Assembly: GCA_038087875.1 (NCBI GenBank)
Contig: CM075991.1
Coordinates: 12,526,001-12,590,000, forward strand
DNA from: Malacoraja senta
Taxonomy: Eukaryota
DNA: 64,000 bases
Direction of reading: 5' to 3'
Shown here: one piece after another, positions 1 to 64,000 of the stretch
Numbering within the stretch: the first letter of the stretch is position 1
Layout of the letters: every line of letters starts with the position of its first letter
Translations under genes and position numbers: made by a program
The notes under the pieces: generated by a model
Database searches by the model: none
The model's input: only the letters and a program-made list of their open reading frames with translations
What the model was told of the DNA's origin: nothing

Positions 1-340
1 GGCCAGGGGGCGGGGCCGATGGGTCAGGGGCGGGGCGATGGTCAGGGGGCGGAGTCGATGGGCCAGGGGGCGGGGTCGAGGGGCCAGGGTCAAGATGGTT
101 AGGGGCGGGGCGGGGCGAGGGGACCAGGGGGCGGGACCGTTGGGTCCGGGGCGGGGCGATGGCCAGGAGGCGGAGTCCAGGGTTTAGGGGCGGGGCGAGG
201 GGACCAGGGGGCGGGACCGATGGGTCAGGGGCGGGGCGATGGTCAGGGGGCGGAGTCGAGGGGCCAGGGGGTGGTACCGATGGGTCAGGGGCGGGGCGAT
301 GGTCAGGAGGCGGAGTCCAGGGTTTAGGGGCGGGGCGAGG
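1..340 (+). promoter_or_regulatory. GC-box (Sp/KLF) tandem array upstream of PGAM2
   Basis: About 16 copies of GGGGCGGGG/GGGGCGGAG in ~20-bp units (ggtcaggggcggggcgat-like), ending directly at the TATA box; the array runs off the window start. Confidence 0.75.
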
Positions 341-341
341 G

Positions 342-348
342 TATATAT
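342..348 (+). promoter_or_regulatory. TATA box of PGAM2
   Basis: TATATAT in a GC-rich context, ~95 nt upstream of the ATG at 439. Confidence 0.7.
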
Positions 349-438
349 GGGGCCGCGGTGAGCGGGAGCCGCCATTCCCGGGCCTGTCACCGTCGCCACA
401 GCAACCGCAGCCTGCCTGGATTTCGCGGCGCCCCGGCC

Positions 439-852
439 ATGGCGTGCTACAAGCTGGTGATCGTGCGCCACGGCGAGAGCACCTGGAACCAGGAGAACCG
501 CTTCTGCGGCTGGTTCGACGCGGAGCTGAGCGAGAAGGGGCTGTGCGAGGCGAAGCGCGGCGCCGAGGCGCTGAGGGACGCCGGCTACCAGTTCGATTTG
601 TGCTTCACGTCGGTGCTGAAGCGCGCCATCCGCACCCTGTGGCTCATCCTCGACACCACCGACCAGATGTGGCTGCCCGTCACCCGCACCTGGCGCCTCA
701 ACGAGCGGCACTACGGCGGCCTGACCGGCCTGAACAAGGCCGAGACCGCCGCCAAACACGGGGAGGCCCAGGTGAAGATCTGGCGCCGATCCTTCGACAC
801 CCCGCCGCCCCCCATGGACGAGCAGCACCCCTACTACACCACCATCAGCAAG
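439..852 (+). CDS. PGAM2: Phosphoglycerate mutase 2 (muscle type), coding exon 1
   Basis: gccATGg Kozak; [28 protein letters not shown]... with the RHG phospho-His motif and LNERHYG; 414 nt ending at AAG|GTGGGT. There is no intron in the first 138 codons, which fits the 3-exon PGAM2 layout rather than the 4-exon PGAM1 layout. Confidence 0.92.
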
Positions 853-1639
853 GTGGGTGCGGGGCAGGGGGGGGTGAGGGGGGGGAGTGAACCCCTGGGC
901 TGGGGGTGCAATAATGGGGAATTACCCCCTGGATCACTAGCTAGCTGGGTGGGGGTGGGATTCACCCCATATCTGTGGGTTGGTGTCACCTCTAGACTAT
1001 GTAGGTGGAGGACGACGGGCGACCCCACCCCCCCCCCCCCCCCAATGTGGCCACTTGAGCCAGTGTAGCTCGCTGCCCCTTCACAAAATGTCCGACCTCT
1101 GCTCATTGATCATTGCTCTCGTCTTCAATCCTGGAGCATATTTGTACTTCAACATCATGCACACAACACGACTGCATCTGTGTGGTGAGCAGACATTTCC
1201 TTATGTATCTATCTCTGCATCTCTCCGCCTCCCGCAGTGAGACGTGCAGTTCCTCACGTTGCTCTTCTGGTCCCCTCCCTCTTCATTGAGTACATGTCAT
1301 GGACAATTTACAGCACCGTATTCTCTGAATTACTCATTCTCTGACCGCACCTCTCTGCCATTTGACGCATTGCCTGAAACCGGGTCGCTAGAAGTGTGCT
1401 CGGCCATGCCGAGACTGGGAATTTGAGCTGAGAATTTTTCATTTCTAGTCTTGCCTCTGTCCCCATTAACATGTTCCCTTGCGATGCTTAAACAAAGGTC
1501 GTGAAAGTGTCTCAACATTTTCACAGCCACATCTGTTAAAGATGCAACGAGGCTATATTTAAACACCTCGTCCACTAAAATGACCATCAATAATAGTATA
1601 AAAGTTAATGCAAACAATGATGTTTGGATGCGCTGGATG

Positions 1640-1803
1640 CTTTCAAGAGAGAGCAAGATAGGGCTCTTAAAGATAGCGGAGTCGGGGGATATGGGGAGAA
1701 GGCAGGAACGGGGTACTGATTGGGGATGATCAGCCATGATCACATTGAATGGCGGTGCTGGCTCGAAGGGCCGAATGGCCTACTCCTACACCTATTGTCT
1801 ATT
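1640..1803 (+). mobile_element. CR1-clade LINE 3' end fragment
   Basis: ...gatgatcagccatgatcacattgaatggcggtgctggctcgaagggccgaatggcctactcct..., the 3' UTR shared with the longer CR1 copies. Confidence 0.8.
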
Positions 1804-2087
1804 GATGGGTGTTTGGTTGGTTGCTTCTGTCTGGTACCTACATTAATCTCTGAAGCCGAATCACAAACAAATATGGTTCTTGCAATGCCTTTTATGGTCA
1901 ATTGCTGAATGGAAATTGACTTGTCGCTTTCCTACATTATAACGTGACTGCACTTCAGAAGGTATTTAAACCATTAAAAGTGTAAAACCAACAAAGTGTC
2001 TTGAGAGTGCGAACTCAAAACTTGTATCTTGTGATATGCCAATTATCTTGGAACATATTGAACTGTGCTGCGAATGTTTAATCACAG

Positions 2088-2268
2088 GCTCGGCGCTATG
2101 AAGGACTAAAGTCTTGTGAGCTGCCGACCTGCGAGAGTCTTAAGGATACAATTGCACGAGCCCTGCCTTTCTGGAATGAAGTGATTGCACCGCAGATCAA
2201 GGCAGGAAAGCGCGTCCTGATCGCGGCCCATGGGAACAGTCTGCGTGGTATAGTCAAGCACCTAGAGG
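2088..2268 (+). CDS. PGAM2: PGAM2 coding exon 2
   Basis: cacAG|GCT...GAG G|GTAAG; 181 nt; [60 protein letters not shown]; phase 0 to phase 1. Confidence 0.95.
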
Positions 2269-2377
2269 GTAAGGGATAACCTGCGTGTGTGTGCTTGCAA
2301 AATAACCCGCGTGTGCTTGCAAAGAGCTGTGCTGAGCTGGTTTCAATGCTAGAGATTCCAGAACTCGTTTTGTACTT

Positions 2378-2500
2378 TTAGTAGCAATCTCGCCTTTGAG
2401 TTGGATGGTCCCACGTGTGAGATGAGTCCAGTGGACCAGGCTGTTGCTTTGATGCAGCAGTGAGGGAGGACAATGCTATCTGAGGGCTGCTCAATAAATC
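2378..2500 (+). mobile_element. Old degenerate SINE remnant (SacSINE/DeuSINE-like head)
   Basis: gtagcaatctcgcctttgagt...aggctg...tgcagcagtgaggg resembles my recollection of the shark DeuSINE head; tail-like remnants at ~1900-1970 and ~9300-9365. Confidence 0.35.
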
Positions 2501-4036
2501 AGTGGTTCTTTGGTGTGTATTTCCGCAGAGTGAGCAGTTCTTTGTTCTGACCTTTCTTTATGCGGCAGCTTGAGCAGTAGCACATTAGAGTTGAGAGCAA
2601 GCATCATTGTCTGAATGGTCATTAAGTTTTGGAGGCAAGATGATGCTTTACCTTGTCAGCCCCCTAAGGTGCAGCAGCTCTGCTGCAAGTGATCATTTTT
2701 GCAGTCTTGATAATTTAGCACAGATCACCAATCCAGACAGATACAAAATGCTGGAGCAACTCAGCGGGACAGGCATCATCCCTGAATAGATGAGGAAGAC
2801 TCAGTCTGAAGAAGAATCTCGACCCGAAACGTCACCCATTTTTAAAATATCCAAAGATCTGCCTCCTGCTTTAGAACTTCCAGCTCACACATGCTATTGC
2901 CAGTCATGAAATACTATGGGCCATTTACATAAGGTCATTTACAGGCAGGGTGAGGTCCCATCGTATCAAATGTTCAGATATTATGTAGCCTTCTCTGCAG
3001 GGGCAGCTTGGGAAGGTATTGCTTACCGTTGACCTTTGAAGGGCAGTTAGCTGAGCTAGGAGAGACTTCATTCCCATCCAGGGTCAGTCAGTTTTGGAGC
3101 TGCCTACAAAGCCGCCAGGCAGAAGTCTTGCAGTCACCCCATCTGTTCCAATGGTTTAATGTTCAGAGTTCAATGTGCTTGTTTGCAGCCAGCAGGAGTC
3201 GCATCAAAAGGCTTTTGAGTATATGACATGGTCAACATGAAGATCACTATTTCTCTGCTCGTTGCATAATCTGTCTTTCAATCAACGCTTATTTAAACAT
3301 AATCTGTCTTTCAATCAACGCTCAATCCAGCATATGCAGTTCCTTCTTTAACACCTTATTTAAACTGGCCCAGTCCAAGAATAAAGGAACGCTGCAGTTA
3401 GGATTTATTAACTGAGTTTAGTAAATCATTTAACCAGACGTGACTTTTAAACCCTATGTCTAACTAATTTCACCGTTTCCTAATGACTAGATTATTTGAT
3501 GTGCAAGTTCTTCTCTTAACTAATGATACATTACCCATTATGAGTTTTATTGAGGGAAAAGCCTCCACTGGGCTGAAACAAAATAAGAACTGCAGATGGC
3601 GGTTTATGAAAATTGACACAAAATGCTGGAGTAATTCAGCCGGACTGGCGGCATCTCTGGAGAGAAGCAATGGGTGATGTTTTGGGTCGAGACCCTCCTT
3701 CAGACCGAGTCAGTTGAAGAGCCGTGGCAAACATTAGGATGCTTGACCGTGTCTGCTTTTCTGACTTTTGTTGCCCACACCGTATCATGAATCAGTGAAT
3801 GCTGCTGAGAATCCTAGATGTGGGTGAGGGCAGGATGCTTTCTGTGGCTGAAGTGCCTGCAAAAACTCCACATCCTTCACCCACTTGTAAAGAATGTGTG
3901 TGAAGTTCAGCACTGGTGGAGTGGGAGAGCACACCCCTTGGGAAGGACAAGGATGCTTGGAATGTTTGATAAAATATCTTCCACTACAAAATACCGCAAG
4001 ACTTTAGCCGTTTCCTCCACATTGGAACATCCTAAT

Positions 4037-4258
4037 GGCTGGCACAGTGGTGCTATTGCCAGATACTCTGGTTCTATCTGTGTGGAGTTTGCACATTCTC
4101 CTCATGACCGTGTGGGTTTTCTCCAGTTTCTTCCCACACTCCAAAGACGCACAGGTTTGTAGGTTAATTGGCTTGGTTCAATTGTAAATTGTCCCTAGTA
4201 TGTGTAGGATAATGTCAGTGTGCAGGATCGCTGGACAGTGCGAACATGGTGGGCCAAA
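4037..4258 (+). mobile_element. HE1/V-SINE-like tRNA-derived SINE, degenerate
   Basis: V-domain-like tgtggagtttgcacattctc...gtgggttttctcc and the shared body ggttaattggcttgg...tgtccctag. Confidence 0.75.
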
Positions 4259-5129
4259 TTCCGTAGAGTTGGGAGGGCAGAGGTTTGCACTGGTACTCTA
4301 GCGTTGTCAGTAATGCATCTCCACAATGTCCCCTTCGCACCAATTGCATGGATCTCGTGCCTGCCTGGGAAAACATCTGAGCATTAAGCAAGGTACCAGT
4401 GTATATGGCGGATTCATATCAGCCAGGCCTCTGCATTAACTCCCTTGCTCCTTATAATAGTACAGTGGGATATTTAGTGCCTGCCTAACAAAGTACAATT
4501 GGTCTGCGTTTGTTGTCTCGTCTGAAAGATGGTCACACTCCTGCATTATATGCTGTACAATGCAAGTTACACTGGCCTGGGCTGACCCAGGGCAGGAGGG
4601 CTCGGCCCAGCTGTACTGTGGTTCCATCCCTGGAAAGTGGGAGGACATATGTGACAACGGCCCAACCTCCATCTTGTTCCTCACTTGCACCTGCAGTGCC
4701 CAAGTACACCATCTGAAGGGCCCTCACCCGAAACACCACCTATCCATGTTCGGCTGACCCGTGGAGTTACTCCAGCACTTTGTCTTTTTTTTTGGTCAAC
4801 CAGCAACTGCAGTTCCTTGTGTCAAATGTCAAAGCTTGTTCAGTTCATGTATCTTGTTTCATATGGAACGCTGTTGGGCATCGCTCATTTTTTGTGAGGT
4901 GAAGTTTGAGGGGCAGGGTGCTATAAATGTCACTGTAGCCTTTTCCCTCCTTCGCTCCTGACCCTGCAGCAGTGGATGCTAAAAATACACAGCAGAAGTT
5001 GACAGACCAGACTGTAACTGGAGAGCAGAGCCCTGCTTCATAAAGGTCGGGGCCTGTGGCAGAGAACTTTGCTGGAACTCTCTGAGCACTGGTGGGGGTT
5101 GAATTAACTGAGATTATACAGATTGATGC

Positions 5130-5390
5130 TTTAGACTTGAGATACAGCACTAGCTATTACCCTGTGCACTAGCAGTATCCTACGCACTAGGGACAAATTA
5201 CAATTTTACTGAAGCCAATTAACCTACAAACCTGCACGTCTTTGGGTTGTGGGAAGAAACCAGTGGAGAAAACCCACATGGTCACAGGGAGAACATGCAA
5301 ACTCCGTACAAACTGTACCCGTATTCAGGATTGAACCCTGGTCTCTGGTGCTGCAAGGTAGCAACTCTACCGCTGTGCCACTGTACTGCC
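5130..5390 (-). mobile_element. HE1/V-SINE-like SINE
   Basis: Reverse complement of the same family: tRNA-like head GGCAGTACAGTGGCACAGCGGTAGAGTTGC, B-box-like GGGTTCAATCC, V-domain. Confidence 0.8.
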
Positions 5391-6471
5391 CTAAACTGGA
5401 AATGTACAGAAGGCTTGGAAAGCAGCTTTTGCAGCTTCCCAAATAATTGATTTCCTGGAAGAAGATAGCAAAAGTGCATTACCCATATCAAGTCTGGTAC
5501 GTCATTTAATTGACAGAAAAAATGCACATACCAACTTTGCTGCCAATATCCTCCCCACCTCCGTGTGCATTAGAACCTTGTTTGTATTAAATTTGCTTTT
5601 TTTTAACCCTGATCTCTACTGTTAACATACTTTAAATTAGTTTTCAGTAACATTTTAGTATTAGCCTGCACCCCACCTTGTATGTTAATGATACGGGCCA
5701 AAATCAGACAGGATTTTCCAATTCTGATCATGAAGCAGCCCAGACAATGGGGAAAGTTTCAACTAGATTTCTGTTGGGGCCACAACTAGTTAATAGTCAT
5801 CAGCTTGAATCAGCTCAGTGATGAACAGCAGCTGTTTTCAGTGCCTTCTGGGAAGAAAGAATGTCATGAAGTTGGCTGGAATAAGCTTGGATAGGTTGGT
5901 GCTGTCCCTGGATGACCCACGCTGTTCCAGCTCGATTCCAATCCGCTACCTCTCGTCTTCCCACCCTCCACATATTCAGACTTGGCACCATTGTTTGTCT
6001 ACTCTACTTTCATTCGTTTCGACCTGAGGCTGTCCCTCCCTATCACTGGCGCTCCACTGACCATGTATTAAATCTTCCCCCCCCACCCCACCAAGCTGTC
6101 TAGCCAACTTCACCTGCCCTGCTTGTGTGGCAGTCCCTCCACCACCTCACCTGCTTCTCTTCCTGCACATCCTTTCTGCTGCTGCTTGTTTCGTCACTGC
6201 TGATAAACCCGTTCTTAATTTCTCTCATAGCCAATGTGTGCTGGCATCCATTTCCCTGTGTGTTTCTGCATATGATATCCATGCTCATTGAATGGAGTAC
6301 TGTATATAATGTAAGGGTTGTGTAGTAAAGATGAGTACAGCAGTTCATCGCGTGACACATTGCTTACCTCTGTCTCGGGGCAAAGGGGATGTGGCTGCAG
6401 AAGAGGATTTTGATTTAAGCGTTGTCACAGAACCTCGCGTCCTCTAAGTTTGTCACCGTTGGTCTTTCCAG

Positions 6472-6641
6472 GGTTGTCGGACGCTGCAATCATGGAGCTG
6501 AACCTACCGACCGGCATACCCATCGTGTACGAGCTGGATGCCAACCTGAAGCCCACCAAGCCCATGCAGTTCCTGGGAGACGAGGCGACAGTGAAGGCAG
6601 CCATGGAGGCCGTGGCAGCTCAGGGCAAGGTGAAGAAGTGA
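6472..6641 (+). CDS. PGAM2: PGAM2 coding exon 3
   Basis: tttcc[63 protein letters not shown]; spliced CDS 414+181+170=765 nt (254 aa). Confidence 0.95.
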
Positions 6642-6775
6642 ATCTGGGAGCCGAGCCTGCAACGACCTGCCTGGTACCGGTGCAGCCGGGCCTGAAGACA
6701 GCCGCGGCATCGGCAATGATTAACCATGTTTTTGTAAAGTCCTCCTGTATGCAGTTATTTATCACGAAATGTTAA

Positions 6776-6781
6776 ATTAAA
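6776..6781 (+). terminator. Candidate polyadenylation signal (ATTAAA) of PGAM2
   Basis: ATTAAA ~135 nt after the stop codon, with GT/T-rich sequence downstream. Confidence 0.5.
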
Positions 6782-7047
6782 TGTGAAAGTATTGGAACTA
6801 TCATCTGTGTTGATCATCCAAAACACCATACTGCTTGGTTGGAGGTAATGGTTTAATGTACATGTATAGTGAGTGAGTGCACCCTTTGTGGTTGGAGCCT
6901 CTTCTTCGCAGCAAGACGGGTGGGTCTGAGAAAGCCCCTTTGGTTCCATCATACAGTTGACCATGGGTTGGGCCCAAGGTATTAATTGTATAACTAATGT
7001 GGACGGAAGGTCATGTTCGTACACTAGGCCTTTGTACACTAGAAACT

Positions 7048-7813
7048 AGACTATTATCTAAATGGTGGCCGATTAGGAAAAGGGGAGATGCAGCGAGACC
7101 TGGGTGTCATGGTACACCAGTCATTGAAAGTAGGCATGCAGGTGCAGCAGGCAGTGAAGAAAGCCAATGGTATGTTAGCTTTCATAGCAAAAGGATTTGA
7201 GTATAGGAGCAGGGAGGTTCTACTGCAGTTGTACAGGGCCTTGGTGAGACCACACCTGGAGTATTGCGTGCAGTTTTGGTCTCCAAATCTGTGGAAGGAC
7301 ATTATTGCCATAGAGGGAGTACAGAGAAGGTTCACCAGACTGATTCTTGGGATGTCAGGACTTTCATATGATGAAAGACTGGATAGACTTTGCTTATACT
7401 CGCTAGAATTTAGGAAATTGAGAGGGGATCTTATAGAAACGTACAAAATTCTTATGGGGTTGGACAGGCTAGATGCAGGAAGATTGTTCCCGATGTTGGG
7501 GAAGTCCAGGACAAGGGGTCACAGTTTAAGGATAAGGGGGAAATCCTTTAAGACCGAGATGAGAAAAATCATTTTTCACACAGAGTGGTGAATCTCTGGA
7601 ACTCTCTGCCACAGAAGGTAGTTGAGGCCAGTTCATTGGCTATATTTAAGAGGGAGTTAGATGTGGCCCTTGTGGCTAAAGGGATCAGGGGGTATGGAGA
7701 GAAGGCAGGTACAGGATACTGAGTTGGATGATCAGCCATGATCATATTGAATGGCGGTGCAGGCTCGAAGGGCCGAATGGCCTACTCCTGCACCTATTTT
7801 CTATGTATCTATG
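7048..7813 (+). mobile_element. CR1-clade LINE (HER1-like), 5'-truncated, ORF2 C-terminus
   Basis: ORF 7088-7591 QRDLGVMVHQSLK...[19 protein letters not shown]...RGDLIETYKI...RTRGHSL; (TTTCTATG)n-like tail. Confidence 0.92.
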
Positions 7814-8538
7814 TGCTGTCTTGCCGGGCAGTGTACGCTATGATGCTGCTGTATCCAGTTGTTGACAAGAAGGCACACATTTATGGTGCCTGGCCCAAGG
7901 GATGGCATGTGGTGGTCTTTCCAACCAGAATGAGTGAGGGGTTTGTAGGTTAATTGTCCCTAGTGTGTAGGGTAGAGCTAGTGTACGAGGTGATCGCTGG
8001 TCGATGCAGATTCGATGGGTCGAAGGGCCTGTTTCCACAATGTATCTCTAGAATAAACTAAACGTTATGCTCTGTGGCAACAATAACAAGGCAAAGGAGG
8101 AAGCGGGTGTTAAAACAGTTGGAATAATGGGGGCACAAGGTGGAAATGTTCCTCATGAGATCAGGAAAAGGCAAGACAAGAACAATTAAAGGGAACATGA
8201 ATAAAGGAATTGGAGCAAATGATCTGTTTAGTCTGTTCTGCCCAAAGGGTGTTCACGCTAACACAGTTAAGTCAAATAAATAAATAAGTTTACTCGAACA
8301 AAATTAGTTTAAAACAATACAAAGTGGTGGAGTTACAGGATTCCAACGTCATGTGCACAGACAGACAGACAATGATAGGTGTAGAGGGGAGGGGGAGTAC
8401 CTCACTTCAGTCCCACCAACCATGCAGGGCACTGCAACAACCTCAAGGCAGGTTAACTGTAGGAATGTAGTCACAAATACAGATGCGGTTAATACACGCA
8501 GCGCTGCAGTAACTCGGGTCAAATGAAGGAATGTGTTT

Positions 8539-8672
8539 AAGAAGGAACTGCAGATGCTGGAAAATCAAAAGTAGATATAAAGGCTGGAGAAACTCAGCGG
8601 GTGAGGCAGCATCTATGGAGCGAAGGAAATATGTGACGTTGTGGGTCGAGACCCTTCTTCAGACTTCTTTGT
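8539..8672 (-). mobile_element. Penelope-like 3'-terminal fragment with degenerate hammerhead core
   Basis: Family terminus ...catctgcagttccttcttaaac; flanking direct repeat AGGAATGTGTTT at 8527-8538 and 8673-8684. Confidence 0.7.
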
Positions 8673-10804
8673 AGGAATGTGTTTGCTCAGTTTATCACAA
8701 CAGGAACAGTAGAACTGGTAAATGTGGACTGCTTTCATCACACCCACTCCAGGCAAGGATTGTATCCTAACGGAGAAGCATGTCACACAATGCTTAATTC
8801 ACTTAAACGGAGGGGCAGCACAATTACTGGTCAGATGTGCAGCTCCAAACAGTTAAAGTTTTTGATTTGCTGGATTCAGGGATGTCAGGCTCAGCTTAGC
8901 ATTTTTCACATTCAAGGTGCAGAGGAAAAGGTTTAATAGGAATCTGAGGGGTAGTTTTTCCACACAGAGGGTAGTGGGTGTATGGAACAAACTGCCAGAG
9001 GAGCTAGTTGAGGCTAGGACAGGCTTGGAGGGATATGGAGCAAGCGCAGGCAGGCGGGACATGTTGGGCTGAAGGGCCTGTTTCTACACTGTATCTCTCT
9101 AGACAATGATGCAGGCCCTTTGGCCCAACTTGTCCAAACTAACAAAGATGCCCCGTTTGCCAGTAAACCGTTTCTGTCCATGTACCTGTCTGGAGATGAA
9201 GGATCTGGCTCCAATGAAGGCGAGTGATTCAGTCAGGACTATGGCAGCTGATGGGACAGTGGGGGAGCATGGGGATGACCTGTCTGCGAGAGGCAGGCAT
9301 GCTGTCCCACACTACACACTAGTGACTGCGCTTCAAGGTAATTCATTAGCTGTCGAGCACTGGCATCTCAGTGGGCGGCATGGTGGTGCAGTGGTAGAGC
9401 CAATAAACCAAACTAAAAAAAACAGTGGAATTAGATCAACCTTCTTTCTGGATTCATCATTTGGAAGTGGACCCTTTGGCCCATTGAGTCCATGCCATCA
9501 ACCACCCATTTACACCCTTCCTACTCATTTCCTTTCTATTGTAGTGCAGCGGTAGAACTGCTGCCTCAGCACTGGAGATCCGGGTTCAATCCAGACTACG
9601 GGTGCGGTCTGTATGGAGTTTGTACGTTCTCCCAGTGACCACGTAGGTTTTCTCCGGGTACTCCAATTTACGCTCACATTTCAAATTGTCCCTGTTGTGT
9701 GGGATAGTGCTAGTGTACGGGGTGTTTGTCAGCGCAAACCAGCATCAACAGGCAACACAAAATGCTGGAGTAACTCCGCAGGCCAGGCAGCATGTTTAGA
9801 ATGGTTAGGTGACGTTTTGGGTCGGGACCCTTCCTCAGAACACACAGGCAGTTAGAATACCAAAGGAGTAATTCAAGTCGGGCAGCATCAATGGAGGCAG
9901 AGCGATGGTCGACATTTCAGGTGCAGAGTCCTGATGCAGGGTCTCGACCCAAAACATCACCTCTGCCATCACAGATGCTGCTTGACCCGCTGAGTTCCTC
10001 CAGTAGTTTGTTTGTCGCTCCAGATTCCAGCATCTGCAGTCTTGTCTCGGCAACTAGAAAGGCAGGTGCATCAAATGACAGGGAAAGCTCCTTAAATCTC
10101 TGCTGGAGAGCTGGTAATCAAACATTGTGATGTAGTGCATTGAATCATGAGCTGAATTAAATACCTTAGCTGTGTGAAGCATAGATCCCAGGGCAAGAGC
10201 CCCATCTCCTGGTGGGAAGTCAGTAATGTCATTAACTTGTGTAAGAAGGAACTGCAGATGCTGGTTTTAACCAAAGATAGGCACAAAAAGCTGGAGTAAC
10301 TCAGCGGGACAGGCAGCATCTCTGGAGAGAAGGAATAGGTCTCGGCCTGAAATGTCACTCAATCCTTCTCCCAGAGATGCTGCCTGGTCCTGCTGTGTTA
10401 CTCCAGCTTTGTATGTCTATGCCATTAACATGGTCAATACAGCAGGCACTGATGCAAGGTGTGTATAGAGTAGCGTTAATGTGCGGGGATCGCTGGTCGG
10501 TGCGGACTCGGTGGGCTGAAGGACTGTATCTTGCAACAAGTTTGGCATTTTATCCTAATCTGTTCTCCAGGTCAGGCTGTTCTCCTACTCCTTGCCCGTT
10601 TTAATAGCAACGTGCCCGCTATTAACCTGTGTCCCACCACCCTGAAGCCAGCAATAGAAGGCAAATAACCGGCAATACAGCAGGGAGAGGTCAGTCAGAT
10701 GCCACGTGCAGCGATATAGCCAGAAGGCACGTGGGCCTTAAAACACCTACCGCAGACAACTGCACCAACTTCTTCAGTGGAGAAGTCGTTACAAAATAAC
10801 AGGC

Positions 10805-10810
10805 TTTATT
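10805..10810 (-). terminator. Polyadenylation signal (AATAAA) of STARD7
   Basis: tttatt on + strand, ~560 nt past the STARD7 stop codon, at the end of unique 3' UTR-like sequence. Confidence 0.6.
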
Positions 10811-11368
10811 TCAAAATTCTTCACCCAATATGTGAACTGAAGGGTTCAGTGAAGTACAACAGCAACCTCGACCTTCTTGTGTTAATCAACCAATCCGTTT
10901 TAAAAAAGAGCAGAGCGAATATTTCCAGCACACGGTCACGGACGCGCAAACACACCGACACACGACAGGAGAACGCCCCCTTACCCCATCCCATCCCATC
11001 CATCCAGCATCAAATACAATCATCACCCCAACTGGATGCAGCAAGTTTGATCAGCGACTTAACCCTGACGTCGCAAACAGAAGGCGGGCTGTGACCCGGT
11101 CCTGACCTAGCTCTAACCTTCCACTACACAAGCGGTGGCTGTTAGTACGCGGCATCTTTGATACGTCAAGTGCAGCAGGCAACACAACTCCTTGCACCGT
11201 AGGTTGGTGAGTCTCTTCGCCCATCTCGCACCAGTGCTGCTCTCTGCTCTGACAAGCAGTCCGATTCCTGGAAGGCTGGTGGGCCCCCAGCAGGTGATGC
11301 ACCAAGGGTGCCTGGGGTGGTGGCACCTGGTGGCTGTGCCCGCCCCCGCCCCCGGCCGGGGCTGGGGA

Positions 11369-11544
11369 CTAGGCATAGTCCATCTGCTGCGAGTTGCAGC
11401 TACTGTCCTTGCGCTCAGAGTGCTGCAACTGCTTGGTCTCCATGCTCTCCGAGCTCCTCACGCTGATGTAGTCCTTAATCTTGATCTCCATGTTCTTCGC
11501 TCGGACCGCTGCCGCGTGAAGTTTATCCAGGAAGTCGGGCATCC
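11369..11544 (-). CDS. STARD7: STARD7 coding exon 8 (last)
   Basis: tttacAG|GG ATG; GMPDFLDKLHAAAVRAKNMEIKIKDYISVRSSESMETKQLQHSERKDSSCNSQQMDYA*; 176 nt. Confidence 0.93.
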
Positions 11545-11639
11545 CTGTAAAGGAACCGTCAGACATGGGTGGTGGGCGGGAGTGTCAAGGGAGGTTAATG
11601 GTCGCAAGCACTGGGAACTGAACAGTGATAATTTTACCC

Positions 11640-11852
11640 CGAAGATAGATACAAAACGCTGAAGTAACTCAGCGGGACAGGCAGCATCTCTGGAGAGAAG
11701 AAATGGGTGACGTTTTGGGTCGAGACCCTTCTTCAGACTTAAGGGATGGGTCTCAACCCAAAAAGTCACCATTCCTTCTCTCCAGAGATGCTGCCTGACC
11801 CGCTGAGTTACTCCAGCTTTTTGTGTCTATCTTCGGTTTAAACCAGCATTTG
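11640..11852. mobile_element. Palindromic Penelope-derived element
   Basis: Arms gaagatagatacaaaacgctgaagtaactcagcggg... and ...cccgctgagttactccagctttttgtgtctatcttc are reverse complements; centre at the hammerhead region. Confidence 0.75.
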
Positions 11853-12448
11853 CACAATTTTACTCTGTTCAGTTTAACATGCCTGTTAACACTCCCTCTT
11901 CTCCCCTCTCCCATCAGGCAAGAGGTACAGATGTGTGAAAACCCACACCTCCAGATTCAGGGGCAGTTTCATCTTGTCACCAACGAGTTTTGTTTAGCCC
12001 AGAATCTGCAGTCTCATGTCCAGAGTTAAACGGCTGCCTTTACTTCTTTAAAGTATCTTACAAATATTTCTGCTTACACCATAGTGCTCTGCATTGCCAA
12101 ATAATTGTAGAAGATGTTACATGTTGACTCTCAGTACGTCAGTGATGCTCCACTGGTCAGCAGTGGTTAAGGCACTATTGAGCCTGAAGTTCACACAGTG
12201 AGGCTAGTGCACCATGAAAGCCATGGCTGCAGCACAGACTGCAACAGTAGGGCTTTCACTTCTCTCCCCCACCCCACAGGCACACTCCTAGCTAGAGGAA
12301 ACAAGCTTGATGACTCAACTAGACTTGCCACTGCTGGCTACTGAGAGCCTGCTGTGTGTGTGCGCTGATAGAGAGAGATAGCTCACCCCTGCCTCACCAG
12401 ACTGTGACAAACGACCAGAGAGTTTCTCACTACAGTGGCCAGTTTGGT

Positions 12449-12695
12449 GTCAGGCCTGTTACATCGGCCCCCGTAGCGGCGACTGTGGAGGCCTCAATAG
12501 GCCCGACTATGGGTGGACAAGGGGTTGGGGACTGGACTGTGTGCCTTCCCTCACAGTGGCAACCATTGTGGGGGGATGTTTTTATGTTCATTGTTAAATT
12601 CCTTTATAATGTTATGTGGTATTCTTATTAATGTGCTGCAATGGCAACTTGAATTTCACTGCACCAAGTTGGTGTATGTGACAAATGAACCTTTG
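12449..12695 (+). mobile_element. Non-autonomous retroelement with Rex1-like 3' tail
   Basis: Body shared with 50870-51074 (-) and 59410-59710 (-); tail aatttcactgcaccaagttggtgtatgtgacaaat. Confidence 0.55.
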
Positions 12696-23112: not shown

Positions 23113-23591
23113 TTGACTTGTTTTGGGTGTCTGGTATTCACTAGACGTTTTCAACAAGATTGGGTGTATTTGATTCCTAAATCTTCAGTGCAGTCAAGTT
23201 TATTGTCCTATGCACAAGCATGGTGAGGTGCAGGTACAATGTAAATCTTGCTTAGAGCAGCGTGACAGGCACATAGACTCAGACACACAAGAATGTAAAT
23301 TACACCAGACTGGAAAAAAGACATTTGGTACAAAACACAATTAGAAAATAAATCCATGACAGGGCAAGACTCTTCTGCTACCAAGATAGGATTAGGAGAT
23401 GTGGAAACAATGAACTGCAGATGCTGGTTAATACACAAAATGACATAAAGTGCTGGAGTAGCACAGCGAGTCAGGCAACAAACCTGAAGAACATTGATAG
23501 ATAACGGGATTACGGTTGTGTAGAAGAGAAGACACAAAGTGCTGGAGTAACTCAGTGTGTCATGCAGCATCTCTGGAGAAAAGGTCTGGGT

Positions 23592-23619
23592 GACGTTTCT
23601 GGTCGAAACACTTCATCAG
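23592..23619 (-). ncRNA. Hammerhead motif variant with canonical CUGAUGA box (stem II damaged)
   Basis: CTGATGA-AGTGTTTCGACCA-GAAACGTC. Confidence 0.45.
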
Positions 23620-23894
23620 ACACGCTGTGCAGGTCAGTTTCAAGAAGGTTGTAGGAAAGTATCTGTTCCTGAACCTGGTGGTGTAGGACCTCAGGCTTCT
23701 GTACCTCCTGCCCAATGATAGATTCTTGATTCACCAATATTTTAAGCAGGTTTTATGTCTTTTGTAAAGACAGATGCAAAGTGATTTCCACTGCCATTTC
23801 TTTTTCTCGACATGACTCATCACCCATTCCTTTTACCAGAGATGCCGCCAGACCCGTCTGAGTTACTCCAGCACTGTGAAACGTCAACTATCAA

Positions 23895-24443
23895 TAGAGT
23901 CATAGAGTGATACAGTGTGAAAACAGGCCCTTATGCCCAACTTGCCCACACCGGCCAACAAAGTCCCCAGCTACACTCGTTTCCATTTTGGCCATATCCT
24001 TCCAAAACTGTTGTATCCATATACCTGTCTAACAGTTTCTTAAACGATGGGATAGTCCCATTCTCAACTATCTCCTCTGGCAGCTTGTTCCATACACCCA
24101 CCACCCTTGGTGTGAAAACGGTACCCCTCAGATTCCTATTAAATCGTTTCCCCTTCACCATGAACCTATGTCCTCTGGTCCTCGATTCCCCTACTCTGGG
24201 CAAGAGACTCTGTTTATCTACCCGATCTATTCCACTCATGATTTTATACACCTCTCTAAGATCACCTCTCATCCTCCTGTGCTCCATGGAATAGAGACCC
24301 AGCCTACTCAACCTCTCCCTATAGCTCACACCCTCTCGTAAATCTTTTCTAAACCCTTTCAAGCTTGACAATATATTTCCTATAACATGGTGCCCAGAAC
24401 TGAACACTAAATGCGGTCTCACCAACGTCTGATATAACTGCAA
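23895..24443 (-). mobile_element. CR1-clade LINE 3' fragment (second subfamily)
   Basis: ORF 23931-24443 LYQTLVRPHL...RMRGDLREVYKIMSGIDRVD...RTRGHRF. Confidence 0.88.
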
Positions 24444-24539
24444 CCCATGTTGTCCAGAGATGCTGGCTGACCAGGTGAGTTACTCCAGCACTCTGTGTCT
24501 GTCTCCCATGGACCAGGCGGGCTGGGGGTCCCCCTGGTG

Positions 24540-24860
24540 GCCAACCTCACTCGTGCATCTCTGGATGACTGGCAGCAGCAGCCGTGTCCGGTTGGCGCCA
24601 AGGGGGGCAAAATGGCGGCGCCCACAGGCCCCATCCCACCGCCGCCTCTGCACCGTCCCGTGGAGCCGCACCCACTGTCCACAGGCCCCCAGGCCCCGAG
24701 TCCCCGCCCCGTGGAGCCGCACCCACTGTCCACAGGCGTCCCCGTCCCGTGGAGCCGCACCCACTGTCCACAGGCCCCGAGTCTCGGTCCCGTGGAGCCG
24801 CATAGAGAGAGACACATAATGCTGGAGTAACTCAGCCTCATCCCGAGGCCTTAAACGCAG
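24540..24860. promoter_or_regulatory. CpG-rich island with YY1 motif and tandem repeat; candidate STARD7 promoter and non-coding first exon
   Basis: CAAAATGGCGGC at 24608-24619; minus-strand donor CGA|GTGAGG at 24551; four variant copies of cccgtggagccgcacccactgtccacagg (24657-24802). Confidence 0.5.
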
Positions 24861-25364
24861 TGTCCCGCTTTAACACTCACACGGCAGAAAACACACGTCA
24901 GGAGGCGAGTGAGTTTACAAGTTGGGAGGTCATGTTGTAGTTATATAAATAACCTCCATCAAGGACGCAGAGTTATTATCCTAAAATGGTGGCCTGCTTC
25001 TGCAAATACTGCCGAAACTTGAGCACTTCTTAATTTCGTTTTTTTTAAATTTGCTTTTGATGCGTTTTAATAACATCTTTTCTCGGGATACAGGAGGAGC
25101 ACCAAGGAGCTGCTAGAGGTTATGGACGAGTGCAATCCGAGCACAGAGTGTAACCATGGGCCACCGATTTCTCTGGTACTCCAGATGTCCACAGCTGCAG
25201 ATTACACTACATGAAAGGTGGCGGAATCGGACAATGTGGAGACTTGGAAGTAATATAGGAAGGTGAATATTGAAGTGTGATCTATTGGACGTGCTACACG
25301 TTCAGATTGTAAATTATATTTACCCCATAAGCTAGTTGTAGAGACAACTACTAGGATTAGCAAG

Positions 25365-25540
25365 GAAAGAACTGCAGGTGCTGGTTTAAATTGAAGGTAG
25401 ACACAAAATGCTGGAGTAACTCAGCGGGTCAGGCAGCATCTCTGGAGGGAAGGAATGGGTGACGTTTCGGGTCAAGACACCCATTCCTTCTCTCCAGAGA
25501 TGCTGCCTGCCCGCTGAGTTACTCCAGCCTTTTGTGTTTA
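25365..25540. mobile_element. Palindromic Penelope-derived element
   Basis: Inverted arms meeting at gacgtttcgggtcaagac|acccattcc. Confidence 0.7.
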
Positions 25541-25884
25541 CTAGGGTTAGCATTGACTGGGCGGGCATTGAAGTGGATTTAGTGGAGAATTTTGGGCCAA
25601 GCTTGGGTTTTAAGTGGGAGAAAAGGAGAGAATAGTGAAGTTCAGAGTGTTTCTAAAGATATTTATAATAATTCCGTAAAGATTCTACTTTGCAGACTTA
25701 CTCTGGCTCGATCCTTCCCTCTTGGTCTGATGCCTTTTATGTCTGCTATAGGAAAACTTCAGAGCTCTGTGGACTGCGTGCTTCATAATACCAATTGATG
25801 CAATACTCACATGCTCTGTAACAGTTACACAAATATTCAGCAGTAAGGACAGTTAACTTTGCAGCAAAGGAAACAGAAATATCA

Positions 25885-26260
25885 AAGATAGACCCAAAAA
25901 GCTGGAGTAACTCAGCAGGACAGGCAGCATCTCTGGAGAGAACGAATGGGTGACGTTTCAGGGTTGAGACCCTTCTTCAGACTGGTTAGGGATAAGGGAA
26001 ATGAGAGTTATAGACCAAATATCATAGAAGGCTCTAGTATCTTTGACATAGAACATGCTCCAGTATCTTTGATTTAGACGGTGATGTGGAGAGATAAAGA
26101 ACAATGAATGAAAGATATGCACAAAAGTTACAATGATAAAGGAAACGGGCCACTGTGAGGTGTTCCTAGGGTGAAAATGAGACGGTAGTGTGACTTGGGG
26201 GGGGGGGGGGGGGGGGGCATAGAGAGAGGAAATGTCAGAGCTACCCGGTGAGAGAAATAT
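25885..26260 (-). mobile_element. Penelope-like 3' UTR fragment
   Basis: Same terminus and hammerhead region plus an extended UTR similar in layout to 22860-23050. Confidence 0.6.
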
Positions 26261-27719
26261 ACAGAAATATCAGTTTTAAATGAACAATTTGTGCTTTCAG
26301 TCAATCTGAAGAACGATGATGATAGGATTTCAGTAATTGAATTCTACGGGTTTTGAGGGGAAATAGTTGCCATATCCACCCTGATTACTGACAAATTGTT
26401 GTTACATAAGGCCATTGCTAAGAGATAATAGATTAGTACCATCTTCATCAGTATGTGCTTTCAGTTGGAGGTAATTTGGAATTCTAGTATCCCACCTCCC
26501 TGCTTACTATTCCTTACTGCATTAGAGAACAGATGGGTTCAGTGCAAATGTTTGTAACTTATTGTACTTGTGCTGGGCTGTAGGCCAGATCACTCAATGA
26601 CCATGAAGAAGGTTCTCGACCATAAACTTTACTTCTTCATGTTCTCCAGGGATGTTGCCCGATCAGCTGAGTTACTCCAGCACTTTGTGTCCCTTTGTGT
26701 ATTACCCAGCATCTGCAGTTCTTTGTTTCTACAATTATCCTCCAATGGCAAGGGAAGGTTATAGAGAAATGAAGGGCATATCAAAGCTCTGAATTGTTTG
26801 TTAAGATCAAGCAATAGTAAGTAGTATTTAATAACCCTAATCCTAATAAAGACATTTATTAGGAGATAATATCAATTTAATGTAGACTAAGATTTCAAAA
26901 AACTAACAGCACTTTAACAATGCCAAGTTTGAACACAGTAATTTTTAGCAACAAACGAAATGACAATTTTACATAATTTAAATATGCTGGGAGGATAAAA
27001 ATCTGAGTTATGTTCATTTATTTATCTCCCTTTTTTCTGCTTAAGGTGATGGTCCCTGTGCATGATGATCACAATCCAGTGATTTACTGGACAGCGCACC
27101 TGAATTGGAACCAGCTGTGATCCTTCACACTGTTTACTGTCACTAGTTGACTGTATTACAACAATATCTACACTGGAAAGCATTCTAGTAAGTATTACTA
27201 CTGGTTTCAGATTGGAGTGGTAGCACTGATTACTGTAGTAATATTTCTATTACTTCAGCTGGGAATTCATTGATTCCGATGCTGTTTGGCTGAAGGATTT
27301 GGGATGTGCTGTTTTACCCTGTATCCAATCTATTTCACATCTAGACTTGCAGGCTCACTTTGTGTCAGGTTCTGACTCTCCACCCTGGCACTTTTTCTGC
27401 CTGCTACATTAATGTTCTCATCAACAATGTTTGCAGTCTCACTTCATCCAATGGATAGGCTGCATGTTGTGTTTGGGAGCACAGTAATTGTTACCTGATG
27501 AATTGCTGCTTCCTGTTTACATTGAAGACTAATGACAAGCTCCATTTTAATTAACAATCAGTTTGCATATCCAAGCACTGGTGTGGAAGTATAAAATGTG
27601 TTTACCTTCAAAACACAACCCCACAAGGCCTCAGAAGAGGGATTAAAATTAATTAATTTGGGGATGATACTAATGGATGTTGAGTGTTCTTATTTAGAAA
27701 TGTTGGATAATGAACTAGA

Positions 27720-27929
27720 AAGGAACTGCAGATGCTGGTTTAAACTGAAGGTAGACACAAAATGCTGGAGTAACTCAGCGGGTCAGGCAGCATCTCTGGA
27801 GAGAAGGAATGGGTGACGTTTTGGGTCGAGACCCTTCTTCAGACGGGTCTCGACCCGAAACGCCGCCCATTCTTTCTCTCCATAGACGCTGCCTCACCCG
27901 CTAAGTTACTCCAGCATTTTGTGTCTACT
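27720..27929. mobile_element. Palindromic Penelope-derived element
   Basis: Inverted arms; centre cttcttcagac|gggtctcgacccgaaac. Confidence 0.75.
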
Positions 27930-28427
27930 GTCTATATCCTTTTCAGCCTCCTTATGTCCATTTCACAATTTATTGCCTTGCCTGTATTTGTGGCATCAGC
28001 ATTGATACCTTCATCCAAGTCATGAATGTATTTTGCAAGGAGAGGCTCAAGCACTGATCCCTGTGACACACCATGTAAAGATGCCGGCTCTCTTCATTTC
28101 CCATTTTCCACTTAATCTAACTACGATTTTACCTCCTCCACCACGAGTGTGCATTGGGAGATCTAGGATGCCTGTAGGTCCATGGTGAGTGGCCTGTCCC
28201 AATCCTCCTGCTAAATAGTTGTGGATAGTCACAAGTTGCGCATCCAGTTGAGTTGAGGTTTATTGTAAGGTGTGCCATGGAGCAACAGCAGATGGCGCCA
28301 GAGTAACTCAGCGCCACAGGCAGCATCTCTGGAGAAAAGGAATGGGTGACGTTTCGGGTCGAGACCCTTCTACAGACTGATGTGAGGTAGTTTGTCAAGA
28401 TGTGAATTCCAGCAACACTATTCTTAG

Positions 28428-28615
28428 GTGTTTAAGAAGGAACTGCAGATGCTGGAAAATTGAAGGTAGACAAAAGTGCTGGAGAAACTCAGCGGGTGCG
28501 GCAGCATCTATGGAGCGAAGTCTGAGGAATGGTTTTCGGCCCGAAACGTTGCCTATTTCCTTCGCTCCATAGATGTTGCTGCACCCGCTGAGTTCCTCCA
28601 GCACTTTTGTCTACC
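28428..28615. mobile_element. Palindromic Penelope-derived element (UUCG-loop subfamily)
   Basis: gtagacaaaagtgctggagaaactcagcgggtgc... / ...gcacccgctgagttcctccagcacttttgtctac. Confidence 0.75.
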
Positions 28616-28797
28616 TATTATTCTGAGATGGTTATTTGTATTGGAAAATTTTCGCGGTGGGGGGGTATAAAATGCATGTACATGTAAGGGGATTTCAATA
28701 TTTTGGGCCACAGCTTTTCCTTCCAATGTAAGGGGAGTGAAGCGATCAGCAGGAATGAGGGCATCCTTGACTCCCAATATTGGAACTGACACTGCTT

Positions 28798-29009
28798 ATG
28801 TAGGAAGGAACTGCAGATGCTGGTTTAAACCAAAGATAGACACAAAATGCTGGAGTAACTCAGAGGGTCAGACAGCATCTCTGGAGAAAAGGAAAAGGTG
28901 ATGTTTCGGGTCGAGACTGAATAAGGGTCTCGACCAGAAACGTCACCTATTTATTTTCTCCAGGGTGCTGTCTGTCCCGCTGAGTTACTCCACCTTTTTG
29001 TGTCTGTCT
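28798..29009. mobile_element. Palindromic Penelope-derived element with 13-bp TSD
   Basis: Inverted arms; ACTGACACTGCTT at 28785-28797 and 29010-29022. Confidence 0.8.
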
Positions 29010-30204
29010 ACTGACACTGCTTCACTGGATGTCTAAATGATCTGTGCCTCTGTATTCATTTCTATTATTTTTAAAAAGGGCTTAAAGGGCACCACTGGAA
29101 AGATGAAAATTAAATTGTTGTCATCCAAAAAACAAGGTTTTAAAGATGATGAAAGGAGGCAAGGGCTGCATTTCAATATGCACCATTTTTTAAACTGGCA
29201 ATATTACGAAAATAATGATTTAGTAGTAATTATTTCCTATTACTATTTACAGCATCAAGGAACCAAGATCGTTCTGCAGTAATTCTGACAATATTTGCTG
29301 CCACACAGTGGATTCTGCCTGGTGTCAGTCACACATCTGGCAGCTGAGGATGAATGGGTGAACTGGCTGTTTGGTAGCAGAGCGCGTTGGAGCCTTGGAA
29401 ACGTTGTTTAATCATCCACTCCTTTGTTTATGTCTCAAATTCTGCTTAGTTTTTCTCCACTGTGATGAAGCCAGACTCAATAAGTTAGCCACAAAATGCT
29501 GGAGTAATTCAGCGGGTGAGGCAACATCTCCGGAGAGAAGGAATGGGCGACATTTCGGGTCGAGACCCTTCTTCAGAGTTAGTTAGTTAATTTAGTGCTA
29601 TGAAGAAATAAAATGTGACTTTATTGTTGAACAAAGATACACTATCACTCTTATGCATCATTTAGTTCCATGCATATGCCCTCTCAACCATGTAAATGGA
29701 CAGCCAAACCTGTGTGTGAAATATCTTTGGATGTGGGAACTGTGACAGTCATCTGTGTCTGGATGCAGCCAAGGTGGGAAAGACTTTATGGTTCAGTATA
29801 GTAGTTACATACTTGCAGAATATATACATTTGCATCCAAACAATAGTTTGTGCAGGATATGATAACTATGTTATTAAAACTAAGAATGTCATGTTCTCAT
29901 GAACAATATCAATTGCTTCTGAAAACGCACCTTTAGTTTGCATATTTGTAATGAACAAACTGCTCCTGAAACTGGGACTGTTTTCCCTGGAACAAAAGTG
30001 GCAAAGGGGTGAATTTATAAAGTTTATAAAAACAAATATCGCTTTCTTATTAAAGTTCTGGTCAAAATTAACTTTGCATCTGTATTTCTTGCAGTTGGCC
30101 ACATTAGAGACTTTAACAGACAAATTTGCACAGAACTCTCTTATGACTAAACCAACAGGCAGCAACGACTGGTGGTGGTGGTTTGGAAGGTAGTTGGTGG
30201 GTGA

Positions 30205-30362
30205 TAGACACAAGCTGGAGTAACTCAGCGGGACAGGCAACATCTCTGGAGAGAAGGAATGGGTGACGTTTCGGGTCCAGACCCTTCTTCAGTCTGAAGG
30301 GTTACTCCAGCATTTTGTATCTAACTTCGATTTAAAGCAGCATCTGCAGTTCTTTCCTACAG
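30205..30362. mobile_element. Palindromic Penelope-derived element; intact hammerhead core on - strand at 30265-30292
   Basis: CTGAAGA-AGGGTCTGGACCC-GAAACGTC on the minus strand. Confidence 0.7.
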
Positions 30363-31244
30363 GTAGCTAATGGTGCTCGATAGGGCTCAGTCCCTTACCT
30401 TCGTAGATTAATTTGCTTTTAAAGTCTGGTATCTCGTAGTTCTCTGGATTGAATGCCACCTACAATCTTCTTGAAAGCCATGCCAAAATCTTCATTGAGA
30501 TTCTTCAACTGAGAAGAATCTTCGACTGAGAAAAGGCAGAAGGAATGAACTGTTAGGCATCAGGGGGTACAATTATTTTTCAATAAACATGCCTGTGTAC
30601 GTTATCTTCAAGTCCGAGAGTCATCAATATTCCTCCGGCAAATTATGTTACCTCTTCTACTGCGACCAGAGACACTTCAAAAAATATATTGGAAAAAATT
30701 ACCGCTTTATATTTAACGAACACACCAAGTTACATGTAGCGTGCACATTTTAAGAGATTCCTAATCAGATTAGTTACAGATGACCTTGCTGTTACCAGGC
30801 TGGGTGGGGAAAGGTTTGCATTCAAAGTAAACAAGCTGAACCATGATTTTCAGTAACACAAAGCCATGTCATCTGCACATGAGTCAGGAAATTAGAGTTG
30901 AAAGGAATTGGTTAATTTACTTTTTTCCCACAAGATCTGAGTGAATTTTAGTCTATTTCCCCAAATTTATGATTAGTAATTTGTGAATTTTGTACGGTTG
31001 CTTTTCAATTAACGGAATTCAAAGCAGTTCTAATCACGGATGTGCCATTCAGTGCACCAGGGTAATGTTGGTAAGTTCCAAGGCTTCTGTTCCAAGGGGT
31101 ATCCTTCTCTCGCCCTTGGGAGCAATGTGGTACCATGGACTCACACAGCACGGTAACGGGCTCTTCAGCCCAACTCGCTCAGACTGCCAGTAAGGGAAAA
31201 AAGATGCAAACACCACTAGTAACATGAGCAATATCATAAGAGAT

Positions 31245-31560
31245 AGGAGCAGAATTAGGCCATTCGGCCCATCAAGTCAACTCCTCCATTCATTCATGGC
31301 TGATATATCTGACCCTCCTAACCCCATTCTCCTGCCTTCTCCCCATAACTCTCACACCCGCACTAATCAAGAATCTACCTCTGCCTTATATCCATTGACT
31401 TTGCCTCCACAGTCTTCTGTGCCAAAGAATTCCAGATTGGCCACCCTCTGACCAAAGAAATTTCTCCTCATCTCCTTCGTAAAAGAACGCCTTTTAATTC
31501 TGAGGCTATGACCTCTAGTCCTAGACTCTCCCACTAGTGGAAACATCCTCTCCACATCCA
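31245..31560 (-). mobile_element. CR1 LINE 3' fragment
   Basis: MDVERMFPLVGESRTRGHSLRIK... and CR1 3' UTR. Confidence 0.8.
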
Positions 31561-31954
31561 ATGGTAGTTGTTCCGATTGGAACTCTGCTTGGCGATAGGA
31601 CCCTGGAACTGCAGGTGGACACCCCGCTGCAATTTTTTATAAACAAAAAAACGTTATTTGTCATAAAAAAAACAGAATGAAAACTCAATACATTCTTAGT
31701 GTCTATACATTCAATATTGCTAGTTTTATACCCAGTGGTGTTTGCATGTTCTTTTTTTCCTTAATGGTAGACTGGATGAGTTGGGCTGAAGGGCCTGTTT
31801 CCGTGCTTATGACTCCATGCTTCTGCCAAGGGCGAGGGATAACAATACCCTTGGAACCGCTTGGAACCTAGGGCTACAGCCGCAGTTGCATCACCTTTTT
31901 GCAGAGCCAGGGATCACTTTATTGTTCAGGCGTTGCCGTATAATTTTACATTAA

Positions 31955-33535
31955 GAGTCATGAGTGTTTTATTGTCATATGTCCCGGACGGGACAATTAA
32001 ATTCTTACTTGCTGCAGCACAACAGAATATGTGAATATGTAAACATTTTATATAACGGGAAAAAAAAAGAAAAAGTTCAATAAATAACAAATATAGTGCA
32101 AATAACAAATAATAATATAGTCTTTTGCAGTTCAGAGCTCAGAGCTTATTCGTTGTTTAATAGCCTGATGGCTGTGGGGAAGAAACGGTTCCTGAACCTG
32201 GACATTACAGTTTTCAAGCTCCTGTACCTTCTTCCTGATGGCAGTGGTGAGATGCGTGTGTGGCCAGGGTGGTGTTGGTCCTTGATGATTTTGGCTTTTT
32301 GAGGCAGCGACTACGATAGATCCCTTCGATGGTGGGGAGGTCAAAGCCGGTGATGGACTGGGCAGTGGTCATAACTTATTGTAGTCTTTTTCGCTCCTGG
32401 ACTTTCAAGTTGCCGAACCAGGCCACGATGCAACCAGTCCGAATGCTCTCTACCGTGCACCTGTAGAAGTGTAGGAGAATCCTCTTCAACATGCGAATCT
32501 CCGTAATCTTCTCAGGAAGTAGAGTCGCTGATGTGCCTGCTTTACAATTGCATCGGTGTGCTGGGTCTAGGAAAGATCTTCTGATATATGCACGCCCAGG
32601 AATTTGAAGTTATTGACCCTCTCCACCATCGTCCCGTTGATATAAACAGGATTGTGGGTCCCTATCCTACCCCTTCCAAAGTCCACGATCAGTTCCTTAG
32701 TTTTGCTGGTATTGAGAGACAGGTTATTGTGCTGGTACCATTTGGTCAATCGGTCGATCTCACTTCTATACTCTGACTCGTCACCATCAGTGATTCGTCC
32801 CACAACAGTGGTGTCGTCGGCGAACTTGACGATGGAGTTCGCAATATGTCCGGCTACACAGTCATGAGTATAGAGTGAGTACAGCAGGGGGCTGCGCACG
32901 CAGCCTTGAGGTGCTCCTGTGCTGATTGTTATCGAGGATGACACATTTCCACCAATACGGACAGACTGTGGTCTGGATGAGGAAGTCGAGAATCCAATTG
33001 CAGAGGGATGCGCAGAGACCGAGATCCGTGAGCATGGTAACCAGCTTGGAGGGGATGATGGTATTAAACGGCAAGCTGTAGTCTATAAACAGCAGCCTGA
33101 CATAGGTGTTTTATGTCCAAGTGGTCCAATGCGGAGTGGAGAGCCATTGAAATTGCATCTACCGTTGACCTGTTGTGGCGGTATACGAACTGTAGTTGGT
33201 CGAGGTTCTTGTCGAGGCAGGAGTTGATGTGCACCATAACCAACCTCTCAAAGCACTTCATCACCACAGTGCCACAGGTCGATAGTCATTGAGGCACATC
33301 ACCTTACTCTTCTTGGGCACCGGTATTATTGATGCCCTCTTAAAGCAGGTGGGAACCTCAGACCTCAGAAGTGAGAGGTTGAAAATGTCCGTTAAAAACT
33401 CCAGCAAGTTGGTGCGCACAGGTTTTAGAACACGGCTGGGTATACCATCAGGTCCAGGCACTTTCCGAGGGTTCACCCTCCTGAAGGATCTTCTGATGTC
33501 GGCCTCTGTGACTATGACTGTAACACCGTCAGGGC
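31955..33535 (-). mobile_element. Rex1/Babar-clade LINE, 5'-truncated, degenerate RT
   Basis: Frameshifted ORF pieces: [83 protein letters not shown]; 3' tail gtcccgtccgggacatatgacaataaa. Confidence 0.9.
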
Positions 33536-33689
33536 GAATTCCATCACTATTGTGAACATCTTGCATCACTATGTTCCAATAACCACACAGTTGCAATACA
33601 GACAAGATTACGGCTGTCTCTGTTGTCTGGACCCAACTATTTGTCAAGTTCCGCGCAGATCGTGTTTCGAAAATAATTATAATTCTTTA

Positions 33690-33910
33690 GTCCGAGAGTG
33701 GTGAATCTGGAATTCTTTCCCACAGGCTGTGGAGGCCAAGTCAGTGGATATATTTAAGGCAGAGATAGATAGATTCTTGATTAGTATGGGTGTCAGAGGT
33801 TATGCGGAGAAGGCAGGAGAATGGGATTAGGAGGGAGAGATAGATTAGCCATGATTGAATGGCAGAGTAGACTTGATGGGCCGAATGGCCTAATACTGCT
33901 CCTATCAATT
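33690..33910 (+). mobile_element. CR1 LINE 3' fragment
   Basis: gagagtggtgaatctggaattc...gatgggccgaatggcctaat. Confidence 0.75.
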
Positions 33911-34949
33911 ATGATCTTTTTGAGATAATAAAAATGTATTTCTTGCAAGAAACACTCTTTTGAAGAAAAACGTTAAGCCATCTCTGAGCAGTGAAATCCA
34001 GGCAGCGGTTGTGCAAATGCCCCAAGCTATTTGCAGAGCTCTCTGAGAGCTCACTGGGTGTCCAGCATGAAGCTGAGCCACAGAAACCTGAAAGGCACTG
34101 GGTGTAATGTCTGTTTGAAGATTGTACTGGGGACCTAGAATTGGGTTGAATCCAAAAGAAATCTGAAGAAGGGTCTTGACCCAAAACATCACCCATTCCT
34201 TCTGAGTTACTCCAGCATTTTGTGTCTATCTTCAATTTAAACTAGCATCTGTAGAACTTTCCTATGCATGGGTTGAATCCTAGATGGGGACAGGGAGGAA
34301 AACAAAAATCACCGTCGATCCACACTCCTGCTTACATATATTGGCCTCTACAATGGACATCGTCATGGTGCATATTGGCAAGGTCATTGGACCTATTCCA
34401 TGTTTCCATATAAATTATCCCAAATGTGAGTCTTATATTAATGTTGGATTGCACCTATTGAAATGTTCCCAAACACAAAGGAAGTTTTTACAGAAAAAGC
34501 ACTCAAGTATACAAAAGTGATCATAATCAGTTAAATGCTGCATTTACAACTGAATTAATTCAGTATCGACGATTACCAGATCTTACAAACCACAATTCAT
34601 GACAGTATCATTTGAATGAGGGACATTCCCATTAATAAGTAATTTAGGGCACATTGGCAACATTTTTTTTTTACATTTCATGCAGGACTGGGCAAATAAA
34701 TTAACAATGAAAAATGTTTTGCACTGTTAAGAGAAAACCGTTGTGACTCAGCAGCAAATATATTTTAGGAAGTGATGTTCCCCGCGAAGGTCATAAAATA
34801 TCAGATCATTTCAAGGAAACAGAAAGAACTTGAGGTGTAAACATTAGTGCGGTGACGTGCACATACCAGGCTGGTTCAGGCGTAGAAGCTGTTTATTTGG
34901 ATGGTATGTTCCATGGAGATAAGACAACACACGGATCCCTTTGGATTTC

Positions 34950-35123
34950 GTGTAGGAAAGAACTGCAGATGCTGGTTTAAATCAAAGGTAGACACAAAAT
35001 GCTGAAGTAACTCAGTAGGACAGGCAGCATCTCAGGAGAGCAGTCTGAAGATGGGTCACCCATTCCTTCTCTCCAGAGATGCTGCCTGTCCCGCTGAGTT
35101 ACTGCAGCATTTTGTGTCTACCT
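34950..35123. mobile_element. Palindromic Penelope-derived element with 14-bp TSD
   Basis: TCCCTTTGGATTTC at 34936-34949 and 35124-35137; inverted arms. Confidence 0.8.
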
Positions 35124-35619
35124 TCCCTTTGGATTTCCGCAGTTCATTAATGTTAAAAGCCACTTCACTGAACAGTGAATACTCAGCAATTGTTTCCTCA
35201 TTTTGAAAAGGCAATTAGAATAATTTGTGTTTATGGAATGTGATCTTTCTCAGTTAATTAATATCTCACAGCCCCAGGCCGTTTGACTCATCCAGCATTT
35301 CCTTCCTCCCAGACTCCAGGTGCAGAATGTGGTGGACTCAGAATCACACAGCACAGAAACAGGCCCTTCAGCCCACCACATCCATGCCAGACACCAAATA
35401 CATCTGCACTCATCTGCGGCAACTTGTGGGCAACAACTAATTTAAACAAACATTCCCTATATAGACATAGGAGAAGTTTTTTTTGTCATTCCATTCAGGG
35501 TTTGCAGTAGATTACAATAGAAGACTAGAGCATGGATAGTGTTATCTTTATTTCAGAAGGGCTGCAAAGGAAATCCACAGAACTTTAGGCCAAAGAGTGG
35601 TATCTATGGTGGTAATGCC

Positions 35620-36290
35620 ACTGGGTGGAATTTGAGGGACAGGATCTACTTGTGTTTAGAAAGGCAGGGATTATGTGTGGGATATCGTGTCTCATCAATT
35701 TGATAACGTTGTTTCAAGAGGAGACCGACGAGGGCAAGGTGGAAGATGTCTACAAGGACCTTAGCAAGGCCTCCCATGTAGCAGACTGGTCAGGATCACA
35801 TGGCCTCCTGGGTGAGGTAGCCAATGGGATACAAACTTGGTTTGGTGACAGAGGTCAAGGTGTGGTAGTGGAGGCTTGTTGTCAGACTGGAGGTCCATGA
35901 CCAGTGGAGTACCGCAGGGATCGGTGCTGGCTCCACTCTTGTTCATCATCTATATTAACAATTTGGGTGAGAATGCCATTGGCATGGTTAGGACATTTGC
36001 TAGTGATGAGACTATTTTCCCTGGAACAAAGGTGGCAGAGGGGTGAATTTATAGATGTTATAAAATGTTGAGGAGCTTAGATAGGATAGATTGACACAGG
36101 GTAGGGGAGTTTGAAAGTAGAGGACATAGGTATAAGAAGGGACAGATGTGAGAGGCCAACATTTCACACCCAGGGGTTATATGGAATGAGCTGCCGGAAG
36201 AGATGGTAGAGGCAGATACAGGTACAAGCACAGGCAAAGGGTGGCAATACGGTTGGATTGAAGAGCCTGTTTCCGTGCTGTATAACTCTA
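35620..36290 (+). mobile_element. Old CR1 LINE fragments (RT region and 3' end)
   Basis: Degenerate SCLxNLI...VYxDLSKA...SGVPQGSVLAPLLFIIYINNL motifs. Confidence 0.7.
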
Positions 36291-37849
36291 TAGCTGTTTG
36301 ACTATAACGTTTTAACCCAAAGTGAGAGTAAGAAACAGCCATTCCACCACCATCACACTTAGAATTCTTTGCCGGAATGAGTTTCATTATTGTGATTTAT
36401 GCACAAGTCAAATACTCTCAAGAATCCATCGCATCTATTTTGCCTCCCACATTAAAGCAGGGTATCAAGTTCAGCCACAGCCAACTCCTCCATATCTACA
36501 AATGGCCATATTGCACTTTGATACCAGAAGCATTGCCATGAATAGACATTTCTGTTGCTCTTTTACTCCCCTCCTCCTGCCCCTTCCAATCCATCCAATC
36601 ACACACAACAAATAAAGAAAACACCTCATGTTACTATCCTGTTACCTAATTTATTGGATGACTTAACTAAACAAAGTTGGAGTCCAGAGATCAGGAAGGC
36701 TATCATTTCTAAATTCTCAGTGGTGTCCACAGGCAGTATCTGGTATTTGGCTGTGCTGTATTGATCTTAGCGTGTCTGTTGCAAAATAATGGGACGGCAA
36801 AGATGAGCTGGTCAAGCAGAGAATCACAGAAATTCATAGGATAATAGGAGGCTATACAGACACATCACAGTTATCCTGTCTGTAAAGTAAGCAATCAGAC
36901 TATTCCCATCTCCTCGCACCATCTTATAGATTTGGCCACACAAAGTGCTCATTCTAGGTATTGTTTAATACGCTGATGGCTTTTGTACACAAGACCCTTT
37001 CTGGCAGTAAGTTACAGATAATTCCCACTCATTAGATATATCTTTAAAATTTCTTCAACTCATTTGTCTACATATTTACCTTAAATCCAAAATATAGTTA
37101 TTGTGCTCTCTACAACTATGTTTCCCATTTTCACCTTACTTTGATCTCTCAGCTGCTTGCAACTTGATAAGAGCTTCCTTTCCTTCCTGTATTTCGGCTT
37201 GTATTGAGTCTAATTTGGTAATTTTCCTTGAATCCTATCGACTTTTACCTTTCTGATCAATCTATAATGTGGGATTTTAATCAAGTTCCCTGCAGCCTAT
37301 TTCCACACAGACTATATCAAACGTGTTGCCCTCACCAATACTCCTTGTTATCTAAATTTTAAAAATTCAAACCTGCCAAATCCATGTTTGATTAATGTGT
37401 ACCTGTTGATTTATCACGTTCTTCTGATTTCCCCCCCCTAATTGACTCTACCCTGTCAATAGGCTGACTAGCTTCTAATTACACAGTCTATCTTTTTGTC
37501 ATTAGTAAACAACAGACTCAGAGATGTAGTGCACAGACACAGGCCCTTCATCTTATTTTGTCCATTCCAACCAAGTTGGCATACTAGGCAAGTCCCATTT
37601 GCCTGCATTAGGCCCGTAGCCCGCTGAACCCTTCCTATCCGTACATCACTCCAAATGTTTTTCGACAGATGATATCCATGAGTTGCTAAAAAGGACAGAA
37701 TAAAGGTACATGGAACATAATCCTGGGAAACATGAGGTAACGCATTTTGGAAGCATTAATAAGACCAGGATATACAAGATGATTGGTAAACCTGAGGAAA
37801 TAGCAAATAACAGTGATGTTGAAGTCATGTTCCTAAGTGATACAAGCAA

Positions 37850-38122
37850 AAATTAGGCCATTTGACCCATCGATTCAACTCTGTCGTTCAATCACCGCTG
37901 ATCTATCTTTCCCTCTCAACCCCATTCTCCTGCCTTCTCCCGCAATCCTTAAGGTGTTAATCTCCACCTTAAAAATACCCAATGATTTGTCCTCCACAGC
38001 TGTCTGTGGCAATGAATTCCGCAGATTCACCACCCTCTGACTAAAGAAAATTCTCTTCATCTCCTTTTTAAAAGTACAATGTTTTATTTTGAGACTGTGC
38101 CCTCTGGCCCAAGACTCTCCCA
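37850..38122 (-). mobile_element. CR1 LINE 3' fragment
   Basis: MGESWARGHSLKIK...FFSQRVVNLRNSLPQ. Confidence 0.8.
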
Positions 38123-39648
38123 TCAGCTTCCCATGCCAATTTCTAAATATTTTTAATATATTTCTAAATATTGACTACAAATATTTAGGACAAAATTGTT
38201 GAATGATTTTCTGCGCAATACATTTTCTGTGGTTCTACTACATTAACTAAAACAGTTGCACCATTGAAACTGTATTTACTTAATGAGATCACAGATCTAT
38301 TTATAACTTGACCATCAAAAAATATTTCATCGTTCAACGAAAGTAGACACACAGTCGGTCAGTCACACACCTGCATTGTGAAAGCCCTTACATCGCACTA
38401 ACTGCTAAACTCCAGATAGATAATCAGGCACTGGCCTTTGACTCATGGGATTTGCGTGTTGTTTTACTTAATATATCTCACTCTGGAGATTGTACACTGC
38501 TCATAGAACCACAAGGGGCCTGCATCTGACAACTGTCCTCAATCACAGATTCTTTTATCTTGAGCAGTGGAATATCAGGGTGTTATACAGTCCTTGCTAT
38601 TTGCGAGAGATAGGGATCCAGACTTCCCATAGATAACAAACAAAACACAGACACCACTAAGGCCACTGGCTATGTCAGTTAACTCATAGAGCCATAGAGT
38701 GTGGAATCTAAAACTATGCTATAACAAAAATTAAACAGATATAGGAGAGACAAGAGAAACACATTATATTGCTTCTGCCGTGTTGTTGCCAAGCTTGCCT
38801 GTCTCCTCTCAAAGCCTCTTTTCATCCTCTCCCTAATTCACAATTCCACTTAGTTATGCATCATCTCCAGACTTGAAAATATAATATGTGGTCCCCTCAG
38901 CAAAAATCATTGAAAGTGAATTGATGGAGCTCAAACAACGATTCTTCTGATACCCTACTAGTTGACTACAAGAGCAGTCAGAGGGTAAGTAATCTGTGGG
39001 AATCATTACCACAAAGGGCTGTGGAGGCCAAGTCAGTGGATATTTTTAAGGCAGAGATAGACACTGTATCGAATTTCACTGTACCTTAATTGGTACACGT
39101 GACAATAAACTGACCTTTGAAACAGGTTCTTTATTAGAACGGGTGTCAAAGCTTATGGGGAGAAGGCAGGAAAATGGGATTAGGTGGCAGAGATCAGCCA
39201 TGCAGAAGGCAGAAAAGACTCGATGGGCCGAATAACCTAATTCTACCCCTATAACTTGTGAACTTGTAAAGACAGCAGATTAGTGCAAAGGTTATAGTGC
39301 AATCTGAAGTTGTATAAAGAAAATATTGAAGTGCCATAATTAATAATGTACTGTTTTATATTCATGCCTCTCTTCTGCCGATCAAATCATACCATACACA
39401 GTACAATCAAGCCTCGCACACGTCCGTCAAAGTTAAATAAACTATGGATACATCACCTGTACACGTGATAGGATTGGACGGCTAAATGCAGGAAAAATGA
39501 TCCCGATGTTGGGGGAGTCCAGAACCAGGGGTCATAGTTTAAGAATAAGGGATAGGCCATATAGGACTGAGATGAGGACAAACTTTTTCACCCAGAGTTG
39601 TAAATCTGTGGAATTATCTGCTACAGTAGAGACCACTGGATGTCTTGT

Positions 39649-39835
39649 GTTAAAGAAGGAACTGCAGATGCTGGAAAATCGAAGGTACACAAAAATGCTG
39701 GAGAAACTCAGCGGGTGCAGCAGCATCTATGGAGCGAAGGAAATAGGCAACGTTTCGGGCCAAAACCCTTCTTCAGACTGATAGGGGGTGGGGAGAAGAA
39801 AGGAAAAAAGGAGAGAGTTGGTTGTGGAACAGTCT
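39649..39835 (-). mobile_element. Penelope-like 3' fragment with intact hammerhead core (39749-39776) and 16-bp TSD
   Basis: CTGAAGA-AGGGTTTTGGCCC-GAAACGTT on - strand; CCACTGGATGTCTTGT at 39633-39648 and 39836-39851. Confidence 0.8.
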
Positions 39836-39904
39836 CCACTGGATGTCTTGTCTTGTCTTGTGGTCATCACTCCCGAAGAGTCCACCAGGGACTATACTGG
39901 AAGT

Positions 39905-40130
39905 ATCCTACACCCACTAGGGACAATTTTTACATTTAGCAATTAACCTACAAACCTGTACATCTTTGGAGTGTGGAGGGAAACCGAAGATCTCGGAGAA
40001 AACCCATGCAGATCACGGGGAGAACGTACAAACTCCGTACAGACAGCACCCATAGTCGGGATCGGACCCGGGACTCCGGCGTTGCATTCGCTGTAAGGCA
40101 GCAACTCTACCGCTGCGCTACCATGTCCGC
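39905..40130 (-). mobile_element. HE1/V-SINE-like SINE
   Basis: tRNA-like head and V-domain on the minus strand. Confidence 0.82.
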
Positions 40131-40908
40131 CCATGTTTTCAAGAGAGTTAGATTTAGCTCTTAGGGCTAACGGAATCAAGAGATATGGGGAAAAAGCAGG
40201 AACGGGGTACTGATTTTGGATGATCAGCCATGATCATATTGAATGGCGGCGCTGGCTCGAAGGGCCGAATGGCCTTCTCCTGCACCTGTTTTCTATGCAA
40301 GTGTTACTACCTGGACTCATTCCATTTCCTGTTCCACCTTCATCGCAACAGCATAATTCTACAGAGGAAACTCAAGCTTATCCACATTTCCACAATATTT
40401 CTGTCATGTATTTTGAGAGCTTGCAGCGATGGCAGAACACCTTTTAATGCCACCACTATGTCTATTTTGAGTAACACGTCCAACTCCATAATATTCACCA
40501 GAATTAACGAGTGTCATTTAAACATTCATCACTGCTACCACTACGAATCACTTCTCTCATTACAAGCATGGTCAAGATTTTTTAAATAGAGATAAATTAT
40601 CTTTTTATTTACAATAAACACAGGAACCAAACTCAAGAGACAAGCACCTTACAGGCAGCTGTACTTATTGCTTTCTTAGAGACACACCACAGAATTCAAT
40701 GCTTGCTGTGGGGACAATGAAATGCAGATGCTGGAATCTTGACTAAAACACAAAGTGCTGGAGTAACTCAGCAGTCCTGATGCATCTATAGAGGCATCTT
40801 CAGATGAAGTCTGAAGGAGGGTCCCAACCTATCTATTCTTTCACTGATGCTGCCTGACCCACAGAGTTACAACAGCACATTGTGTTTTACTCAATGCATG
40901 CCATCCTT

Positions 40909-42084
40909 TTTTTTCCTTTTTTAAAATTTTATTAGAAGTTAATACAATACAAAACAATACAGTGGTACCTAATTTTAGGTGCCAACTATGTCATAACGTA
41001 ATACATTCTATGTACAACCTCTAGTTTTATGTTTTTGAAAAGGAGGTAAAAAAAAATAAAAAAATAAAAATAGAGAGAAGAAAAAGAGGAAAAATAAATA
41101 GTAGAAAATAGAAAAACGTGAAGTGTGTATATAAGAAAAGAAAAAATAGAAAGTAGAAATAGTAGAAAAAGACCCTTAAAAAAGAAATTTTCAAATCTTT
41201 GTTCGGAGATGTAAATCTATCCACGACTTGACCTGAAATCAGTAATCTTTACGGTACTGCTGCATCACATGATTCCAAAAAGTCGATGAAAGGGGACCAA
41301 CTCCTTAAGAATTGGTCATATTTATCTATTAGGCGGAGTCTCATTTCTTCAAGGTGTGCTATGTCCGTCATATTCCTAATCCACATTTTAATAGTTGGTA
41401 TAGCTGTATTTTTCCAAAATTTAAGTATCAATTTCTTTCCAATTATTAACCCATAATTAAAGAATACTTTTTGGTCTTTGTTTAAATTGATATCTTCTAC
41501 TATTATTCCAAATATAATCCATTCTGTATTAGGTTCTATTCTTGACTTGAAGAGCTTTGTAAATATATAAAATATATCGCTCCAAAATTTATTCAACTTT
41601 GTACATCCTACAAATGAATGTGTTATATTGGCATTTTGAAACAAACATTTATCGCATCTGGGAGAGACATTTGGGTATAATTTATTCAACCTCGTTTTTG
41701 AATAATATAGTCTATGTAATAATTTAAATTGAATTAAATTATGTGTGTTCATCAGATACTTTTCCCATCTATCTTTCGGGATCTTTATCATTAGTTCATG
41801 TTCCCAATCTTCTCTTAGTGCCTCTGTTGAGGATAATTCTCTATTTAATATACTATTATAAAAATATGATATTAGTTTTTGTGAATCAGCCTTAATATTC
41901 ATTGCTTCTTCTAAAGGGTCTAAAAATATAGTTTGAAATCTATGTATATATTTCTTCATAAAGTCACATATCTGTATATATTTAAAATATTGATTATCAT
42001 TCAGTTTAAATTTTAATTTTAATTGTTGAAATGATAACAATTTGCCCAGTTCATACATATCTCCTACTTTCATACATATCTCCT
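40909..42084 (-). mobile_element. L1-clade LINE, 5'-truncated, ORF2 C-terminus with poly(A) tail
   Basis: ORF 41249-42073 with LIQFKLLHRLYY and the Cys/His motif CDKC...HSFVGC; AT-rich UTR; T-rich tract at the left end. Confidence 0.88.
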
Positions 42085-43099
42085 ACAAAGTGCTGGAGTA
42101 ACTCAACAGTCCTGATGCATCTATAGAGGTATCTTCAGATGAAGTCTGAAGGAGGGTCCCAACCTATCTATTCTTTCACTGATGCTGCCTGACCCACAGA
42201 GTTACAACAGCACTTTGTGTTTTACTCAATGCATGCCATCCTTATTAAGAGAATATCTTACTAGTGCAGGTTCCAATTCCTCAGTGACCCCAGGACACAT
42301 TGCGTGTGAGGTGATTCCCATGTCCGCTCCACACAGACAATGCCTGCACTCATTGTGACCTCAGGGTTCCTCTGAGGTGCGAAGAGAATCTGAGGTGTGA
42401 CAGATTCTTGATTAGTGTCAGGGGTTATGGGGAGAAGGCCATAAAGGGCGTACCTTTAAAAAGATGAGGAGGAATTTCTTTAGCCATCGGGAGGTGAATC
42501 TATGGAATCCATTGCCACAGATGGCCGTGGAGGCCAAGTCATTGGGTATTTTTAAAGTCGAGATTGACAGATTCTTGATTGGTTCGGGTGCCAAACGCAG
42601 GAGAATGGGGTTGAGAGGGAAAGACAGATGAGCCACGATTGAATGGTGGACTAGACTCATTGGGCCAAATGGACTAATTCTGCTCCTATGACTTTGAATG
42701 CCATGTTCTCTTTGTAGCTCAAGAAGTAGTCGTACTTTACAGCAAAGTTCATAAGTCATTCGGCCCTTCAAGTTTACTCCGCTGTTTAATCATGGCTGAT
42801 CTATCTTTCCCTCTCAACCCCATTCTCCTGCCTTCTCCCCATTACCCCTGACATCCTTACTTGGTTTCTTGGTCCTTCAAAATATTCCAAATGGAATTTA
42901 AACTGGAGGTGGATCATTTAAACTGATCAAGAACCTGTCAAACTCCACCTTAAAAACAACCCATGGTTTGGCCTCCACAGTCGAGTGGGGTTTGATTGGA
43001 AACACCTGCACTTACCTAGGCAGGCGTCCTCCATGCTGGGCAGATCACAGATCACACCTCACACTGCCATCTTGAGTGTAGAGTCCTTTGTGGACTACC

Positions 43100-43950
43100 T
43101 TTCACCTGGCCGCCTCCCCCTGCACGTGACAGGGGCGGGAAGGCAGTCACATGGCGGGCGGGGGGGGGGGGCAGTGTGACGCCACTCCCCCCGCTGACGT
43201 CACGGCGCGGGCCCGCGCTCTCGCTGTCTCGCGCGCCGTGTTGTCCATGTCATTCCCGGCCGAGCCGGCTCGCGGAGGCACGGCTTCTCTCGGCGGCAGC
43301 GCCACGGTCTGAACACAGCGGCGGCGGAGTACACCCCTGGACTAGGTAACGCCGACTTTACCTGATGAAATGTCACGTTTGCCGTGCGGAATTCTCGCTT
43401 TGGTTCCACAAAAAAAACGGTCAGAAATCGCCGGACCGTTCCCCGCCCCCCTCCCCCCCCTCCTCCTCCTCTCGTCGTCCATCGGCGAGCGGAACTGACG
43501 TCGTGTGATTGACAGCTGGGCCGTCCGATGGCGGTCAGGCCTCGCGTTGATTGGCAGCGGCCTTGTCCAATGGATGGGATCAGGAGGCGGGCCGTTGTGT
43601 GGATGGGCGGGACTTCCTGCTGGGGTCGGGAGGTTCATCGTCGTCTGAACGAGGCCTCGGGGCGAGTCCGCAAGGTCACCCGGCGAGGAGCCCGCTGGCG
43701 GCCGCCCTGCCCCAGCCTAGTCTCCGACACCCTGTTGTCGCCCGCGGTGATTCCTGGATGGCGTCGGCATTTAAGGCTCTCCCCACGACAAAGCTCCATA
43801 GCCGCGATGCCGGCACCTCCATTTGCCGCTTGACCGGGCGGGGGGGAGAGGGGAGAAGCTGCCCGGCTGCCCCGCACCCTCGGCTGGCCTGGCCCGCCCG
43901 GACCACCGGCAGGCACCCTTGTCCCCGGCCCTGGAGCACCCACCCACCCA
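43100..43950. promoter_or_regulatory. CpG island / OGDH promoter
   Basis: High CpG density; E-box CACGTGAC 43123-43130, GC box 43132, full CRE TGACGTCA 43195-43202, further TGACG sites, CCAAT/ATTGG at ~43549-43571. Confidence 0.8.
43220..43345 (+). other. OGDH: Probable non-coding first exon of OGDH (5' end approximate)
   Basis: Lies in the CpG island downstream of the CRE; donor TAG|GTAACG at 43345; the next clear acceptor is at 52139. Confidence 0.55.
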
Positions 43951-44018
43951 TCCTTGCTGGCCGCCCAGTTACCCTGGTTAGAGGCTACAAAATCCGAGTG
44001 AAACACTTGACTTGTTAA

Positions 44019-44232
44019 TAGACACAAAAAGCTGGAGTAAGTAAGTCAGCGGGACAGGCAGCGTTTCTGGAGAGAGGGAACGGGTGACATTTCGGGTCGA
44101 GACCCTCCTTCAGACTGACATGAAACGTCGCCCGTTCCTTTTTCTCCAGAGATGCTGCCCGTCCCGCCGAGTTACTCCAGCATTTCGTGTCTATCTTCGG
44201 TGTAAACCAGCAACTGCAGTTTCCTTCCTGCA
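44019..44232. mobile_element. Palindromic Penelope-derived element
   Basis: Inverted arms with the family 3' terminus ...caactgcagtttccttcctgcaca. Confidence 0.75.
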
Positions 44233-44920
44233 CACTTGACATGTTGACCCTGCTCCCCTTGACAAAAGTTCCCGCTGAAACCAACGCCCTGGAAACCATT
44301 CTCCCTTTGTCAGTAAGAAGCCAATTCCGTTTCCTGCAGAAGCCTCTCACATGAGAAATCCCCTTTGCTGGGCGTGCAGTGGGATTAATAGGAACACTCC
44401 TAGATCTGAATCGGATGAAGGCTCGCCTTGCCAGTACACTTTGTAGTGCCGCCTTGCCTAACTTAGGCAATTTTCATTAAGATTCCGTTTTTAATGAAGC
44501 TTTTGTTGAATCAGAAGAACTTATAGAAGTTGTAAGTTCAGCCTTCATCCTCCTGTATTGTCGCACATATGTTCGTTAGTTGGTTCCTCTAATTTATAGC
44601 ATGGTTTCAGGGTGAAATTTATGAATAGAAGAATTACATGCAGGCCAGAAACACCAAGGAGTGAATTCTTTGGTACAATTGATTTCTTGAGGTTTTACTT
44701 TGTTTATTGTCCTTAAGATTATAGAAAAGAATGAAGTTTTTCTTTGGTGTTCAGTCCACATTGTGATCTCCACATAGTGAACTGACTACAAAATGCAGAT
44801 TGCGGAACTGTTTTGTGGAGTAGCTGCATTCAATGCACAGCAGCGGCTCGGAGCTCCCTTTTGCCTGTCACTTTTACTCTTGCTCTGTCTGACTTTCCAC
44901 ACTGTTACAGTGTGCCCTGA

Positions 44921-45004
44921 CGTAAACTTGAGGAACAACACCTTTTATGTCAGAGAACATTGCAGGCTTCTGGGCTCATGATTAAATTCTACAACCTTAG
45001 ATAA
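44921..45004 (+). mobile_element. Old Penelope-like GIY-YIG ORF C-terminal remnant
   Basis: Translates to RKLEEQHLLCQRTLQASGLMIKFYNLR*, a decayed version of the PLE end motif RKLEEQHLIFRLGTLQPxGLNIxF. Confidence 0.6.
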
Positions 45005-45097
45005 CTTGCTCTCTTTTTCTGATGGAACTGACCATTTTCTATGTGAAATATTGGCTCAGCTTTTCTCCGACAGTACAACTTGACTTGCGGGACAATT

Positions 45098-45125
45098 CTG
45101 AAGAAGGGTCTCGACCCGAAACGTC
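45098..45125 (+). ncRNA. Minimal hammerhead ribozyme motif (PLE type) at the start of a 3'-terminal PLE copy (45097-45229)
   Basis: CTGAAGA-AGGGTCTCGACCC-GAAACGTC, identical to the 22822-22849 core. Confidence 0.65.
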
Positions 45126-46855
45126 GCTTATTTCCTTCGCTCCATAGATGCTGCCTCACCTGCTGATTTTCTCCAGCATTTTTGTCTTTACCTTCGATAT
45201 TCCAGAATCTGCAGTTCCTTCTTAAACATACGGGACAAATGTTAATTAGTTTCAAAACTTTTAAGTTACTTTGTCCTTGTTCTCTATCCAGATAGTATAA
45301 TATATTTTCCCCTCTAACTTAGTTACCAAATAATGATTTCTGCGATTTATACTCGTGGCAACCCCAGATTCACGTGGTCAAGAGAGATATCCTTTGCCCT
45401 ACCTATTTGTTCCTTCATTCTTTACAACTTGTTTTTACTCTTTCCGAGTTCTCACAGTCCTTTGCCTGATAAACAACGTGTTTATCTTTAACCAGGATGC
45501 TGAGTGTTAATAGGACTTTCTGACGTTTCATATTTCCAATGTCAACAGCCTTTTTGTTTTATTTTCATCACCAAAGGTAGTTAACATCCCTCTGATGGGT
45601 TAACTTAATACATATCAAAAATAAGGTAGTAAATCTGCATTAGCGATGACCACTTGTGTAGTGAATTTTGTGTAATAGAATGCTACAAAGTTATTTAGAA
45701 CTCATGGTAGGAAACACTTCCCCACAGGAGTTCTGTCTGGTTCTGGAAGGCATACGTAGGCGGGTTCCGAGGGATATATTTTCACCCAGAGGAAAAAGAG
45801 GTATGAGACAGAAGTTGTGGGCTGGGTATTGTAGGATAGTGCTAGTGTATGGGGTGATTACTGGTCGGTGCGGACTCAGTGGGCCAAAAATTCACTTCAA
45901 AAATCAAATGTTTGCAACTTTGAGGAATACCCACAAGTGGAATTGCTACTGTTGGTGTCATGTCAACTAACGCATTGGAATGATCACTAAATAATGGAGA
46001 GATGAATGACGTAAGTTCTTAACCTGGCTGTGAAAGGCGGTAAATAAACCACGTCAACCAGACTGAAGAAGGGATCCAACCTAAAATGCCAGCCATGTTC
46101 TCCAGAGATGCTGCCTGACCAACTGAGTTACTCCAGCACTTTGTGTTTTATTAAGTAAACCATTACCATTTTATTCTATTAATTATTGGGTAGTGGTGTT
46201 GCTGCACATTAGTGATAAGATGAGGCATGATGCATGCTATAAAGAGATGCAAGATGATATTGATTATGAGGAAGTAGGATTTGGTCAGTTACGGTGACCT
46301 TGATTTGGTTGCTGGTATGTAAACTTGCTCGTGATGTAAGAAATTTGACACTCTTAATAAACCTCATAAACCTTTGTCCTACCCATCCCTGCCTAACCTA
46401 CGTTTAAGAAGGAACTGCAGTTGCTGGAAAATGGTAGATAAAAATGCTGGAGAAAATAGGCTATTTCCTTTGCTCCATAGATGCTGCCTCACCCGCTGAG
46501 TTTCTCCAGCATTTTTGGCTACCTGTTTTCTCTCTTTCCACACTGCCTCAAGTGTGCAGTTTTTCAGAGGTTGTTTTCTGTCTTGCAGTTCCAAGAATGT
46601 AATGGAACATGTTTAATTTCCATGCTCAGAATTTAATTGGTAAGAAGAATGTATGGAGCTGAGCTGAACACTTTGACTTGCTGCAGTCAAGATCTGTTTG
46701 GGCAGTTTCCACTTGGGCTGCTGAGGAAATTGGAATGAATAAACTGCAAGATGGGTGACCCATAAAGGAGTCCAGTTCAGAGTGAAAGTGAGGAATTCCA
46801 CTGCCAAATTTGTGAGGAGCTATCAAGGGGGGGGGGGGAGTGACAACTGTGCAAG

Positions 46856-47583
46856 GATGCAACGAGACCTGGGTGTCATGGTACACCAGTCATTAAAAGT
46901 AGGCATGCAGGTGCAGCAGGCAGTGAAGAAGGCGAATGGTATGTTAGCATTCATAGCAAAAGGATTTGAGTATAGGAGCAGGGAGGTTCTACTGCAGTTG
47001 TTCAGGGTCTTGGTGAGACCACACCTGGAGTATTGTGTACAGTTTTGGTTTCCTAATCTGAGGAAAGACATTCTTGCCATAGAGGGAGTACAGAGAAGGT
47101 TCACCAGACTGATTCCTGGGATGTCAGGACTTTCATATGAAGAAAGACTGGATAGACTCGGTTTGTACTCGCTAGAATTTAGAAGATTGAGGGGGGATCT
47201 TATAGAAACATACAAAATTCTTAAGGGGTTGGACAGGCTAGATGCAGGAAGATTGTTCCCGATGTTGGGGAAGTCCAGAACAAGGGGTCACAGTTTAAGG
47301 ATACGGGGGAAATCTTTTAGGACCAAGATGAGGAAAACATTTTTCACACAGAGAGTGGTGAATCTCTGGAATTCTCTGCCACAGAAGGTAGTTGAGGCCA
47401 GTTCATTGGCTATATTTAAGAGGGAGTTAGATGTGGCCCTTGTGGCTAAAGGGATCAGGGGGTATGGAGAGAAAGCAGGTACAGGATACTGAGTTGGATG
47501 ATCAGCCATGATCATATCGAATGGCGGTGCAGGCTCGAAGGGCCGAATGGCCTACTCCTGCACCTATTTTCTATGTTTCTATG
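46856..47583 (+). mobile_element. CR1-clade LINE, 5'-truncated, intact ORF2 C-terminus
   Basis: Open frame to the stop at 47492; (TTTCTATG)n tail. Confidence 0.92.
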
Positions 47584-50370
47584 TCGTCTGAATGGATTTT
47601 AGCAAAATATTTGGCATGGCCCCATGATAGGCTGATCAAAGGAGATAGCAACACCTGGAATCCATGGGGAAGTGGCAGGAAACAAAAGCTGAAGTACCTA
47701 TCAGGATCTTCCACAGGGTTCAGTATTTTGTTGCTTTATTTTCAACAGATTTTATCAGTGGTTTAGACCTAATTGTAAGATAAAGAAGTTTGTAGGAGAT
47801 ACAAGAACTGGCTGATTAACAAGTGAGAATGGAATGCGTTAGATTGCAGGAGGAGATAGTCAGAAACTAAAAGGCAAATGGCAGTGAGTTAACGTACAGA
47901 GTGTAGTCAAACAAGGCAAGGGAATAGACAATAATTGGGCGGTATGGAGGAATAGAGATATCTTTGGGTCTTCATCCTCAAATTCTGGAAGGTAAAAGAG
48001 TTGATTGATATTTAAGATAACCTGTGGTAAATATTGTTGAAATATTATCTTTCCCTGACCTTTTTCTTCCGCACCCCACCTCACTGCAGTTTACCATGTT
48101 TCTTTGACCTTCCCCTCTGCCTCACAAGCCTGCCATCGTTTTCATTTCAATGACATTTTGAGCCCAGCGTGATGGTGAGCTGCTCTTTTGCCACTGTTGG
48201 CTTGCTCATTTGTCCAGCCTGGGAACCAGTCCTGGCTTGTTAGAACGGTCTTTTCTCTCTAGATGATTCCTGATCTGCTTGAGTGTTTCCAGCAGCTGTT
48301 GTGTTCTATCTCGATTGCAGCATTGTTTATTTTAACACTCCCTTTCTGTTTTTATTTCTGTCCATTTTACACACCTCAAGATTTCAGTGTATCTACCAAA
48401 CTTCCAGCAGCATGTTCCAGTCTATATTGAACAGAACCTTCTCTGCTTCTCCTGCTCTTCTCTCCCTCTTGCTCCTCTGACTGGCAAGTGGGTTTGGAAT
48501 TATGGCTACAGTTTAACTGATAAATGTTGTGTACATGGCAATTCCAATAAAGATGATTCTTAGTTTTATTGCCTCTGTTGGACTGCTATGTGGTAACCTA
48601 TCCAGCTGTTGCCTGTGGGCCAATACAGAATGGTAAAATGTGTACAAATAATGTACAGTTGTAGAATTTTCACCTTCCACTTGCACTTTGTCAGTAAAAT
48701 GCGTTGGACATTTGGAAGTTCTGTTATTAGCTATCTGTGCCTAATTCATTTTGTTAGTAAAATGCTATTGGGAATCTGAGAGTTCAGTTTTAACTGTTTG
48801 TGGCTAAATTTGTTCTCGCCTCTTGAAGGTGAATCTTGCCACACCTTTTGCACCGCTGTCCATTTGTTGTTTCAAGGTATGTTTTTTTGCTTCTGAATCA
48901 AGGGATCATTAAATTTATTCCCATGCTGCAAAAAGTGTTGCAGGTTATTGCGGAACCATGCATTGAATTGGCACAATGTTGTTGGGACAGCCAGCTCTTT
49001 ATCCAGGAATGGTATTTAGCGAGGTTGTGACTGCCCTGTGACAAACCACATTGCTGCTTTCACATGATTATTTATAGCCTTTGGTGCACGCTAAGAAAGA
49101 GATTGATCTCGCCTTTTAGAAATGAGCAGGAGATGCTGACCCAGGAGTAGTTGTAGATTTCCTCCTCCCTCTGCACCAAGCATTCTTTCTCAACTCTGAT
49201 CCTCAAAGAACAGGTCTCAATGCTTGTATTTTGACCCCTTGTTCTACATTCCCCAACCAGCAGAAGTAGTGACCATCTACATTTATGGTTCCCCTTATTA
49301 TATTGAACACATCAATTCTCTACTGAAAATTTTAAATTCCTAGCACTACAGTACTAGTTTTTTTCCCTCTGAAAATGTTACTATTTTTTAGTAAAAACAG
49401 AAAGTGCTGGAAATGTTTAAGCCAGGCTCATAAAGATCATTTTTCCAGAAACGTAATATAGCACAAATTGTCAGAGCATCTGAATACCTGCCAGTGATTG
49501 TGTTTCCCCTGTTTAACCTCAATTTCCAGCATTCAAATGTGTAGCCCTACAAGTACATTTTAAATGTGACAACCACCTCAATTAAGTTTCCTTCAGACAG
49601 AGGAATGGTTAATGTTCTAAGCCTTTCAATCAGAGCTGGGAATAACTAAAGGTAAACAGAATCAAAACAGGAGCATAAAAGGCAAGATATTCAAAAGATT
49701 GGCAGAAGACAAATAACAAAACAAATAATATTTCCGGTTAGCAAATCTAAAGGAAGTGAAAGTATAACACGAGACCATCATACAAAGCATTGACTGCACC
49801 TACATCTCACGCCGTCTCGGCAAGACACCAGCATTATCACGGTCCAGTCTCACCCTGGTCACTCCCTCTTCTCCCTTCTCCCAATCAGGCAAGAGGTACA
49901 GAAGTTTTAAAATGCATGCCTTCAGATTCGGAGACAGTTTATTCCCAGCTGTTATCATGCAACTGATCTGTCCTCCCTCAAAGGTACTGACATAAAATGA
50001 AGGTATGCTCATCTATTTTACGATACAATACGATAGAACTTTATTTATCCCAGGTGGGAAATTAATTTGCCAACAGTCATAAAAAAAAAAGCACGAAATA
50101 CATGAAACATGAAATTAATGTGACAGTGCGCTGTGGGCATTGGGTGTCCATTGAGAAAGGGTGAGTGGAAAGGCTTTGGGGATGTGCAAAGATTGAGGCG
50201 GTGGTGTGTTGGGGGAGGGGGGGAAGGGGAGTCGAGTCTCAGACTCAGAAGGGGGAAGAATCGTAAAGTATGATAGTATGTTTCATTTATAATATGAAAA
50301 GAAAGATGTGCTCATTTTCCAAACACGATATCCCAATATGAATGGCAGCAACTTGCTTTCCTGCCACTTG

Positions 50371-50595
50371 TGGCACGGTGGTGCAGCGGTAGAGTTGCTG
50401 CCTCACAGCGCCAGAGACCTGGGTTCGATCCTGACTACAGGTACTGTCTTTACAGAGTTTATACGTTCTCCTCATGACCGGCGTGGGTTTTCTCCGGGAT
50501 CTCCAGTTTCCTCCCACACTCCAAAAAAATGTATAGATATGTAGGTTAATTGGCTTGGTTTAATTGTAAATTATCTCTAGTGTGTGTAGGATATT
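50371..50595 (+). mobile_element. HE1/V-SINE-like SINE, 5' part (3' part resumes at ~51075-51145)
   Basis: Head GGCACGGTGGTGCAGCGGTAGAGTTGC, B box GGTTCGATCC; interrupted at gtaggata. Confidence 0.82.
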
Positions 50596-51074
50596 TTTTT
50601 ATTTTATTTATTTATCATTACACTTATGGGCGTCTTTCAAAGACTCTCAAGGACGCCTTGCAGATAAGCAGATTACAAAACATATAAGCAGAGTAAAAAA
50701 ATAAAAAATATAGTAGGGACATCAACAACATCACAATACACAAATTAAGGACAGAATTCATTCCAAAGGCATAAAAAAGAAAATCAGAAACACAATTTGA
50801 GGCAAGAGCAGCGGCAGCTAAACCGCGCCAGCGTCCACTCCCCTCCGACCGCCATCTTGAACACAGATTAACAAAGACACAGCACACAAAAATCACCCCC
50901 CCACAATGATTACCACTGTGGGGGAAGGCACAATGTCCAGTCCCCAACCCCAGTTCACCCAAAGTCAGGCCTAATGAGGCCTCCGCTATTGCCTCTACGG
51001 AGGCCCAATGTTCCTGGCCGATTTCACCGGGTGATGTTGCCCTGGCGTCGGGAGAGTCCTCACAGCGGCTGTAC
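50596..51074 (-). mobile_element. Non-autonomous retroelement with L2-like tail inserted into a SINE
   Basis: Body shared with 12449-12600; tail tgcaaggcgtccttgagagtctttgaaagacgcccataa plus A-rich end. Confidence 0.6.
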
Positions 51075-52167
51075 AGGATAATACAGCATTTGCTGGTCTG
51101 TGTGGACTGAAGGGTCTGTTTTCGCGCTGTACCTCTAAACTAAATAAAGCACAGGCCAAGTAAACACAACTTTCCACAAATGTAAAAATAATAATGATTT
51201 TAATACAGTTGCTAAAACAATAAATATTGGTCAATAGTTTGCTCTTTATAATATTGTTGTGGGATTTTGTGCGTGAGGGCAGGCAGCGCATAGTTTGTGT
51301 TTTATCCAAAAGTAGGTCAGCACTTCCTCGATACTGCAATGGTGTATCAACTTGGACTGGCACGTGAATATATATTCTGTAGTGAGTGCCAGCAAATGAG
51401 CCACTGTTTCATTATCAGTTTTTGCTGGGGCCCTGCATTATTCTTCAGTATCAATGGGGAGGGAGGGAGAACATTGGACAATGGGGACCCTGTGTGGGGG
51501 GGGGGGGGGGGGGGACAAATGGAGGGGTCTGCGTGCTTTGTAACTTTGTCAGCGCAGCTATTTGTACGCAAGCAAAGAATTTCACTGTGCTTTGTCACAT
51601 GTGACAAAGTATTCCATTCCATTCCAGTATCCTCTTTTGTATTTTCCAAAAAAGTATTTTTGCCCGTGCAAGTTACTTTTTGTAGCACTTGCAATGTACT
51701 GCTTGCTGTTTTTCCTCAGGGACTTGGGATGGGTGCGAGTCTTTGTTATATTGTATGTATGTAACTGCTTCCCTGTTTAATCATTCAAATTTTTTTTTGT
51801 ATTTGCCACTTGAAGTAAGCATTGAGTATTGCATTAAATTCTTTATTTCAAGTACCTCATTTACTGTTTTGTCTCTGAATAAATCCACTCCATTTATTTT
51901 AGACCTCTACTACATTTTATTTTGGGGTCACTATCATCTTGAAGTCCCCTTTGCCAAAATCCAGTGATGTGGCTCACAGCCAAGTACTTCCTACCAAGCC
52001 ATCTATTATCATCAATTTGAGGAGACCAGCTCCACTCAATGGACATGAATATTGCAAGCATGCCTCCAAATATGCTGTTGAATTTTTAAATGTCATTTTT
52101 ACTGTACACTAATTTGTGCTGTTTTGTTTGCTTTGCAGTGGGGCTGTGGTAAAATCAGGAAGTGAAA

Positions 52168-52389
52168 ATGCATCATTTAAGGACTTGTGCTGCTAAATTG
52201 AGGCCATTGACGGCCTCTCAGACTGTTAAAAATGTATCACACAGTGGAGCAGCAGTGTCTAGGACGTTTCAACAAGGGCGCTTTTATACTGCGCCAGTTG
52301 CTGCTGAACCCTTTCTGAGTGGGACTAGTTCGAACTATGTTGAGGAAATGTACTTTGCTTGGCTTGAAAACCCACAGAGTGTTCATAAG
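52168..52389 (+). CDS. OGDH: 2-oxoglutarate dehydrogenase E1, first coding exon (gene continues beyond the window)
   Basis: Acceptor tttgcAG at 52138; [74 protein letters not shown]; 222 nt; donor AAG|GTAAGC. Confidence 0.96.
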
Positions 52390-53079
52390 GTAAGCACAAG
52401 TGGAGGCAACCTATGTTCTACTGCCCTCGCCTCTTGCCAGTCTTCCGTAAGAGTGTTTCTGCTGCAAGGTAAGTGTTGGACCATCCACTGCAGCCTTGGA
52501 GCCATGGACAACTTCATCACTTTGCTGTTTTGCAAGACTTGGATTAATGGAGCACTGCCCTGAAGAGAAAACAACATTTTGCTACAGTAATTACGAATGA
52601 AGCAAAGGCTGCAGTTCACCCAGGATGGTGTTAAATGATTTTTGGAATTCACTTGCTGCTTATTCTATACTATCATAGTTCTGATTGCTGCCTTTTAACC
52701 CACCCAAGGTGGGGCAGAACCCAAATGTCTGAGGTGTGTTGTATGTCCGATTCCAACAATGTCATAAAATACTGCATGTGTCCAGAAAACTAGCTTTAGA
52801 TTCATAAACGGGTATAATTTAAACTTACACCATAAGAAACTTCCCAGTAGCCAAAGTTGTTTTTAATTTTACACTCGTCACCTGGAACTGCATAGTTGTC
52901 AGCTCGCCCGTTTTTTTTGCATGTATTGCAGTTTGCTGGGATGGCTATTTCAAGTTGGAGATTGGGATTGAGATGTGTCCCCTAATGTGCAGGGTAGAAT
53001 TACATCGTGAGTGGCATTTTCATTGCTGGCAAGTTCTCATAGCAGGAACTCGACTGCCCACAGAAAGATGACAACATGA

Positions 53080-53300
53080 AGAGGAATTTGTGGAATTCTC
53101 TGCCACAGAAGGCAGTAGAGGCCAATTCACTGGATGAATTTAAAAGAGAGTTAGATAGAGCTCTGGGGGCTAGCGGAATCAAGGGATATGGGGAGAACGC
53201 AGGCACAGGTTACTGATTGTGGATGATCAGCCACGATCACAATGAATGTTAGTGCTGGCTCGAAGGGCCAAATGGCCGCCTCCTGCACCTATTTTCTATG
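53080..53300 (+). mobile_element. CR1 LINE 3' fragment
   Basis: tggaattctctgccacagaagg...ctcgaagggcc...tattttctatg. Confidence 0.8.
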
Positions 53301-54364
53301 AAGTCTGCCACGATCACTTCCCGACACCGCACACAAGCATATTTTTAATTATTGGTTTTAATTTCCTTTCAGCTTTGCTGGGTACTTTTTCTGTTAATCT
53401 GTTGTATTTAGTGTGGTGTTAGGTGGTACATAGCACCAGCATGAATCTAAGGTAACATTGTCCTACTCCTACATTTGAGCATCAACCTATCTTGTTTGCT
53501 TGTGTCAAATATTTGTCTTGCAATTGTGAGGTTTAGCACTCTCCCCATTCAAATTTGTTCCTGCACTTGTGCATGCAGTAATTACATCTGCATGCTTTTT
53601 AAACAACACTGTTGAGTGGGGTTTAGGAATATTGGAATATTTTAAACCTGTAAAAAACAAAATAAGACAATACAGAATTTTACAAGTGTATGACAGCATT
53701 CACTGTGTTGACTTGCAGAAACTGCTATCTGATTTGTCCCATTCTGCATATTCCCAATTAACAGTATGCCAAAGGAATTTGCTAAATACACAAGTTTTAT
53801 TGACTCCTGCTTTTGTCATTCTCAAGGTGGAATCGTTCCTAGTAATTAGCTGTGTAATTTCTCACTTCCACATGAGGTTCTTTTGTTGATAACTCCAATG
53901 TAAAGCAACATTATTGGACCATTGTAATTAAAAAACAGTTTATCTTTATTTAATCCGTCAAAATCCCCCAAACATTTTCTAATTGTCCGAGGTTGCCTTT
54001 CCAAAGCAGAAACCGCAGGTTTTTTTTACATCACTAAAAACTTTAATCAGCTAGAAATCTTTCCAAACTCAGATCTTGGCCTCAAAATGGGATGTCTGGA
54101 ATTAATATTTCCACCTTGGCCTCATTAAGATGCCATGCATTCTAAGATCACTTCCTTGCTTTTGTGGTCTTTATAAAGCCACAGTTCCCATGTGTTTTTG
54201 TAACTATGTTCTCCCCCTGTGCCGCCTTCAGAAGTGTTCACCCCACACGTCATTCTTGCACTTTAAATATTGTACTGTTTATTTCATTTTGTATGTGTTC
54301 ATTCTGCCTACAACAATGAGTTGTTAAAATTGTATCCACCGGTCTCTCTTTCATGGCTATGTAC

Positions 54365-54448
54365 CTTTGGAATTTTAGTACACTTGAGTTACATGTTATC
54401 AGAGATCTTTGGCATTTTAGTACACTTGAGTTACATGTTATCAGAAAC
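54365..54448. repeat. 42-bp tandem duplication
   Basis: ctttgg(a/c)attttagtacacttgagttacatgttatcaga twice. Confidence 0.85.
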
Positions 54449-55484
54449 CTTTGTCCTGAGTTATTGAGTCATAGACTGCTCTGTGCCCAAGTCAAGGTGA
54501 GCTGCCAATCTAGTGTTGATGCATGAGGAGCATCATGAGAATGGCATTGCCTGGCACTCGTGGTACACAGGTTACTTGCTATCATCAACCCAGCCTGGAT
54601 AACAATATAGAGTCTGTATCTGATCAAGGGTTTAAACGGAAAGGACCTGAAGTAAACAGCATCTGTGAAGACTTGCAGTCCTTGACCCAAAGTATTATTT
54701 CCGAAAACTTCTGTTTTTACTTCTGATTTCCATTATCTGGTATTTTGATCTTAAACACTTCCTGATGAACCTGGGGAGGTGGGCCGTTGTGGGTGTTATG
54801 TTTTTAAATGGTTACAGGTAACTTTTGCCTGGAGCAAAACACAAAATCCTGAAGGAACTCTGGTCGTGCAGCATCTGTGGCGAGAATGGACAAGCGACAT
54901 TTTGGGTTGAGACCCTTGTCCAGACTGTCTGGAATTCTGTCTTGAAATGATTTGACTTTCAGCAATCACAACTATCATTTTGGGTCAGTTTGACTCGAGT
55001 TTAAAAAAATCAAATTTGATACCCTGGCCTTGGTATTTCCGGCTTGACAATGTGTGTAGCCGCGTGTTGGAATTACATACCTGGGGAGGGTTACAGAACT
55101 GGCTTGGACCCAGGTGACAGTCTTGACTCTCGGGTTGGATAATAGCCTAGATTTGGGAATTAATCATGACAGAATGAGAGAGCTATTGAGTTCAGGGTTT
55201 AGCAATAAAGGAACTTTAGTCTTTGATCGTAATCAAAAAGAGCAGTTAAGAAATTTGGCTGCCGCATTGTGAAATGTGAGGCCAGGGAATGAAGAAGCGG
55301 TGAAAAGAGGGGGATTAAAAACACTAAGATGCTGGAAATATGAAACTAAAAGCAGAAGATTATGGAAATACTCAGCAGGTCCGGCAGCAGTTGTGTAAAT
55401 AATCCGAGTTGATGTTTTGAGGCCAAAAGGATTTTTCCAACTGTGAAATAGAATGTTGTAGTTGTGGACAGCATGGAAGAATAG

Positions 55485-55812
55485 GTTATAGAGTTATATA
55501 GTGATACAGTGTGGAAGCTTGCCCACACTGGCTATCATGTCTCAGCTGCACTGGTCCCACTTGCCTGCGTTTGGCCTAAATCCCTCCAAACCTGTCCTAT
55601 CCATGTACATGTCTAACAGTTTCTTACTTCAATTACCCCCTCTGGCAGCTTGTTCCATACACCCACCACCCTTTTTGTGAAAATGTTACCCCTCAGATTC
55701 CTATTAAATCTTTTCCCCTTCACCTTAAACCTTGCTTCACCTTAACCTACTTGATTCACCTACTCTGGGCACTAAACTCTGTGCATCCACCAAATCTATT
55801 CCACTCATGATT
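55485..55812 (-). mobile_element. CR1 LINE 3' fragment (same subfamily as 23895-24443)
   Basis: Shared ctctggcagcttgttccatacacccaccaccc and cccctcagattcctattaaatc. Confidence 0.8.
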
Positions 55813-56099
55813 TCATAATATTCTTAGTAACTATGAACATCTGTAGATTGTTTCTCACCTAGTACATCTCTTAAACCCGGAAGGGGCGTCTCTTTAGACG
55901 ACTATACGAGGCATCTGCAAATTAAACACAAAATTCAATTTGTCAGGAATCGTACACTCCGACAAAGGAGCTTTTGTCAATTAATTATTCATTGGTCATT
56001 TTAATCATCCTGGACTAACCAGATCAGGTTGGGAAAGTGTTCCTAAAATACATTTAAGGTAGGTCCCTAAAATTATGTTGTGATCCCAATGATAGAAGA

Positions 56100-58575
56100 T
56101 GAAGGTAAATCATGTCTGACGAATCTTATAGAATTTTTCGAGGATGTAACTAGTAGAGTGGATAAGGGAGAACCAGTGGATGTGTTATATCTGGGCTTTC
56201 GACAAGGTCCCACATAAGAGATTAGTATGCAAACTTAAAGCACACGGTATTGGGGGTTCAGTATTGATGTGGGTAGGGAACTGGCTGGCAGACAGGAAGC
56301 AAAGTGTAGGAGTAAACGGGTCCTTTTCAGAATGGCAGGCAGTGACTAGTGGGGTACCGCAAGGCTGAGTGCTGGGACCCCAGCTATTTACAATATATAT
56401 TAATGATCTGAATGAGGGAATTAAATGCAACATCTCCAAGTTTGCGGATGACACGAAGCTGGGGGGGCAGTGTTAGCTGTGAGAAGGATGCTAGGAGGCT
56501 GCAAGGTGACTTAGATAGGTTGGGTGAGTGGGCAAATGCATGGCAGTTGCAGTATAATGTGGATACATGTGAGGTTATCCACTTTGGTGGCAAAAACAGG
56601 AAAGTTGACTATTATCTGAATGGTGGCCGATTAGGAAAAGGAGATGCAACGAGACCTGGCTGTCATGGTACACCAGTCATTGAAAGTAGGCATGCAGGTG
56701 CAGCAGGCAGTCAAGAAAGCGAATGGTATGTTAGCATTCATAGCAAAAGGATTTGAGTATAAGAGCATGGAGGTTCTACTGCAGTTGTACAGGGTCTTGG
56801 TGAGGCCACATCTGGAGTATTTTTTTTTTTTTTAATTTTTAATTTATTAGAAGTACATTACATTACAACCACGTACATTAGTACTCGTCACATATATCTT
56901 CGTACAATTAATGTACTCCGTTTGTTTTTTACACTAGTAAAGGGAAAGAATGAAATTGAGAGAAAGAAGAAAGTGAAGGAAAAAGTGAAAGTGTAGAAAA
57001 CGTGACAAGAAAGAACGAAGACCCTATAAGAACAAAATTAAAAACAAAAGAAAAAGAGTTAAGAAATAGACCCTAGAAAAGAAGAAGAAAGAGAAAGAGG
57101 GAAAAGAGAAAAACAAATAGTTTTTGTAAGCATCACGTAAATGGGACATACCAACTCTCCAACTTTCATCCCCCCTTACCTGACCTCAGTTTTTTTTTTT
57201 TAAGGTACTTTTGCACCCTATATTTGTAATAATTCTATAAATGCAGACCACGTCAGGTGGAAGTGATCTGGTTTACCTGCCAGGAGGAGTCTTATCTCTT
57301 CTAGGTGTAATGTTTCGAACATATTTGAAATCCACATGTTTATAGTTGGTATTGGAGCCTTTTTCCAAAATTTTAGGATTAGCTTTTTTCCAGTTATTAA
57401 CCCATAGTCTATTAGTTTCTTTTGGAACACATTTAGTTCTGGACCATCTTCCGTTATTCCGAAGATAATCCATTCTGCTTTGGGTATCAGTTTTATTTTA
57501 AATAATTTTGTAAAGATTTCAAAAATTTCAATCCAAACTTTTTGAATTTTTGTACAGAAAACAAATGTGTGCGCTATAGTAGCTTCTTGGGATTGACATT
57601 TATCACAAAGGGATGATACATTGGGGGAAATTTTATGGATTTTAGTTTTGGAATAATATAATCTATGTAAGATTTTAAATTGTATTAAAATGTGTCTTAC
57701 ATTAATCGAACATTTATGCACGTTTAATAAGTGTTCATTCCACCTTTCCTTTGAGATTTTAATAGCTAATTCTTGTTCCCAGTCTCTTCTGATACCCTCC
57801 GTAGATGGTATTTCTACATTTAAGATAATATTATACAAATATGATATTAAGTTTGCTGATTCAGCTTTTATCTGCATTGCATCATCCAATACATCTGCTG
57901 GGCTATTATAATGATCTTTTGTATATTTTTTCAAATAGTCGCATGCGACATCTGGAGTATTGCGTACAGTTCTGGTCTCCTAATCTGAGGAAAGACATTC
58001 TTGCCATAGAGGGAGTACAGAGAAGGTTCATCAGACTGATTCCTGGGATGGCAGGACTTTCATATGAAGAAAGACGATAGACTCGGCTTGTACTCGCTAG
58101 AATTTAGGAGATTGAGGGGGGATCTTATAGAAACTTACAAAATTCTTACGGGGTTGGACAGGCTAGATGCAGGAAGATTGTTCCCGATGTTGGGGAAGTC
58201 CAGGACAAGGGGTCACAGTTTAAGGATAAGGGGGGAGTCTTTTAGGACCGAGATGAGAAAATCATTTTTCACACAGAGTGGTGAATCTGTGGAATTCTCT
58301 GCCACAGAAGGTAGTTGAGGCCAGTTCATTGGCTATATTTAAGAGGGAGTTAGATGTGGCCCTTGTGGCTAAAGGGATCAGGTGGTATGGAAAGAAGGCA
58401 GGTACAGGATACTGAGTTGGATGATCAGCCATGATCATATTGAATGGCGGTACAGGCTCGAAGGGCCGAATGGCCTACTCCTGCACCTACTTTCTATGTA
58501 TCTATGTATCTATGATCATATTGAATGGGCTCGAAGGGCCGAATGGCCTACTCCTGCACCTATTTTCTATGTTTC
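56100..58575 (+). mobile_element. CR1-clade LINE (RT domain to 3' end) interrupted by an L1 insertion
   Basis: KSCLTNLIEFF, AFDKVPH, SGVPQG, KFADDTK, QRDL...VRPHLEY (56100-56820); resumes [11 protein letters not shown] at 57948; tail duplicated at 58510-58575. Confidence 0.92.
56821..57947 (-). mobile_element. L1-clade LINE, 5'-truncated, poly(A) tail, 13-14 bp TSD
   Basis: ORF 57218-57934 with LIQFKILHRLYY and CDKC...HTFVFC; ACATCTGGAGTAT(T) at 56808-56820 and 57948-57960. Confidence 0.92.
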
Positions 58576-59409
58576 TAAAAGATTCTTTTAGATTTGTTCA
58601 TGCACAAGGGGAGCAGAATTAATAAACTCGTAAAGGGAGTGGTGAAATAGTTTTATTTTATACCAGAAAAGGCAGTTGCCCAATCTCTGTACAGTTGGGA
58701 AACAAGATGAGTAATAGCAGACATTTAAAATAATTCTGTGAATATACATTGTGGCAAAAGGCAACAGAGGACGGCATTAATCTGTGGTGAGCTTGGATGG
58801 TTTGGGTTTAAACCAAAAGGCTTAAAGTTTTAAAACCAGAATAGTGAGCATGAAGACTTGAAGTTTAGAACCAACAAGGGTTGCCTTAAAGCAGAGTTTA
58901 CACATAGTTTTCTCCCTCTTCAGAATTCTTAAAATGGTGAGAATTTCATAAGGTCATGTAATAGGAGTAGAATTTCACTGTACCTTAATTGGTACGTGAC
59001 AATAAACTGGCCTTGAAACCTTGAATTGATCATGTTAATCTATGTAACTGCAATAATGTCCAAATAATTGTCCTTTATGTCTTAAAGTTCTGACTGATAA
59101 TACCTGTACTGTATGCTCATCGGTGCAGATATTGCATTCCCCAATTGAATGGCGTGCAATGCGTGCTATTCTGTTGCACGCATGAGTACATTCCTAAACT
59201 CTGCTCATCGCATTTACACATCATCCTTGTGCTTGTCACTGACATTTGTTCCCAGTAGCGCAGCATCAATATTACAATCTTGCCTCTTTAAATGTATGCA
59301 GGAGCTTGTCCCACCCTGATCTCTTCATTTCCTACAATCATTGAATCCAACACAATCTGTTTGCAATTTGGGATTCTTGTGTCTGCATAAAGAGTTCAAG
59401 AGAAGAAGC

Positions 59410-59710
59410 GTTCAAGAGACATTTATTATCACATGCACCAATTGGTGCAGTGAGATTTGAATTACCATACAGCCATACAAATAAAGATAACACAATACAT
59501 GATAGAATTAAACATAAACATCCCCACACAGCAGAATCAACGTTTCTCACTGTGAGGGAAGGCAATAAAGTTCAGTCCTCATCCTCATTGTTCACCCGTG
59601 GTCGGGGCCTTTGAGTCCTCCGCTACGGGCGGCCCGATGTTTCAGGCCCTCTCGCCGGGATGATCGTAGCTCCGGCGTCGGAACGGAGAACACTCAGCGG
59701 TTTGGAGTTC
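59410..59710 (-). mobile_element. Non-autonomous retroelement with Rex1-like tail
   Basis: Body gccttccctcacagtg...gtggggatgtttatg shared with 12449-12695; tail ctcactgcaccaattggtgcatgtgataataaa. Confidence 0.55.

Positions 59711-64000: not shown

Follow-up and report, generated by a model that had tools for sequence, protein, structure and literature searches.

Head-to-head palindromic stubs with a minimal hammerhead motif, very probably of PLE origin, in a 64-kb stretch of skate DNA

Textbook Penelope-like element (PLE) insertions carry an inverted, 5′-truncated copy by their 5′ end and a 30–40 bp tail that is often found at one end only (PMC8557442, PMC8969392). In Adineta, such units are flanked by duplications of 8–10 bp and display palindromes at the inverted junction, for which self-priming has been proposed (PMC3846280). 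How PLEs build these inverted repeats is described as an open question (PMC8557442), and new PLE insertions have a median length of 128 bp (PMC9977147). In vitro, the PLE protein of Anolis, a predicted dimer, cuts and extends the two strands of its target and initiates synthesis at two internal positions that delimit the tail; neither strand favored one of these positions, and initiation involved no homology (PMC11167929). Metazoan PLEs also include minimal hammerheads, and hammerhead pairs on opposite strands, 100–700 bp apart, have been noted among them (PMC4209133).

Here, we analyzed one stretch of 64,000 nucleotides of Malacoraja senta DNA (hereafter the window, 64 kb) in which short stubs of this type are dispersed. 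The focal locus (28785–29022) comprises a palindrome of 212 bases flanked by a 13-base duplication. Like insertion units of endonuclease-positive (EN+) PLEs, the stubs combine an inverted 5′-truncated copy in head-to-head orientation, a tail at one end, a target duplication, a terminal-repeat hammerhead, and palindromes at the junction. In contrast to these units, the arms are <135 nt with no coding sequence between them, the duplications are longer (an 11–13 bp core and up to 16 bp, compared to 8–10 bp in Adineta), and the density is ~1 arm/kb. In LINE-1 twin priming, both nicks prime synthesis, which yields an inverted segment with microhomology at the inner junction and a flanking duplication; the arms mostly represent different RNA stretches, whereas the arms described here overlap by 50–95 nt and have fixed start sites. 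In Poseidon of Anolis carolinensis (PAc), two discrete 3′ ends also bound a tail ~90–130 nt downstream of a minimal hammerhead and, as here, few copy ends lie at the hammerhead cut site; inverted copies are not treated in the available text of that study (PMC11167929). Animal non-LTR retrozymes are likewise non-coding, hammerhead-bearing, and PLE-derived, but they form head-to-tail arrays, whereas the arms in the window are dispersed, single or head-to-head, and flanked by duplications (bioRxiv 10.64898/2026.07.22.740005). A single head-to-tail array of hammerhead-bearing units was found here (44 bp × 3.7, in locus 63078); this hammerhead-only array, at 63203–63365 within a young pair, is reminiscent of a mini retrozyme and could form hammerhead dimers. 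The anatomy of the stubs is already in print (PMC8557442, PMC3846280), here in stump form, and what is added is a strict one-tail pairing, an asymmetry in arm reach, and a far-side clustering of inner ends. Literature searches by title and start of abstract found no two-primer account of PLE inversions and no report of this element family in sharks or skates; both are weak results, given a literature base with few subscription papers and no Repbase.

The element family and its hammerhead motif

A search seeded with window copies recovered 70 pieces covering 5,787 bases, of which 60 arms were kept and 10 weak or distant pieces dropped. Alignment of these 60 arms revealed a unit of ~133 nt, represented by two or more subfamilies (among them A and B) and by older ones. 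Positions are numbered from the C of the CTGAAGA box (+1), so that a hammerhead cut would follow +28. The unit starts with a minimal type I hammerhead, including CUGANGA and GAAA boxes and an NUH triplet, whose core boxes are nearly invariant in column counts (C1 22/22, G3 23/23, A4 22/23, G6 22/24, A23 and A24 30/30, U27 29/31), while G21 is kept in 18/30 with changes mostly to A. An extra unpaired base precedes helix II (A8 in 25/25), which is 4–5 bp long and closed by a G9–C20 pair (G10.1–C11.1) kept in 22/27; helix III is a two-base palindrome (15.2–16.2), with C25–G26 in 19/30 and CpG-type changes in nine further copies. Core boxes, extra base, G–C closing pair, and palindromic helix III are all hallmarks listed for metazoan PLE minimal hammerheads (PMC4209133), and the motif is accordingly a predicted ribozyme on sequence grounds. 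Helix I has 2 bp only (pairing in 17/20 and 15/15, third pair in 0/11), as in D. virilis Penelope and in contrast to the 4–5 bp of metazoan PLE hammerheads (PMC4209133). The hammerhead monomer folded no better than shuffled sequences, no Rfam hammerhead family was matched at gathering or E-value thresholds (generic hairpin and microRNA matches were sub-threshold only), and pattern scans for further copies yielded one chance match in metagenomes and none in viral contigs.

The consensus also includes complementary words, linking +5 to +10 with +36 to +41, and +9 to +13 with +16 to +20, the latter being the two strands of helix II. In addition, a complementarity of 8 bp connects the body (+48 to +55) to the tail (+106 to +113); in the RNA, such a pairing would loop out the short-end site and may position the two start sites. 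Four public runs supplied contigs that were aligned to a single-arm copy (39612–39881) as reference; run X18 was classed as probably DNA. In one run, 79,910 contigs were placed on this copy, and the depth profile is confounded by subfamily divergence and unusable as copy number.

Judged from non-coding hallmarks, the stubs very probably derive from an EN+ PLE. These hallmarks are a hammerhead in a terminal repeat, 5′ truncation with a fixed 3′ end, an adjacent inverted 5′-truncated copy placed head-to-head, an optional tail at one end, and a target-site duplication. A prior sequence-only reading of this DNA had proposed target-primed PLE-type insertions rather than MITEs, and head-to-head pairs, one-sided tails, and duplications are indeed as in PLE units. 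The traits by which it would have recognized a DNA transposon are absent: there are no fixed TIRs, as the ends are asymmetric by the tail and junctions differ between loci, and 11/12 duplications are 11–16 bp long instead of a constant 2–9 bp. A MITE was rejected on the same grounds.

Neither a PLE reverse transcriptase (RT) or GIY-YIG gene nor a full-length element copy was found in the 64-kb window. RT fragments at 32570, 35849, and 56441 were considered as PLE candidates and rejected, and we take them to be LINE-type. The end of a reading frame at 23049–23150 (minus strand, 34 residues), ~200 nt upstream of copy 22750, looks PLE-like. It had no true match in Pfam, word-index, phmmer, or Atlas searches, and its two phmmer hits were unrelated tandem-repeat proteins and were rejected.

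Table 1 Features of the focal locus, inverted pairs, and single arms in the window (positions from the first letter of the window; inner ends in element coordinates).
Feature	Position	Strand	Remark
Focal locus, left copy of 13-bp target duplication	28785..28797	+	exact repeat of 29010-29022
Focal locus, long (tailed) arm, +129 to +11	28799..28917	-	94% to window consensus
Focal locus, 35-nt tail, +95 to +129, confined to long arm	28799..28833	-	
Focal locus, inversion junction	28914..28917		1-4 bases assignable to either arm
Focal locus, short arm, -3 to +94	28914..29009	+	86% to window consensus
Focal locus, decayed minimal hammerhead motif	28917..28946	+	NUH triplet 28942-28944; from sequence, alignment, and column counts
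Focal locus, right copy of 13-bp target duplication	29010..29022	+	matches 28785-28797
Inverted pair, long/short, inner ends +29/+10	10226..10429		11-bp duplication, 1 mismatch
Inverted pair, atypical, both outer ends within tail (+104, +116)	11633..11854		
Inverted pair, long/short, +11/+28	25349..25552		14-bp duplication, 1 mismatch
Inverted pair, long/short, -2/+9	27716..27928		no visible duplication
Inverted pair, subfamily B, long/short, +38/-3	28428..28616		decayed duplication, 13/17 bases
Inverted pair, short/long, turn +1/-1	30203..30361		long arm with internal deletion
Inverted pair, long/short, +40/-4	34936..35137		14-bp duplication
Older inverted pair, long/short	40696..40901		11-bp duplication, 1 mismatch; partial duplicate at 42085-42229
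Inverted pair, short/long, -4/+21	44003..44245		14-bp duplication, 1 mismatch
Inverted pair, subfamily B, long/short, both inner ends at hammerhead cut site (+29/+31)	46402..46524		no visible duplication
Young inverted pair, subfamily B, long/short	63065..63434		16-bp duplication; 3.7 tandem 44-bp hammerhead-only units in centre
Single tailed arm starting at -3	8527..8684	-	12-bp duplication, up to 7 bases common with element end
Single tailed arm, subfamily B, 56 nt upstream sequence	39633..39851	-	16-bp duplication; contig reference
Single short-ended arm, ~275 nt upstream pyrimidine-rich sequence	25873..26272	-	12-bp duplication, exact, 25873/26261
Single short-ended arm, upstream seems to enter last codons of reading frame	22750..23150	-	

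Arm pairing, 3′ ends, and junctions

We evaluated the arrangement of adjacent arms across the 60-arm set (Table 1). Arm pairs were head-to-head in 14 cases, one of which is a duplicate of another locus, and tail-to-tail in one, while random placement (n = 2000) never yielded more than 6 head-to-head pairs. In this geometry, the 3′ ends of both arms abut the duplicated flanks. All 11 loci that the sequence-only reading had named as inverted duplications are head-to-head pairs. The palindromes are asymmetric, with the two arms mostly ending at different positions, and internal deletions are common in the inverted loci (30203, 34950, 46402). Arms of a pair belong to the same subfamily (site +92 is equal in 10/11): no pair mixes A and B, three are B/B, and private changes are common to both arms at 28799 (+56) and 44018 (+33). 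In the only tail-to-tail pair (22680–22773), two short ends point toward one another over a gap of 31 nt, and a direct repeat of 7 bp is present. Elsewhere, at 9740–10065, an older, decayed inverted pair (~9853–10040) has as its immediate neighbor a single short arm with a 7-bp repeat (9748/9844), and the duplicated part of the old locus 40714–40894 is separated from it by a LINE-type fragment (41249–42082).

The 3′ ends of arms fall into two classes, at ~+88 to +96 (short) or ~+120 to +133 (long). Single arms (n = 20) include nine long, eight short, and three with other ends. By contrast, among 12 clear pairs, 11 combine one long and one short arm, none is long/long or short/short, and one (11633) ends within the tail on both sides; this one-tail pairing has p ~0.003 if arms chose their ends independently. 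Excluded from the count were 2735, whose right arm has decayed too far, the complex locus 20082, 42085 as the duplicate of 40716, and 9853, an old locus that seems to be short/long as well. The expectation that one arm would be complete and the other short held for 10/11 of the loci named beforehand but failed at 11633. Loose contig ends with unrelated flanks were detected at the long end (+129; X1 210, X7 373) and at the short site (X1 182, X7 167, X18 34; all among 24 listed rows), which indicates that both 3′ ends are widely used. Together with the eight single arms, these loose ends establish the short end as a real element end outside palindromes. A tandem array at 22423–22679, located inside an older arm between 12-bp repeats (22343/22680), is composed of 5.4 copies of a 40-bp unit, 98% alike and spanning +91 to +131, and looks like the result of repeated copying of the tail.

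Readable target duplications (n = 12) measured 8, 11, 11, 12, 12, 12, 13, 14, 14, 14, 16, and 16 bp, and none was visible at 27716 and 46402. The best flanking repeat scored ≥8 for 7/15 inverted loci, compared to 1/210 cross-locus flank pairs, and no empty site was found among the 15 contig joints listed. Five direct repeats had been reported from the sequence alone, and all are present at the places and lengths then given. The accompanying idea of variable-length duplications had to be revised: the longer duplications have bases in common with the element end, and 11/12 are compatible with an 11–13 bp stagger once such shared bases are allowed. Microhomology at the 3′ end, also proposed, stood in part, as at least three bases are shared between duplication and tailed end in 4/11 cases (p ~2e-5), but none in the focal copy. 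Three of these four tailed ends belong to subfamily B. In PAc, by contrast, no homology between target and RNA is reported at the start (PMC11167929).

Next, we considered where the paired arms meet. The 13 resolvable pairs (leaving out 9853, 20082, and the duplicate 42085) provide 26 inner ends, 22 of which lie within -5 to +31. By class, 17/26 are at -5 to +11, 6/26 at +21 to +34, and 3/26 at +38 to +42, and 12/13 pairs include at least one arm ending at or before +11. Compared to a uniform distribution over -5 to +62, this clustering has p = 0.001 for -5 to +31 and a scan-corrected p = 0.0003 for -5 to +11, values to be read with the two ends per locus not being independent and the ends being partly read by eye. 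The turn-around points are thus mostly in or near the hammerhead and not uniformly distributed, as the sequence-only reading had it, and the single arms at 8665, 21521, 29577, and 45097, said to start just upstream of CTGAAGA, do so at -3, -2, -1, and -1, respectively. The cause it had suggested, RT stalling at the ribozyme, is not supported by these positions as the main one. Coming from the tail, an RT would first encounter the ribozyme at +30, and +29 would be the end of a cleaved RNA, but most inner ends are on the far side (the 17 at -5 to +11, against the six at +21 to +34). Stalls ahead of the ribozyme or run-off where it cuts therefore make up a minor class (10238, 25363, 46402). The main class is compatible with a template that starts near -3, with an RT that falls off once past the structure, or with a joining bias at self-complementary words.

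Junctions vary by locus, with an overlap of 0–4 bases or a few extra bases. Among the contig rows listed, loose ends with unrelated flanks were found at -1 to -3 (X1 114, X18 34 and 15), an inverted arm starts at +5 (X1 50), and many other contigs continue upstream of the hammerhead (X1 121, X2 108). Joints of +11 to -3 with +39 to +42 were detected in 10/10 of the X1 and X2 rows listed; these do not distinguish inversion from tandem and were not counted as inversions. In the window, three single arms run upstream of the hammerhead, by 56 nt at 39644, by ~275 nt at 25885 (up to a 12-bp duplication), and apparently by ~300 nt at 22750. The stop near the hammerhead is therefore strong, not absolute.

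In 4/4 upstream-extended copies (22853, 25984, 28379, 39780; minus strand), a pyrimidine-rich stretch and a CAG are found just before -1, an arrangement that resembles a splice acceptor. In D. virilis, the intron of Penelope (described in PMC2377424) ends at the same place, at hammerhead helix I (PMC4209133). A spliced template as the source of the -3 cluster gained no support from the listed loose ends, which had no exon in common (agreement 0.34–0.40).

Formation of the inverted pairs

The two arms of a pair differ in how far they reach toward the 5′ side. The short arm extends further in 7/11 pairs (10238, 28428, 28799, 34950, 40716, 44018, and 63078, the last via its tandem units), the tailed arm in two, and the arms are about level in two. 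The sequence-only reading had explained the inversions by a tailed cDNA that folds back or by a switch of strand; in these seven pairs, however, the focal one included, the short arm holds 5′ sequence that is absent from the tailed arm, and simple fold-back is therefore insufficient. We reasoned that separate priming of a cDNA by each of the two nicked strands, at one start site apiece, would account for both the arm-reach asymmetry and the fixed short end. On balance, we thus favor, as probable, a model in which both nicked target strands prime their own cDNA at the two PLE start sites and the products are joined at the hammerhead. The endonuclease would nick both strands ~11–13 bp apart, as suggested by the duplications. 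Reverse transcription would then begin at the far site (~+130) from one 3′-OH and at the near site (~+92) from the other, leaving a 35–40 nt tail on one arm only, possibly helped in some cases by a few-base match between target and RNA; this step is modeled on the two discrete 3′ ends and the Anolis PLE in vitro work. As a rule, the two cDNAs stop no more than ~40 nt from the hammerhead, with its 5′ edge as the commonest stopping point; there the RNA template may start, or the enzyme may dissociate. Joining of the cDNA ends would proceed via the short self-complementary hammerhead words, with repair filling the gaps, and a single productive nick would leave a single arm with either end.

Some observations fit this two-primer model poorly, and its sample is one 64-kb window. 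Arm differences at polymorphic sites would not be expected if one RNA stretch had been copied faithfully twice, the ends of locus 11633 belong to neither class, and later loss of palindrome centres could fake the 7/11 pattern. The absence of strand preference and start homology in vitro also means that strict long/short pairing and 3′ microhomology are unexplained by the Anolis study. The loss of centres is central to a self-priming scenario, in which a single nick would yield one cDNA that turns at the hammerhead stem and copies itself, with asymmetric centres produced by later deletions. Internal deletions are indeed common, the arms of a pair have their subfamily and some private changes in common, junctions lie at self-complementary words, and 4/11 pairs have a short arm that is nested in the long one or reaches about as far. 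We nonetheless consider self-priming unlikely, since it requires a second event for each of the other seven pairs and gives no cause for the stop at +88 to +96, an end used by eight single arms.

Differences between arms could instead reflect two templates. If two RNAs were held together by a dimer-forming hammerhead and a protein dimer copied one per nick, both cDNAs would end at the paired hammerheads, consistent with the clustering of junctions at this motif and with the focal arms differing at linked polymorphic sites. Helix III, only a palindromic CG, is of a type reported to need a second copy (PMC4209133), and insertion in vitro is independent of hammerhead cleavage (PMC11167929). This arrangement is nevertheless distinctly unlikely in our view: a single RNA with two primers explains the strict long/short pairing more easily, A/B mixed pairs are absent (although the subfamilies may differ in age), and the discordant sites combine into mosaic haplotypes, which mutable positions or conversion could produce. 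Also quite improbable is a combined scheme in which the hammerhead acts chiefly as a hub for RNA dimerisation and end joining rather than as a nuclease: it would pair two element RNAs, an asymmetric RT-endonuclease dimer would copy them from the two target nicks at the far and near sites, and the cDNAs would both terminate and be joined at the paired ribozymes; if true, it would explain the PLE tail, the inverted pseudo-LTR, and the retention of a poorly cleaving ribozyme together. Finally, a pre-formed palindromic master transposed whole, as a MITE or a hairpin RNA, would match the size of ~200 bp, the long inverted arms, and the high density, but is very improbable and largely refuted by junctions that differ among the 13 pairs, asymmetric ends, duplications of 8–16 bp instead of a fixed 2–9 bp, and single arms with the same ends and duplications. 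To choose between twin priming, as in the favored two-primer model, and fold-back, this dense family provides a natural experiment in which one-tail pairing, arm reach, and cDNA ends are countable genome-wide.

The focal locus and its setting

At the focal locus, the hammerhead is decayed, with the core box G at +6 changed and the helix II closing pair broken at +20. Its arms differ at two polymorphic sites in the alignment, while arms of two other loci differ at one site. As anticipated in the sequence-only reading, which also saw in them potential ADAR or siRNA substrates, transcripts of such loci would form long hairpins: the predicted fold of the focal transcript is one long hairpin (-138 kcal/mol, z -15.8), and transcribed stubs would form ~80-bp duplexes. 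In annotation, such stubs would be mistaken for MITEs or, given the sub-threshold Rfam microRNA matches, for microRNA hairpins.

The window is vertebrate DNA, including a phosphoglycerate-mutase-type exon near 328 and a 2-oxoglutarate dehydrogenase N-terminal exon near 52153. No host gene was identified around the focal locus in the 62/96 frames scanned. The focal locus lies 1.3 kb downstream of a match to the snoRNA SNORA77 at 27349–27486 (+), which suggests that a host transcript on the plus strand is present nearby. A rearranged copy at 20082–20200, composed of two antisense pieces and a tailed sense piece, lies within a minus-strand coding exon region near 20270–20450.
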